Assembly: GCA_038231435.1 (NCBI GenBank)
Contig: JBBRLJ010000005.1
Coordinates: forward strand, 32,001 to 96,000
DNA length: 64,000 bases
Direction: 5' to 3'
Origin: Planctomycetota bacterium
GTDB taxonomy: Bacteria > Planctomycetota > UBA11346
Shown: positions 1 through 64,000 of the stretch, piece by piece
How positions within the stretch are numbered: the stretch's first letter is position 1
Layout of the letters: each line of letters begins with the position of its first letter
Position numbers and translations under genes: made by a program
The notes under the pieces: generated by a model
The model's input: the letters and a program-made list of their open reading frames with translations, nothing else
Databases searched by the model: none
What the model was told of the DNA's origin: nothing

Positions 1-861
1 GGCCGCGAGATGTCGCCCCCTGGGCCATACCGCCAGGAGCTGCACGTGAACGCCTGGGCCATGCTGCTGCCGTACGAGCTGTGGCTGGCGACCAGGGATC
101 GCGCGGTGCTCGAGGAAGCCTGGCCGCTGCTTTCCGAGGTCGCGGATTTCTGGTGCTCGCGCTGCACGCTCGGCGCCGATGGGGCCTGGCACCTCCTACG
201 CGCGCTCGGCCCGGACGAGAGCGTGCACGAGAATCCCAGCCACCCGCAGCTCTGCGACGACCACCTCACCACCAGCCTGGCGCTGCGCGCGGCCTTGCGC
301 GCCGCCATCGCGGCCGCGGGCGAGCTCGGGCGCGAGGCGCCGCCGGAATGGCGCGTGGTCGCGGACGGGGTGCGGATCCTCGAGCCCGGCGCTGACGGCG
401 TGATCCCCGAATACGCCGGCTACAACGGCCACCCGATCAAGCAGGCCGACGTCATCCTGGCCTTCTATCCGCTCGGGCACCGGATGCCTGCCGACGCCAT
501 CGCGGCGAACCTCGCCTATTACCACGCGCGCATGGAGTGCGGGCCGCTGATGAGCGAACAGATCGAGGCCGCGGTGCGCTTCCAGCTCGGCCGCGAGCCG
601 CGCGAGGCGGTGCTCGCCGATCTGCTGCGTGAGTACCGGCGCTGCGTTCGCGGCCCCTTTCACGTGCCTTACGAGGTCAGCTGCAACTCCAACAGCCTGA
701 TGCTCACCGCCTGCGGCGGACTGGTGCAGGCGTTGGCCTGCGGCTGGTGGGACTACCGGCGGCCCGGAGATGACGCGGCGCTGATTCCACGGTTGGGATG
801 CGCTGATGCCGCGCCCGGCGTCAGCGCATCCACGCGTGCCGCCGGCGCGGCACGCACCTGA
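1..861 (+). CDS. Glycoside hydrolase family 65 protein, C-terminal part (5' end outside the window)
   Basis: Frame is open from position 1. GH65-type motifs GPDE (catalytic Glu region) and IKQADV, plus 'LSEVADFWCSR' helix. Confidence 0.8.
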   Translation, partial: GREMSPPGPYRQELHVNAWAMLLPYELWLATRDRAVLEEAWPLLSEVADFWCSRCTLGADGAWHLLRALGPDESVHENPSHPQLCDDHLTTSLALRAALRAAIAAAGELGREAPPEWRVVADGVRILEPGADGVIPEYAGYNGHPIKQADVILAFYPLGHRMPADAIAANLAYYHARMECGPLMSEQIEAAVRFQLGREPREAVLADLLREYRRCVRGPFHVPYEVSCNSNSLMLTACGGLVQALACGWWDYRRPGDDAALIPRLGCADAAPGVSASTRAAGAART

Positions 862-873
862 GCGGCACGCCGG

Positions 874-1120
874 TCACGCCTCGCGGCTCCACACCTCGAA
901 GTGCTGCAGCAGGGTCGCCCCGAAGAACGTGGTGAGCGCGGTATCAGCGGCGTCACGGCCGTAGGCCATCACCACGCGGCCGATGCGCGGGCGGTTGTGG
1001 CGCGCATCGAAGGCATGCCAGGAGCCGGAGAGGAAGGCCTCGAACCACGCCGAGAAAGCCATCGGCGCGGGATTGGCCGGCACGCCGATGTCACCCAGAT
1101 ATCCGGTCGCCGCGCAGCGC
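874..1120 (-). pseudogene. Transglutaminase-like protein, C-terminal remnant
   Basis: 'TGYLGDIGVP..PAPMAFSAWFEAFL.G.WHAFDARHNRPRIGRV.MAYGRDAAD.A' matches the C-terminus of bacterial transglutaminase-like proteins. The N-terminal part with the catalytic Cys is absent, and the next gene ends about 160 bp upstream. Confidence 0.7.
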
Positions 1121-1203
1121 GGGCGGGACCGCCAGGGTAGGCGCCAGCTTCGGGAGGACATGGTGCGCCGGCGCCGCATTCACGGAACTACGGTTGTCTG
1201 GGG

Positions 1204-1232
1204 CTCGCCCCCGCGGGGCTTCCCGCGGCGAG
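1204..1232 (-). terminator. GC-rich hairpin downstream of the 1278-1922 gene
   Basis: CCGCGGG-GCTT-CCCGCGG core with flanking CTCG/CGAG; no clear U tract. Confidence 0.3.
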
Positions 1233-1277
1233 GGTGCGTACCGATCGGCGTGGGTCCCGGTCAGCGACGAAGGTCGT

Positions 1278-1922
1278 TCAACGATCGACCTTCGTCGCGA
1301 GCGCGGAGCTCTTCTCGGACACGTCCGTCAGGGCTTTGCGCAGGCCCGCTTCGTCGTCAACGAGCTTGCCGATGATGTGCTTCGCCGACGCCACTCCGGG
1401 CTGCGAGAGATCCAGGTCGAGCGCCTTGAGCGTCTGCGCCAGATCGGCCTCGTAGGAATCGCGGGCGGTCTTGAGCGTCGAGTTGCTGCCAGCCAGGGCA
1501 TCCACGGCTACCCGCAGATCGCCTTCGCGCTTGTTGCTGGAATTGCGCAGTTCGGCATCGGTGAAGGTGTCGGCCTGCTGATGCCATTCGCTGATCTGCT
1601 TCCTGCCTGCGGAAACCGCCGAGTCGCTGCTCGATGCGACATCGCCGAGGGACGATTTCAGGGCCGAGGCGTGGGACTTCACCTCTCCATATGATTTCTT
1701 CAGATCCGAGCCGTCGCTGGAATCCTGAACGCGTTTCAGCCCGGACTGGACCTGATCCAGCTCCCGTGCTGCCTCCGAGACCTCCCCCGCGACCGAGGAC
1801 GAGGCCTTGACGGTAGCGGTGTTGCGATCCTGACCGTTGCCGCAGCCAACGAGGCCCACGGGTATGAGGGCGAGGGAGGCGAGCGCCACGGCGGCCAGGC
1901 TGGAGTGGATGATCGTGGTCAT
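1278..1922 (-). CDS. Helical lipoprotein, DUF2959-like
   Basis: Signal peptide with lipobox LVGC; all-helical; 'W......TDAELRNSS..R' and 'LDLDL...GVAS' resemble DUF2959 members. Confidence 0.6.
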   Translation of the reverse strand: MTTIIHSSLAAVALASLALIPVGLVGCGNGQDRNTATVKASSSVAGEVSEAARELDQVQSGLKRVQDSSDGSDLKKSYGEVKSHASALKSSLGDVASSSDSAVSAGRKQISEWHQQADTFTDAELRNSSNKREGDLRVAVDALAGSNSTLKTARDSYEADLAQTLKALDLDLSQPGVASAKHIIGKLVDDEAGLRKALTDVSEKSSALATKVDR

Positions 1923-2001
1923 GGTGTTCTCTGGAGGGGGTTCGAGATGGTTGAGTTGATTGAGCTGGTTGAAGGCGAGAGAGGGCGGCGGGCAACAGGC
2001 A

Positions 2002-2157
2002 TCACAGCCTGCCCATCAGGACCAGGATCAGCACCACGACCACGACCACGCCCAGGCCGCCGGTCGGTCCGTACCCCCACGACTTGCTGTGCGGCCACGT
2101 CGGCAGAGCCCCGAGGAGCGCCAGGATGAGGACGACGATCAGAATGGTGCCGAGCAT
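2002..2157 (-). CDS. DUF3309 family small membrane protein (51 aa)
   Basis: MLGTILIVVLILALLGALPTWPHSKSWGYGPTGGLG.. is the characteristic DUF3309 pattern; start trimmed from the longer ORF. Confidence 0.9.
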   Translation of the reverse strand: MLGTILIVVLILALLGALPTWPHSKSWGYGPTGGLGVVVVVVLILVLMGRL

Positions 2158-2407
2158 GAGGTCTTCTTCTAAGGGATCGTGTCGGCGCCAACGGCCGCCG
2201 AGAGGGTGGGAAGGCAGCCTAGGCGCACGCATGAATGCCCGACGATCAATTCCGGGCAACCTTGATGCCTCGCCGCTAACCACATGGGTCAAACGGGTGT
2301 GCAGCGAACCCGTGCGCCGAGCGTGCGTTGATCAGGGATGGTCGAGGAGGATCGTGGCGAGAGTCGTCGACGAGCCGTCGCCATGTGCAAGGCGGAGGGG
2401 ACGCAGA

Positions 2408-4129
2408 ATGCGGCATCTCGGGATGGCAATGCTTTCGACCTGGATCGCGCTGTGCGCGCCACTGGACACCACGCGAGGAGTGGAGCCGGACCTCCTCGAC
2501 GTTCGGCTGCTCACGCCCTTGGGCGAGCTGTCACCCGAGAGCCTCTGGATGGGGGCGGTCCCAACCGTAAGCGACGGCGCGATCGGCATGGCGGTGGTGA
2601 ACGACGAGGTGATCGCCCGAGATCTGCCCTCCGGAAGGGAGCTGTGGCGGATCAGGGATCCACAGGGGCATGCGCTCGGCACGCTGCTGATGTCTGCGCA
2701 TCGCTTGTTCTTGCACCGCATTCCACGCCGCATCCAGGCCGAGCACCGCTGGGATTTCACGGGTTGCGCCGAGGTCCTGCGCGTAGCTACCGCGACCGGA
2801 TCGTGGGAGGAGCCGATCCCTGCGGTCTCGGGAGCAGCGGACCAGGTAGTCGCCACCTCTGCGTGCGCCGCAGGCGACCACCTGCTGATCGCTCGCGCTC
2901 GCTGGGGCATCGATGCCCGAGGCGAGGACGAATGCCTCGCGCTCGAGGTCTCCTCGGTGGGAGCGGGGACGAACCATTGGCTGCGCACGTGGCCGTGCGA
3001 GGCGCCCCTTCCGCAGGCAGGCGCATTCCTGCTGACCGGCACACAGCCAACGGCGACGCATGATGACCCGCGCGCATGCACGATCTGCGGCGGCCTCGCG
3101 CTCATCTGCCCCGGCCCCACCTCGGCCATCCACGGGATCTCGGTGGAGGATGGCCAGGAGCGCTGGTCTCTCGAGCGCATCTGGGAATACGACCGAGACT
3201 TCATCGGGCCCAGCGTGTGGTGCCATCGGATGCGCAGATTCGGGCGCGACGAGGTGCAAGAGGCGTTCAAGCGCGCGGGGACGAAGACCATCAACGTCAC
3301 GCCCGAGGACAAAGCCGCGGTCGACGCACGCCTTCCGGAGGTGATCACCGAATGGCGGAAGGATTTCGACGCGCACTGCACCGCTTGGATCACCGGCGGG
3401 CCATGGGTGGTGCCGCGACCATCAGAACGCGGCGGCGAACCAGCGAACGCCATCCTGGTTGCCATCGCGATCGGCCCACGTCACGGATTCGTGCGCAATC
3501 TCGCGCACGCGCGATTGTTCGACCTGAACGAAGCCGGTCAGGTGTTGGCGATGGGCGACCCGCCACGGCTGATGCGCGACGTCATCGCGGCTCCGAGTGC
3601 GTTGGCGTTCATCGGTGATCCGCTCGGTGTCGGAGCGATCCGGCCGTTTCCGCACGCGCGCGAGATGGCGGGCATGGGCGGTGGACCGGACTGCCTGCTG
3701 TCGCTGGCCTGGCACAGCGAGCCGGCTGGAGGCATGATCGATTCATGGCTGTCAGGGGCATGGCGCTGCGGCGGGGCCCTCGGCGAGGGCGTCGCGCTGC
3801 AGCCGCTTGACGGCGGCGCGATCGCCGAACCTGGGGACAAGCTGCTGAGCACACGTATCGATCGCATCGCCCTGAGCGACGGATCCCGTGAGACTTGGAC
3901 GTTGAAGGTTCCGCTGACCGGAACGGCAAGCCTGCCCACCCAGAATTATTCCACCGCCACCCGGGCCAATGGCGCCACCGCCACCACCAGCTTCGCCCTG
4001 CCGGTACCATCGTCCTCGCTGACCTCGCTGCGCATCCTCGGCGATCGCTTGGTGGCGACCCTGGGCGAGTCAGGCCAGCAAGGCCAGGAATGTCGTGTGC
4101 TGGTATTTCACCTGCCGAAGCGCCCGTAG
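2408..4129 (+). CDS. Secreted protein with PQQ-like beta-propeller motifs
   Basis: GGAGG before ATG 2408; signal-like N-terminus; 'ARDLPSGRELW' and 'GISVEDGQERW' propeller-blade motifs. Confidence 0.55.
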   Translation: MRHLGMAMLSTWIALCAPLDTTRGVEPDLLDVRLLTPLGELSPESLWMGAVPTVSDGAIGMAVVNDEVIARDLPSGRELWRIRDPQGHALGTLLMSAHRLFLHRIPRRIQAEHRWDFTGCAEVLRVATATGSWEEPIPAVSGAADQVVATSACAAGDHLLIARARWGIDARGEDECLALEVSSVGAGTNHWLRTWPCEAPLPQAGAFLLTGTQPTATHDDPRACTICGGLALICPGPTSAIHGISVEDGQERWSLERIWEYDRDFIGPSVWCHRMRRFGRDEVQEAFKRAGTKTINVTPEDKAAVDARLPEVITEWRKDFDAHCTAWITGGPWVVPRPSERGGEPANAILVAIAIGPRHGFVRNLAHARLFDLNEAGQVLAMGDPPRLMRDVIAAPSALAFIGDPLGVGAIRPFPHAREMAGMGGGPDCLLSLAWHSEPAGGMIDSWLSGAWRCGGALGEGVALQPLDGGAIAEPGDKLLSTRIDRIALSDGSRETWTLKVPLTGTASLPTQNYSTATRANGATATTSFALPVPSSSLTSLRILGDRLVATLGESGQQGQECRVLVFHLPKRP

Positions 4130-4204
4130 GCCCTGATCTCTAGGCGCGCGCGCGGGCTGGAATGAGCCAGAATCGCGACCGCCCGCCGACAGGCGTATCG
4201 TCCG

Positions 4205-6073
4205 TCAGTCAGCGGCGATGGCGTCGCCCGATGCGGCCGGCTTGGCGATCGGCAATCGGATGACGAAGGTGGTGGGCCCGCCATCGGGGGATGTGAAGGT
4301 GAGCGACCCGCCATGGCCCTTCACCACGATGTTCCGCGACAGGTACAGGCCCTGGCCGGTGCCCTTGCCCACCGGCTTGGTGGTGAAGAACGGTTCGTAG
4401 ACACGGCTCTGGATGGCCGCGGGGATGCCGGGGCCATCGTCGGCGATGCGGATCTCGATGCCGTCCTTCCCCCCGGAACCGAGCGACTCGGTCGAAACGC
4501 GGATGGTGCCGCGCCGCTTCATGCCGGAATCGCGGATCGCGTGCGCGGCGTTGACGACGATGTTCAAGAGCACCTGGTTGATCTCGCTCGCGCAGCAGCT
4601 GATCTTCGGCAAAAGGGGATCGAGCTCGAGCACCACATCGGCAACGTACTTGTATTCGCTGCGCGCGACGTTGACCGTGGACTGGATGCTGGCATTGATG
4701 TCGGCCCACATCCGGGTGCCGTGATCCTGGCGCGAGAAATCGCGCATCGCCGAGACGATCTTGCTGATCTGGTCCAGGCCCTCGATCGATTGCTCGAGGG
4801 CCTTCGGGATCTCCACCGCCAGGAACTCGGCGTCGGTCGAGACCACCAGCCCATCGATCCGTTCCAACAGCGCAGCGAATTCTCCTGTTTTTCCAGGCGC
4901 GGGCGCCGCGGCCGCAGCCGCGAGCTCGCGATAGGCGTGCAGGAGCTTGGCGATGCCCTGGAACGATTCCTGGAGGAAGCGGGCATTGTCGCCGATGTAC
5001 TGGGTCGGCGTGTTGATCTCGTGGGCGATGCCCGCGGCGAGCTGACCGACGGCCTCGAGCTTCTGGGAATTGACCAGATGGATCTCGATCAGCTTGCGCT
5101 TGGTCACATCACTGCCGTATACCAACACGTCGGCGCTCGGAGCCGGCATCGCCGCCGCCGATAGCATCAGGAAGGCGTGCTGCCGGCCCTCGCCGCCATC
5201 GATGCGGATCTCGCACTCGGCGGCCGAACCGGTGCCACGCGCATCGGCGGCGAGCGACAGCACCGTCGCGATCGGCCAGGCTATCGGCAACGAGGATAGT
5301 TGCCGGCCGAGGGCTTCCGCGCGCGGGAGGGCAAAGGTCGATTCTGCGATCGCATTCCAGTGCGTGATGACCCCGTCGGCGCCGACGCCGATCAGCACCA
5401 GGGGGACGGTGCGCAGCACCTCCTCGATGCGTTGGCGGACGGCGGCAAGCTCGCGGATGGTGGTCTGGTGGCGCGCAACCTCGTGGCCGAGCGAGGTGTT
5501 GGCCAGCTGGAGCTCGCGGGTGCGCTCTTCGACCAGGATGCCGAGTCCGGCGACATGCAGCTTGAGGGCCTGCGCCATCGCCCACTTCTCGGTGAGCGCG
5601 TGGGCCAGCTGCAGCACCTCAAGGATGTCGAAGGGTTTCTTGAGGATGAGCAGCCGATCGCTGTACCCCAGCTTAGCGGTGAGCTCCGACCACGAGTAGT
5701 CGGAGAACGCCGTGCACAGCACGATCTGCACGTCCGGATCCACCTCCCAGATCTTGGCGATGGTCTTGAGGCCATCCCACCCTGGGGGCATGCGCATGTC
5801 TACGAACGCCAGCGCGTACGGCTCGCCGCGCGCGAGCGCGGCCTCGATCTCTCTCGCGCCATCCTCGCCCTGGTAGGCGGACCGGAGGGTGAACACGAGG
5901 CGACCGGGCATGGCGTCAACTGCCGTGGGTGCGGTTCCGAACAGCGCCGCCTCGGCAGAGGCGAGCGCGTCGTCCACGGCCGGCGAAGCGCCAAGTATCT
6001 TGGCGAAATCGCCATGGATCTGGCGGTTGTCGTCGATGATCAGGATGCGCTGGTTCAGGCTGGTGACGGGCAT
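4205..6073 (-). CDS. Cytoplasmic hybrid sensor: receiver - PAS - histidine kinase
   Basis: REC (RILIIDD, DMRMPPGWDG, KKPF), PAS-like segment (WNAIAESTF), H-box GIAHEINTP, HATPase (NAAHA, DDGPGI, FFTTK, GTGQGL). Confidence 0.92.
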   Translation of the reverse strand: MPVTSLNQRILIIDDNRQIHGDFAKILGASPAVDDALASAEAALFGTAPTAVDAMPGRLVFTLRSAYQGEDGAREIEAALARGEPYALAFVDMRMPPGWDGLKTIAKIWEVDPDVQIVLCTAFSDYSWSELTAKLGYSDRLLILKKPFDILEVLQLAHALTEKWAMAQALKLHVAGLGILVEERTRELQLANTSLGHEVARHQTTIRELAAVRQRIEEVLRTVPLVLIGVGADGVITHWNAIAESTFALPRAEALGRQLSSLPIAWPIATVLSLAADARGTGSAAECEIRIDGGEGRQHAFLMLSAAAMPAPSADVLVYGSDVTKRKLIEIHLVNSQKLEAVGQLAAGIAHEINTPTQYIGDNARFLQESFQGIAKLLHAYRELAAAAAAPAPGKTGEFAALLERIDGLVVSTDAEFLAVEIPKALEQSIEGLDQISKIVSAMRDFSRQDHGTRMWADINASIQSTVNVARSEYKYVADVVLELDPLLPKISCCASEINQVLLNIVVNAAHAIRDSGMKRRGTIRVSTESLGSGGKDGIEIRIADDGPGIPAAIQSRVYEPFFTTKPVGKGTGQGLYLSRNIVVKGHGGSLTFTSPDGGPTTFVIRLPIAKPAASGDAIAAD

Positions 6074-6077
6074 GGGA

Positions 6078-7802
6078 TCAGACCGGGAGTTGGAGGGTGA
6101 AGGTGGCGCCCTTGCCCAAGCCAGGGCTTTCGGCGCGCAGCGAGCCGCGCATCTCCTGCGCCGCGAGCGCGCTGCTATGCAGGCCGAAGCCGTGTCCCTT
6201 CTCCCGGGTGGTGAAGCCGTGTGAGAAGATGCGCTGGAGATTCTCCGCGGCGATGCCGTCGCCATTGTCGCGTAGGCTGAACACCAGGCGATCTGGTCCG
6301 CCGCGGCGCACGGAGACCCACATCTTGCGCACTCCGGGCCGCTCGGCGTCGAGGGCATGCTTGGCGTTGCTGACCAGGTTGATGAGGATTTGGAGAGTGC
6401 GGTGCTTATCGAGGCTCATCTGGGGGAGATCCTCGTAGTCGCGATCGACGGAGACGCCATGGCGGCTGAAGGCCGCATTCTGCATGCGCAGGGCATCCTC
6501 CATCAGATCTTGGGGACGGACCAGCATGGTGAACCCCGAGCTGCGCGCGTAAGCCTGCTGCATGCTCACCACATCCTTGACGTGATCGACGTTCTTCACC
6601 AGAGACTGGAGCTCGGCGAGGATGTCGCTGCGTTCGTCCTCGAGCGCGCGCGCGAGCAGGCGCAGGTAGCCCAGTACCCGCTGGCGCTGCTCGTCGGTTG
6701 CCAAGAACGCCGGCAGCTGGTCGCCTTGGGATTCCAGCATCGCGACCGTCTTGGCGAGTCCGCTCGACTTCGAGCCGTTGACGCGGTCCGAGACCACGGT
6801 CGCGGAGATGTTGATGCTGTTGAGCACATTACCGACGTTGTGCAGGACTCCGGTTGCCACCTCGGCCTGGCCGGCTTGGCGCGAGGCCTCCAGCAATTGC
6901 TTGTGGGTCTCCCCGAGCTCGATCTCGGCGCGTTGGCGATCATGCACCTCGCGGGTCAGGTCCTGGTTGCGCAGCGACAATTCGAGCGTCCGCGACTTGA
7001 CTGATTCCTCGAGCGAGCCGTTGAGCGAGCGCAGATCGAGATCCCTTGCTCGCACGGCCAAGCGCATGGCGTCGAATGAGCTGGCGAGCGTTCCGATCTC
7101 GTCGCGATTGCGATCGGAGATCACCGTCTCGAACTCGCCGCGCGACAGCCTGTCGCTCGCGAGCACCAGGGCGCCGAGGCGGCGGGTCAGCTGCGCCGCC
7201 ACGTACACCGACATGCCGACGCTGAAGGAGGCGATGACCGCGAATGCTGCGAGCATCCAGCGCCTATGGCGCGCTGAAGTGGCGATGGTCGAAGTCAGCT
7301 CGGTGCGCAGATCGTCGGAGAGGGATTCCTGGAGCGCGGTGAACGCGGTCTTCAAGGCCCGGGTTTCGGCATAGAGGCTATTGGCGCGGTCGAGATCCGG
7401 TGCGGCGGCGGCGTCCTTGACCATCGGCGCATAGAGCTGGTCGGCCTCGGCAGCGAAAGCGCGATGCCTGTCACGCAGGGAGAGTGCCTGCGCCGCGCGA
7501 TCGCCCCGCAGCTCGAGCGCACCGATCGAACCCAGCAGCTGCGCGACGTCGGCGGCGAGCGTGCGCGCCACGGTCAGTTCGTAAGCCTCACCCTGGAGCA
7601 CCGCATCCTGGTAGGACTGGGCCTGATGGATGAAGGCGGCGTTGGCGCGTTGGCTGAGCAGCGACGCGGTGAAATCAGCGCCCCCGACCCGATCGAGGAG
7701 CTTCTCGGAGGACAATGACAGCCACCAGCCGATGGCGACGGTGAGGAAATACCCGATCAGCAGGATCGAGATGCTCAGCCACATTCTGGTCGCTATGCGC
7801 AT
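6078..7802 (-). CDS. Membrane HAMP-domain sensor histidine kinase
   Basis: Two TM helices around a helical periplasmic domain; HAMP (DEIGTLASSFDAM), H-box VLHNVGNVLN, NAKHA, DNGDGI, GHGFGL; AGGA before ATG 7802. Confidence 0.92.
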   Translation of the reverse strand: MRIATRMWLSISILLIGYFLTVAIGWWLSLSSEKLLDRVGGADFTASLLSQRANAAFIHQAQSYQDAVLQGEAYELTVARTLAADVAQLLGSIGALELRGDRAAQALSLRDRHRAFAAEADQLYAPMVKDAAAAPDLDRANSLYAETRALKTAFTALQESLSDDLRTELTSTIATSARHRRWMLAAFAVIASFSVGMSVYVAAQLTRRLGALVLASDRLSRGEFETVISDRNRDEIGTLASSFDAMRLAVRARDLDLRSLNGSLEESVKSRTLELSLRNQDLTREVHDRQRAEIELGETHKQLLEASRQAGQAEVATGVLHNVGNVLNSINISATVVSDRVNGSKSSGLAKTVAMLESQGDQLPAFLATDEQRQRVLGYLRLLARALEDERSDILAELQSLVKNVDHVKDVVSMQQAYARSSGFTMLVRPQDLMEDALRMQNAAFSRHGVSVDRDYEDLPQMSLDKHRTLQILINLVSNAKHALDAERPGVRKMWVSVRRGGPDRLVFSLRDNGDGIAAENLQRIFSHGFTTREKGHGFGLHSSALAAQEMRGSLRAESPGLGKGATFTLQLPV

Positions 7803-7912
7803 GGGTTCCTGACGAGAAGGCTCATGAGGAAGCATACGAGACGATCAGCGGGCGGTCATCAGTATTGCGCTAGGTGGGATCCTGGGGTAACCATCCCTAC
7901 GGAGCACACATC

Positions 7913-9124
7913 ATGGCGCGCGCCCATGGATTTTCCGCATTGCGGGGGCTCGTTGCCGCCGGATGCACCCTTGCCCCCTGCGTGCCAATCGCAGCCGAGA
8001 CCCTGCCCGTGGACATCCATGGCTTCGTGAGCCAGGGCTACCTGAAGAGCGACGAGAACAATTACCTCGGTCAGAGCCAACGCGGCAGCTTCGACTTCAA
8101 TGAAGCCGGAGTGAACGTCAGCAAGAACCTCTCTCCGCAGCTGCGCGTCGGCATGCAATTGTTCGCGCGCGACCTCGGCACTCTCGGCGGCGACCAGATC
8201 ACCCTCGACTGGGCCTATGGCGATTATCGCATCAGCGATTCGCTCGGGGTGCGGGTCGGACGCATCCGCGAGCCCGGCGGTTTCTACAATGAGACCCGCG
8301 ACATCGATCTCGCGCGCACCTCCATCCTGCTGCCGCAATCGGTCTATCCCGAGAACTACCGCGACGTGTTGTCGTCGTACAACGGCGGCTGCGTCTATGG
8401 CGACGTGCGCCTGGCCGGGCTCGGCTCGTTGGACTATCAACTGTTCGGGGGCGGCGAGAAGATCGGGTCCAACAGCAGCGTCGCGCAGGCGGTAACCGAC
8501 GCGGGAGCGTTGAGCGTCTCATCGGTCGACGTGAAGTACGTGATGGGTGCCGGCCTGGTCTGGACGACCCCGCTCCGGGGCCTGCGCCTGGGCGCCACCG
8601 TCACCAAGTTAGCGATCGATTATTCCGGACAGACCACGGCCATCCCGTTCTTCGCGCCGTCGCAGCCATTCCACATCACCCTCGACCAGCTCGAGCAGTT
8701 CATCGTTTCCGCGGAATACACGGTCGGTGATCTGATCGTCTCGGCCGAGGGCGAGCGCATCCATGTCAGGGGTACGACCGACATCCCGGGTCAACCGGAG
8801 ATCAGGTTCGATTCCGGAGGCTGGTACCTGAACGCCGATTACCGGCTCACGCACAAGCTCGGCATCGGTTGCTACTACTCAGAATACTACAGCGTCGCTC
8901 CGAACGGCGATTCCCACGATCCGAGCATGTACCAGCGCGATCTCGCCCTCACCTGTGCCTACGACATCACCGACAACTGGCTGGTGAAGGTCGAGGGCCA
9001 TTGGATCCGCGGCTACGCGGCACTGCTGCAGCAGGAGAACCTCGGGCCCGGCTTCCCCTTCGGCTCCAAGCAGGCGGAGACCGACTGGGTGCTGTTCGCG
9101 GCCAAGACCACGGTGAGTTTCTGA
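7913..9124 (+). CDS. Putative outer-membrane beta-barrel (porin-like)
   Basis: Signal peptide; 'IHGFVSQG', 'LDWAYGDY', 'VRVGRIR.P.G.YNETRDID' motifs; amphipathic strands; terminal VSF. Confidence 0.75.
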   Translation: MARAHGFSALRGLVAAGCTLAPCVPIAAETLPVDIHGFVSQGYLKSDENNYLGQSQRGSFDFNEAGVNVSKNLSPQLRVGMQLFARDLGTLGGDQITLDWAYGDYRISDSLGVRVGRIREPGGFYNETRDIDLARTSILLPQSVYPENYRDVLSSYNGGCVYGDVRLAGLGSLDYQLFGGGEKIGSNSSVAQAVTDAGALSVSSVDVKYVMGAGLVWTTPLRGLRLGATVTKLAIDYSGQTTAIPFFAPSQPFHITLDQLEQFIVSAEYTVGDLIVSAEGERIHVRGTTDIPGQPEIRFDSGGWYLNADYRLTHKLGIGCYYSEYYSVAPNGDSHDPSMYQRDLALTCAYDITDNWLVKVEGHWIRGYAALLQQENLGPGFPFGSKQAETDWVLFAAKTTVSF

Positions 9125-9128
9125 TCAC

Positions 9129-9581
9129 ATGAACAGCATGAGAAGCATACCGATGCTGGTGCTCGCCTGCCTAGCCTGGCTGGGCTCCCAGGCCAACGCC
9201 GAGACGCTCATCATCGTGTCCGCGGACGCGACGGTCGCCAAGGCGAGCCGCGACGATCTGCACGACCTGTATCTGGGCAAGCGCTCGACGCTCGGCGGGT
9301 ACGCCGTCTCGGAACTGGTGGTGCGAGCGGATGGCGATGCCCACGACGCCTTCGTGAAGAACCACCTCGGCGTCACCGCCTCGCAATTCAAGACCTGCTG
9401 GAAGAAGATGGTCTTCACCGGGCAGGGAAGCTATCCGGTGAGCTGCGCCACCGATGCGGACGTCGTCGAACGGATCAAGAAGGACAAGAACGCGATCGGG
9501 TACATCGACGCGGCGAGTCCACACGAGGGCGTGAAGACCGTCGCCATCGGCGAACCCGACGGCGGCCAGCCCAAGCGCTGA
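9129..9581 (+). CDS. Small periplasmic binding-protein-like protein (of the kind usually labelled phosphate ABC substrate-binding protein)
   Basis: Signal peptide; 'LYLGK', 'WKKMVFTGQG..P', 'NAIGYID' motifs; starts 4 bp after the barrel gene. Confidence 0.75.
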   Translation: MNSMRSIPMLVLACLAWLGSQANAETLIIVSADATVAKASRDDLHDLYLGKRSTLGGYAVSELVVRADGDAHDAFVKNHLGVTASQFKTCWKKMVFTGQGSYPVSCATDADVVERIKKDKNAIGYIDAASPHEGVKTVAIGEPDGGQPKR

Positions 9582-9827
9582 CCGCCGCCGTGTCTCCTCG
9601 CGCGGCTCCGCTCGGCTGAAGTCCGGTTCCCGCACCGCTTTCGGCCATCGCGCGCACGGCGTCAGCCGCAATGGATGTCCCTGGCCACACCGGGTACGAT
9701 GGTTTGGCTGCGGCATGTGGCTCATCGACCCATCCGCATGTTCGGAGAGAGGACGTGGTGGGCGTGGCCGAGCCACCTATCGTGGGAATGGAACAGCCGC
9801 GGGCCCGCCGGCCTGCCCGGAGGCAGC

Positions 9828-10952
9828 ATGCTGCATGACATGAATCCCACGAATCCCATGATGCGAATCATCCTGGCCATCACCCTGGCCACGGCTTGGG
9901 AAGGCTCGGGCGAGGCCGCCGATCAGGTCACCCTGCACCTCTCTTCGGGCCAGACCGTCACCGGCGAGTTGGTGAGCGAGGACGCGGACAAGGTGGTATT
10001 GAAGTCCACGCTCGCGACCAAGAGCGGCAAGGCGATGTCGATGAGCAAGGACTACCCGCGCAACGAGGTCCTCGAGATCGTGCATCTCGCCGATCCCGAG
10101 GAGACCTACAAGACTCGCGCCGCCGCCGCGAAGACCGCCGACGACCAGGCGGCGCTGGCCACCTGGTGCCGCGACCAGGGCATGACCGAGCGCGCGGTGG
10201 CTCACGCAAGGAAGGCGCTGGCCATCGATCCCAAGCACGATGACGCGACCAAGCTGTTGGGGGGACTCGGCTGGGTCGAGGCCGATGGTGCGTGGGTCCT
10301 GGAGTCGGAGTGGCTGGCGGGCCAGGGGAAGGTGCGCTACCAGGGCAAGATCATGACCAACGCCGAAGCCGACGCGCTCAAGGCGCAGCTGCAGGAGAAG
10401 GACGCGGTTAAAGGAGCGCAACAGGCGGTGGATGACAAGACGGCCGCGCTCGCCGCGCTCGATCGGCGGATCGCCGACCTGCCGAAGCGGCCTGCGGAGA
10501 TCGATGCCGAGATCGCCAAGGCCAAGACCGATCTCACCACCGCGCAGGGCGGCGCGCAGCGGATCGCGGGCGCGAAGGCCACGCTCGATGGCGCGGAGAA
10601 ACGGCTCAGCGACGCGCAGGCCTCGGCGCGCGCGCCAGGCACGAACGGGCAGCCCGGCACGGGCAATGCCCCGGCCCAGAACTTCGCGCCGCTGCAACAG
10701 GCGGTCGAGGACGCGCAGAAGGCCTACAACGCGGCAAAACGCGAGACGCAGTCGGGCGATCAGGACTCCACGCGATCCAAATCCCGCATCGCGGCTCTCA
10801 CCGAGGAGAAGAAGACTCTCGAGAAGAAGGGCGCGGACCTGAAGGCGCAGCGCGAGGCCTTGGCCAAGGACCTTGAGCAGGCGAAGGCCGCTCTCGAGGC
10901 GAAGAAGAAGGCGGCCGCGTCGTCACCCCCGCCCGCGCCGCCCGCGCCATAA
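9828..10952 (+). CDS. Secreted protein with TPR-like segment and long coiled coil
   Basis: GGAGG before ATG 9828; signal peptide; 'LATWCRDQGM...ARKALAIDP' TPR-like helix pair; about 180 aa of Ala/Lys/Glu-rich heptads; Pro-rich tail. Confidence 0.7.
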   Translation: MLHDMNPTNPMMRIILAITLATAWEGSGEAADQVTLHLSSGQTVTGELVSEDADKVVLKSTLATKSGKAMSMSKDYPRNEVLEIVHLADPEETYKTRAAAAKTADDQAALATWCRDQGMTERAVAHARKALAIDPKHDDATKLLGGLGWVEADGAWVLESEWLAGQGKVRYQGKIMTNAEADALKAQLQEKDAVKGAQQAVDDKTAALAALDRRIADLPKRPAEIDAEIAKAKTDLTTAQGGAQRIAGAKATLDGAEKRLSDAQASARAPGTNGQPGTGNAPAQNFAPLQQAVEDAQKAYNAAKRETQSGDQDSTRSKSRIAALTEEKKTLEKKGADLKAQREALAKDLEQAKAALEAKKKAAASSPPPAPPAP

Positions 10953-11111
10953 GCGCGAAAAAACGTTTCCGGCTCCTCCACCGGGGCGCGCGGATTTCCG
11001 GGCATCTTATGCCTCGCGATCACGGAGTCCGCGCATCAACTGCGGTCATGCCGGCGGTCTTCTGTATGAGCACCGGCGCGGTGGCCCAGGCGCGCCCACG
11101 AGGCGACGGCG

Positions 11112-12944
11112 ATGGCTGATCGACACCGCCTGTCCCGCATCATCGCCTGGCGCCCCGTCGCCTTTCCGCTGCTGGCGAAGGAGCTGCAGGAGCTCTCGGC
11201 GCGGCGGCGCACCTACGTGCTGCGCTCCGTGTTCGCGCTGATCCTGCTCGGCTGCTTCCTGATCGCGTATTCTATCGCATGCCGAGGTGTCGACCCGATG
11301 CTGGGCATGCTCGGGCGCGGGCGGCCGCTGTTCGATCTGCTCTTCTGGACGTTGTCGATCGGCATCCTGCTGATCATGCCGGCCATCACCGGCGCAGTCA
11401 TCACCCAGGAAAAGGAGCAGGGATCACTGACCGCACTGCTGCTGACGCCCATGGGACCGTGGGAGATCCTGCTGCAGAAGTACGCGTCCGGCGTGTTCGC
11501 GATGTTCGGTGTCCTTTTGCTCGGCCTGCCGTTGTTCGCCACCTGCTACGCGTTCGGCGGTGTGGAGATCGAGCGCGTGTGGATCGCGGTCTATGTCCTA
11601 TCGCTCACCTGCCTGCAGGTCGGCGCGGTGAGCGTGATGGTCAGCGCCTGGTGCCGCAGCTCGACGGCGGCGATCTTCGCCAGCTATGTGCTGGTAGCCG
11701 CGCTGTACCTCGTCCAGCCGATCTATCTCGCCTGCGAGAGCAGCGGACCCTTGTCGAACATCTTCGGCGAGAACTTCCTCGGATATCATCGCTGGCGTGA
11801 GGGCGCGGTGCCGCCGATCCAGAGCCTGTGCCCGTTGATCTCCTACCGGTTGCCCGAATTGCAGAACCAGTGGTACAACTGGTACAGCGGCTCGATCCCG
11901 GCCTCGCCCGCCGATGCCGTGCGCCTGGTCCTGGTCAATAGCGGCTGTGCGGTGGCCAGCGTGGTGCTGATACTCCTCGCCGCTCGCATCGCGCTGGTGC
12001 GCCGCGCCGACGTGGTCGGCATGAACCAAGTACTGCGCGGCATGCTCGCGCTCGACCGCTGGTTCGTGCGCCTCGATGCGCGCATCGGCCGCAAGGCGCG
12101 CGCCGATCTGCCCACCGCTGATCCCGTCGCCTGGCGCGAGCTCAACCGCCGCTCGCTCGCCAACTGGCGCTACCTGTTCCGCATCTTCATCCCCATCGGC
12201 CTGGTGGTTCTGATATTGGGCACCATCGCCTGTGTCGGCTTCTACAGCCATCCAGGCAACATCGCGTGCATGTCGGCGGCGGTGCTGGGGATGTCTGCGC
12301 TTGCGCTGCTGGTACTGGGCACCGGACTGGTGGCATCGGAGCGCACCCAGCAGACCTTGGACGTCCTGCTCTCGACGCCGCTGTCGGCGCGCACGGTGCT
12401 GAACCAGAAGGCGAGGCCGCTCCGGCGCATCCACGCCGCCTGCGCGGTCGTCATGCTCATGCTGCTGTCGCTGCGGCTGCTATTCTTGCCGGCGGACATG
12501 CCGATCGCGATCGCCTACGTGCTGTTGACCGCGACCATGCTGCCAGCGGTGCTGTGGCTCGGCATTCTCGCCGGCATCGTCGCGCATCGCCGCGCGCGCG
12601 CGGTGACCCTGGCCCTGGCCCTGTGCGCGGCGTGGATGTTCGGCATCCCACTGATCACGCTCGCCGCCATGGTGGTGGTCCACGCGACGAACGTGGAGCC
12701 GCTCGCGATCGCCATGCACGTCAGTCCGCTGGGCTGCCTCGCCGCGATCGAGCCAGGCTCGGACATGCTAGATGTCGCAAGCGCGGCGATAGGCGACGAG
12801 AGCCAAAATGGTCAGCGGGTCGGGTTGTCCGTCTGGCACATGGCGGTGACGGTGGGATCGTGCATGGCGGTGTGGATCGGCGTTTCCGCCTACTGCCGGG
12901 CCCGCGCCGACCGGCATCTGCGCCGCGGTGGAAACCAGGCGTGA
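11112..12944 (+). CDS. ABC-2 type transporter permease with two tandem membrane domains
   Basis: Repeated 'KEL/WREL...E[KR]..[GQ][ST]L..LL.TP[ML]' signature twice; many TM helices. Confidence 0.8.
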   Translation: MADRHRLSRIIAWRPVAFPLLAKELQELSARRRTYVLRSVFALILLGCFLIAYSIACRGVDPMLGMLGRGRPLFDLLFWTLSIGILLIMPAITGAVITQEKEQGSLTALLLTPMGPWEILLQKYASGVFAMFGVLLLGLPLFATCYAFGGVEIERVWIAVYVLSLTCLQVGAVSVMVSAWCRSSTAAIFASYVLVAALYLVQPIYLACESSGPLSNIFGENFLGYHRWREGAVPPIQSLCPLISYRLPELQNQWYNWYSGSIPASPADAVRLVLVNSGCAVASVVLILLAARIALVRRADVVGMNQVLRGMLALDRWFVRLDARIGRKARADLPTADPVAWRELNRRSLANWRYLFRIFIPIGLVVLILGTIACVGFYSHPGNIACMSAAVLGMSALALLVLGTGLVASERTQQTLDVLLSTPLSARTVLNQKARPLRRIHAACAVVMLMLLSLRLLFLPADMPIAIAYVLLTATMLPAVLWLGILAGIVAHRRARAVTLALALCAAWMFGIPLITLAAMVVVHATNVEPLAIAMHVSPLGCLAAIEPGSDMLDVASAAIGDESQNGQRVGLSVWHMAVTVGSCMAVWIGVSAYCRARADRHLRRGGNQA

Positions 12945-13043
12945 TCGGTATCGTGGCCGGAAGCAGCTTGGATGGCGCGAGACTCGCGGTGCACCCATTC
13001 AGCGCGGCTCCAATGCGTGCGAAGATGTCTTTTAGGACAGACA

Positions 13044-13096
13044 AAATGTGATCTGAATCGTAAATAGCTCGCAGGTTGATCACGAAATGCCGTGAT
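13044..13096 (+). promoter_or_regulatory. AT-rich regulatory region with a CRP/FNR-like site and a second inverted repeat
   Basis: AAATGTGATCTGAATCGTAAAT (13044-13065; TGTGA-N6-TCGTA) and ATCACG-N6-CGTGAT (13079-13096), upstream of the glycosidase gene. Confidence 0.4.
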
Positions 13097-13215
13097 ATTG
13101 AGATATCGGCTAGTGGATGTAGGGTGAGGACGTGATGCGATGCCGACGTCTGGTTGTCACCCATGCCGCGCCGGCTCGTTCACTCGCAGCCGGCGCAGCC
13201 CGGCAGGAGAACCCG

Positions 13216-15984
13216 ATGATCCGCACCTCAGCCTCCATTCAGCCGCGTACCTTCCCTGCTTCCATCAGCTTTGTCAGCTTCGTCGTCTTCATCCTCGTGG
13301 CCTGCGGCGCTCGGCTTCACGCAGCCGACGGGAAGGGCAAGGTCGACGCGCCCAATGGAGACGCCGCCGCGCCGACCTGGGTGTGGTGGGAAGCCGAGAG
13401 CCCGACCAAGACCAATTTCAACGGCAAGGGATTCGTCGCGAGCCAATGGCCGGCGACCAAGGAGGGCCTGAGCGGCGGCGACTGGATGACGACCAGCACC
13501 AAGCAGGGCGACGAGCCGCTGTTCGCGGCCTACGACATCGAGACCCCGGTCGAGGCGACCTACACCTTCTTCACCCGCAAGTTCTATTCGCATGGCCCGT
13601 TCCGCTGGAAGTTCGACGAGCAGGAATGGACGAAGTGCGGACGCGACATTTCTCTGCTCGACACCTACGAGCTGGCGAAATCCGTGTGCGCGAACTGGGT
13701 GAACCTGGGCACGGTCAAGCTCGCCAAGGGCAAGCACGCGCTACGCATCGAGCTCACCGACGTCGAGAAGGGCAAGGAGTCGCTCGCCTGCTTCGACTGT
13801 TTCCTGCTCAGCGCCAAGCCCTTCGCGCCCAGTGGCAAGCTCAAGCCCGGCGAGAAGAGCGGCCTGCACGAGGAGGGCTGGTGGGCCTTCGAGCCCGAGA
13901 TCGACGCCTTCCACAAGGAGTCGCCGATCGATCTGCGCTACCTCAACGAGAAGAACGCCGGTGACGCCGGCTGGGTCAAGGCCAAGGGCCTGGATTTCAT
14001 CGACGGCAAGGGCAAGCCCATCAAGTTCTGGGGCGTGGGCTGGTCGCGCACCACCGCGCGCCAGAGCCACGCCGAGATCGATTGGCTGGCCGCGAAGATG
14101 GCGAAGTCAGGCGTCAACCTGGTGCGATTCCACGAGAACATCTTCGACCAGAAATCCAATGACCCCTTCGCCATCGACGCCGCCTACCTGGACCAGCTGC
14201 ACTACTGCATTGCCGCCTTGAAGAAGCAGGGCATCTACGTCGACATCTCGTGGTACTACGTGCTCGGCTACAACGGCAACCACGCCGCGCACGGTCTGCC
14301 CGGATACGACACGCTCAAGGGTGGCGACAAGGGTCACCCGACCTTCGCGCTGATGTACTTCGATCCGCACATGCAGGACATGTGGCGGGCGTGGGCCAAG
14401 GCGATGATGCTCTCGCCGAATCCCTATGACGGCTTGCCGATGGCCAAGGATCCGGCGGTGATGCTCTGCGAGGTCAACAACGAGGACAACCTGCTTTTCC
14501 ACACCCTCAATCCCGACGCCATCCCGAAGCCGTACTGGGACGAGCTCGAGAAGAAGTTCGGCGCCTGGCTGGCGAAGAAGTACGGCTCGCTCGACAAGGC
14601 CTTTGCCGATTTCCCCGGCCAGCACAACGGCCGCGACGACGCCGCCAAGGGCGTGGCCGAGGTGATGGGCGCGTGGAACATGTCCACCGACGGCGCGACC
14701 AAGTACGGACCCGACAAGAAGAAGCGCATGGAGAACCAGGTGCAGTTCCTGGCCGAGACTCAGCGCGATTGGTTCACCCAGGCGCGCGACTACTTCAAGA
14801 AGGACCTCGGCTATCCAGGGTTGATCAGTGCCAGCAACTGGTGCACCTGCGACGACCGCCTCTACGACAGTGTCGAGCGCTGGACCTACCAGGTCGGCGA
14901 CGTCATCGACCGCCATGGCTACTACGGCAAGGGAGACATGAGGGTGGGCGGCGATTTCCACATGATGAGCGCGCTCCTGGCGCCGCAGCACTCGTCGATC
15001 CCGCTGGTGCAAGAGGAGGGCTTCCCGCACATCCAGACCGAGATCAATTGGATCAAGCCCAACCCGAAGACCGTCGAGATGGCGTACCTGTGCAGCACCT
15101 ACGGTGCGCTCCAGGGCATGGACGCGTGGTACTACTTCTGCATCGGCAGCTCGTTCTGGCTCGCAGGCACCAGCAGCGGGCCGGTGATGGTGCCGTCGGT
15201 GATCCTGCAGCCTGCGTACGCGCTGCAGTTCCGCCGCCACGACGTGCAGGAGGCGCCGACGGTGGTGCACCAGGTGTTGCCGCTCGAGGGTCAGTTCGCG
15301 ATGCAGGGCTGCACCAAGTTCGGCGAGAACTCCGATAGCGCGGCTCAGCAGAAGGAGGGCCAGGCCGCCAACGGCCCGCTCGACCCGATGACCCCGTTCG
15401 TGGGCCGCATCACCCGCACCGTCGCCGAGAGCGCGAAGATCGCCAAGACCGACGTGCCGAAATCCGAGGACATCTCCACGTACATCGACCGTGACAAGAA
15501 GACCGTGACCTCGATCACCCACGAATGCCTGCTCGACTGGGGCAACGGCGTCTCGACCGTCAATACTCCGAAAAGCCAGGGTGCATGTGGCTTCCTGGCC
15601 AAGGTGGGCACCTACGCTCTCGGCGACGTGACCATCACCTCCAGGAACGAGTACGGCGCGGTGCAGGTCATCAGTCTCGACGATCAGCCATTGAAGACCT
15701 CGCGCAGGATTCTCATCCAGGCCTTCACCGAGGAGAAGGCCTACGGCTGGAAGTTCGAGCTCGCCAAGGACGACGCGGATCCAAATCGCAAGGAATACAA
15801 GGTCACCAACCAGGGCACCTGGCCGCTGAACATCCGCGACATCGCCTCGACGGTTACCTTCAAGGCCCCGTTCAAGACGGCGACGGTGCTCGATGAGAAC
15901 GGCGACGCGGTATCGAAACTGCCGGTGGCTGGGCTCGCGATCGAGCTTCCGGCGCATGCGCTGTTCGTGGTCATCGAGCGATAG
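13216..15984 (+). CDS. Secreted clan GH-A (GH5-like) glycoside hydrolase with N-terminal CBM-like domain
   Basis: AGGAG RBS; signal peptide; 'GVNLVRFH', 'LKKQGIYV', 'NPY.G.....DP....EVNNED' (acid/base) and 'TEINW' (nucleophile). Confidence 0.7.
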   Translation: MIRTSASIQPRTFPASISFVSFVVFILVACGARLHAADGKGKVDAPNGDAAAPTWVWWEAESPTKTNFNGKGFVASQWPATKEGLSGGDWMTTSTKQGDEPLFAAYDIETPVEATYTFFTRKFYSHGPFRWKFDEQEWTKCGRDISLLDTYELAKSVCANWVNLGTVKLAKGKHALRIELTDVEKGKESLACFDCFLLSAKPFAPSGKLKPGEKSGLHEEGWWAFEPEIDAFHKESPIDLRYLNEKNAGDAGWVKAKGLDFIDGKGKPIKFWGVGWSRTTARQSHAEIDWLAAKMAKSGVNLVRFHENIFDQKSNDPFAIDAAYLDQLHYCIAALKKQGIYVDISWYYVLGYNGNHAAHGLPGYDTLKGGDKGHPTFALMYFDPHMQDMWRAWAKAMMLSPNPYDGLPMAKDPAVMLCEVNNEDNLLFHTLNPDAIPKPYWDELEKKFGAWLAKKYGSLDKAFADFPGQHNGRDDAAKGVAEVMGAWNMSTDGATKYGPDKKKRMENQVQFLAETQRDWFTQARDYFKKDLGYPGLISASNWCTCDDRLYDSVERWTYQVGDVIDRHGYYGKGDMRVGGDFHMMSALLAPQHSSIPLVQEEGFPHIQTEINWIKPNPKTVEMAYLCSTYGALQGMDAWYYFCIGSSFWLAGTSSGPVMVPSVILQPAYALQFRRHDVQEAPTVVHQVLPLEGQFAMQGCTKFGENSDSAAQQKEGQAANGPLDPMTPFVGRITRTVAESAKIAKTDVPKSEDISTYIDRDKKTVTSITHECLLDWGNGVSTVNTPKSQGACGFLAKVGTYALGDVTITSRNEYGAVQVISLDDQPLKTSRRILIQAFTEEKAYGWKFELAKDDADPNRKEYKVTNQGTWPLNIRDIASTVTFKAPFKTATVLDENGDAVSKLPVAGLAIELPAHALFVVIER

Positions 15985-16248
15985 GCCGTCACCCGCCGTC
16001 TCCTGCCCCGCGCCAACCCGCGCTGGCAGTTGGGCAGGCAGCGAGCGGCCGCGTTGCCATCTGCTCACCGTCGCGCCTGGAAAGCACGGAGGTGTCGAGA
16101 ACGATCATGGTGTACCCGACCCGCACGCGCGGGCGGGCTCATCGCGTGCCTGGATCCGGAATCGTCGCTATGATGTTCGGCGAACTCCGGCATCCGTCCG
16201 GGGCCGGCGCGCTCGCCGCACGCCGCTGACGCCGCAACGAAAGACCGC

Positions 16249-17145
16249 ATGGGTATCCTCGATCGCGCTATCGATCTGCTCGTGCGCGCCACACGTGGAA
16301 TCCCACCGGGCCTGGCCTGGACGGTGGGAGGCGCCATCGGCGAGATATTCTCGGTGCTGCCGATGCGCGATCCGCGACGCTGCCGCGAGCATCTCGCGAA
16401 AGCCTATCCGGCCAGCGACTCCGCCTGGATCACGAACACGGCGAGCAGGTGCTTCCGCCACATGGGCTCGATGGCGCTGTGGTCGATCGCGGTGATGGGC
16501 CGCGATGCGCGCTCGCTACGCCGTGGCGTGATGGTCGAGGGAGCCGACAACGTGCGCGCCACGGTGCGCGCCTGCCGACGCGGCGAGGGCACGGTGGGCT
16601 TCTCGGGCCACTTCGGCAATTGGGAGCTGTTCGCGCGCGTCGGCCCGACGCTGTTCCCGGTGACCCTGGTCGGGCGCCGCCTGCGCAGTCCGCTCGCCGA
16701 CCGGCTGGTGCAGGCGGCGCGGCGCAGCGGCGGCGCCCGCGTCGTCTACCAGGACGAGGACATCCGCGTCGCCCTGCGCGAACTGCGTTCGGGCCGCATG
16801 CTCGGCGCACTCGCCGATCAGGACGTGCCGCGCCTCGCCGGAGTGTTCGTGCCGTGGTTCGGCGAGGACGCCTACACGCCATCCGGCCCGGCGATGCTCG
16901 CGCTGATGTCCGGCGGCGCCGCGCAGCCGGTCTTCCTCTACCGCCGCGGCTCGCGTTGGGTCATGCACTTCGGCCCGCGCCGCATCTTCCCGCGCACCGC
17001 CGACCGCGCCGCCGACGTCCGCGCCATCACCGCCTGGGCGATGGCCTACGAGGAGCGCCTGGTGCGCGGTTCGCCGCATCAATGGGTGTGGTGGCACCGC
17101 CGCTGGAAGACGCGGCCCGAGGACGTCGCGGCGCGAGTGGCCTGA
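16249..17145 (+). CDS. Lipid A late acyltransferase (LpxL/HtrB)-like lysophospholipid acyltransferase
   Basis: HFGNWE, LADQD, 'FVPWFG..A', 'P.QW.W.HRRWK' motifs. Confidence 0.88.
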   Translation: MGILDRAIDLLVRATRGIPPGLAWTVGGAIGEIFSVLPMRDPRRCREHLAKAYPASDSAWITNTASRCFRHMGSMALWSIAVMGRDARSLRRGVMVEGADNVRATVRACRRGEGTVGFSGHFGNWELFARVGPTLFPVTLVGRRLRSPLADRLVQAARRSGGARVVYQDEDIRVALRELRSGRMLGALADQDVPRLAGVFVPWFGEDAYTPSGPAMLALMSGGAAQPVFLYRRGSRWVMHFGPRRIFPRTADRAADVRAITAWAMAYEERLVRGSPHQWVWWHRRWKTRPEDVAARVA

Positions 17146-17169
17146 GCGACAGCGACCCCACGCCGGCGA

Positions 17170-20166
17170 TCAGCCGCGTCGACGCCGCCGCGCGCCGAGC
17201 ATACGCCCCAGCCCTGTTCCCATCCAGAGCCCGAGTCCCATGACCAGAACCGCCAGGCCCGAGCCCGGTCCGCACGAGCGTCCGGACGCGGCCGTCGGAG
17301 CCGCGCCCGAACCACCCGCGGTGCCCGCGCCAGAGAGCCAGGTAACCTGGTTGTCGCTCGTGGTCGCGGCGAACGAGGGCAGGCCAGAGTTGCTGGCGGC
17401 GCCGAGGGGGATGGCGGCGATCACCGTTCCGGCCGAACTCATCCCGGTGACCAGCACGGTGTAGTCGGTGCCCGCGCCGATAACGGTCGCGGCCAATGGG
17501 CCGCCGGCGGTTCCGGAGAGCAGCAGATCGGCGGCCGAGAAATCGCTGACCGCGGCGCTGAAATGCACGCTGAAGAGGATCACCGGCGCACGCGTCGGAT
17601 CCGGCTGGCTCGGATGCTGGTCGATGGTGACGGTCGGGCTGCCGACGCCCGGAGGCACGAAGGTGACGGTGTTGTCGGTGCTGGTGCTCACCGCCGAGGG
17701 ATGGCCGTTGGCCAGGGCGGCGTCGGCGGGGATGCTCGCGACCACCGTTCCGCCGCTGGTCATGCCGCTGACGTTCACCGTCCAGGTGGTCCCGCTACCA
17801 CTGACCACTGCGCTGAATGGGCCGCTGGCGGTGCTGCCCGCGAAACTCAGGTCTGCGCCGCTGAATCCACTGACCGGAGAGCTGAACATCACCGTGAACA
17901 CCAACGGACTGCTGATCGCTGGGTCCGCCTGTCCGCCAGCCTGGTTGATGGTCACGCCCGGGCCTGCGCTGTCGTAGACGCGTGTGAACACCGCTGAATT
18001 GCAGGCGAAGCCGCCGGAGTTAGCTGCGCCTGAAGCGACTTCGACGCGAACGGTTCCCGGGTTCGTCGGCGTCAGCGTCGCGGTGTAGGTCGAGCCGCTG
18101 CCCGCGAAGCCACTGAGCGTGCCGTTGGTGACGGCGATGTCGCCCGCGGTGAAGTCACCGACCGCGGTGGAGAACGCGAACGTCAGGGGGATGGCTCGCG
18201 AGTGCGTGGGATCGGGCGCGCTGGACGCGATCGTCGCGATCAGTGAACTTTGGGTGAGCACGATCGGGGTCTCCGGGAAGCTGCCCACCGAGAACGAGCG
18301 CAGCGCCTGCGTGACATCGAGGAACCCGTCCTTGCGCACGCGGATGGAGCCGACCACCACGTTGCTGATCACCAGGCGGTACACGCCGTACGCGACCTCG
18401 GTGAAGGGCAAGGCGTCGGAGGCGTTGAGGCCGAACGACACGCTGGCGCCGGTGATTTTGCCGCCCGAGCCGTCGGTGAGCGTGACGTACGCGCCACCGA
18501 CGGTGAGATCGAGATCGGAATTGTTCACCAGCGTGAGGTGCACGTAGCCGAGCTGCCGGCCCGGCGTTCCGGGCGGGCTGAGCGAATAGGTGAACGAGTC
18601 GGTGGTATCGCCGCTGAAGGTGCTGACGCGGACACGCAGGATGCCAGACGGATCGGCCAATTGGGTTTCCGGTGTCGTGATCAGGACGCCGTCGACACCC
18701 CCAGAGACCTGCTTGATGCGCGTGTTGGCGCCGCTCGGCAGCGACACCACCCAGGCGTTTGCGCCGAGCGCGATGTCGACGAATTCGGAGGGCGGCGATG
18801 ACGCGGTGGTGTAATCGAGCCGGCCGTAGACCACCGGCAGCGAATAATTCGGCGGCTGCGCCCAGGCCACGGTGTTGTCGCTGCTCGTCGACGCCGCGCT
18901 CGGCTTGCCGCCGGCGGTGGCGGTAGCGGCATCGGCGGGAATGGTCGCGGTGATGGTGCCGGGGCCGGACATCCCCGACAGCGAGAGCGTGTAGCTCGCG
19001 CCGCTGCCGGTGAGGGTGCGGATGATCGGCTGCGGCGACGCGCTCGACAGCACCACATCGGATGCGGTGAAGCCGCTGACCGGCGCGCTGAAGGTGATCG
19101 CGAAATCCACCGGATACGTATTCGCCGGATCGGTTTGGCCAGGAGCCTGGTCGATGGTCACGGTCGGACCGCCCGCGTCAGGGGTGACGGTGATCAAGTT
19201 GGACGCGGCGTTGGCGATGCCGGCGGAGTCGCTGGCGACACCAGCGGCTACCGACACCTGCACGGTCGCGCCGGTGGGGATGATCTGCGCGAGATAATCC
19301 TGCGAGCCGCCGTCGAAGCTGAGCAGGGTGCCGCCGGTGACAGAGAGCTCGTTGGCGGTGAAGTCGTTGGTTGCCGCGCTCACCGGCTTGGCGAAGTGGA
19401 TCGCGATCGGGATGGGATTGGCGGCGGTGGTCGTCGCTGCGGTGGTCGAGAGCGTGACCGCGCCCGGCGTGGGATCGACCATGGTCACGGCTTGGCTGAA
19501 GAACAGCCCGGCGCGCACCGTGCCGGTGAAGCTCAGGGTGTTGTAGCCGCTCTTGGTCAGGACGATGGTGGCCGTGGTGTTGGTGCTCGAGGTGGTTGGG
19601 ATGCGGTACTGCCCGGTGCCGACCTCGGCCCCGGATACCGCGGCGCCGCCGAAAGTCAGGGCCGCTCCGGTGACCTTGGCGCCAGTCGCGAAATCAGTCA
19701 CGAACAGGTCGAGCACACCGGGATTCGCCGCGGTGTCGTCGCGGTCGATGCGCAGCGTGCACAGGCCGTAGCGGCGGTTCGGGTTGTTCACCGAATAGGT
19801 GTGCGTGTAGTCGATCGGGCTGTCGCAGAACACGAAGCTGACGATCTGGTCGGCGGGATCGTTGTAGATCTGCCAGCCCATGCGCCCGAGCGCGTCGTTG
19901 AGCGCCGCCGGCGGCGTGAACGACGAGCCGTTCTGGAGATGGAAGACGCCGCCGCTGGGATATGGGCCATCGATCACGAATCCGGTGGGCCCGCAGCTCA
20001 AGGTGATCGCCCGGAACAGCGACGTGGTGCCGACGCTGTTCACCGGCGTGTACGTGCCGTCGACATTCACCGGAGGCAGGGTCAGGTCGTAGCCTGCGGC
20101 CCGCGTCGCCATGAGCGAACCCAGGGCAAGCAGCGACAGCAGGGCGATGAGCAGGATGCGCGTCAT
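17170..20166 (-). CDS. Large secreted/surface protein with bacterial Ig-like repeats and a C-terminal Cys-TM-polyArg sorting signal
   Basis: Signal peptide; five Ig-like repeats ('FS.PVSGF...D'); two carboxypeptidase-regulatory/PEGA-like segments; tail SCGPGSG-hydrophobic helix-RRRRRG. Confidence 0.85.
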   Translation of the reverse strand: MTRILLIALLSLLALGSLMATRAAGYDLTLPPVNVDGTYTPVNSVGTTSLFRAITLSCGPTGFVIDGPYPSGGVFHLQNGSSFTPPAALNDALGRMGWQIYNDPADQIVSFVFCDSPIDYTHTYSVNNPNRRYGLCTLRIDRDDTAANPGVLDLFVTDFATGAKVTGAALTFGGAAVSGAEVGTGQYRIPTTSSTNTTATIVLTKSGYNTLSFTGTVRAGLFFSQAVTMVDPTPGAVTLSTTAATTTAANPIPIAIHFAKPVSAATNDFTANELSVTGGTLLSFDGGSQDYLAQIIPTGATVQVSVAAGVASDSAGIANAASNLITVTPDAGGPTVTIDQAPGQTDPANTYPVDFAITFSAPVSGFTASDVVLSSASPQPIIRTLTGSGASYTLSLSGMSGPGTITATIPADAATATAGGKPSAASTSSDNTVAWAQPPNYSLPVVYGRLDYTTASSPPSEFVDIALGANAWVVSLPSGANTRIKQVSGGVDGVLITTPETQLADPSGILRVRVSTFSGDTTDSFTYSLSPPGTPGRQLGYVHLTLVNNSDLDLTVGGAYVTLTDGSGGKITGASVSFGLNASDALPFTEVAYGVYRLVISNVVVGSIRVRKDGFLDVTQALRSFSVGSFPETPIVLTQSSLIATIASSAPDPTHSRAIPLTFAFSTAVGDFTAGDIAVTNGTLSGFAGSGSTYTATLTPTNPGTVRVEVASGAANSGGFACNSAVFTRVYDSAGPGVTINQAGGQADPAISSPLVFTVMFSSPVSGFSGADLSFAGSTASGPFSAVVSGSGTTWTVNVSGMTSGGTVVASIPADAALANGHPSAVSTSTDNTVTFVPPGVGSPTVTIDQHPSQPDPTRAPVILFSVHFSAAVSDFSAADLLLSGTAGGPLAATVIGAGTDYTVLVTGMSSAGTVIAAIPLGAASNSGLPSFAATTSDNQVTWLSGAGTAGGSGAAPTAASGRSCGPGSGLAVLVMGLGLWMGTGLGRMLGARRRRRG

Positions 20167-20218
20167 GGGTTCTCCGTCGTCCGGGTGACCAACAAGCCTG
20201 AATGGAAGCTGGTGCCGA

Positions 20219-21847
20219 TCAGAGATGCCAGGTGATGCCAGCGCGCACGGTCACGCCCAGCACGTTGGCGGTGCGGTCGAAGGGGGCGTCGACGCCTGCG
20301 CCGACGCCGCTGCCATAGCGCAGCTGCGCCGCGATGTCGTAGAGGATGGCGCGCTGGAAGACGCTCAGGCCGGCGGTGGCGCCGACGTACTGGTCGACGG
20401 TGGCGTTGACCAGCTCGGGATGCGCAGCGTCGGGCGCGGCGGTGACGCCGGGCAGGCCTTCGTACAGGAGCCCGCAGCGCGGCACCAACACCAGGCGCGG
20501 GAGCAGCCACACGTGCTCGTAGCCGACGCGCAGCGCGTAGCCGTCGGCGAACTTCCCGGGCGCAACGAATGGGCTGATCGGGCTGGTGACCGACGTTCCG
20601 TCGTCCAGGCGCAGCGCGCTCCAGTCGGTCCAGGTCACATCGACCGCGATGGTGTGGCGATCGTTCGGGCGCCATGCGGTGGCGATGGTCGCGCTGCTCG
20701 GGTAGGTGTAGGTCGCACCGCGGCGGGTCGAGGTCGCGGTGGAGCTGGTGACCGCGCCGGTGCCGGCGTCGCGGAACTCGCGCGCGTCGCTCTTGGCGAT
20801 CGACAGGTGCAGATCGTACTGCGGCTTCACCGTGGCGGCGAGAGTCCATTCCGCGTTCACGTGCCAGAGCGCGCCGAGCACCGCGCTGGCGCCATGCTCG
20901 ACGGTGATGCGTTGGTGTTGCGCGGCGGTGAAGGTCTCGTCGCTGACGATCGACACGGGCGGGCCGCTGTCGATGGTGGTCAGGCGTCCGCTGCTCGCGG
21001 TGTCGCGGTCGTTGTGGCTCATGCGCGTGAGATCGTCATCCCACACCAGCGCCGACGCGCCCAGCGACAGGGTCGGAGCCACATCGGCGGCGTAGCTCAC
21101 GCTCCAGCTCGACCACGCGCCACGGTTGCGGATGCGGTTGTCGGAGAAGCCCTGGGTGGTCAGCGTCGGCCCGACATCCTGGAACACCTGGTGGCTGCCG
21201 GTGGCGCGCGTGAAATCGAACTGGCGTTGCCAGGCCAGACCCACGGTCTGCTGGGTGCCGAGCACGAAGAACGGCAGAACCACGCTGGCGTGGTCGAGCG
21301 CCGCGTCGCCCTGGGTCTCCTTCGAGCCGCCGGAAGCCGTCGAACGCGCGTAATAGCCGATGTTCAAGGACAGCTCCGGACGCTCGAGCTGGGCCATGCC
21401 CGCGGGATTCCAGGTGTTGGCGGTGGCGTCGTCGGCGATGGCGGTGAACGCCCCACCCATGCCCAGCGCGCGCGCGCCAGCGCCGATCGGGATCGGGCTG
21501 CCGTCGAAGGGCACCACGGTGACGTCGACGCCCGATGCGACCCCCGCCGTGATGCACGCGATCAGCATCGACAGGAGCATCGCACCATAGGCGCGATGGG
21601 GCGGCACTCGACACAGCCCTGGGGTAGGCCCGCAGGGCCGTAGGGGCGAAGCCCCTGAACAGAAAGCAGGGGGCCCCATCGCCCCGCGATGGGGCGGGCG
21701 CCGAGAGGCGGTGGGCGGATACCATGGGCGAAGCCCATCCGCCCACGGTTTCGCCGGCCCTGCCGGCGAAACCGAGCCACGACACAGCCCGGGGGTAGGC
21801 CCGCAGGGCCGTAGGGGCGAAGCCCCTGAACAGAAAGCTCTCCTCAT
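20219..21847 (-). CDS. Outer-membrane beta-barrel, OmpP1/FadL/PorV-like (alternative start 21580)
   Basis: 'P.GAGARALGMGGAFTAIADDATA..WNPAG' N-terminal motif; amphipathic strands. ATG 21847 overlaps the upstream stop (ATGA) and reads in frame through a repeat cluster. Confidence 0.8.
   Translation of the reverse strand: MRRAFCSGASPLRPCGPTPGLCRGSVSPAGPAKPWADGLRPWYPPTASRRPPHRGAMGPPAFCSGASPLRPCGPTPGLCRVPPHRAYGAMLLSMLIACITAGVASGVDVTVVPFDGSPIPIGAGARALGMGGAFTAIADDATANTWNPAGMAQLERPELSLNIGYYARSTASGGSKETQGDAALDHASVVLPFFVLGTQQTVGLAWQRQFDFTRATGSHQVFQDVGPTLTTQGFSDNRIRNRGAWSSWSVSYAADVAPTLSLGASALVWDDDLTRMSHNDRDTASSGRLTTIDSGPPVSIVSDETFTAAQHQRITVEHGASAVLGALWHVNAEWTLAATVKPQYDLHLSIAKSDAREFRDAGTGAVTSSTATSTRRGATYTYPSSATIATAWRPNDRHTIAVDVTWTDWSALRLDDGTSVTSPISPFVAPGKFADGYALRVGYEHVWLLPRLVLVPRCGLLYEGLPGVTAAPDAAHPELVNATVDQYVGATAGLSVFQRAILYDIAAQLRYGSGVGAGVDAPFDRTANVLGVTVRAGITWHL
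21578..21838. repeat. REP/BIME-like cluster: two 59-bp direct repeats plus several GC hairpins
   Basis: 21609-21667 and 21780-21838 are identical except for 1 nt, each containing GTAGGCCCGCAGGGCC and GTAGGGGCGAAGCCCCT. Between them lie hairpins CCCCATCGC-CCC-GCGATGGGG, GTGGGCGGAT..ATCCGCCCAC and CGGTTTCGCCGGC-CCT-GCCGGCGAAACCG. Confidence 0.85.
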
Positions 21848-23669
21848 TCGCTCACCACGGTGCCGCCAGCGGCAGCGGCGCCATCGACGCGTTTCAGGCG
21901 CGCGCGGCGGTCGTCGACCTTGTCGACCTCGAGCGTGCCCTGCACGCGCTTCTCGCCCGGCAGCAGCACGCGGCCAGTGGCGGGATCGACCACGTCGGCA
22001 TCGGCCTTCATCGCGAAGAAGCGCATGCGCCCGACCACGCCGGCCTGGCGGCCGCGATCGATGATCGGTACGCCGCCGTCGCCCGCGGCGAGCGTGCCCT
22101 GCAGCACCGGGAACTCCTGGCGCAGCCGGCCCGCGACCATGGCGAAGAACGCCTGCTCCTGCGCCGGCGCCACCGCTTGCGCGTAGGCGTCGGCACTCGC
22201 CACCACCTGGCCGCTCTGCGCATGGACCAGGCGCACGAAGCATTCGACGTCGTCACGACCGCGACGCAGCGTGCCGGTGAGCACGTAGCGCGCCTTCAGC
22301 CGCTGACCGGCCTCGGCGGCGGTGAGGCGGTCGACCTGGCCAGCCTCGACCAGTTGCAGCTCGCGTCCAAGCAGCGTGTCGGCCTCGGCATCGATGATGC
22401 GGAAGCGACCATCGTCGCTCATCGAACTCAGCAGCTCGGGATCATCACCTGAGCGCACGCGGCCGCCGTCGCTCGGTGCCTGCAGCGGGATCACCAGCGC
22501 GGTCGCGCGCAGCGCGCGATCCTGCGCAGGCGTCGGCGCGACCTCGAGCGTGCGCGACTCGACCTGCGTCTGCGCCAGAACGGCATCCGCCGCGCCCGCA
22601 CGGCCGGTAGCCAGGCTGAAGCGCAGGGCGTGGGTGCCGGCGCTCAAGGGAACGGCGAGCGTGCCGCCCGCCTGGATGCCGGCGAGCTCCTGGCGCGCGA
22701 GCACCGTGCCGTCGCCATCGCTCACCGTCAGCGCGGCGACACCGTTGGCGGCCCGCGCGCTGAAGCGGTACCAGGCGCGGTCGCCGGAGATCTGCGCGCC
22801 ATCGCGCGGGCCGTCGAGGGTCAGCTCGGGCGCCGGGGGCGAGGGCAACGGCGTGACGAGCGTCACCAGAGCGACGCGCGCGGGCTGCGTCTGAGCGGTC
22901 GTCTCGGTGGAATCGGAGGAAGGAGCGAGGGTCGCCAGGCTCTCGCCCGGTGTCAGCGATACGCTGAAGGCGCCGTCGGGCGCGAGCGCCAGCGCGCGCT
23001 GGGAGCCATCGCCGGCGAGCGCCCACAACCCCTGGCCTGCGAGCGCCTGCAGGCGGCCGGTAACATCGAGCGCGCCGGCGGCGCCGGGCGCCACCTGCGT
23101 GAGGACCACGCTGCTCGCGACCCGTGGCGGCGCGGGCAGCTGGGCGGGCGCCACCGCGGGAGCGGCGGCGACGCCGCGCAGCGTGGCCAGGCGGGCGAGC
23201 AGGAACTCGGCCTTGGCGCTCGGCTCCTGGGACAGACTCAGGCGCAGCTCGCGTTCGGCATCGTCCAGGCGATTCTCCTCGATCAGCATCGCGCCCAGTT
23301 CGCGGTGCACGAAGCACTGCACGAAGTGCATGCCGTACGTGCGTGCGCGGCGGCTGTCTTCCTTACGCAGGCTGGCGGCGGTGAGGAGATCGGCCTCGGC
23401 CTCGGCCCAGAAGCCGCCCATCGCCCAGCTCACGCCGCGTTCGTAGTGCTGCCACCAGCGACCGCGGAACGGTGCGGTGGTGGTGCCGAAGGTGGCGCCG
23501 TCGACGGTTCGCGGCGCCGGTCCGCGGACCGCGCCGCAGCCGCTGATCGTAGCGATGGTGATGGCGAGCGCGCCGAAGCCCACGGCGATGAGCGCCGCGC
23601 GCGCTGTCGGCCCATGGGCGGACACCGGCATAGGCACCAGTCCGGTGGGGAGGGAAGTCTCGCGACGGT

Positions 23670-23673
<4 letters not shown>
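21844..23673 (-). CDS. Predicted lipoprotein: TPR-like N-terminus, Ig-like middle, CsgG/FlgO-like and FlgT-C-like C-terminus
   Basis: Hydrophobic stretch ending ISGC; 'FRGRWWQHYERG', 'ARTYGMHF', 'HRELG'; 'AAEAGQRLKARYVLTGTL..FVRLVHAQSGQVV'; 'IDRGRQAGV..VVDPATGRVL'. ATG overlaps the kinase stop. Confidence 0.75.
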
Positions 23674-25685
<2,012 letters not shown>

Positions 25686-26360
25686 TGGAAGCTCCCGCGG
25701 CCGTGTGGATCCCCAGGCTACCCCCCGCCTTGTCAGCCACCACCGATTATGGGTTTTACTCGGGGGATATGCCGGACGGGCGCCTCATCACGAGCGACGC
25801 CGAGCGACCGACGGGGGGCATGGCTACCACGGGGGCCGCCGCGGACATCCCTTCCCCCTGAGTCGAGGTGCTGGCCTGCACCGGCGGCCCCATTTCGCTG
25901 TTCGCGGCGGACATCGACGCCACGGCGGAAGAGGTCCAGCGCCTGATTGGCCCGGCTCGCTCGTGGTGACCTGAGCCGCGCGCGAGGGGGCCGAGACTGA
26001 AGTGCGCGGCGATCGGAGGCCGCTCTGCCGGAGTTCCCAGACGCGCGCCTTCTCGGGCTGATCGTCATCATTCGCATTCCGTCTTTCGAACGTTGCAGGC
26101 ACAGGTTGCCATGGATGCCCGCGACGGCGGGCGCTACACGCCCTCGTGGCTCCCTCTCGATTCCTGGTCTGAGCGGTGGATAGCCGCTCCACGTTGCGTG
26201 CACCGTGGAACTGATCGCGGTACTTATCCTTGATCCGCATTCGAGAGAGCCGTTCCTCTGGAATGGTTTCCATGGAGGGTCTCCTTGGAACAGAGGCAAG
26301 GATTCTCAGCGAGAGACGTTCGTCATCCTCATTCTCAAGCGCGCCCCGACAAGGCCGCGC

Positions 26361-26399
26361 GGGGCAGGCCCGCACGGGCGGTAGGGGCGGAGCCTTTGA
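26361..26399. repeat. Degenerate third copy of the 59-bp REP-like unit
   Basis: GGGGCAGGCCCGCACGGGCGGTAGGGGCGGAGCCTTTGA aligns with GGGGTAGGCCCGCAGGGCCGTAGGGGCGAAGCCCCTGA. Confidence 0.6.
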
Positions 26400-26415
26400 C
26401 TGATAGCATGCCGAA

Positions 26416-26988
26416 ATGAGCCAGCCCTCACCATCCGCTCCCGAGCGATCCGGCGCCACCGTCGTCATCACCCACCGCGTGCTCCCCGGCAGGCACGACG
26501 AGTACGAGGAGTGGCTGACGGAAATCGGAGCCGCGTGCCGTGGGTCGGTCGGCTTCCTGGATCACCAGATCATCCGGCCCATCCAGGATCTGTCGGCCAC
26601 CTACACGGTCGTCATCGGTTTCGACACCGCGGAGCACGTCCGGGCCTGGGTCGAATCGGAAGAGCGCCGCGTGCTGATCGAGAAGGCGAAGCCGTTCCTG
26701 CAGACGGACAATGCCTATGCCATCCACAGCGGTCTGGATTTCTGGTTCATGCCCACGGGAGTGCGAGCGCAGGAGCCAGTGCGCTGGAAGCAGTTCCTGG
26801 TCATCTGGTCCGCTATCTATCCCTTATCCTTCGGTGTGCCGTTGCTGGTCGTGCCAGCGCTGGCTCAGCTGGGCATCGTGAATCGGGCAATCGTCACTCT
26901 GCCGGTCACGGCAATCATGGTAGGGCTGATGGTCTATGTGGTGATGCCGCGCTATACGAAGCTGGTGCGGAAGTGGTTGTTCACCTGA
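26416..26988 (+). CDS. Antibiotic biosynthesis monooxygenase (ABM)-superfamily protein with C-terminal membrane segment
   Basis: 'ATVVITHRV.PG...YEEW', 'W.ES.ER', 'SGLDFWF', 'P.RWKQ.L..W..IYPL', 'YVVMP..T.....WL'. Confidence 0.85.
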   Translation: MSQPSPSAPERSGATVVITHRVLPGRHDEYEEWLTEIGAACRGSVGFLDHQIIRPIQDLSATYTVVIGFDTAEHVRAWVESEERRVLIEKAKPFLQTDNAYAIHSGLDFWFMPTGVRAQEPVRWKQFLVIWSAIYPLSFGVPLLVVPALAQLGIVNRAIVTLPVTAIMVGLMVYVVMPRYTKLVRKWLFT

Positions 26989-27112
26989 ATCGAAGCAGGG
27001 GGCCTGGCAGAAGCCCGGATCTCCACCGGAGCTGGTCCAAGAAAATCACAGGAAGTTGGTCACGCATACCGGGTCCATCGACACCCGTGATTACCGTGCA
27101 ACAATTTTCCCC

Positions 27113-27718
27113 ATGGGCATCCTCCACTACCTCTTCTTCCGCCCCCGCGCTCCCCGCTCAGCCGAAAAGCTCCGCGATCAGCTTTTCGAGGCCGTCGCCC
27201 GTGGCGATGAGCGGCGCCTCCTCTCACTGGCCAACACCTGGAACGACCTGATCCGCGCCGAGTTCAAACATTGGCAGACGATGCCCAAGGCCCTCATTGG
27301 CAACCGCGCCTACGAGGCCTGGTACGGCAAGGGGTTGGTCGGCGTGGCGGAATTCTACCGGCGCTGTGGCGTCAGCGCGCTGATGGATCAACTGATCGGC
27401 GATGGCGCGGAGAATCCACTCATCCGCTGGCGTGATACGTACACGCAGGCGACCGCGTTGCTCGATGCCACGCAGGCCGAGGCGGTGGTCGCGCTGCTCG
27501 AGCCGATCCTCGCCGAATTGACGACCTCGGGCGGATCGGCGGTTGACATGTACCAGCCCCGCTGCCTGGGCTTACGAGGGGCGGCATATCACCAGCTTGG
27601 CCATCAGGCGCGGGCACGCACGGATACGCTGGCGGCGCTGCGCATGTGCCAGGAACTGGGCGATGCAGAGGGCCTCGCCACGTACACGCGCAATCTGGAG
27701 ATGATCGAGCAGGGGTGA
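27113..27718 (+). CDS. Hypothetical protein with C-terminal TPR-like helices
   Basis: GC3-biased ORF; 'GLRGAAYHQLGHQARA...ALRMCQELGD.EG' is TPR-like. Confidence 0.6.
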   Translation: MGILHYLFFRPRAPRSAEKLRDQLFEAVARGDERRLLSLANTWNDLIRAEFKHWQTMPKALIGNRAYEAWYGKGLVGVAEFYRRCGVSALMDQLIGDGAENPLIRWRDTYTQATALLDATQAEAVVALLEPILAELTTSGGSAVDMYQPRCLGLRGAAYHQLGHQARARTDTLAALRMCQELGDAEGLATYTRNLEMIEQG

Positions 27719-27956
27719 GACTGCGGTCTGAGTTCGTAGCAGGAAGCGTCGGACGGCACGAAATTTGGGGATAGCGTGGCCGGCACTCTCAACCTGGAAT
27801 GCCGCGAAGCATTGTTGAGGAGCCAAGCTATGAATGGGGCGGTTCTCATCGCTAGGCTCCGGGCGCCCTGAAGGATTTCGACCACCACGACGTTCCCTGT
27901 CCAATTGCGGGGCGCCCTCGAGCCATGACGATGGCACGTATCGCGAGGCACGCCCC

Positions 27957-28781
27957 ATGCTCACTCCCCAGCAGCACGCATTCTTCCACACCTTCGGCTA
28001 TCTCGCCTTCCCGGGCCTCTTCGCCGACCGCATCGCGGCCATCCAGTCCGACTTCGAGGCGCTGTGGGCGGCGCGCGGCGGCGGACACGGCGGCAAGCCG
28101 CACAATGGGCGCGAGCGCTCGTGCATCGGCGGCTTCATCGATCTGAGCGAGCCGCTGTCGGCGCTGGTCGACGATCCGCGCATCCTTGGCATCGCCAGCG
28201 ACCTGCTCGGTGAGGACTTCAATTACATGGGCAGCGACGGCAATTTCTATGTCGGCGACACCGGCTGGCATTCCGACGGCTGGAGCACCGAGCTGCTCAA
28301 CATCAAGATCGCCTTCTACCTCGATCCGCTGAAGCGTGACAACGGCTGCCTGCGCGTGATCCCGGGCAGCCATCAGGTCGGCGACCACTATGCCGAGGCG
28401 CTCCATGCCAAGCTCGGTGACTGCGGACTCGCGGGCAAGGACGTGCCCGCGGTCGCGCTCGAGGTGGTGCCGGGCGACATCCTGCTCTTCAATCACAACA
28501 CCAAGCACGCGTCCTTCGGCGGCGATGCGCGCCGTCGCATGTTCACCATGAACCTGTCCCAGCGCTGCCCCGAGCGCCTGCTACCGAAGTTCCGCGAGGG
28601 CCTGACCGGCGCCGCGCGCTTCTGGGTCGAGGAGCCGTACTGGGGCCCGTCCGCCCCGATGATCCGTACCGCGAGCCCGGAGCGGATGCGGCATCTCGAG
28701 CAGGTGATCGCGAATTTCAGCCATGTCGCCGAATTCGCGCGCAAGGCGAAGCTGGAGATGGCAGAGCCGGCGAGGGGCTGA
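27957..28781 (+). CDS. Phytanoyl-CoA dioxygenase (PhyH) family Fe(II)/2-oxoglutarate oxygenase
   Basis: 'LT..Q..FF.TFGYL', WHSD (HxD), 'NGCLRVIPGSH', 'PGD.LLF....KH', distal Arg pair. Confidence 0.9.
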   Translation: MLTPQQHAFFHTFGYLAFPGLFADRIAAIQSDFEALWAARGGGHGGKPHNGRERSCIGGFIDLSEPLSALVDDPRILGIASDLLGEDFNYMGSDGNFYVGDTGWHSDGWSTELLNIKIAFYLDPLKRDNGCLRVIPGSHQVGDHYAEALHAKLGDCGLAGKDVPAVALEVVPGDILLFNHNTKHASFGGDARRRMFTMNLSQRCPERLLPKFREGLTGAARFWVEEPYWGPSAPMIRTASPERMRHLEQVIANFSHVAEFARKAKLEMAEPARG

Positions 28782-28801
28782 GCCGCCAGGTGGGCGGTGA
28801 T

Positions 28802-30607
28802 CTAGTCGCCGCCCATGGCGCGCAGGTAGCTCGCTCGCAACGCCGCCGCATCGCGCGCCGGCGCCAGGCAGCGGTCGCCGATGCACAGGTACATCACGCC
28901 GGACGGATCTGCGGGGTAGCCTTCTCCAGGCCCCGGCCACGGTCCGGACGCGGGATCCCACCGATCGATGCGCAGATAGGCGGTGGGCAATCCCAGCGCC
29001 GCCGTGATCAGCGGCTGGAGCGCCGTGGGATCGCCGACCGCGACGGCGTGCACGGGCTCGCGTCCGAGCTCGTCAGCGACGAGCAGCGCGCTCGCCGCGG
29101 GCCGGCGGCTGGCGATCGCTGGCGCCGAGATGAAGGAGAACGCCCGCAGCGCCATCGCGCGCCAGCGTTGGTCTCCGCTGCAGCGCGCATAGGCGTTGGC
29201 GCAGCGCGCGAGCGCGACGTTTTCGTCACGCTGCGGGCGTGACGCGGGATCACCGCGCGCGGTGCGGTAGCCTGCGCCAGGAGGATCCGCGAAGCCGTCG
29301 ATCGCGGCCAGCGTGCGCTCGAGCGCCATGCGCCACGCGGAGTCGCCATCAGCGATCCAAAGAGCCATGAGCGCCTGGGCCATGGCGACCGAATCCCCGA
29401 GATACGCACCATCGACGTCCTGGTCGACAGCGGCGTCATCGTGCATGAACGCGCCGTCCGGACGCTGCCGATGCGCCAGGGCCCAGCGCGCGGTGATGCG
29501 CGCCTCGTCGAGTATCGCCGGATCGCCGATGGCGTTTGCGTACGCCACCAGTGCGCGGATCGCCCAGCCGTTCTCGCGGGTGTAGCGGTGTCGGTCGACG
29601 CGCGGCATGCCGAGCGCGCGACGCGCGGAGTCGTCGAGGGCGAAATATCCGGCAGCGTGCTCGCCCTGGACGAGGTCGGCATCCTGGCTGGTGAAGAACG
29701 CGCCATCGGGCGCGCGCAGGAAGGTGGTCAGATAACGATGGATCGCCTCCGCCGCGTCGCGCCACGCCGGATCCCGATCGCGCGCGTAGGTCAGCGAGAA
29801 GCAGCGCAGACCGTCGGTCTGCACCGCCATGATCTTCTCGAAATGCGGTTCCTCCCAGCCTCCGCCCGCGGAATACTGGTACAGGCCGCCCCACGCCGGG
29901 TCGAGCAGCGACGTGCGCACATGCGCCAGGGTCTCGAGCGCCATGCGCCCGGCGTCGCCAGCGCCGCCCTGGACGAGGCCGTACTCGATCGCATCGGCAT
30001 CGAGATACTTGTGCACCGTGCCCCAACCGCCGTGGACCCGGTCGTACGCCGCGCGGTAGTCGGCCTCGAGTTCTGCCCGCTGCGCCGCGGGCAATGATTC
30101 CGCCCCGCCCGCGGAAGACGGAGGCGGCACCACCGACGGGCCCGGCGAGGGATCGTCGATGATCGCCTGCAGGAGCGACATCATCCGCTCTGGCGGGATG
30201 TATCCGGAGCGCACCGCGATCTCGCTGCCATCGGCGGCGAAGATCACCGTCGCTGGCCAGCCGTAGTCCTCGTAGCGATTCGCGAGATCCGGCCGCTGCT
30301 CCTGGTTGACGCGCACCGGCAGGTACCTGGCCGCGATCAGGCGGACGACCTCGGGATCACGGTAGGTGGTGGCCTCCATCACGTGGCACCAATGGCACCA
30401 CTCGGCCTCGAGATCGAGGATGACGAAGCGCTGCTCGCGCCGTGCCTGCGCGAAGGTGTCGGGCGTGAGCACCTGCCACGGGATCGACGAGGCTTCCTCC
30501 GGTACGGACGCCGGGACGGATTCGGCGCAGGAGCAGCGGGAGGATGCGAACCACATCGCCACCAGAGCTGTTGCCAGCATCGAAAAGCCATTCGCTGAGC
30601 GGTTCAT
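28802..30607 (-). CDS. Thioredoxin-domain protein, DUF255/YyaL family, with signal peptide
   Basis: WCHWCHVM, 'EQRPDL', 'GWP.T', 'PHFEK', 'FFTSQDAD', 'ENG..I.AL'. Confidence 0.88.
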   Translation of the reverse strand: MNRSANGFSMLATALVAMWFASSRCSCAESVPASVPEEASSIPWQVLTPDTFAQARREQRFVILDLEAEWCHWCHVMEATTYRDPEVVRLIAARYLPVRVNQEQRPDLANRYEDYGWPATVIFAADGSEIAVRSGYIPPERMMSLLQAIIDDPSPGPSVVPPPSSAGGAESLPAAQRAELEADYRAAYDRVHGGWGTVHKYLDADAIEYGLVQGGAGDAGRMALETLAHVRTSLLDPAWGGLYQYSAGGGWEEPHFEKIMAVQTDGLRCFSLTYARDRDPAWRDAAEAIHRYLTTFLRAPDGAFFTSQDADLVQGEHAAGYFALDDSARRALGMPRVDRHRYTRENGWAIRALVAYANAIGDPAILDEARITARWALAHRQRPDGAFMHDDAAVDQDVDGAYLGDSVAMAQALMALWIADGDSAWRMALERTLAAIDGFADPPGAGYRTARGDPASRPQRDENVALARCANAYARCSGDQRWRAMALRAFSFISAPAIASRRPAASALLVADELGREPVHAVAVGDPTALQPLITAALGLPTAYLRIDRWDPASGPWPGPGEGYPADPSGVMYLCIGDRCLAPARDAAALRASYLRAMGGD

Positions 30608-30726
30608 CGCGGGTCCTCGCTGGTGGCGTCACGGTCGGCGCCGACGGTCTTGCCGACGTTATTCCAATAGTACGTCCCGCGCGAGGTGGTGGATGTGCGC
30701 AGGGAAACAGCCCTCGACGGTCCCGC

Positions 30727-32316
30727 TCAGGCTTCTTCGGCCCTGCGCGTCATCACCAGCTCCTCGAGATCGAGCTCGCGCTGGATGGTGCGCAGGATGT
30801 CGTCGCCGATTGCGCCGCGATCGCGCAGCATGATGACGGCCTCGCGTTCGGCCTTGAGCACCTGGCGGTTGATGTCCAGGAGCTGCGCGGCGAGGATCGA
30901 CGAGCCGACATTGTCCGGCTGCTGCTCTGAGCCCGAGCGCACGTGGCGACGCATGTGGTGGTGGGTCTGGATCTGCCGCAGCACCTCCTCGGGCAGGCTG
31001 CGTTCCAGCGCCAGCGCGGCGAGGCGATCGCCACCGGCCTGGGACAGCTCGCGACGCGCGAGGTGGTCCTCATCGGATTCGGAGCTGTCGTCGGGCATGG
31101 TCGAGCGCCTGATGAGCGGCCGCAGCGTTACGCCCTGGACCACCAGCGTGACCAGGATGACCGTGAACGAGATCACCAGGATGGCGTGGCGGCCGGGGAA
31201 TGGCGTGCCGTCGTCGACCGCGAGCGGCACGGCGAGCGCGGTGACCAGGGTGTCGCCACCGCGAATGCCCGTCCAGGCCACGAACAGGGTCTCGCTGAAC
31301 GATCCACGTCGGGGCGAGTCCTTGCCCCTGGCCAGCCGGCCCGCCCATGATCCGACGAACACGAACAGCACGCGTACCACGATCACCACCGCGCAGACGA
31401 TCCCGGCGGCGCCCAACAGCGCCATCTCGCCGTTGCCGACGACCTCGGCGCCGAGCCGTCCGAGCTGCAGGCCGATGAGCAGGAAGATCAGGCCGTTGAG
31501 GATGAAGAGCACCAGCGACCAAACCTGCTGCGACTGCACGCGCGTGGCCGCGTCGACCAGCCTGGGCGCCTTGCGCCCGAGCAGCAGCCCGGTGGTGACC
31601 ACCGCGACGACACCCGAGGTGCCGGCCCATTCCGCCGGCAGGTAGGCGGCGAAGGCGGTCATCAGCGACAGCGTGTTCGCGACGATCGGATCGCTGATGT
31701 GGCGGCGCAGCCAGGTCACGCCCAGCGCCACCAGCCAGCCAATGACGAAGGCGCCGACCGCGGTGTAGACGAGCAGCGGCACCACGTGCCATGCGGTGAA
31801 GTGCCCGGTCACGGTCGCGGCGATCGCCAAGCGGTAGGTAGTGAACGCGGTGACGTCGTTGAACAGCGTCTCGCCTTCGAGCAGCGACACCAGGCGGCGC
31901 GGTAGGCCCAGGCGCCGGGCGATGGCGATGGTCACCGCCGCGTCGGGCGGCGAGACGATGGCGCCGAGCACCACCGCGGGAGCCCATTCCAGGTGGGGTG
32001 GCCCGAGGTGGCTGGCCAGCGCCACCGCCGCGATGGTCACCACCACCGCGCCGATCGCGAGCATGCCGATCTCCTTGCGCATGCGCCTGAGATCGCGCAT
32101 CGACGCGGTGATGCAGCTCCAGTACAGGAGCGGCGGCACGAAGACCAGGAACACCAACTCCGGATCGAGCTGGAGCCGCGCCAGGATCGGGAGCGCCGAC
32201 AGCGCCAGCCCCACGACGACCAGCACCACTGGCAGCGGCACGTCGATGCGTCGCGCGAACGGCGCGAGCGCCATCACGACGATGATCAGCAGCAGGATGG
32301 CTTCGAATCCGAGCAT
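30727..32316 (-). CDS. Na+/H+ antiporter, CPA1 (NhaP/YjcE) family
   Basis: 'FVPPLLY', 'LGAIVSPPDA', 'LEGETLFND', 'W.G.RG', 'TLVVQG.TL', 'ELDLEE'. Confidence 0.92.
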   Translation of the reverse strand: MLGFEAILLLIIVVMALAPFARRIDVPLPVVLVVVGLALSALPILARLQLDPELVFLVFVPPLLYWSCITASMRDLRRMRKEIGMLAIGAVVVTIAAVALASHLGPPHLEWAPAVVLGAIVSPPDAAVTIAIARRLGLPRRLVSLLEGETLFNDVTAFTTYRLAIAATVTGHFTAWHVVPLLVYTAVGAFVIGWLVALGVTWLRRHISDPIVANTLSLMTAFAAYLPAEWAGTSGVVAVVTTGLLLGRKAPRLVDAATRVQSQQVWSLVLFILNGLIFLLIGLQLGRLGAEVVGNGEMALLGAAGIVCAVVIVVRVLFVFVGSWAGRLARGKDSPRRGSFSETLFVAWTGIRGGDTLVTALAVPLAVDDGTPFPGRHAILVISFTVILVTLVVQGVTLRPLIRRSTMPDDSSESDEDHLARRELSQAGGDRLAALALERSLPEEVLRQIQTHHHMRRHVRSGSEQQPDNVGSSILAAQLLDINRQVLKAEREAVIMLRDRGAIGDDILRTIQRELDLEELVMTRRAEEA

Positions 32317-32552
32317 CGGAACGCCTGGGTGAGGACGCCTGGCGGCGGATACGCGACTCTCACGCCATCGACGAGGAGGCAAGGGTGACCCGCGCGGCAG
32401 TCGACGCCCTGTGGCGATGGCGACGGCCACGGCAGCGCGCGCTGGTCTCCCTCGATGGCCCGCCATGATCGGCGCCATGCCTGCCTTCCGCTTCTCCGCT
32501 CGGCGCGCCGGCTTCCATACAGACCTGGCCGGCCCAGGACCCGCACGCTGAC

Positions 32553-34061
32553 ATGCCGCCGCGCCTGCGCATGACCGGCATCGCCAAGCGCTTCGGCGCC
32601 ACCGCCGCGCTCGCCGGAGTCGATCTCGAGGTCGGCGAAGGTGAGGTGGTGGCGCTGATCGGCGAGAACGGCGCGGGCAAGTCGACGCTGATGAAGGTGC
32701 TGTGCGGAGCGATCGCGCCCGACCGCGGCATGATGGAGCTCGACGGGCGCGGCTACGCCCCGCGCACGCCGCTCGACGCGCGCCGCCGCGGCGTGGCCAT
32801 CGTCCACCAGGAGCTCTGCCTCGCGCCGCACCTGAGCGTGGCCGAGAACATCCTCCTCGGAGCCGAGCCGCGGCGCCTCGGCTTCGTGCGCCGCGCCGCG
32901 CGCCGCGCCGGAGCGCTCGCCGCGCTGGCGCAGCTCGGGGCCGTGGACATCGATCCCGACCGGCTGGCCGGTTCGCTGCCGCTCGCCGCCCAGCAGCTGG
33001 TCGAGATCGCCCGTGCGCTCGCCGCGAATCCTCGCTTGCTGGTGCTCGACGAGCCGACCTCGAGCCTCGCCGCCGACGACGCGCGCCGCCTGTTCGCGGT
33101 GGTGCGCCGGCTGCGTGGTGCCGGGGTGAGCATCGTCTACATCAGCCATTTCCTCGAGGAATGCCGCGTGGTGGCAGACCGCTTCGCGGTGCTGCGCGAC
33201 GGGCGCAGTGTCGGCTCGGGCGCGATGGGCAATGCCGGCCAGTCCACGCTCATCCGCCTGATGGTCGGCCGCGAGGTCTCAGAGCTCTACCCGCGTACCG
33301 CGCACGTCCTCGGCGAGCCGTTGCTGGCGCTCGACGGCGTCTCTGGCCGGCGCCTGCCGCGCGCCGCCACTCTGAGCCTGCGCCGCGGCGAGGTGCTCGG
33401 CATCTTCGGATTGGTCGGATCGGGCCGCAGCGAGATGCTGCGCGCGGTATTCGGTCTCGACCCGATCCGCGGCGGCTCGGTGTCGATCGGCGGCCGCGAG
33501 GTCACCCGCGCGAGCCCGCGCGCGCGACTGCGATCCGGCATGGGCCTGGTGAGCGAGAACCGCAAGGAGGAGGGTCTGGCGCTCGGTCGCTCGATCGCCG
33601 ACAACCTGACGCTCACCCGCCTGGGTCGCTACGCTCGCTTCGGCGTCGTCTCCGGCGAGCGGCAGCGTGTCGCCGCGCGCGGCTGGATGGACACGCTCAC
33701 GGTGAAGGCGCGAGGCCCCGATCAGGCGGTCGGCGAGCTCAGCGGCGGCAACCAGCAGAAGGTGGCGATCGGCAGGCTGCTCCACCACGGCGCCGAGATC
33801 CTGCTGCTCGACGAGCCGACCCGTGGCATCGACGTCGGTGCGAAAACCCATGTCTACCGCCTCATCGACGAGCTCGCGACGGCGGGAAAGGCGATCATCA
33901 TGGTGAGTTCGTACCTCCCGGAGCTGCTCGGCGTCTGCGATACCATCGCTGTGATGTGCCGGGGGCGCCTCGCCGCGGCTCGGCCGGCGCGCGAGTGGAG
34001 CGAAGCGTCGCTGCTCGCCGAGGCGATCGGCGCCCAGCCCGTGGGAGCGGAGCACCGATGA
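32553..34061 (+). CDS. Monosaccharide ABC transporter ATP-binding protein (RbsA/MglA-like, two ATPase domains)
   Basis: GENGAGKSTL, LDEPTSSL, YISH, LSGGNQQK, LDEPTRGIDVGAK. Confidence 0.95.
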   Translation: MPPRLRMTGIAKRFGATAALAGVDLEVGEGEVVALIGENGAGKSTLMKVLCGAIAPDRGMMELDGRGYAPRTPLDARRRGVAIVHQELCLAPHLSVAENILLGAEPRRLGFVRRAARRAGALAALAQLGAVDIDPDRLAGSLPLAAQQLVEIARALAANPRLLVLDEPTSSLAADDARRLFAVVRRLRGAGVSIVYISHFLEECRVVADRFAVLRDGRSVGSGAMGNAGQSTLIRLMVGREVSELYPRTAHVLGEPLLALDGVSGRRLPRAATLSLRRGEVLGIFGLVGSGRSEMLRAVFGLDPIRGGSVSIGGREVTRASPRARLRSGMGLVSENRKEEGLALGRSIADNLTLTRLGRYARFGVVSGERQRVAARGWMDTLTVKARGPDQAVGELSGGNQQKVAIGRLLHHGAEILLLDEPTRGIDVGAKTHVYRLIDELATAGKAIIMVSSYLPELLGVCDTIAVMCRGRLAAARPAREWSEASLLAEAIGAQPVGAEHR

Positions 34062-35167
34062 ACGAGACACCTGGCGAAATCGAGACCTCTGATGCCGTGG
34101 CATCCGGCGAAGCGCTGGGGTCGCGCCGGCCGCTGCCGTGGCGGGTGCTCGAGCGGCTGGGGCCGTTCCTGGCGCTGGTGTTGCTGTGGCTGGGCTTCGG
34201 CATCGCCTATTGGGCCTGCAATCATGGCCCCGACGCCATGGATCCGTGGGCGTTCTTCTCGTATCGCAACTCCTGCCTGATCCTCAGCCAGTCCGCGATC
34301 GTCACCGTCGCCGCGTGCGGCATGACCCTGATCATCGTCTCGGGCGGCATCGACCTGAGCGCGGGCTCGGCGATCGCGCTGTGTTCGGTGGTCGCGGCCC
34401 TGGTGCAGCTCCACGGTGGCGGTCCGGCCTTGGCGATCCTGGCCGCGGTCGGCTGCGGCATGGCCGCCGGTCTGCTCAGCGGCGGCGTCATCGCCGGCAC
34501 GCGCATGATGCCGTTCATCGTCACGCTCGGCATGCTCGGGGTGGCGCGCGGCATCGCCAAGGGCCTGGCGAACAATGAGACGGTGAACTACGCCGAAGCG
34601 CCGGGCTCGTGGTTCTCGGTGCTGATGCGTCCCTATCCACTCGATGCCGATCCCGGAATGCTACACAACCTGTGCGCGCATCCTCTGCAGGCCGTCGCTC
34701 CCGGAGTCTGGGTGGCCGTCGCCGCGGTGGCGATCATGGCGACGGTGATGGGCCGCACGGTCTTCGGGAGGCATGTCTACGCCATCGGCTCGAACGAGGC
34801 CGCGGCGCGCCTGTGCGGCATCCGCGTGCCGCTGGTCAAGATCATGGTCTATGGCTTCGCCGGCGCGTTCATCGGCCTCGCCGCGTCGCTCGAGACCGCG
34901 AAGTTGCACCAGGGCGATCCGACCACCGCCGGGGGACGCGAGCTCGACATCATCGCCGCGGTGGTGATCGGCGGCGCCTCGCTCGCCGGCGGCACTGGAA
35001 CCGTGGTGGGCGCGGTGGTGGGGGCGGTGATCATGGGCGTGCTGCGCAACGGCAGCCAGCAGCTCGGCTGGCCGACCTACATGCAGGAGATCATCATCGG
35101 CGCGGTGATCGTCGTCGCCGTCGGCATCGACCGCCTGCGTCTGCGCGCGAGCGCACAAGCCGCCTGA
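34058..35167 (+). CDS. Monosaccharide ABC transporter permease (RbsC-like)
   Basis: GGIDLSAG, PFIVTLG, 'FGR.VYAIGSN.AAA', ELDIIAAVVIGGASL.GG; ATGA overlap with the ATPase gene. Confidence 0.93.
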   Translation: MNETPGEIETSDAVASGEALGSRRPLPWRVLERLGPFLALVLLWLGFGIAYWACNHGPDAMDPWAFFSYRNSCLILSQSAIVTVAACGMTLIIVSGGIDLSAGSAIALCSVVAALVQLHGGGPALAILAAVGCGMAAGLLSGGVIAGTRMMPFIVTLGMLGVARGIAKGLANNETVNYAEAPGSWFSVLMRPYPLDADPGMLHNLCAHPLQAVAPGVWVAVAAVAIMATVMGRTVFGRHVYAIGSNEAAARLCGIRVPLVKIMVYGFAGAFIGLAASLETAKLHQGDPTTAGGRELDIIAAVVIGGASLAGGTGTVVGAVVGAVIMGVLRNGSQQLGWPTYMQEIIIGAVIVVAVGIDRLRLRASAQAA

Positions 35168-35289
35168 GGCGCGAGCGGCGTTCATCCGGGAGCTACGCGT
35201 GTCGCGATGACGCCAGGGGCGCCTTGCGACTGCGGCGTCGCGCAGCACTCGCCGACACCAGGGAGCGGGTACACTCGCCCCGGTGATGC

Positions 35290-36633
35290 ATGCCCGAGCG
35301 CCTTGATCGCGTCGCGACCCGCTTCCTGACCCGCCGATACCTGTTCGCGCTGGCGATCGTCGCCGCGCTCACGGTTGCGGCACTGGCGGTGATCCAGCAC
35401 CATCTGAGCCGCCAGCGGCACGACGCGGCGGTCATCAATCTCGCCGGACGGCAGCGCATGCTCAGCCAGGAGCTGGTGAAGGCGGAGCTCGCGCGCCGCT
35501 ATGCGTCGCAATCCGGCGATGCCGTGCAGGCCGAGGCCCGCGGCGCCGAGGCCACGCGCGTGCTCGATGAATGGACGGGCGCCCACGCCCGCCTGACCGG
35601 AGATGTCGGCCTGACCGGAGTCGGCATCGACAACAGCGCCGCGGTGGCATCTGCGTTCGCCGATCTGGAGCCCTCCTTCGCGCGCATGCGCTCGGCGGCG
35701 CTCGCGAGCGACGACGGCGCGATCGCCCGGCTGCTCACCGTCGAGCGTGACTACCTCGGGCGCATGAACGCGATCGTCGGACTCTACCAGGAGGAAGCGG
35801 CAGCGCGCGTGAACGCCACCATGCGCCTCGAGCTGTGGCTGTGTGGAGTGGTGCTGGCGGCGCTCTTGGTCGAGGCGCTGTTCGTGTTCCGGCCCGCGGT
35901 ACGCTGGCTGCGCGCCGCGATCGGCGATCAGGAGCGCCTGCGCGAGCAGGAGGCGATCAACCGTGAGCTGACCGTCGCCACCGATGTCGCCCGGGGCATC
36001 GGCTATGATCTCCACGACGGGGTCGGGCAGGCGCTGACCGCGCTCACCCTGCAGGCGAAGCTGGTCGAGCGCGCCGTGCCCGAGGCGATCGCGCCGCGGA
36101 TCGCGGCTCTGCGCGAGGGCATCGCCGAGGCGCTGGCGCAGACGCGCGCCGCCGCCGCCTGCCTGGCGCCGATTGACGTGCGCGTCGACGGCCTGCCCAC
36201 CGCGCTCAAGCGTCTCGCCGATGCGACTTCGCTCGCCGCCGGGATCGACTGCCGCGCCGACTGCTCAGCGGATCTGCTGCCAGACTCAGGCGACGATCTC
36301 TACCGCATCGCCCAGGAGGCGGTCGCGAACGCCATGCGCCATGGCCGCGCCCGCTCGATCGTCATCTCGCTGCACTGCGAGCACAACGCGGGAGTCCTCG
36401 CGGTGCAGGACGATGGCGCTGGTGGCGCCGTCGAAAGCCCGGTGACGGCCGCCACCAGCGTTCCGGTCGGGGGGAATATCGACAGCGGCGCGAACGGCGC
36501 CGACGGCGTCGGCATGCGCTCGATGCGCCACCGCGCCGAGCGTATCGGCGGCAGCCTCTCGGCTGGGGCGCGACGCGAGGGGGGCTGGCGCGTCGAATGC
36601 CGCTTTCCGCTCGCGCGGAGCGTGGCCGGATGA
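35290..36633 (+). CDS. NarX/NarQ-like nitrate/nitrite sensor kinase (HisKA_3)
   Basis: P-box INLAGRQRMLSQ after TM1; DLHDGVGQ H-box; 'RIAQEAVANAMRH', DDG.G. Confidence 0.85.
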   Translation: MPERLDRVATRFLTRRYLFALAIVAALTVAALAVIQHHLSRQRHDAAVINLAGRQRMLSQELVKAELARRYASQSGDAVQAEARGAEATRVLDEWTGAHARLTGDVGLTGVGIDNSAAVASAFADLEPSFARMRSAALASDDGAIARLLTVERDYLGRMNAIVGLYQEEAAARVNATMRLELWLCGVVLAALLVEALFVFRPAVRWLRAAIGDQERLREQEAINRELTVATDVARGIGYDLHDGVGQALTALTLQAKLVERAVPEAIAPRIAALREGIAEALAQTRAAAACLAPIDVRVDGLPTALKRLADATSLAAGIDCRADCSADLLPDSGDDLYRIAQEAVANAMRHGRARSIVISLHCEHNAGVLAVQDDGAGGAVESPVTAATSVPVGGNIDSGANGADGVGMRSMRHRAERIGGSLSAGARREGGWRVECRFPLARSVAG

Positions 36634-37316
36634 TGGCCATCGACGCGCGCACGCGGGTGCTGCTGATCGACGACCACCCACTGGTCCGCATCGGCCTGGC
36701 GGGGCTGATCGACGCCGAATCGACGATGATGGTGTGCGGACAGGCGGGCTCGGTGGCCGAGGTCGCGCCGCTCATCGCGGGCGTCGATCCCGACGTGGTG
36801 GTGCTCGATCTGATGCTCAAGGACGGCAGCGGGCTCGAGCTGTTGAAATCCCTGGTCGCTAGTTCTCCGCACCTGCGCATCCTGGTGCTGTCGATGCACG
36901 ACCAGCGGGTCTACGCCGAGCGCTGCCTGAGGGCGGGCGCCAAAGGGTACCTGATGAAGGAGGAGGCCGCGGCGCTGGTCATCGACGCATTGCGCGCGGT
37001 GTCCTCGGGCGGCGTCTTCCTCAGCCCGAGCCTGGGCGCGCCCGGCCCGCACGCGCGCGCGCCGATCGAGGACCTGAGCGACCGCGAGATGCGGGTATTC
37101 GAGTTGATCGGCGAAGGCCTGCCCACCCGCGCTATCGCCGAGCGCCTGGACCTCAGCGACAAGACCGTCGAAGCGCACAAGGCCCACATCAAGAAGAAGC
37201 TGCACATCGAGCATGCACCCGACCTCTCGCGTCTTGCTTTCAGTTGGGGGGCTACGGCCCCCCAACATCGGCCTCCGGCTTGCCCCCCAGGTAGCCAGGA
37301 TCCGTCGGGAGGCTGA
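36630..37316 (+). CDS. NarL/LuxR-family response regulator
   Basis: LIDDHPLVR, LDL, LSMH, GYLMK, LSDRE..V, KTVEAHKAHIKKKL; ATGA overlap with the kinase. Confidence 0.93.
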   Translation: MMAIDARTRVLLIDDHPLVRIGLAGLIDAESTMMVCGQAGSVAEVAPLIAGVDPDVVVLDLMLKDGSGLELLKSLVASSPHLRILVLSMHDQRVYAERCLRAGAKGYLMKEEAAALVIDALRAVSSGGVFLSPSLGAPGPHARAPIEDLSDREMRVFELIGEGLPTRAIAERLDLSDKTVEAHKAHIKKKLHIEHAPDLSRLAFSWGATAPQHRPPACPPGSQDPSGG

Positions 37317-37474
37317 CGAAGCCAACGGCGCCGCCGTGCCCGGTAGTAGGCGCCGTCGATCTGCTCAATATTTCAGCGCCTCCCGTTCCGATCGCACCAT
37401 GTAGGTGAATCCCCGATGGCGGTTGGCGGCGTTCTGCTGCGCCGGGGTGCAGTCGGATCCGGCACGCCCGCGAC

Positions 37475-40027
37475 ATGGTGATGGGTACCATGATCGCACG
37501 CAAACACCTGGTCATCGTCGGCAACGGCATGGTCGGCCACAAGCTGGTCGAGCTGCTGGTGGAATCGGGCCAGCACCTGCGCTGGGACATCACCGTGTTC
37601 GGCGAGGAGCCCCGCCCCGCCTATGACCGGCTGCACCTCTCCGAGTTCTTCGCCGGACGCAGTGCCGAGCAGCTGTCGCTACTGTCCACGCCGGACTACT
37701 ACGACATCAACGGCGTCGCCCTGCGCACCGGCGCGCGTATCGCGACGATCGACCGGGCGGACAAGACCCTGGCGCTCGCCGATGGCGAGCTGGTGTCCTA
37801 CGACCGCCTGGTGCTGGCGACCGGTAGCTTCCCATTCGTTCCGCCGATCCCGGGCGCCAAGAGCTCCGGCTGCTTCGTCTACCGCACCATCGAGGATCTC
37901 GAGGCGATCCACGTTGCGGCGGCCGACAAACGCGTGGGCGTGGTGGTGGGAGGGGGCCTGCTCGGCCTCGAGGCGGCCAACGCCCTGTCGCAGCTCGGCC
38001 TGAAGACCCACGTGGTCGAATTCGCGCCGCGCCTGATGGCGGTGCAGATCGACGACGCCGGTGGCGCGATCCTGCGGCGCAAGATCGAGTCGCTCGGCGT
38101 ATCGGTCCACACCTCCAAGAGCACCGCCGAGATCGCCGCGGGCGCCGAGGGACGCGGGCTCAAACTGGTGTTCGCCGACAAGAGCGAGTTGCCCACCGAC
38201 CTGGTGGTGTTCTCGGCCGGCATCCGTCCGCGCGACGAGCTGGCGCGCGCCAGCGGCCTGACCGTGGGCGAGCGTGGCGGCATCGCTATCGACGCTTCCT
38301 GCCGCACCTCGGATCCGGCGATCTCGGCGATCGGCGAGTGCGCGCTGTGGCAGAACCGCATCTACGGCCTGGTCGCGCCCGGTTACCACATGGCTCGGGT
38401 GGTCGCCGACGATCTGGCCGAGGCCGGCCAGCCGGCCAGCTTCTCGGGCTTCGACATGAGCACCAAGCTCAAGCTCATGGGCGTGGACGTCGCCAGCTTC
38501 GGCGACGCCCACGGCGCCACCCCTGGATCGCACAGCGTGCACTTCGCCGACACCGCGGCGGAGACCTACAAGAAGCTGGTGCTCTCGCCCGACCGCAAGC
38601 GCCTGCTCGGCGGCGTGCTGATCGGAGACGCTACGGCGTACAGCCAGCTGCTGCAGATGACGCTCAATGCCCTGGCGATGCCCGACAAGCCAGAGGAGCT
38701 GATCCTGCCCGCGCGCTCCGGCGCTTCTGGCGGCAAGCCGGCCGGACTACGCGTCGCCGATCTGCCCGACGCGGCGATGATCTGCTCGTGCCACAACGTC
38801 GCCAAGCACACCATCTGCGGCGCTGTCCAGGATGGTCGCTTCACCGAGCTCGGCCAGATCAAGGCCTGCACCAAGGCCGGAACCGGCTGCGGCTCGTGCG
38901 TGCCGCTGCTCAAGGAGCTGCTCGACGACGGCATGGCCAAGGCCGGTCTCGAGGTCAGCCATGCGCTCTGCGAGCACTTCGACCAGTCGCGCCAGCAGCT
39001 CTACCACCTGGTGCGCGTGCATGGAATCCGTTCGTTCGCTGATCTGATCGCACGCCACGGCCGCGGCCGTGGCTGCGCGGTGTGCAAACCGGCGGTGGGG
39101 TCGATCCTGGCCTCGGCCTGGAACGAGCACGTGCTCGAGCCCAGCCACGCGCACCTGCAGGACACCAACGATCGCTTCCTCGCCAACATCCAGCGCGACG
39201 GCACCTACTCCGTCGTCCCCCGCGTTCCGGGCGGCGAGATCACGCCCGACCAGCTGATCGCGCTTGGCCAGGTGGCGAAGAAGTACCGCCTCTACACCAA
39301 GATCACCGGAGGCCAACGCGTCGACCTGTTCGGTGCCCGGGTTTCGGAACTGCCGCCGATCTGGGAGGAGCTGATCGCCGCCGGATTCGAATCCGGGCAC
39401 GCCTACGGCAAGGCGCTGCGCACGGTGAAGTCGTGCGTCGGCTCCACCTGGTGCCGCTATGGCGTGCAGGATGCGGTAGGTCTCGCGATCAGGCTCGAGA
39501 ATCGCTACAAGGGCTTGCGCAGCCCGCACAAGCTCAAGTCCGCCTGCTCGGGCTGCGCGCGCGAATGCGCCGAGGCCCAATCGAAGGACTTCGGGATCAT
39601 CGCCACCGAGCGCGGCTACAACCTGCACCTGTGCGGCAACGGCGGCATGAAGCCACAGCACGGCGTGCTCTTCGCCAGCGATCTGGACGAGGAACGGGCG
39701 ATCCGCTACCTCGACCGCTTCCTGATGTTCTACATCCGCACCGCCGACCGCCTCGAGCGCACGGCGACCTGGTTCAACAAGCTCGAGGGCGGCATCGACT
39801 ACCTGCGCGCGGTGATCATCGACGACTCGCTGGGCATCGCCGCCGAGCTCGAGGCCGAGATGACGGGCATCGTCGCCACCTACCAGGACGAGTGGCGGAC
39901 GGTGGTGATGGATCCGGCCAAGCGCGCGCGCTTCCGCACCTTCGTAAACAGCGACGCCGCCGATGCCTCGATCGCCACCGTGCTCGAGCGCGGGCAGCCG
40001 CGTCCGCGTGAGACCGTCTCGGCCTGA
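37475..40027 (+). CDS. nirB: NAD(P)H nitrite reductase large subunit (start may be 37490)
   Basis: GNGMVG FAD site, GGGLLGLEAA, two BFD-like Cys clusters, KSCVGSTWC and SGCAREC siroheme/4Fe-4S ligands. Confidence 0.97.
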   Translation: MVMGTMIARKHLVIVGNGMVGHKLVELLVESGQHLRWDITVFGEEPRPAYDRLHLSEFFAGRSAEQLSLLSTPDYYDINGVALRTGARIATIDRADKTLALADGELVSYDRLVLATGSFPFVPPIPGAKSSGCFVYRTIEDLEAIHVAAADKRVGVVVGGGLLGLEAANALSQLGLKTHVVEFAPRLMAVQIDDAGGAILRRKIESLGVSVHTSKSTAEIAAGAEGRGLKLVFADKSELPTDLVVFSAGIRPRDELARASGLTVGERGGIAIDASCRTSDPAISAIGECALWQNRIYGLVAPGYHMARVVADDLAEAGQPASFSGFDMSTKLKLMGVDVASFGDAHGATPGSHSVHFADTAAETYKKLVLSPDRKRLLGGVLIGDATAYSQLLQMTLNALAMPDKPEELILPARSGASGGKPAGLRVADLPDAAMICSCHNVAKHTICGAVQDGRFTELGQIKACTKAGTGCGSCVPLLKELLDDGMAKAGLEVSHALCEHFDQSRQQLYHLVRVHGIRSFADLIARHGRGRGCAVCKPAVGSILASAWNEHVLEPSHAHLQDTNDRFLANIQRDGTYSVVPRVPGGEITPDQLIALGQVAKKYRLYTKITGGQRVDLFGARVSELPPIWEELIAAGFESGHAYGKALRTVKSCVGSTWCRYGVQDAVGLAIRLENRYKGLRSPHKLKSACSGCARECAEAQSKDFGIIATERGYNLHLCGNGGMKPQHGVLFASDLDEERAIRYLDRFLMFYIRTADRLERTATWFNKLEGGIDYLRAVIIDDSLGIAAELEAEMTGIVATYQDEWRTVVMDPAKRARFRTFVNSDAADASIATVLERGQPRPRETVSA

Positions 40028-40086
40028 TCCTCGATCACTGTGCATTCTTCCGCATCTCGACCGCCACGTCCGACCACGGAGCAACC

Positions 40087-40470
40087 ATGCCCGAAGCTCT
40101 CGCGATCTCCCCGGCCCCCCCTGCGAACCTGGGCGCGCCCGAGTGCCAGCAGTGGGAAGCCATCTGCCCGATGGAGCTGATCCATCCGGACACCGGCGTC
40201 GCCGCGCTCATCCGGGGACGCCAGGTGGCGGTGGTGCGCGTGGGCGAGGACCGGATCTACGCGCTCGACAACCTCGATCCGTTCAGCAACGCGATGGTGA
40301 TCGCGCGCGGCATCGTCGGCGACCGCGTCGGCGTGCCGATCATCGCCTCGCCGATCTACAAGCAGGCGTTCGATCTGCGCACCGGCGCCTGCCTCGATCA
40401 GCCCGGCGTGACCCTGATGACCTGGCCGGCGCGGGTGGTCGATGGGCGCGTCGAGATCAGCTTCTCCTGA
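40087..40470 (+). CDS. nirD: Nitrite reductase small subunit
   Basis: 'GVAAL..G.QVA', 'N.DPFS.A.VIARGIVGD', 'ASPIYKQ.FDL.TG.CL'. Confidence 0.95.
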   Translation: MPEALAISPAPPANLGAPECQQWEAICPMELIHPDTGVAALIRGRQVAVVRVGEDRIYALDNLDPFSNAMVIARGIVGDRVGVPIIASPIYKQAFDLRTGACLDQPGVTLMTWPARVVDGRVEISFS

Positions 40471-40502
40471 AACGCCTGAAACTCCTGGCAACGAGGCACT
40501 GC

Positions 40503-41855
40503 ATGGATTCCACCCCATCCGTATCCGTCGCGAACGCCAACCCGGCGGAGGCAGCCTCGCCCGACTCGGCGGCCTCCGCCGCTGGAGCGCGGCGCATCCT
40601 TATCCTTTCGACCAGCGCGTTCACCCTGCTGTTCGCGGTGTGGCTGATGTTCGGCGTGCTCGGCATCGCCATCAAGAAGGAGTTCGCCCTGACGCCGGTG
40701 CAGTTCGGCTGGCTCACCGCGACCGCGATCCTCAGCGGCTCGCTGTTCCGTCTGCCGTTCGGCATCCTCACCGATCGCATCGGCGGCAGGCGGATGATGT
40801 CGGCGCTGCTGCTGGTCACCGCCATCCCCTGCGCCTGCGTCGGCTGGGCGCACAGCTACGCCCAGCTGCTCGGCCTGGCGTTGTGCTTCGGCATCGCGGG
40901 AAATTCATTCTCGCTCGGCATCGCCTGGAATTCGGCATGGTTCTCGCGCGAGCGCCAAGGCGTGGCGCTGGGCACCTTCGGCGCTGGCAACGTCGGCGCG
41001 TCGGTCACCAAGCTGATCGCGCCGCTGCTCATCGGCCTGATGCCCGCCGCCGGATTCCTCGGCGGCGCCATCCCGGGCGGTTGGCGCTTCGTGCCGGTGC
41101 TCTATTCCGTGCTGCTGGTCGCGATGGCGGTGGTGGTGTGGTGCCTCGCGCCGGCGCCGGATCGCCGACCCGGCGCCGGGCGGACGCTCTCCGCCATGCT
41201 CACGCCGCTGCGCGATCTGAGGGTCTGGCGCTTCGGCCTGTACTACATCGTGGTGTTCGGCGCCTACGTGGCGCTCTCGTTGTGGCTACCCAACTACTAC
41301 AAGGAGGTCTACGGCCTGCCGCTCGCGAGCTCGGCGCTGCTGACCACGCTCTTCATATTCCCCGCCAGCCTGCTGCGCCCGTTCGGCGGCTGGCTCTCCG
41401 ACCGCTACGGCGCGCGGCCGGTGACCTACGCCACCTTCATCATCATGCTGCTCGCGAGCCTGCCGCTCGCGGCGCCGGCTTCGCTCTTCACGCTGGACGT
41501 GGTCGGCTTCACCGCGCTGGTGTGCGTGCTCGGCGTGGGCATGGGCGTCGGCAAGGCCTCGGTCTACCGCTACATCCCCGACTACTTCCCCGCCGACGTC
41601 GGGGCGGTGGGCGGACTGGTCGGAACCCTGGGCGCGCTGGGCGGATTCGTCCTGCCGCTGAGCTTCGGATACCTGCAGCAGGCGACCGGCCGGCCCCAGA
41701 GCTGCTTCATGGCCCTATCCTGCCTGATCGCGGTGAGCCTGCTGTGGCTGCATGCGGTAGTGCTCGGCATCCGGCGCGGTGAACGCACCATGACAGGACT
41801 GGCTCTCGCACCGGGTGGCGTGCCGGCCGATCCCGCGAAAGCCGAAGCCGCCTGA
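40503..41855 (+). CDS. narK: Nitrate/nitrite MFS transporter (NarK/NNP family)
   Basis: 'GSLFRLPFGILTD', 'G.AG.SF..G', 'FGAGNVG', 'FGAYVA', 'RPFGGWLSDR', 'GALGGF'; sits in the nir/nas cluster. Confidence 0.9.
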   Translation: MDSTPSVSVANANPAEAASPDSAASAAGARRILILSTSAFTLLFAVWLMFGVLGIAIKKEFALTPVQFGWLTATAILSGSLFRLPFGILTDRIGGRRMMSALLLVTAIPCACVGWAHSYAQLLGLALCFGIAGNSFSLGIAWNSAWFSRERQGVALGTFGAGNVGASVTKLIAPLLIGLMPAAGFLGGAIPGGWRFVPVLYSVLLVAMAVVVWCLAPAPDRRPGAGRTLSAMLTPLRDLRVWRFGLYYIVVFGAYVALSLWLPNYYKEVYGLPLASSALLTTLFIFPASLLRPFGGWLSDRYGARPVTYATFIIMLLASLPLAAPASLFTLDVVGFTALVCVLGVGMGVGKASVYRYIPDYFPADVGAVGGLVGTLGALGGFVLPLSFGYLQQATGRPQSCFMALSCLIAVSLLWLHAVVLGIRRGERTMTGLALAPGGVPADPAKAEAA

Positions 41856-44800
41856 TGCCGCCCCGGACGATACGCCCGACCGAGGCCGTGAAGTCCATCT
41901 GCTGCTACTGCGGCACCGGCTGCGGTGTCGAGGTCAAGCGCGACGCGCGCGGGGCCCTCTCGCTGTCGGGCGATGAGAGCCATCCCACCAACCGCGGCAT
42001 GCTCTGCGCCAAGGGCAAGGCGTTGCTGCACGCAGCGCTCGCGCGAGACCAGCGCCTGCTCCAGCCGCAGGTGCGGCTCGACCGGGCGCGGCCATTCGGG
42101 CGCGCCAGCTGGGAGGCGTCGCTCGCGCACATCGCCTCCACCTTCAAGCGCATCATCGCCGAGCATGGTCCGGACGCGGTGGGCTTCTACTGCTCGGGTC
42201 AGATGCTCACCGAGGAGTACTACGTCATCAACAAGCTGGTGAAGGGCTTCATCGGCACCAACAACCTCGACACCAACTCGCGCCTGTGCATGTCCTCGGC
42301 GGTGGCTGGCTATAAACAGACGCTCGGCTCAGACAGCCCGCCGATCGCCTACGACGACATCGAGCACTGTGACACCTTCCTGGTCGCGGGCGCGAATCCC
42401 GCCTGGGCGCATCCGATCATCTGGCGGCGCGTCGAGGCTCGGCGCGCGAGCGATCCGTCGGTGCGCATCGTGGTGATCGATCCCCGACGCACTGCGACCT
42501 GCGCGGTCGCGGACCTGCACCTGCAGATCATGCCCGGAACCGACGTGGCGATGCATCTGGGCCTTACTCGGCGCCTGCGCGACATCGGAGCGGTGGATGA
42601 GGCCTTCGTGCGCGATCACGCCGATGGCTGGAGCGAGCTCGAACGCGCGTGCGAGCCCTTCACGCTCGAGCGCACCGCAGAGCTGTGCGGCGTCGACGCC
42701 GCCGACATCGCCCAGGCCGCCGACTGGCTCGGCGGCGATCGGCGCTTCCTGTCGCTGTGGACGATGGGGCTGAACCAGAGCGCGGTCGGCGTCGACAAGA
42801 ACGTCACGCTCATCAACCTCTCGCTGGTCACCGGCAAGATCGGCAGGCCGGGCTGCGGGCCGTTCAGCCTCACCGGGCAGCCCAACGCCATGGGCGGGCG
42901 CGAGGTCGGCGGGATGGCCAATCTCGCCTCGGGCCACCGCGATCTCGCCGATCCGGTGCACCGCGCCGAGATCGCCGCGCACTGGGGCGTGCCATCGGTG
43001 CCCGACAAGCCGGGGCTGACCGCGGTGGAGATGTTCCGCGCCCTGGCCGATGGCCGGCTCAAGGCGGTGTGGATCGTCGCCACCAATCCGGTCGAATCGC
43101 TGCCCGACGCGAGAGCGGTCGAGGCCGGGCTGGCGCGCGCCGAGCTGGTCGTGGTCCAGGACATCCATGCCACCGCGACCGCCGCCCACGCGCACGTGCT
43201 GCTGCCCGCCGCGACCTGGCTCGAGAAGACCGGGACCATGACCAACTCGGAGCGGCGCGTCTCGCTGCTCGGAAGGCTGCTCGACCCGCCCGGGGAGTGC
43301 CTGCCCGACAGCCGCATCTTTACGCGATTCGCCGAGGCGATGGGCTGGGGCGCCTCCTTCGCGTACCGTGACGAGGCGGAGATCTTCGCCGAGCACGCTG
43401 CGCTGACGCGCGGACGCGACTGCGACATCGGCGGACTGTCGCACCGCCGCCTGATCGAGGCCGGCGGGCTGCAGTGGCCGGTGCCCACCGATGAGCATCC
43501 CGGCACGCCGCGCCTGTTCGCCGATGGCCGCTTCCGCACCCCGGACGGGCGGGCGCGCCTGCGCTCGCCGGCCTTCGTCGACCCCGCCGGCGGCGCCAGC
43601 GGATCCGACCGGCTCTCCGCCGAGCTGCCACTGGTGCTGACCACTGGCCGCCTGCGCGATCAATGGCACACCCAGACCAAGACCGGCAAGGTCGCGAAGC
43701 TGCGCGAGCACGCGCCGCATCCGCGCTGCGAGATCCATCCAGCCGACGCCGAGGCGCGCGGCATCCGTGACGGCGACGTGGTGGTGGTCGCGAACGGGCG
43801 CGGCGAGGTCCAGGTGCTGGCCGAGGTCACCGACGCGATCAGGCGGGGCGTGGTCTTCCTGGCCATGCACTGGGGCAAGGCCAACGCCGGGGAACGCGGC
43901 CGCACCAACACCCTCACCAGTCCTGCGCTCGATCCGGTGTCGCGCGAGCCCGATCTGAAATACGCGGCAGTGCAGGTGCGCCGCCACCAGCCGGCCAGGC
44001 GGCGCATCGTCATCGTGGGCGGCGGCGCGGCGGCGCGCGCCTTCGTCGAGCGGCACCGCGCGAATGGCAGCACCGATGCGATCACCATCCTCGGCGAGGA
44101 GCGCGACCCGATCTACAACCGCGTGCTGCTGCCGCACCTGATCGGCGGCGACACCGATTTCGCGGGCATGGTCACCATGACCAGCCCGCAGCTCGCCGAA
44201 CGCGGCGTCGACTTCCGCGCTGGCACCACGGTCACGCGCATCGACCGGGCGAGCAAGCAGGTCGTTGACGCCCAGGGGGGGCGCTATCCCTACGACGTGC
44301 TGGTGCTCGCCACCGGCAGCCGCGCGGCGAAGCACTACCAGGGCCCGGTGCCGCGCTCGGGCGTCCACAGCCTACGCAAGCGCGGCGACGCCGAGGCGAT
44401 CCGCGCCCGGGCCGGACCTGGCCGCCACGCCATCATCGTCGGCGCCGGGCTGCTCGGCCTCGAGCTCGCCGACGCGCTCGCGCGCATCGGTACGCGGGTC
44501 ACGGTGCTCCAGCGCAGCGACCGTCTGATGGGCAAGCAGCTCGACGCCAAGGCATCGGGCTATCTCAACCAGGCCATGAAGGAACGGGGCGTGGACATCC
44601 GCTTCAAGGCGGATGTCGAAGAACTGCTCGGCTCGGTGCGGGTCGAAGGCGTGCGCTTGAAGGGCGGCGCCGAGCTGGCGTGCGACCTGGTGATCTTCGC
44701 CACCGGCACGGTGCCCAACGCCGAGCTCGCGCGTGTGGCGGTGCTGCAGTGCTCCGACGGCGTGATCGTCGACGAGCACATGCGCACCTCCGATCCGGCG

Positions 44801-45451
44801 ATCCACGCCATCGGCGAGGTCGCCGAATTCCGCGGCAACACCGCCGGCACAACCGCGGCGGCAGAGGAGCAGGCCCGACAGCTCGCCGAATCATTGCGCG
44901 GGAATCTCCACGCCCGCTACCGCGGCCCGGTGAACAGCAGCGTCCTCAAGGTCGAGGGTCTCAGCCTTGCGGCGATCGGACTGTCCGAGGCCGGCCCGGG
45001 CATGAGCGAGGTGGTGCTCGACGACCCGGCGCTGGGGATCTACCACAAGTGCGTGATCAAGGACGATCGTCTGGTCGGGGTGATCATGTACGGCGATACC
45101 GACCGATTCGCGGACTACCGCGAGCTGGTCGCGAAGGGCATCGAGCTGGACGACCTGCGCCCCACGCTGCTGCGGCCTTCCGCCGGCGCGCGCGCGGTCG
45201 AAGGCCGCCTGGTATGCAGCTGCAACCAGGTCGGCGAGACCACCATCATCCGCGCCATCGGCGAGGCCGCCGCCAAGGGCGCCTGCGATCTGTCGGCGGT
45301 GTGCGCGAGCACCCGCGCCGGCACCTCGTGCGGCAGCTGCCGGCCCGAGATTTCGCAGCTGATCCAGCGGATGGGAAGTCCCCGGACGCGAACGGACGCA
45401 CTCGCGGAGATCCCCGCCGCGGAGCCGACCGCGGAGGAGGCGATCGCCTGA
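41855..45451 (+). CDS. nasA: Assimilatory nitrate reductase catalytic subunit fused to an FAD/NAD(P)H oxidoreductase and a BFD-like [2Fe-2S] domain
   Basis: CCYCGTGC..C 4Fe-4S motif, NSRLCMSSA, GQPNAMGGRE, TTGRLRDQWHT; then IVGGG.A, GAGLLGLE and C-terminal CSC..CGSC. Confidence 0.92.
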   Translation: MPPRTIRPTEAVKSICCYCGTGCGVEVKRDARGALSLSGDESHPTNRGMLCAKGKALLHAALARDQRLLQPQVRLDRARPFGRASWEASLAHIASTFKRIIAEHGPDAVGFYCSGQMLTEEYYVINKLVKGFIGTNNLDTNSRLCMSSAVAGYKQTLGSDSPPIAYDDIEHCDTFLVAGANPAWAHPIIWRRVEARRASDPSVRIVVIDPRRTATCAVADLHLQIMPGTDVAMHLGLTRRLRDIGAVDEAFVRDHADGWSELERACEPFTLERTAELCGVDAADIAQAADWLGGDRRFLSLWTMGLNQSAVGVDKNVTLINLSLVTGKIGRPGCGPFSLTGQPNAMGGREVGGMANLASGHRDLADPVHRAEIAAHWGVPSVPDKPGLTAVEMFRALADGRLKAVWIVATNPVESLPDARAVEAGLARAELVVVQDIHATATAAHAHVLLPAATWLEKTGTMTNSERRVSLLGRLLDPPGECLPDSRIFTRFAEAMGWGASFAYRDEAEIFAEHAALTRGRDCDIGGLSHRRLIEAGGLQWPVPTDEHPGTPRLFADGRFRTPDGRARLRSPAFVDPAGGASGSDRLSAELPLVLTTGRLRDQWHTQTKTGKVAKLREHAPHPRCEIHPADAEARGIRDGDVVVVANGRGEVQVLAEVTDAIRRGVVFLAMHWGKANAGERGRTNTLTSPALDPVSREPDLKYAAVQVRRHQPARRRIVIVGGGAAARAFVERHRANGSTDAITILGEERDPIYNRVLLPHLIGGDTDFAGMVTMTSPQLAERGVDFRAGTTVTRIDRASKQVVDAQGGRYPYDVLVLATGSRAAKHYQGPVPRSGVHSLRKRGDAEAIRARAGPGRHAIIVGAGLLGLELADALARIGTRVTVLQRSDRLMGKQLDAKASGYLNQAMKERGVDIRFKADVEELLGSVRVEGVRLKGGAELACDLVIFATGTVPNAELARVAVLQCSDGVIVDEHMRTSDPAIHAIGEVAEFRGNTAGTTAAAEEQARQLAESLRGNLHARYRGPVNSSVLKVEGLSLAAIGLSEAGPGMSEVVLDDPALGIYHKCVIKDDRLVGVIMYGDTDRFADYRELVAKGIELDDLRPTLLRPSAGARAVEGRLVCSCNQVGETTIIRAIGEAAAKGACDLSAVCASTRAGTSCGSCRPEISQLIQRMGSPRTRTDALAEIPAAEPTAEEAIA

Positions 45452-45520
45452 ACGAGGAGGAAGAGGCGGAGGAGGATGTGTACCGTCAAGAACCCGGCCC
45501 ATGCCATCTACGCATTACGA

Positions 45521-45552
45521 CAGATCCCGGCGCGGCGGCGCGCGGGGATCTG
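45521..45552. terminator. Hairpin between the convergent nasA and RND genes
   Basis: CAGATCCC...GGGATCTG inverted repeat with a GC-rich inner stem; no U tract. Confidence 0.4.
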
Positions 45553-45568
45553 AGTGCCGATGGACCTG

Positions 45569-48500
45569 TCAGACTGGCGATCGGCCTGAAGGGGACGAGG
45601 CGAGTGGCTGGGACTCGGACGGAGCCGGCGACTCGCGCCTCGAGCGGCTCAGCGCGCGCTGGAGATGGTCGAGGTAGATGTAGACGACCGGCGTGATGTA
45701 GAGCGTGATCAGCTGCGAAAACAGCAGGCCGCCGACCACCGCCAAGCCGAGCGCGTGCCGCGAGTTCGATACCGTGCCCAGGCCGATGGCGAGCGGCAGC
45801 GTCCCCATCAGCGCCGCCATGGTCGTCATCATGATCGGGCGGAAGCGCACGATGCAGCCCTGGTAGATGGCTTCCTCGGCGGATTTCTTCTCCTCGTGCT
45901 GGATCTGCAACGCGAAATCGATCATCATGATCGCGTTCTTCTTGACGATGCCGATGAGCATGATGATGCCGACGAAAGCATAGATGTTCAGATCCACTTT
46001 GAAGAGCAAGAGGGTGCCGAGCGCGCCGATGCCTGCCGAGGGCAGCCCGGACAGGATGGTGATCGGATGCACGAAGCTCTCGTAGAGGATGCCCAGGATC
46101 ATGTAGATGACCCCGATGGCGACGAACACCAGCACCAGCATGCCGGCAAAGGAGGACTGGAACGCCTGCGCCGATCCCTGGAACGAACCCGTGATGGTGC
46201 GTGGGAGCTCCGATCGCGCGAGTTGTCCGATGGAGTCGACCACCGTTCCGACCGAGGCGCCCTGCGACAGGTTGAACGAGATCGTCACCGCAGGCAGCTG
46301 ACCCTGGTGGTTGATGGTCAGCGGACCCACGCCGCGCGAGAGCTTCGACACCGCGCTGATCGGCACCAGGCCGCCGGGCGAAGCCGATGCTCCCGACGAG
46401 GCCTTGGCGCCTTGCGGCTGCGTGCTCGGGCGGACATACAGCGTGGACAACGCCGCCGGATCCATCTGGTGGCGCGGGTCGAGCTCCAGGATCACCCAGT
46501 ATTCGTCGGTATCGGTATAGATGGTGGAGGCCTGATTCGCGCCGAAGGCGTCGGCGAGCGTGGACTCGATCTGCTGGGCGCTGATGTTCAGCTCCGCGGC
46601 CTTGTCGCGGTCGATCTCGATGCGGATGCGCGGGCTCTTCAGCTGGAGATCGGTCGAGACGTCGATGATTCCGGGGATTGCTCGGAACTTGCCCTCCATC
46701 TCGGCGGCCACGCGGTACAACTCGTCGCGATCCGACCCTTGCATGGTGTACTGGTACTGGCCGTTGCCGGTCCGGCCGCCGATGTTGATCGGTGGCGGAT
46801 TCGAGAAGAACGCTCGCAGTCCCGGCAGGCCGGCGGTGGATTTGCGTAGCTGGTCGATCACCTCCTCGGGCGTGGCCTTGCGCTCGTACTGGTCCTTCAG
46901 GCGGATGAAGGCAAACCCCTGGTTGCTGGTGCCGCCGGCGCCGGCCACCGACATGTACGCGGCCACGTTCGCATTGGCACCGATGATCTCGGCGATGCGG
47001 AACTGGTTCTTGGACATGTCCTCGAACGAGATGTCCTGCGCCGCCTGGGTGCGCCCATTGAGCTGGCCGGTGTCCTCGTTGGGGATGAACCCCTTGGGGA
47101 TGATCGTGAACAGCCAGACGGTGACGCCGATGGTGGCGAAGCAGAGGATCAGCACCAGCAGGCGCAGCTTGAGCGCTACGCGCAGCGAATGCTCGTAGGC
47201 CCAGAGCATGCCGGTGAACATCCGCTCGGTGATGCGGTAGGCGAGGTTGTGCCGTTCGCGCGGTGGTCGCAGGAAGCGGCTGCAGAGCATTGGCGTCAAG
47301 GTCAGGGAGATGAAGCCGGAGATGAGGATCGACACCGCGATGGTCACGGCGAACTCGCGGAACAGGCGCCCGACGATGCCGCCCATGAACAGGAGCGGGA
47401 TGAACACCGCGGTGAGCGACAGGGTCATCGACAGCACGGTGAAGCCGATCTGCTTCGAGCCCTTCAGCGCGGCCTCCTGGACGGTCTCGCCGTGCTCCAT
47501 GCGACGCACGATGTTCTCGAGCATCACGATCGCGTCGTCGACGACGAAACCGGTGGCCAGGGTCAACGCCATCAGGGACAGGTTGTCGAGGTTGTAGCCG
47601 AGCATGCGCATCACGGCGAAGGTGCCGATCACCGACATCGGCAACGACAGGCTGGGAATCAGCGTGGCCCTGCCGTTGCGTAGGAACGCGAATATCACCA
47701 GCACCACCAGGATGCCGGTGAGCAGCAGCGTGCGCTTGACGTCGCTGACCGACGAGCGGATCGACACCGAGCGGTCGAAGAGCAGATCGAGTTTCAGCGA
47801 GGCCGGCAGCTGGGCCTGGAAACGCGGGATCAGCGCCTTGATGGAGTCAACGACCGCGACGGTGTTGACTCCGGGTTGTCGCTGGACGGCGAGCACCACC
47901 GAGCGCGTTCCATTGAACCAGTTGGCGACCTTGTCGTTCTGCACTCCATCGACGACCTGTCCGATCTGCTCCAGCCGGATCGGAGCCCCATTGCGGTAGG
48001 CGACGACGAGCGAGCGAAACGCCGCGGCGTCGTCGAGCTGTCCGCTCGCGAGCACGGTGAACGCCTGGTGGTGCCCGTTGAGCGTGCCGGTGGGCAGGTT
48101 CACGTTGCTCTGCTGGATGGCTTGGTGGACGTCCGCGAGGGTGATGCCGCGCGCCGCCATCGCCGCTGGATCCACCTGCACGCGCACCGCGTACTTCTGC
48201 GAGCCGTACACCACCACCTGCGCCACCCCGTCGACCATCGAGATGCGCTGGGCCATCATGCTCTCGCCGTACTCGTCGACCGTCGACAGCGGCAAGGTCT
48301 CCGAATGCAGGGCCAGGTAGAGGACGGGAGCATCGGCGGGGTTGACCTTGCGGTAAGTCGGCGGCGTCGGCATGCCCGGAGGCAGCTGGCGCTGCGCCGC
48401 CGCGATCGCCGTCTGCACATCCTGCGCCGCGGCGTCGATGCTGCGGTTGAGGTTGAACTGCAGCGTCACCTGTGTGCTGCCGAGCGAGCTCGTCGAGGTC

Positions 48501-48739
48501 ATCGAATCGATGCCTGCGATGGTGGAGAACTGCCGTTCGAGCGGCGTGGCCACCGCCGCCGCCATGGTCTCGGGGTTCGCTCCGGGCAGGCCGGCGCTCA
48601 CCTGGATGGTGGGGAAGTCGACGCTCGGCAGGTCGCTGACCGGGAGCTGGAGGTAGCCCATCACGCCGAAGGCGAGGATCCCGAGCATAACCAGCGTGGT
48701 CATCACCGGGAGGCGGATGAAGAGGGCGGAGATGTTCAC
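45569..48739 (-). CDS. RND efflux permease, MdtB/MdtC-like
   Basis: 'LPVSDLP.VDFPTI', VVDDAIVMLENI, GIVKKNAIMMIDF, RFRPIMMTT. Confidence 0.96.
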   Translation of the reverse strand: MNISALFIRLPVMTTLVMLGILAFGVMGYLQLPVSDLPSVDFPTIQVSAGLPGANPETMAAAVATPLERQFSTIAGIDSMTSTSSLGSTQVTLQFNLNRSIDAAAQDVQTAIAAAQRQLPPGMPTPPTYRKVNPADAPVLYLALHSETLPLSTVDEYGESMMAQRISMVDGVAQVVVYGSQKYAVRVQVDPAAMAARGITLADVHQAIQQSNVNLPTGTLNGHHQAFTVLASGQLDDAAAFRSLVVAYRNGAPIRLEQIGQVVDGVQNDKVANWFNGTRSVVLAVQRQPGVNTVAVVDSIKALIPRFQAQLPASLKLDLLFDRSVSIRSSVSDVKRTLLLTGILVVLVIFAFLRNGRATLIPSLSLPMSVIGTFAVMRMLGYNLDNLSLMALTLATGFVVDDAIVMLENIVRRMEHGETVQEAALKGSKQIGFTVLSMTLSLTAVFIPLLFMGGIVGRLFREFAVTIAVSILISGFISLTLTPMLCSRFLRPPRERHNLAYRITERMFTGMLWAYEHSLRVALKLRLLVLILCFATIGVTVWLFTIIPKGFIPNEDTGQLNGRTQAAQDISFEDMSKNQFRIAEIIGANANVAAYMSVAGAGGTSNQGFAFIRLKDQYERKATPEEVIDQLRKSTAGLPGLRAFFSNPPPINIGGRTGNGQYQYTMQGSDRDELYRVAAEMEGKFRAIPGIIDVSTDLQLKSPRIRIEIDRDKAAELNISAQQIESTLADAFGANQASTIYTDTDEYWVILELDPRHQMDPAALSTLYVRPSTQPQGAKASSGASASPGGLVPISAVSKLSRGVGPLTINHQGQLPAVTISFNLSQGASVGTVVDSIGQLARSELPRTITGSFQGSAQAFQSSFAGMLVLVFVAIGVIYMILGILYESFVHPITILSGLPSAGIGALGTLLLFKVDLNIYAFVGIIMLIGIVKKNAIMMIDFALQIQHEEKKSAEEAIYQGCIVRFRPIMMTTMAALMGTLPLAIGLGTVSNSRHALGLAVVGGLLFSQLITLYITPVVYIYLDHLQRALSRSRRESPAPSESQPLASSPSGRSPV

Positions 48740-50064
48740 TTGCCGCTCTGCTTACCGTCCTTGGAGCCGCCCTTGGAGCCGTCCCTGGAATTGTCAGCGG
48801 AGCCGTCGCCGCGTTTCGGGGCATCGCCGGCGGGATTCTCGGCGCGAGGAGCGTCTCCGTCGCGCGCCTCCTGCACCTTGGCGCCTGGGGACACCCGCAG
48901 CAGACCGTCGACGACCACGGTCTCGCCTGCGTTCAGACCCTTGGCGATCACCGTTTCGCCGCTGATCGAGCGGTCGACGGTGACCAGCCGCATCTCGGCG
49001 GTCAGGTCGGCCTTGACCACGAAGACGTAATCGCCCTTCTGGCCAGTCTGCACCGCTTGCGATGGAACGCTGATCGCGCCGTGCTGGGAACCGAGCCTGA
49101 CGACCACATCGACGAATTCTCCCGGCCACAGTACGCCGTCGGCGTTGGCGAAGACCGCGCGCAACTGAATGGTGCCGGTGGTCTGGTCGATCTGATTGTC
49201 GATGACATCGATCGTGCCGGTCCGCCGCCAATCCCCGCCACTCGCGCTCGGCCGGGCCTCGACCTCGAGTCGGCCTTGCGCCTGGTGCGAGCGCAGATCC
49301 TGGAGGTCGGATTCTGGAACCGAGAACACCACGTAGATGGGCTCCAGCCGATTGATGGTGACCAGCGCGGTTGCGCCGGCCGTCAGCAGGTTGCCTTCGT
49401 TCACCAGCAGCATGCCGGCGCGCCCCGCGAAGGGGGCGCGGATCGAACAATAGTCCAGCTGCAGCCGCGCGTTCTCGACGGCTGCCTCATCGGCGGCGAT
49501 CGCGGCCTTCCCGGTCTCGACCGCCGCCCGGTCGGCGTCCACCGAGGCGCGCGCCGCCGTCGCGGCGGTGCGCAACTGTTCGACCTGCTCCTTGGTGGTG
49601 ACGCCCTGCCCCAGCAGGTCGCCGTAGCGGCGCGCCTGCAGCTCGGCATTGGCGGCTTGGGCCTCGTCGCGCGCGGCGTTCGCCTCTGCCTGGAGCTTTC
49701 CAGAGCGGCTCTTGTCGGCGTTCGCTTCCGCCTGCTTGAGCGCCTGCTCGGCAGGCCGCGGATCTACGCTGGCCAGGACCTGGCCTTGGGCGACGTCGGT
49801 TCCTTCGGTGAACGACACCTTGGTGAGGATGCCGGAGATCTGCGAACGGATCGTCACTGATGACGACGGTTGCACGGTTCCGATCCCACGCTGTTCGATC
49901 GCCATGTCCTTGGCCTGGGCGGCGGCGGTCTTCACCGGAGCGGGTGGAGGTCCCTGCTTGGCCTTGCCATCCGCCGCGGACTGGGAGCAGCCCGCGATCA
50001 GCGCCAGGCAGGCCGCGGCCACCGCGTTGCGGGTCGGGATGGCACGGGCGATTCGCTTCGTCAT
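48736..50064 (-). CDS. RND periplasmic adaptor (MdtA-like lipoprotein)
   Basis: Lipobox IAGC; 'IRSQISG', 'IRAPFAGR', 'DNQID.TTGT', 'LWPGEFV'; GTGA overlap with the permease. Confidence 0.93.
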   Translation of the reverse strand: MTKRIARAIPTRNAVAAACLALIAGCSQSAADGKAKQGPPPAPVKTAAAQAKDMAIEQRGIGTVQPSSSVTIRSQISGILTKVSFTEGTDVAQGQVLASVDPRPAEQALKQAEANADKSRSGKLQAEANAARDEAQAANAELQARRYGDLLGQGVTTKEQVEQLRTAATAARASVDADRAAVETGKAAIAADEAAVENARLQLDYCSIRAPFAGRAGMLLVNEGNLLTAGATALVTINRLEPIYVVFSVPESDLQDLRSHQAQGRLEVEARPSASGGDWRRTGTIDVIDNQIDQTTGTIQLRAVFANADGVLWPGEFVDVVVRLGSQHGAISVPSQAVQTGQKGDYVFVVKADLTAEMRLVTVDRSISGETVIAKGLNAGETVVVDGLLRVSPGAKVQEARDGDAPRAENPAGDAPKRGDGSADNSRDGSKGGSKDGKQSGK

Positions 50065-50186
50065 GAGACTCCTGTCAGGCTCGCGGATGCGGCGGTGGCG
50101 AAGGGCGATATGCTCATGCATTACCCGCCGCGATACATGGCTTTCGGTACGACTCCGGACGCAGTCCGGACGGCCATCCGTCCAGA

Positions 50187-50235
50187 CGATCGTGCGGTCG
50201 GCCTTGACCGCCTCCTCGGGCGAACCGCACGATCG
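50187..50235 (-). terminator. 12-bp perfect inverted repeat just after the CARDB gene
   Basis: CGATCGTGCGGT (50187-50198) / ACCGCACGATCG (50224-50235). Confidence 0.4.
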
Positions 50236-50239
50236 GCAT

Positions 50240-51013
50240 TCAGCCATGATGGGAGGCGAACGAGACCGGCACGGTGACGCTCTGGGTGTTGTCGCCCTCG
50301 TTCGATTCGCTGACGGTGTTGTTCGGATCGAGGATGACCGTGAAGGTGTGGCTGCCGGTCGATTCGATGAGGTTCAACGACACGCTCTGTGTCGCATTGG
50401 GTCCGAGCCCCGGAATGGTGCCGGTCTGGTAGCCGGGAATGCCATCGCGGCTGATGCTCCAATCGAAGCCGCCCACGCCGCTGCCGTCGCCCGTGGCGTT
50501 GCCGACGGTGAAGGACAGCGTGAACGTCGCTCCCGCCGCGGGGTTCGCCGGAGAGACGGCGGGTGGAACCGCGAAGTAGAGGTCGACTCCGGCTGGCGGA
50601 GGTGTCCCACCCCAGGTGATCGTCACGCCGGCAACGTTGTCGTTCTCGTCGGATTCCGCTATCGCCCCATCCGGATCGAGCACGATGTCGTAGCTGTGGG
50701 TTCCCGAAGGCTCCTGGACCTGCACGGTCTGCGGCGCGGTGGTTCCCGGGGTGATTGCCGCGGTGGTTCCGGAGAGGAAGCCGTCCACGCCATCCCTGAA
50801 CACGCGCCACGGCACGCTCACCGGGGTCGAGGAGGAATCGTTCACCGCGACGACGAACGAGATGGTGACGATCTGTCCCGAGGTCGGAGCGGGAGGAGAG
50901 TAGAGCGGCGCAGAGGCGAAGGTCAGGTCGAGGGTCGAGGCCGGCTTGGTTCCACATCCGCCGCAGAACAGCGACATCAGGGCGACGATCAGGAACGGAT
51001 GGCGGAGGTGCAT
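50240..51013 (-). CDS. Lipoprotein with two CARDB domains
   Basis: Signal ending CGGC; two repeats ending 'LDP...[IV].ES.E.DN'. Confidence 0.85.
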   Translation of the reverse strand: MHLRHPFLIVALMSLFCGGCGTKPASTLDLTFASAPLYSPPAPTSGQIVTISFVVAVNDSSSTPVSVPWRVFRDGVDGFLSGTTAAITPGTTAPQTVQVQEPSGTHSYDIVLDPDGAIAESDENDNVAGVTITWGGTPPPAGVDLYFAVPPAVSPANPAAGATFTLSFTVGNATGDGSGVGGFDWSISRDGIPGYQTGTIPGLGPNATQSVSLNLIESTGSHTFTVILDPNNTVSESNEGDNTQSVTVPVSFASHHG

Positions 51014-51207
51014 GGGGTGCTCTCGAGAGGGTGGCTTCGCGACCCTAGGCATGCGAAGGTGATGGATCGATGACGGAAGGCGGACCGAGGCGCCAAACCG
51101 ACAACTAAAGTTTATCGTGGGAGCCGAATGGCGGATTGCGCGCGGCCCGGTGATGCCACGGTAAGGCGGCGCCAGCGTCGGCGTCCCAACCACGGGATGT
51201 TCCACTC

Positions 51208-51504
51208 ATGAAGCGATTTCCCCTGCCTCCGCTCGCCGTGCTGATCGGACTCGGGATCCTCTCTGGTTGCGGCGATAGCCGTCCATCATCCGAGCCTCCT
51301 CCGGCCCGCGTCGAAGTGATCGAGGGTGCCCCGTCCAACCACCATGTGTGGGTGGAAGGGCATTGGGTCCGGCGCCACGGGGACTGGGAATGGGAGCCGG
51401 GCCATTGGGCGATGCGGCCGCGAGAGGGTGCGACATGGGTGCCCGGACATTACGTGCACCGCTATCACGGGACGGAGTGGGTGCCGGGGCACTGGCGAGA
51501 CTGA
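51208..51504 (+). CDS. WXXGXW (YXWGXW) repeat lipoprotein
   Basis: Lipobox LSGC; WVEGHW, WEPGHW, WVPGHY, WVPGHW repeats. Confidence 0.9.
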   Translation: MKRFPLPPLAVLIGLGILSGCGDSRPSSEPPPARVEVIEGAPSNHHVWVEGHWVRRHGDWEWEPGHWAMRPREGATWVPGHYVHRYHGTEWVPGHWRD

Positions 51505-51523
51505 GCTGGCGCGCGCGCGAGCG

Positions 51524-51551
51524 TTGACGATTGGCATAATAATTCTACCGT
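51524..51551 (+). promoter_or_regulatory. Putative sigma70-type promoter for the GYF-PrsW gene
   Basis: TTGACG-16 nt AT-rich spacer-TACCGT, followed by AGGAG and ATG 51580. Confidence 0.4.
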
Positions 51552-51579
51552 CCCTGACCAAGCTCAGGAGCCGGTCACC

Positions 51580-53460
51580 ATGGGCGCGCAGCAGTGGTTC
51601 ATCGAGGAAGAGGGCATCGAGGACGGCCCATTCAGCTCGACGCAGTTGCGTGAGCTGGCGCGCTCCGGGCGCGTGGTCGCGGATACGCCGGTGCGCCATG
51701 ATGGCATGTCGCGTTTCGTGCTCGCCCGCACCATCAAGGGCCTGACCGTCGGCGTCGCGCTTCCCGTCCTGCCGGTGCCGGTGGCGAGTGCCGCGAACGC
51801 GCAGCTGTTCGAGGACAATCCTTCCGCATCCGCATCCGCATCCGCATCCGCATCCGCATCCGCATCCGAGTCCGGGCCGGCACCGCTAGCGTCGGAGCGC
51901 GCGCTCGATCCCAGCGCGCCCGCGGAAAGCCTGTTCGAGAACGCTTCAACGCCGTCGCCGGCCAGGCCGGCGCACCGCGTCGCCCAGTCGCGCAGCCGCA
52001 TCAACGAGGACATCGCGGCCGCGATGATCGGTCGTCGCGCCTCCGATGTCGTTCCAGCGTCAGGGCTGCCGGTCCACCCCCCGACATGGACCGATCTCTG
52101 GCCGCTCGCCGGACTGTGCCTGGTGATGGGCTGGGTCATCGGCGGCTACGCCAGTTTCGGACGCTTGTTCCTGCCTGGCGCGGTGTTGCCCATCCTGGTG
52201 CTGGCGCTGGGCGGAGTGCCGTTCGCATTCGCCGCCATCATCCATTATCTGCGGCCACGGCGCATTCCCGTAGGCACCGCCATCGGCGTGGCCCTGTTCA
52301 CGGCGATTGTCGGCATCGTGATGCTGCTGGTGCTGCAATTCCTCGCGCAGATGGCCGCCCACAGCCATCGCATCCCGCATGGACGCGGGGCGATCATCTG
52401 GGGAATCCTCGCGGCCATCGGCACGGCGTACGACTGGATCCACAGCGACAGCGTGGTGCAGCGCTGGTTTGGTTTCGTCTTCGGCGTCGGCCTGTGCGAG
52501 GAGACCGCCAAGTTGCTGCCGCTGGTGGCGCTGGTGCTGTGGCGATCAGATCGCGCGATGAGCGTCCACGCCTTCCTCTTCATCGGCTTCGCCTCGGGAG
52601 TCGGATTCGGCGTCGGCGAGGCGCTCTACTGCTACGCGCCCTGGAGCGGCAACCCCGGGCTCGGCTCCAACATCATCCGCTGGTACAGCGCGGTGCCATC
52701 GCATGCGATCTACACCACGGTGTGCGCCGCGTTCCTGTGGAAGCTGGCGGAGCGTCTTGAGGCGTCCGAGGGCTGGGAACGCGCGGGCGTGGTGGCCATG
52801 GCCGCTGGCGCGATGGCGATCGTGCACGGCACCTACGACACGGTGTGCAGCATGGGCATCACCGTGTCGCTGGTCATGGAGACGTTGTCATTCGCGCTCT
52901 TGATCTGGGCGGTGCGCTGGGTCTCGGTCGACGCGGTCGAGCCGCCCGCTGCATCTCCCAGGTCTTTGGAGCCCACGCAGCAGGAGCCCGCGTCGTGGGT
53001 GGTCGCACTGACGGCGCGGCGGCCGATGTACTTCGGCCTCGGCGGCGCGGCATTGATGCTGGCGTTGGCGATGGCCTCGAGCTCGAGCCGAGCGGATGCG
53101 CTGCCCAAGATCATCCAGGCGGCCCTGCCTCCCGCGTACCGGCCCTATGTGATCGGCGTCGAGGTGAAGACCACCATCCAGGGGACATCCCTGTCGATCC
53201 CGCTTGGCGTGAGCTTCCGCTTCTCGCTCGCGGACGAAGCGGTGGTGGGCACGTTCACCAACACCGGCGATACCGCCCTCCATCATCTGGTGATCACCTG
53301 CTCGAATCCGGAGGAAGGCGACAAGGCCATCACCATCGGCGATCTCGAGCCCGGAGCCGCAGCCGTGATCGACGCGAGGCGGGGCTGGGAATTCGCCCCA
53401 CGCGAATCGGTGACCCTGAAGGCCGACGAGCACGACGCCGAGACCTTGACCTTGCCCTGA
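51580..53460 (+). CDS. GYF_2 (DUF4339) domain - PrsW-family intramembrane metalloprotease fusion
   Basis: 'WF.......GPFS..QL..L...G......V'; PrsW motifs GLCEETAK, G.GFG..E, H, HGTYD; soluble beta-rich C-terminus. Confidence 0.85.
   Translation: MGAQQWFIEEEGIEDGPFSSTQLRELARSGRVVADTPVRHDGMSRFVLARTIKGLTVGVALPVLPVPVASAANAQLFEDNPSASASASASASASASESGPAPLASERALDPSAPAESLFENASTPSPARPAHRVAQSRSRINEDIAAAMIGRRASDVVPASGLPVHPPTWTDLWPLAGLCLVMGWVIGGYASFGRLFLPGAVLPILVLALGGVPFAFAAIIHYLRPRRIPVGTAIGVALFTAIVGIVMLLVLQFLAQMAAHSHRIPHGRGAIIWGILAAIGTAYDWIHSDSVVQRWFGFVFGVGLCEETAKLLPLVALVLWRSDRAMSVHAFLFIGFASGVGFGVGEALYCYAPWSGNPGLGSNIIRWYSAVPSHAIYTTVCAAFLWKLAERLEASEGWERAGVVAMAAGAMAIVHGTYDTVCSMGITVSLVMETLSFALLIWAVRWVSVDAVEPPAASPRSLEPTQQEPASWVVALTARRPMYFGLGGAALMLALAMASSSSRADALPKIIQAALPPAYRPYVIGVEVKTTIQGTSLSIPLGVSFRFSLADEAVVGTFTNTGDTALHHLVITCSNPEEGDKAITIGDLEPGAAAVIDARRGWEFAPRESVTLKADEHDAETLTLP
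51823..51868 (+). repeat. (TCCGCA)7 in-frame hexanucleotide repeat encoding (Ser-Ala)7
   Basis: Seven perfect copies 51823-51864 plus a partial TCCG. Confidence 0.95.
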
Positions 53461-53577
53461 GCCTGATGAGCGGGATATCGATTCGGCCAAGCGCGAGGAC
53501 GAGCTCTGCCGGAGGCTGTGCGCGGTGGCGGACCACGTGCCTGAGCGATGCGCGCACAGCGCCCGCACCAGGGCTGA

Positions 53578-54108
53578 TCAGGAACGGCGACGCTTCCCCT
53601 GCTGCTTCAGTTGTGGCGCGGGCATGTTCGGGCGGAAGCCCGGTCGAACCACCGGCTGGGCGGGGCCGCCGAGCGACAGGGCCCCGCGCGCGTCGATCGC
53701 CACCGGCACCCCAGAGGCTGTGAGCGTGCAGCCACGCATCGTCCCCGCGCCGGGAAGCTCGAGCACATCGCTCTTCGCATGCACGATGGCGCCCGCGGCG
53801 CCGAAGCGTCCCACGATGCGGAGCACGCCGGCCGTGGTTTCCTCGGCGCGACCGATCACCGCGCCATCAGCGAGAACCACTTCCGAGAAGGCCGGGCCAT
53901 GCCTGACCGCGATCCCCGGCTTGGCCTGCGCCAGGACGTTCCTCGCCACCGTCGCGATGGATCGTCCCTGCTCGTCGCACAGCTCGAAATCGACGACCAG
54001 ATGTCCGTCGCCCGCGCGCTGATGCAGGCGGAACACTTCCTTCTCGCCCACCAGCAACACCGGCTTGCAGTTTTCGATGGTGATGCCGCCGAGGATCAGA
54101 GTGGCCAT
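53578..54108 (-). CDS. Hypothetical beta-rich protein
   Basis: GAGGAG RBS before ATG 54108; GC3-biased ORF; no recognised motif. Confidence 0.6.
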   Translation of the reverse strand: MATLILGGITIENCKPVLLVGEKEVFRLHQRAGDGHLVVDFELCDEQGRSIATVARNVLAQAKPGIAVRHGPAFSEVVLADGAVIGRAEETTAGVLRIVGRFGAAGAIVHAKSDVLELPGAGTMRGCTLTASGVPVAIDARGALSLGGPAQPVVRPGFRPNMPAPQLKQQGKRRRS

Positions 54109-54318
54109 GCGTTCTCCTCGCTCACCGTAGCCTAGTCCCCGGCCTCCGATAGTGGCGCTCCAGACTGGATCGAGATGGGCGCGCGTGAAGCGAGTCGCGC
54201 ACGAGCGTCTGCCAGGCCAACCCTCCACAGCAGCTTTCCGGGTCGACGTCACGACCTCGAGGTTAGCGCATCGGCGTAGAAGCCCTGGTGCCTATCCTGC
54301 TGGCAACAGAGGTGCGAC

Positions 54319-54753
54319 ATGCTGAAATCCCTGCGGATCTTCCATATCGATGACAACCGGGGCGATCTCGAATTGATGCGCGAGGCGCTCTCCGCGCACC
54401 ACCACGTCCAGCTCGAATGCGTCGACGAGCCGGTGACGGCGATGGGGAAGATGGCCCAGCACGCGATCCATGGCACCGCGCCGTCGCTGATCCTGCTCGA
54501 CCTGAATCTGCCTGGCATCGATGGAAAGGATGTGCTGCAGCTGCTGAACGCGAACAGCGAACTGCGCAAGATCCCGGTGGTGGTGCTGACCTCATCGGAT
54601 CGCGCCCACGAGCGCGAGGCCTGCCTGCAGCTCGGGGCAAAGGCCTTCATTACCAAGCCCGACACCTTCGAGGCCCTGTGCGAGGCCGCGACCACCATGC
54701 TCGGCATGGTCGGCGGGCGCGCGCCGGCCAAGCAGGCGAAAGCCGGCGGCTGA
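54319..54753 (+). CDS. Single-domain response regulator (Rcp1-like)
   Basis: IDDN, LILLDLNLPGIDG, IPVVVLTSS, FITKP. Confidence 0.92.
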   Translation: MLKSLRIFHIDDNRGDLELMREALSAHHHVQLECVDEPVTAMGKMAQHAIHGTAPSLILLDLNLPGIDGKDVLQLLNANSELRKIPVVVLTSSDRAHEREACLQLGAKAFITKPDTFEALCEAATTMLGMVGGRAPAKQAKAGG

Positions 54754-54765
54754 CGTCGCTGCCGC

Positions 54766-56049
54766 TCAGCCCTGGCCGGCGCAACGCGCGCACAGCGCGG
54801 TGGGGCGATCGATCGGCGCCATCAGGTCGGTGCCGCACGACGAGCATTTCACCACGTGCTGGCGCTTGATCAGCCCGCCCGTCGCACGCACCTCTTGCCG
54901 TGCCGAGTCGCCGGTTGGCGGCTGCTTCGCCTGATCCATCTCGGCCTGCTTGCGCGCGCGGATGGCGGCGATGCCGGTGAGCGGCGGACCTCCAGCGGGG
55001 ATCGCCGGGGAGGGTGGATTGTGAGGCTGCTGATTCGCGGGAATGCGGGTGATTCCCGGCGGAGGAGTGCGCATCGCGGCGAGACGGCTGGTGAGCGCCG
55101 GCGGCGGGGTTCGGAATGCCTGTGTGCGTTCCGTCGACTGGCCAGGCGCGACCGGCTCGCGGTGCGGGGGCTGCCAGCCCGGGGTGCGCATCCACTCGAC
55201 GATGGCCTTGAATTCATCGAGCACGAAGGGCTTCTTGACGATGGCCAGGCAGCCGAGGCTCTCGCGCAGCTTGGGATCGCGCACTTGCGACGGAAGATCG
55301 CTGTACAGCACCAGCTGGCTCGCGCTGCGCGCGAGCATGCGCCCGGTGCGCATCGCGTCGTCGCCGACCGGACCGACGATGAGCCCTGGCGTCATGGCAT
55401 GGATGGCCAGATCGGCGGCCTCGCGCCACGAAGTCATCACCCGCACGCTCACGCCCCGTGAGTCGAGCCGTTCCGCCAGCTGCGCGCAGCAGCCGGGCTG
55501 ATCCTCGAGAAAGGTGATCCACAGCGAGCTGCGTCGATCCACCGCGATCTCGTCGGTCAGCGACACGATCTTCAGGCGATCCGGAACGATGCCAGCCGGT
55601 GGGAGTTCGCCGGCCGAGGCTCCTGCGGGCGGCACCGGCTGGAGCATCCCGTTCGCCGAAGGGTGCGGCGCCGGTGCCGTGACCGGTCCGCGATTCGCTA
55701 GGCCGATGCGGGCGGGGGATTCGTTGATGAACGGGTGATGCAGCACGGCCACCAGGCCGTGCTCGGCGATCAGTGCGGCGTCGTGCTCGCGCGCCGGGCT
55801 CTGGGTGTAGAGCCCGTTGATCAGGGCAGGGTGCGCTTCGTGCACCGAGCGCACGAACTCGAGGCTCGCCGAGGTCACCGGAGCGAACATCAGGATCAGC
55901 ACCGCGCCGGCGAGCTGCAGATCGGTGATCGCGGCGAAGCCGCTGGTGTAATCCGCGACGAGGGTGCACGGGCAGCCGTTCTGCTGCAGCCATTCGGCCA
56001 GCGAACGCCCACCGCCGTACCCATCGTCGATGACGATCGAAGCGAACAT
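54766..56049 (-). CDS. Protein with two degenerate receiver-like domains, Pro-rich linkers and a C-terminal Zn ribbon
   Basis: 'IVIDD..','VLHHPF' and 'FLED..','IVKKPF' receiver-like segments; CSSC-x14-CARC. Confidence 0.6.
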   Translation of the reverse strand: MFASIVIDDGYGGGRSLAEWLQQNGCPCTLVADYTSGFAAITDLQLAGAVLILMFAPVTSASLEFVRSVHEAHPALINGLYTQSPAREHDAALIAEHGLVAVLHHPFINESPARIGLANRGPVTAPAPHPSANGMLQPVPPAGASAGELPPAGIVPDRLKIVSLTDEIAVDRRSSLWITFLEDQPGCCAQLAERLDSRGVSVRVMTSWREAADLAIHAMTPGLIVGPVGDDAMRTGRMLARSASQLVLYSDLPSQVRDPKLRESLGCLAIVKKPFVLDEFKAIVEWMRTPGWQPPHREPVAPGQSTERTQAFRTPPPALTSRLAAMRTPPPGITRIPANQQPHNPPSPAIPAGGPPLTGIAAIRARKQAEMDQAKQPPTGDSARQEVRATGGLIKRQHVVKCSSCGTDLMAPIDRPTALCARCAGQG

Positions 56050-56178
56050 GCCCAGGCATTACAGCCTCAGTAGCAGCCCGTGGCAAGTGTATAGATGGCC
56101 GACTGTGAAGAGCTTCAGGCATCTCGGGCCCGCCTGGCCACTGTGCCAGGCTGCATGAGGGGACATTCAGGAGAACCC

Positions 56179-56244
56179 ATGGGTCGCGCTGGCCATCTCG
56201 GCTTGCTCGTCCGCTCCATCCGGCAACTGTTCTGGCTGCCATGA
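56179..56244 (+). CDS. Putative 21-aa leader peptide/uORF (MGRAGHLGLLVRSIRQLFWLP)
   Basis: AGGAG RBS; stop overlaps the MFS start codon (ATGA). Confidence 0.4.
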   Translation: MGRAGHLGLLVRSIRQLFWLP

Positions 56245-57473
56245 CCACGTCCAACCAGGCAACCTCCGGCGAGACCACGGCGCCAGTCGTCCAGGGCACG
56301 CTGGTCGCGGTGCTCGCCGCGCTCACCGTCTCGCACTTGCTCAACGACATGATGCAGTCGGTGGTGTTCGCCATCTACCCACTGCTCAAGGAATCGTTCC
56401 ATCTGTCGTTCGCGCAGATCGGAACGCTCACCCTCGCCAACCAGCTCACGGCCTCGCTCCTGCAGCCGGTGGTGGGCCTGTACACCGATCGCCATCCAAT
56501 GCCGTATTCGCTCGGCATCGGCATGGCCTTCACGCTCGCCGGCCTGGTGCTGCTCGCGACCGCGACGTCGTTGTGGATGCTGCTGGTGGCGGTGGCGTCC
56601 GTCGGCGTGGGCTCGTCGGTGTTCCATCCCGAGGCCTCGCGCCTGGCCCGCGTCGCCTCGGGCGGTCGGCACGGCTTGGCGCAATCGGTGTTCCAGGTCG
56701 GCGGCAATCTCGGATCCTCGCTCGGGCCGCTGCTGGCCGCGCTGATCATCGTACCGCGCGGTCAGGGCGCGGTTGGTTGGTTCTCCGCCGCAGCCCTGGT
56801 GGCGATGGTCATCCTGTTCCGCGTCGGGTCCTGGCACCGCCGGCACCGCGCCGAGCAGGCAAAGTTGGGACCGCCCGCTGCGATCGCGGACTCGGGCCTG
56901 TCGGCGGCGCGCGTCCGTGCCAGCCTCGGGATCCTCGGGCTGCTGGTGTTCTCTAAATATTTCTACCTGGCCGGTCTCTCCAGCTATTACACGTTCTACC
57001 TGATCGAGCGCTTCCAGGTGACGACGCGGTCCGCGCAGCTGCACCTGTTCGTGTTCCTGTTCGCCGTCGCCGCGGGCACCATCCTCGGCGGTCCGATCGG
57101 CGACCGCATCGGGCGCAAGCGCGTGATCTGGGCATCGATCCTCGGCGTAGCGCCGTTCACCCTGGCGCTGCCGTACGCGGACCTGTTCTGGACCGGCGCG
57201 CTCAGCGTGGTGATCGGCGTGATCCTGGCGTCGGCCTTCTCGGCGATCCTGGTCTATGCCCAGGAGCTGGTGCCGGGGAAGGTCGGGATGATCTCGGGCC
57301 TGTTCTTCGGCTTCGCGTTCGGAGTCGCTGGCATTGGCGCGGCGGTGCTCGGCCAGCTGGCCGACCAGACCGGCATCGAGCACGTCTACCGGGTGTGCTC
57401 GTTCCTGCCCCTGATCGGCGTGATCACGGTCTTCCTGCCCGACCTCGGCGCCGACCGGCGTAGGCCGGCGTAG
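56241..57473 (+). CDS. fsr: MFS transporter, fosmidomycin-resistance (Fsr) family
   Basis: SHLLND, ASLLQP, GSSVFHPEASR, AQSVFQVGGN.G, GGPIGDRIGRK, SAFSAILVYAQEL. Confidence 0.9.
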   Translation: MTTSNQATSGETTAPVVQGTLVAVLAALTVSHLLNDMMQSVVFAIYPLLKESFHLSFAQIGTLTLANQLTASLLQPVVGLYTDRHPMPYSLGIGMAFTLAGLVLLATATSLWMLLVAVASVGVGSSVFHPEASRLARVASGGRHGLAQSVFQVGGNLGSSLGPLLAALIIVPRGQGAVGWFSAAALVAMVILFRVGSWHRRHRAEQAKLGPPAAIADSGLSAARVRASLGILGLLVFSKYFYLAGLSSYYTFYLIERFQVTTRSAQLHLFVFLFAVAAGTILGGPIGDRIGRKRVIWASILGVAPFTLALPYADLFWTGALSVVIGVILASAFSAILVYAQELVPGKVGMISGLFFGFAFGVAGIGAAVLGQLADQTGIEHVYRVCSFLPLIGVITVFLPDLGADRRRPA

Positions 57474-57544
57474 ACCCACAGGGCCACGTGGCCGGTGTCC
57501 CGGCGCCGGCCTGGCACCGGAGCAAACCCTGATAGGGTCTCCCC

Positions 57545-57727
57545 ATGAGCACCAACGACCCAGCTACATGTGCGGCGGCGATCGAATTGGCGGATGCCAT
57601 CCTGGCCGAATTCAACGACTCGAGCAGCAAGCTGAAGGGATTCGGGACCGTCTCGATCGAGAAGCTCGTCGCCTACGAGAAGGTTGTCGCGAAGGCACTC
57701 AAGTCGAAGGCCAAGCGTCCGAGCTGA
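57545..57727 (+). CDS. Small hypothetical protein (60 aa)
   Basis: Fills the intergenic gap with plausible codon use; no motif. Confidence 0.4.
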   Translation: MSTNDPATCAAAIELADAILAEFNDSSSKLKGFGTVSIEKLVAYEKVVAKALKSKAKRPS

Positions 57728-57761
57728 GCGCGGGTCCACCAGCCGCGCGTCATACGACCGC

Positions 57762-57794
57762 TTGATAAGATTTCAGGTTTCACAAAATTGAAAT
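57762..57794 (+). promoter_or_regulatory. Putative ars promoter/ArsR operator
   Basis: AT-rich imperfect palindrome ATTTCAGGTTT-CAC-AAAATTGAAAT (57770-57794) preceded by TTGATA, ending 1 nt before the arsR ATG. Confidence 0.6.
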
Positions 57795-57795
57795 T

Positions 57796-58155
57796 ATGAG
57801 CCCAGCCAAAACCGATCCGGCCTGTTGCGCTTCGCAAGCGGACTGCGGTACGAGGCCCAAGGGCAAGCGCGGCAAAGTCCTTTCAGCCTCTGCCGCGCAC
57901 GTGGCCATGTTCAAGGCGCTGGCACATGCCGGACGGCTTCGCGTGTTCTTCCATCTCGTCCAATCGGCACGGCCCCTGCCGGTGAATGAGGTGCAGGCGG
58001 CCCTGCGCATCCCCGCGCCGACGCTGTCCCACCATCTCGACCGCCTGGCTCGGGCCGGCCTGATAGCGCGACGCAAGCAGGATCGCTTCATCTACTCCGA
58101 AGTCCGGCGCGACGAGATCGTCGACCTGGTCCGGCTGCTCACGGCGTGCTGCTGA
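57796..58155 (+). CDS. arsR: ArsR/SmtB-family repressor
   Basis: FKALAH..RL..F, TLSHHL..L..AGLI, C-terminal CC; leads an aquaporin-arsC operon. Confidence 0.88.
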   Translation: MSPAKTDPACCASQADCGTRPKGKRGKVLSASAAHVAMFKALAHAGRLRVFFHLVQSARPLPVNEVQAALRIPAPTLSHHLDRLARAGLIARRKQDRFIYSEVRRDEIVDLVRLLTACC

Positions 58156-58156
58156 T

Positions 58157-58921
58157 ATGGACTTCACGCCAACCTTGGCGCGCCGTCTGGCGGCCGAGGG
58201 CATCGGCACTGCGTTGCTGCTCGCGGCGGTGGTGGGCTCGGGAATCATGGGCGAGCGCCTCGCTGGAGGGAATACGGCGGTCGCGCTGCTGGCCAACTCC
58301 ATCGCCACCGGCGGGGCGCTGGTCGCGCTGATCCTGGCTTTCGGGCCCGTCTCCGGAGCGCACTTCAATCCGCTGGTGACTCTTGCCGCCGCCAGCCGGG
58401 GCGGTGGTGGTAGCAGTCGGAGTAGGATGAGCTGGGGAGATGCGCTGGCCTACATGCTCGTGCAGCTGTGCGGGGCCGTGCTCGGAGTGGCGGTGGCGGA
58501 CCTCATGTTCGACCTGCCCGCGTTCAGTCCATCGCAGCATGCACGGCAGGGCTTCGGCCAGCTGCTGAGCGAAGGCGTGGCGACCTTTGGGCTACTGGCG
58601 GTGATCTGGGGCTGCTCACGCCAGCGCGCTCCGTCACCGGCGTTTGCCGTGGGCGCCTACATCGCCGCGGGCTACTGGTTCACCGCGTCCACGGCCGTGG
58701 CGAATCCGGCCGTGGCCATCGCGCGTTCGCTGACCGATACCTTCTCGGGCATCCGGCCCGAGGACGTACCCGCGTTCATCGCCGCGCAGATCATCGGCGC
58801 CACCGCGTCCACGGTGCTCTTCCGCTGGCTGGTGCCCGAGCTTGCGCGGCGGACGGAACATGGGGCGGAGCCGGACGGTATCGCCGATTCTCCGGCCAAG
58901 GGCGTCGAGCGACGCGGATGA
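58157..58921 (+). CDS. MIP/aquaporin-family channel, arsenic-associated (AqpS-like)
   Basis: 'AE..GT..L...VVGSGIM', [10 protein letters not shown], '[16 protein letters not shown]...R..TDTF.GI'. Confidence 0.9.
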
Positions 58922-59349
58922 AGAGCAGGGTCTTGTTCGTCTGCATCCACAACAGCGCGCGCAGCCAGATGGCCGAGGCATTCCTGGGCGCCTGCTGTCC
59001 AGAGAGATTCGAGTCCCACAGCGCCGGCATCGAACCCGGGAAGCTGAATCCGCTGGTTGTCGAGGCGATGCGCGAACGCGGCCTCGACATCTCGGGGCAT
59101 GCAACCAAGAGCGTGGTTGCGATGCTCGCCTCGCGCATGGCCTTCGAGTACGTGATCACCGTCTGCGACGAGACCAGCGCCGAACGCTGCCCGGTATTTC
59201 CCGGAGTGGTCAAGCGGCTGCACTGGGGATTTCCCGATCCCTCGAGCTTGACCGGGACGCACGAGGAGAAGCTGGCGGGCACGCGCGCGATCCGCGACCA
59301 GATCGAGCGCCGGGTCGCGCAGTGGTGCGCCCAGGTCTGCGCTGCGTGA
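58918..59349 (+). CDS. arsC: Arsenate reductase, LMW-PTP fold
   Basis: [13 protein letters not shown]-loop, ITVC..CP.FPG, HW.F.DP, IRDQI; ATGA overlap. Confidence 0.92.
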
Positions 59350-59395
59350 CGTCGCGAGTCGCGCCGCGAGCGAGCACCGCGGAAACCGCCGTCTC

Positions 59396-59692
59396 TCACG
59401 AGCCGGTGTCGTCGCTCGCCATTCGCCCGTACCCGTTGAAGCGCAGCGGGAACTGGCCCTTGAGCGCGTGCTCCTTCCAGCCGGGAATCCGCGCCGCCCA
59501 GCCGCGCAGATACTCGACCTCGCGCGACGAGATCGCTCCACTGTCGTTGCCGCCCGCCGCCTGGAAGTAGCTCATCAGCACCACCGCCGGCCGTTCCGCG
59601 ATGCCGGCCTGGAGCGCGGACCTGGCGTTGCGCCACCACGCGCTCCGGCGCGCCCAGGGCGCGATCGACACGATGACGATGAAATCGCTCAT
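59396..59692 (-). CDS. Hypothetical protein
   Basis: Short ORF co-oriented with the upstream kinase operon; no motif. Confidence 0.3.
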
Positions 59693-59785
59693 ACGGCTAA
59701 CGCGCATCGTAGCCATCGGCGCCTGGCTGCCATCGCGGACTTGGCCGGTCGGGTCATCGATGGCTGCCGGCCGACCGGCCGGCCC

Positions 59786-60376
59786 TCAGCGCAGATCCGC
59801 GGCGAATCCGATGGCGATCAAGACCACGGCCAGCGCCGCCGCGACGATGCTCCGTCGCCAACCCACGCCCGACCCGCCACGATAGCCGAGGACCAGACCC
59901 ATTGGCGAGAGCGCCCACAGCCCGAGCGCGACCAGTGCGGCGCCGGAAATGATCAGGATCGGCACCGGCACGCCGAGCGCGCGCAGCTCTCCGGCATCGC
60001 ACGCCGGCTCGCTCCAACCGGCGCACAGATAGACGCCGTTCGCGACCAGGCAGAGGCCGAGGAACAGACGCGCGTAGCCGCCGAGCGGCGTGCGCACGAG
60101 CGCCAGCAGGGCCAAGGCGGGCAGGAGGCAGCCGCACGCCGGACCGGCCCAGGTGTCGATCACCGGCGAACGCGATCCCGAGCGATCAGTCCGCGACCAG
60201 GCGAGGGGATGGAGCACCACGTGTTCCACCGTGCCGCCCAACGCTTTCACGGCGAGTATGTGCCCGGCCTCGTGCGCTGCCTGCAGCAGCAGCCAGCAGG
60301 AGATCAGCACGGCGGATCCATGCACGATCGCCGCCAGCCTCTGGCGCGCAACACGCGGCGATTCCGCGTGGTTCAT
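59786..60376 (-). CDS. Small membrane HExxH protein, peptidase M50-like
   Basis: HEAGH within TM context, 'WAGP', 'NG.Y...DA' segment; ATGA overlap with the kinase stop. Confidence 0.7.
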   Translation of the reverse strand: MNHAESPRVARQRLAAIVHGSAVLISCWLLLQAAHEAGHILAVKALGGTVEHVVLHPLAWSRTDRSGSRSPVIDTWAGPACGCLLPALALLALVRTPLGGYARLFLGLCLVANGVYLCAGWSEPACDAGELRALGVPVPILIISGAALVALGLWALSPMGLVLGYRGGSGVGWRRSIVAAALAVVLIAIGFAADLR

Positions 60377-63300
60377 GGCGCGGGAGCGAGCTGCCGTGCG
60401 CGCCATTCGACGAACAGGTTGAGCGCGGAGTCGACCTCGAAACCCCGGCGGTACAGCGGCAGCGCCAGATAGGCGCGGTAACTGTCCAGCGCCTCGACCG
60501 GCCGGCCTTCGCGTTCCCGGCGCATCCCTTGGCAGACGTACAGGTCGGCGTCCGCGTAGATGCAGTGCTCCTGCTTCAGGTACCCCGCCTCGTCCATCCG
60601 GCCGAGCAAGTACATGGCCTGGTACCAGGGGCGCTGCTCGAAATCGTAGCGCTCGTGCTCGGCGATCTTCTGACACTGGGATTCGAGCGCGGCGACATTT
60701 CCGTCGAGGCCGACCAGGAAGGGGTGGACGAAGCGGTGCAGGAACTGCACGTTCCAGTGTCCGAGGGTCTCTCCGGGGATCCTGGCGAAGAGCTCGCGTG
60801 CATGGTCGTAATCGCCGGCGATCCATGCGCGCATCGCCAGCAGCCGGCGCGCCCAGGAGTGGTAGTCGTTGTCGGACTGGGTGATGTCGAGCACCTCCTG
60901 GGCGCGACCTTGGGCCAACAGCGCCATCGGACGTGCCTTCGCATACGTCACCTCGTCCGCCCGGCCCGCCAGGCAGAGCGCGCGGGCACAATCCCACGGC
61001 TCCGTCGGCAGGCGCGTCGGCACCTCGTCCATGCGCCCGAGCGAGCACAGCGCCATACCCACCGCCGAGGGCACGTCGCCGAAGTCCGCGAGCACCTGCT
61101 CGGCGTGCCCACGTTTCCAGAGTCCGACAGCGGCCAGGGTGCGGTGGTCGTGGGCATTTATCAGCGACGACTGCCCAGTCAGCAGCGCCGCCACGGCGTA
61201 TTCGCGCCGCTGATCGGGATAGCGCAGGACGATGTCCTCGATGCGATTCAGCGCGCGCAGTGCCAAGGTGCACTGCAGGCGCTGATGCGGAAAGCGCGCC
61301 AGCAGCTCCTCGTTGCGGCCGAGGAACAGCAGGCACATGGCGACGTTATTGTCGACGGTGGTCTGGTCCGGGAACACCTGGTCGTGGACCTCGACATAGC
61401 TCGCGACGCGCGGGGTGTCCTTGGCGTCGCGCAGGGCGTCGACATGGTTCGCCCAGCGCATGGCGATGAGCTTGCGCGTCGGCGCGGTCGAGGCGCGGTA
61501 CACCCCGGGCAGCTCGGCCAGCAGGCGCTCGTGCTTCCCCTCGTCGAACAGGGCGTCGAGGCGGTGGACGCGCACCAGCTCCTCGCGGTCAGTTCCGGCC
61601 AGCGGCCCCCAGAGCTCGAATGCCTGGGCGTGGTCCTGCTGCCACCAGCGGCACAGCCCGGCGCGGTAACGCGCCTCGTGGCCCAGTTCGGTATCGGGAT
61701 GCGCCACCGCCACGCGCAGGTATTCCTCGACCGCCTGGTCGTAGCGCTGCGAGCGGGCGTACGAATCGCCGATCGCCGTCGCCGGCACCTTCTGCGGCGT
61801 GCCGCGCGCGTAGAGGCGGACGTTGTCGAAGGCCTTGCCCTGGTAATAGCCGTAGAGCGCGATGTAGCCGCTGGCGAAGGGCAGCTGATCGAGGTGCTCG
61901 CAGAGCTGCCTACCGTCGACCGACAGGGTCATGCGGTTGTCCTCGATCTCGGCGCGCACGTGGTAGGTGTGGCCGGCCAGCGGACGGAACTCGTTGTACG
62001 CGAGATGCTGGTTCACGCCCTTGATGATGGCGGTGTAGGAGCCGTCGAAGGCGCCGATCTGCAGGCTATACGGTTCGATCATCTTGGTCACGCGCGTGGC
62101 GTCATCGCTGAGCTCGATGTCGCGACACCACATCAGCGAGATGTCGCACTCGCGCGAACCGGGCAGGATCTCGGCGTCGTACTCCACGGCGATTGCGCCC
62201 CACTGCTTCTTTCCATACACCAGCACCGAGCTGTAGTCGTCGGAAGTGATCAGGCGGCCATCGCGACGGGTGAAGCCTCCCTTCATCGGCCGCCACTCGT
62301 CCTTCCAATGATCGTCCGAGAACGTCTCGTCGAGGATAGGCCGGCCCCAGGTCGCCATCTCCTTCAGGCGTTCGCCGTACAGCGCCGCCGCCAGCGACAG
62401 CACCACAACCGCGGCGGCGAGCGTCGGCCACAGCACGCGCGCGTGACGTCGATGCCAGCGCGCGATCATTTCGTAGGGCGAATCACGGTGCGCACTGACT
62501 GCCTGGCCCTCTTGGTAGCGGGTCAAGTCCTGCAGCAGCGCGTCAGCGCTCTGGTAGCGCTGGGCGGAGTCTGACGCGAGCGCCTTCAAGGCGATCGCGA
62601 GCAGCGCGGCCGGGGTCGCGGCGCGCTCGATGGGCGTCGGCGGTTCGATGACGCCTTCGCGCTTCATGCGCCAGAACTCGTCCGGATCGTCGGACCAGGT
62701 CGGGCAGCGCAGGGTGAGAGCGTGGAAGAGCGTGGCGCCGAGGCAGTAGATGTCGCTGCGTTCATCGACGCGTTCGCGCCGCGCCTGCTCTGGGCTCATG
62801 TACAGCGGCGTGCCGTAGAGGCGCGGCGCCGTGCCCGGCACCAGCCGCACCGCGCTGCCCCAATCGACCAGCAGCACCTCGCCGTAGTCGCCGAGCATGA
62901 TGTTGTCGGGCTTGACGTCCTGGTGCACGATGCAGCGATGATGTGCGTAGGCGAGAGCTTGGCAGACATCGATGACGACATTGACGATAGCGTTCGGCGA
63001 TGAGATGGCCTGGGCGCGGCTGGCATGGGTCGATTGTGCGATGGCCGCGCCGAGCGAGCGGCCATCGATCTGCTTCATGCTGAAATAGACCTGGCCCAGG
63101 TCGTTGATGTCGAGCTCGTGCACCGGGAGGACGTTCGGATGCTGCAGCGATGCGGTGATCTGCGCCTCGTCGATGAAACCGTCGATCTCCTCGTCGCCAG
63201 CGGATGCGCCGAGGAATTTCACCGCCACCGGCCGCCCGAGATTGCGGTCGAGCACCGAATAGACCTGGCCGGTGGCGCCGAGTCCGAGCACGCGCTCGAT

Positions 63301-63558
63301 TTCGAAGCGTTCGCCGGCGGGACGATTGGTGGTCCGACCGTGCCTGCGCAACAGCTCGACCAGGCCCGGACGCTGGAAACGTGGAGTATCGTCGGGGCTT
63401 GTCTTGGTGGCGAAGCCGCGGTCGGATTCGGCGACGTGCTTGCGCAGGCCGTCGGGCGAGAACGCCTCCTGGGGAATGGTGCGCGAGAGGGGCGCGGTGC
63501 GCGCCGCCGGATCGCGGGACGGGGCGGGCTCTATCGGATCAGGGGATTGCGTGGACAC
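60373..63558 (-). CDS. Membrane Ser/Thr kinase with a lectin/ConA-like beta domain and TPR-like repeats (start uncertain; ORF extends to 63624)
   Basis: LGLGATGQVY, VAVK, HQDVKPDN, DWG, GTPLYMSPEQ; one TM; 'GYIALY....AFDNVRLY' beta-sandwich end; helical repeats. Confidence 0.9.
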   Translation of the reverse strand: MSTQSPDPIEPAPSRDPAARTAPLSRTIPQEAFSPDGLRKHVAESDRGFATKTSPDDTPRFQRPGLVELLRRHGRTTNRPAGERFEIERVLGLGATGQVYSVLDRNLGRPVAVKFLGASAGDEEIDGFIDEAQITASLQHPNVLPVHELDINDLGQVYFSMKQIDGRSLGAAIAQSTHASRAQAISSPNAIVNVVIDVCQALAYAHHRCIVHQDVKPDNIMLGDYGEVLLVDWGSAVRLVPGTAPRLYGTPLYMSPEQARRERVDERSDIYCLGATLFHALTLRCPTWSDDPDEFWRMKREGVIEPPTPIERAATPAALLAIALKALASDSAQRYQSADALLQDLTRYQEGQAVSAHRDSPYEMIARWHRRHARVLWPTLAAAVVVLSLAAALYGERLKEMATWGRPILDETFSDDHWKDEWRPMKGGFTRRDGRLITSDDYSSVLVYGKKQWGAIAVEYDAEILPGSRECDISLMWCRDIELSDDATRVTKMIEPYSLQIGAFDGSYTAIIKGVNQHLAYNEFRPLAGHTYHVRAEIEDNRMTLSVDGRQLCEHLDQLPFASGYIALYGYYQGKAFDNVRLYARGTPQKVPATAIGDSYARSQRYDQAVEEYLRVAVAHPDTELGHEARYRAGLCRWWQQDHAQAFELWGPLAGTDREELVRVHRLDALFDEGKHERLLAELPGVYRASTAPTRKLIAMRWANHVDALRDAKDTPRVASYVEVHDQVFPDQTTVDNNVAMCLLFLGRNEELLARFPHQRLQCTLALRALNRIEDIVLRYPDQRREYAVAALLTGQSSLINAHDHRTLAAVGLWKRGHAEQVLADFGDVPSAVGMALCSLGRMDEVPTRLPTEPWDCARALCLAGRADEVTYAKARPMALLAQGRAQEVLDITQSDNDYHSWARRLLAMRAWIAGDYDHARELFARIPGETLGHWNVQFLHRFVHPFLVGLDGNVAALESQCQKIAEHERYDFEQRPWYQAMYLLGRMDEAGYLKQEHCIYADADLYVCQGMRREREGRPVEALDSYRAYLALPLYRRGFEVDSALNLFVEWRARQLAPAP

Positions 63559-63906
63559 GGGATGGAACGGCGCGAGCCGTGCCCAGAGGATACATCGCGT
63601 AGCGGCCGTGTGGTCGGTGGACAACCCGTCGATAAGTCCAAATTGACCCTACCGACCTCGCGATACGATGCGCCCATGGCCCAGCCACAGCGCTCACCCC
63701 GGGATTTTCCCGGCCTGATTCCGGCACACCAGCTCCCTCTGCCGGCCCTTCGGATCGGATCGTCCGCGCGCATCACCATGCGCATCTCCGCGCCCACATG
63801 GTCGGGCTCATGCGACTGCTGCTCGACTACGGCGATGAGATCGCCGAGCTGAAGGACCGGGTGCGGAGATTGGAGGAGCGGCGCGAGCCGTTCTCGGTCG
63901 ATGATA

Positions 63907-63953
63907 GTTGAGTTGAGCTAAGCTGAGTTGAGCTGAGCTGGGCTGGGCTGGGC
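63907..63953. repeat. Degenerate pentanucleotide tandem repeat (GYTGR, 9 units)
   Basis: GTTGA GTTGA GCTAA GCTGA GTTGA GCTGA GCTGG GCTGG GCTGG GC. Confidence 0.85.
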
Positions 63954-64000
63954 GCCCTCGCCGATCAGCCCACGCCATTCGAGGGCATCCCGTGTAGACG

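Follow-up and report, generated by a model that had tools for sequence, protein, structure and literature searches.

A four-gene envelope cassette with a FadL-family barrel and an exchangeable inner-membrane enzyme in Planctomycetota and other bacteria

Four neighbouring genes of a planctomycete, which encode a Ser/Thr kinase receptor, a TPR lipoprotein, an outer-membrane barrel and a large exported protein, are by sequence comparison one version of a gene set common to several bacterial groups. We propose that this cassette would form a PorE-PorP-like anchor for the exported protein, coupled to an exchangeable inner-membrane enzyme and relaying the state of the surface inward, a reading that the sequences and structural models leave evenly poised between right and wrong. 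Its observed basis consists of the order and conservation of the genes, their domain make-up, a FlgT-like paralogy, the exchange of the enzyme, and the genomic linkage of a carboxypeptidase-regulatory-like (CBR) domain to the barrel. We found no description of such a cassette in the literature, though an entry in some table of gene neighbourhoods may have escaped us.

Organization of the locus

The host genome (5.2 Mb, 67% G+C, 87.6% complete) carries the four genes back-to-back as minus-strand open reading frames at positions 17170-25685 of the window, that is, of the 64,000-nucleotide stretch of DNA analysed here. The features of the locus are as follows.

23670..25685, minus strand: Hanks-type Ser/Thr kinase receptor, 671 aa (Pfam, motif check, hydrophobicity)
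23673..24323, minus strand: receptor ectodomain, about residues 455-671 (paralogous to the C-terminal module of the lipoprotein)
21844..23673, minus strand: TPR lipoprotein, 609 aa (Pfam, model, fold matches)
21609..21838, minus strand: 230-bp structured REP-like genome-wide repeat, outside the system (repeat search, coding score)
20219..21847, minus strand: FadL-family outer-membrane barrel (Pfam, model, fold matches)
17170..20166, minus strand: exported protein, 998 aa (Pfam, signal peptide, orthologues after barrel)
19471..19719, minus strand: first CBR domain of the exported protein (CBR profile)
18244..18513, minus strand: second CBR domain of the exported protein (CBR profile)
17170..17300, minus strand: sorting-type tail of the exported protein (pattern in host genome)

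The sequence-only reading of this DNA had described four co-oriented genes, and all of them are present on the minus strand at the positions it gave. The two ATGA overlaps that it reported, at 23670-23673 between kinase and lipoprotein and at 21844-21847 between lipoprotein and barrel, can literally be read in the sequence, as can the 52-bp gap between the barrel and the Ig gene, which encodes the exported protein. A scan of the locus for promoters and terminators gave no signal exceeding that of shuffled sequence, and no ECF sigma gene lies beside the host locus.

A module shared by receptor and lipoprotein

The product of 23670-25685 is a Hanks-type Ser/Thr kinase. Pfam recognizes a Pkinase domain at residues 95-348 (167 bits), and all five catalytic motifs are intact (Gly-rich loop at 99, catalytic Lys at 118, HRD loop at 211, DxG at 231, and APE at 261). 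The single transmembrane segment predicted earlier corresponds to the only hydrophobic segment (391-409), which separates the cytoplasmic kinase domain from a C-terminal FlgT/LpoB-like ectodomain. This ectodomain matches the C-terminus of the lipoprotein at 99.9%, with 187 columns aligned, and the two are the only FlgT/LpoB-like modules among the 3946 called proteins of the host genome. On this alignment, they are paralogous modules. The ectodomain is also conserved on cyclase and CHAT receptors of other phyla. Within the family, genome G016 encodes it without a kinase domain, and the kinases of G012 and G084 are degenerate, most catalytic motifs being missing.

The lipoprotein harbors a lipobox with Cys46, followed by Gly, and gives weak Pfam matches to TPR and to FlgO/CsgG/LpoB. 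The lipobox cysteine is kept in 155 of 170 homologues, and Asp at +2 occurs in none; by the sorting rule based on this residue, which comes from E. coli, the protein is a predicted outer-membrane lipoprotein. Close homologues carry the source labels Planctomycetes or Planctomycetota. Its structural model (pLDDT 81) comprises conserved TPR helices (73-165), two beta-sandwiches (188-273 and 283-379) and, in the C-terminal half, a FlgT/LpoB-like alpha/beta domain (390-520) followed by a beta domain (525-608). The best fold matches of this C-terminal two-domain module are FlgT (8z5n, 3w1e) and LpoB. The fold matches listed for the model do not include CsgG, the sequence match to CsgG is below cut-off and the strands in the monomer model are 9-10 residues long; a kinship with CsgG may exist all the same.

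The barrel and the repeat at its start

Pfam assigns the barrel, which ends at 20219, to the Toluene_X/FadL family above cut-off. Its model (pLDDT 94; mature protein of about 436 aa) has the FadL fold with an N-terminal hatch (Z 34.9 and rmsd 3.4 over 366 residues against FadL); within the barrel alignment, conservation is highest in the hatch. FadL, BamG and TodX match the structure about equally (Z 33-35) and PorV at Z 26, with BamG as the top Foldseek match (TM 0.64, Z 34). Against the NCBIfam BamG model NF053685, the barrel scores 47.7 bits for a cut-off of 250 (two homologues, 73 and 90), and against the PorV/PorQ family 37.4 bits for a cut-off of 90 (homologues, 55 and 64).

The start of the barrel gene holds a feature overlooked in the sequence-only reading. 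A hairpin-rich repeat of 230 bp (21609-21838) takes up the opening ~90 codons of the barrel frame. Copies of its 59-nt core that span at least 40 nt number 170 in the host genome at E 1e-5 (183 at E 1e-3), and just 6 of the 170 fall within genes according to our own crude gene calls. The GTAG-hairpin make-up is one that we take to resemble REP elements, and the host genome has one weak Y1 transposase match. Per 30 codons, the coding score of the barrel frame is -33.6, -16.2 and -23.2 in the repeat and +11.8 to +28.2 per full block afterwards. To regard the lipoprotein/barrel overlap as an artefact would nevertheless be wrong, as it is kept in 6/6 relatives examined, where an ordinary signal peptide follows it. 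The overlap is therefore ancestral and the repeat a later in-frame insertion, so that translation of the barrel begins at 21580 or, if it runs in frame through the repeat, at 21847. The insertion may impair the barrel of the host genome.

Conservation in the host's family

Within the host's family of Planctomycetota, barrel and lipoprotein are present in the same 10 of 24 genomes, and both present or both missing in 24/24. In the same survey, the lipoprotein was found in 0/16 genomes of other families, and a profile search recovered it in 19 of 47 family genomes. A hand tally places the receptor as the next gene upstream of the lipoprotein (or one small ORF away) in 21/21 family copies with this side visible, and the barrel after the lipoprotein in 17/20, once inverted. 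Three family copies (G015:C44, G073:C45 and G076) have no adjacent barrel, and in G012 and several further loci the barrel points the other way. Co-occurrence in other genomes, by which the sequence-only reading had proposed to judge its system, is therefore borne out.

Of the 47 family genomes, 7 encode the N-terminal part of the exported protein, all of them within the 19 lipoprotein carriers. Orthologues of this protein follow the barrel in G001, G002, G068, G070, G072 and G077. The full four-gene order lies on one contig in G002, G068, G070 and G077, the loci of G001 and G072 being interrupted by contig ends. In G069, Ig paralogues follow a barrel.

The exported protein and the CBR domain

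The exported protein consists of a signal peptide and two blocks, each with an unknown domain, a CBR domain and Ig-like repeats (Big_12 in three stretches according to Pfam), and it ends in a Cys-Gly/hydrophobic/Arg tail. It had been described as a secreted Ig protein with a sorting tail; signal peptide and tail are present, but neither the protein, its tail nor three orthologues match any NCBIfam tail model (MYXO-, JDVT-, CFI-box-CTERM and kin). A neighbour gene product in another locus (L031) is annotated CFI-box-CTERM. A pattern search found a similar tail on 14 proteins of the host genome; no exosortase was found in this genome, where secretins and five Rce1-like genes are present, and the search did not single out an enzyme that would process the tail. 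The Ig repeats and the tail were ruled out as a conserved fourth part because both occur elsewhere in the host genome.

The conserved fourth component is instead, by profile matches, the CBR domain, which tracks the barrel. With the seed loci included, 11 of 29 family loci and 23 of 80 other loci have a neighbouring gene with a CBR match, against 0/25 controls. Genome-wide, the profile has 196 matches in 134 Mb, so that about 0.016 would be expected by chance per barrel. A CBR gene lies within 5 kb of the barrel for 24 of 46 barrel matches (14 of 36 without training-set barrels) and none for 22, in a tally that scores unfetched barrels as misses and leaves 46 further weak barrel matches unlisted; 12 of the 20 fetched barrel regions were chosen after a nearby CBR match was known, and the tally nonetheless spans all 46. 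In a family that was no part of the training set, a CBR match lies 0.2-0.8 kb downstream of 4/4 full barrels. In locus L171, a single ORF of 1566 aa encodes a signal, propellers, CBR, tail, two hydrophobic segments and barrel, and thus a fusion of surface protein and barrel. L030 was not counted as another such fusion: CBR, tail and barrel are read in a single frame there, but the upstream part is a separate ORF. Many CBR genes encode only 80-93 aa and no signal peptide, which fits poorly with binding outside the cytoplasm. Nine fetched barrels have a CBR neighbour and no lipoprotein in view; together with the barrel-less family copies, they indicate that the two halves can separate. A complex prediction for the barrel and the first CBR domain scored 0.00 in two runs and speaks neither way.

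Surface-type proteins (ORFs of at least 500 aa with surface-type Pfam domains) accompany 16 of 26 full-flank loci against 1/25 same-genome control windows, or 3/25 on a loose count. The set comprises 26 of 27 full-flank loci (L089 excluded), and of the 37 control stretches, 12 fell short of 18 kb and were left out. The Fisher values (1e-5 strict, 4e-4 loose) overstate the case, as the genomes are related and the class was defined after the loci had been seen. The link between barrel and surface protein suggested earlier thus holds genomically through the CBR domain, but not through the Ig repeats or tail.

Other phyla and exchange of the enzyme

The lipoprotein profile matches 838 clusters at E 1e-30, and relatives are encoded in 379 stretches of the genome collection. 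Of these, the best 80 were fetched; they are mostly from Desulfobacterota-type deltaproteobacteria and Nitrospirota; 48 of them have a barrel, 52 a second FlgT-like gene, 27 ECF sigma-like and 25 anti-sigma-like genes. One ECF sigma-like representative passes TIGR02937. With at least 6 kb visible on both sides, 27 other-phylum loci show a barrel in 19, a second FlgT-like gene in 22 and either in 26, and a strong barrel match exists somewhere in 25 of 26 of the genomes of full-flank loci. Among the 42 of 54 partner proteins scanned, CHAT occurs in 33, a cyclase in 32 and one or both in 39; two also have a kinase, one has a caspase domain and two have no enzyme. The CHAT His and Cys are retained in 37/37.

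Among 250 evenly drawn Planctomycetota genomes, only three outside the host's family match; they belong to a single other family, and their loci carry lipoprotein, barrel and CBR gene with no adjoining kinase, cyclase or CHAT. That the same ectodomain carries a kinase in some lineages and a cyclase or CHAT protease in others speaks for signalling, so that the earlier interpretation as a signalling system is backed by this swap and by co-occurrence, but weakened by the copies that have no enzyme or no barrel.

Comparison with known systems

In Bacteroidota, the TPR lipoprotein PorE, the FadL-family barrel PorP and the surface protein PG1035 form one complex, and PorE also bears a carboxypeptidase-regulatory-like fold (PMC9143113). 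The cassette shares with PorE-PorP-PG1035 and SprF-SprB of type IX secretion a periplasmic TPR lipoprotein, a FadL-family barrel, clustered genes and a barrel-held cargo, although the holding is our inference here. By contrast, the CBR domain of the cassette sits on the cargo, and the lipoprotein ends in a FlgT-like module where PorE has an OmpA peptidoglycan anchor. The cassette further differs from PorE-PorP by an inner-membrane enzyme, a cargo with a hydrophobic tail and a barrel below the PorV/PorQ cut-offs. Neither Pfam nor NCBIfam matched a type IX cargo C-terminal domain of type A or B in the exported protein, which ends in its hydrophobic/Arg tail, and a search for the SprA translocon gave no match in the host genome, nor did it in the control genomes. 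BamG, which docks a surface lipoprotein in the Bacteroidota BAM complex (PMC12611786), resembles the barrel as a structural match from the FadL family. Unlike BamG, the barrel scores 48 bits against 250, is patchy rather than universal, and neighbours receptors and surface proteins.

Cell-surface signalling of the FecA-FecR-FecI type combines an outer-membrane barrel, a periplasmic relay, an inner-membrane protein and an ECF sigma. The cassette has counterparts for these parts, the periplasmic relay being a proposed one and the ECF sigma present in about one third of other-phylum loci. Its barrel, however, is of FadL type and not a TonB-dependent transporter. An additional lipoprotein also sets the cassette apart, as does its output through an enzyme (kinase, cyclase or CHAT protease). 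No FecR or TonB-receptor match was found among the four genes or the listed matches of the 42 partners. LpoB is an outer-membrane lipoprotein of the same fold that crosses the periplasm to switch the inner-membrane enzyme PBP1B, and the two-domain module of the lipoprotein is that of FlgT. In contrast to LpoB-PBP1B and FlgT, both partners carry the module here, the enzyme is cytoplasmic, and no flagellar or cell-wall genes are linked. In the 87.6% complete host genome, neither curlin nor CsgF of the curli system was found, and the E. coli controls gave matches.

In Myxococcus, DdvA/DdvS pairs a CHAT-related membrane protein with an ECF sigma (PMC11506125). By contrast, the CHAT of the cassette's relatives precedes the membrane segment, keeps His and Cys intact and has a separate anti-sigma-like gene; the host locus has a kinase. 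Kinase control of ECF sigmas is itself a listed mechanism (PMC8103513). In the hallmarks tested, the cassette thus conforms to none of type IX secretion, BamG, curli and TonB-dependent signalling. By analogy, it would combine PorP-type anchoring with signalling across the envelope.

Proposed mechanism and alternatives

In the proposed chain of events, the exported protein would leave through Sec and have its tail processed, after which its CBR domain would bind the barrel and hold the protein at the outer membrane. The conserved TPR face of the lipoprotein, some 25 residues from the lipid anchor, would bind the barrel from the periplasm, and the beta-sandwich spacers would bring the FlgT-like module inward for co-assembly with the receptor ectodomain. 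Occupancy or load of the barrel would then alter receptor clustering and switch on the kinase, which would adjust the output of surface protein. In other lineages, this last step would fall to a cyclase, or to a CHAT protease with an ECF sigma/anti-sigma pair as its target.

One alternative is a system built for display or assembly first, in which barrel, lipoprotein and CBR proteins would anchor or shuttle exported proteins at the outer membrane in the manner of PorP/PorE or BamG, and the inner-membrane protein would be a scaffold or optional regulator, without any relay. We consider this unlikely, though a serious contender. CBR genes do track the barrel even without lipoprotein or receptor, enzyme-less versions of the cassette exist, BamG heads the Foldseek matches, and one surface protein is fused to its barrel. 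It is harder to see under display alone why three unrelated enzyme types, with catalytic residues intact, sit on one ectodomain, and why no other gene accompanies the lipoprotein as constantly as the receptor does in the host's family (21/21). A sensor of small molecules or envelope stress is improbable: the barrel would admit or bind a hydrophobic molecule, or the lipoprotein would report its own delivery to the outer membrane, and the surface-protein genes would be neighbouring regulated targets. The nearby targets would be explained by the ECF sigma/anti-sigma genes of about a third of other-phylum loci, and both the tie of FadL and TodX with BamG by Z-score and the conserved hatch are in keeping with such a sensor, but it would not explain why one small domain, and not surface proteins generally, follows even barrels with no receptor in view, and why it is fused to one. 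Least probable is a mere juxtaposition of two independent units with no physical link, receptor and lipoprotein as a periplasmic sensor pair and barrel with CBR protein. Either half is found without the other and the barrel is inverted in several loci; against this, the lipoprotein stop overlaps the barrel start in every relative examined, and lipoprotein and barrel come and go together across the 24 family genomes.

The anchor-and-relay proposal can be extended, tentatively and with more doubt than confidence, to a distinct and widespread class of surface receptors. The barrel would read the CBR domain as a ligand, and a FlgT-like co-polymer of lipoprotein and receptor would pass the signal to a plug-in enzyme, be it a Hanks kinase, a cyclase or a CHAT protease freeing an ECF sigma. 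The ligand CBR could reside on a large exported protein, or on a tiny protein that has no signal peptide and would be exported by another route. If true, this would be a bacterial ligand-receptor-kinase chain across both membranes.

Significance

To our knowledge, few routes are known for signalling from surface to cytoplasm in bacteria with two membranes, and we know of no activating input for most planctomycete Ser/Thr kinases. The cassette suggests a role for FadL-family barrels as protein anchors far outside Bacteroidota, and the membrane-bound CHAT protease beside a sigma/anti-sigma pair points to a possible non-CRISPR role for that enzyme class. The cassette is a candidate surface-to-cytoplasm route with testable parts, found in Planctomycetota, sulfate-reducer-type deltaproteobacteria and Nitrospirota.

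A REP-like repeat and sorting-type tails in the source genome

The signal peptide of the barrel gene is interrupted by an in-frame insertion of a hairpin-rich, REP-like repeat of about 170 nt (window 21609-21838), which is also present at window 26361-26399 and genome-wide. Its core occurs in 170 copies across the genome, 75 of them at most 400 bp from a contig end, and the repeat is the cause of assembly breaks. Y1 transposase gave a single, weak match in this genome (contig C28, 23259-23435). Elsewhere in the window (37475-45451) lie genes that, judged from their N-termini, we take to encode nitrite reductase, a nitrate transporter and a nitrate reductase-like protein.

Fourteen proteins of the genome, the majority exported-looking, carry a C-terminal sorting-type tail (Cys-Gly-x-Gly, a hydrophobic segment, then Arg residues), for example:

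C3, 129151-131931
C8, 2965-4656
C14, 45363-48206

No NCBIfam model matched the tested copies of this tail, and a search of the genome for an exosortase found none.

Neighbours and variants of the cassette

In distant lineages, the cassette is adjoined, at loci fetched from other genomes (L numbers), by stand-alone CBR-domain genes (80-106 aa, no signal peptide), single or in pairs:

L165, 2468-2994
L023, 4949-5520
L024, 13211-13450
L021, 5729-5977
L069, 11433-12432
L062, 12536-12796
L202, 6266-6532

In another Planctomycetota family (L200-L202), the cassette lacks the enzyme and comprises the lipoprotein, the barrel, a small CBR gene and one or two additional FlgT-like genes. Many neighbouring surface proteins combine a Peptidase_C13-like domain with propeller or Ig repeats; large neighbours bearing this domain occur at L032, L035, L051, L077, L080, L083 and L086. 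A further set, found at L054 (4297-8871), L082, L088, L094, L100, L106 and others, consists of an ECF sigma factor, a zinc-finger anti-sigma-like gene and a predicted membrane cyclase-CHAT protease whose CHAT His and Cys are intact.

Surface protein and barrel share one reading frame at two loci:

L171, 1623-6323
L030, 10616-12826

A sorting tail lies between the two parts, as does a second signal-like segment, and these frames may encode polyproteins.
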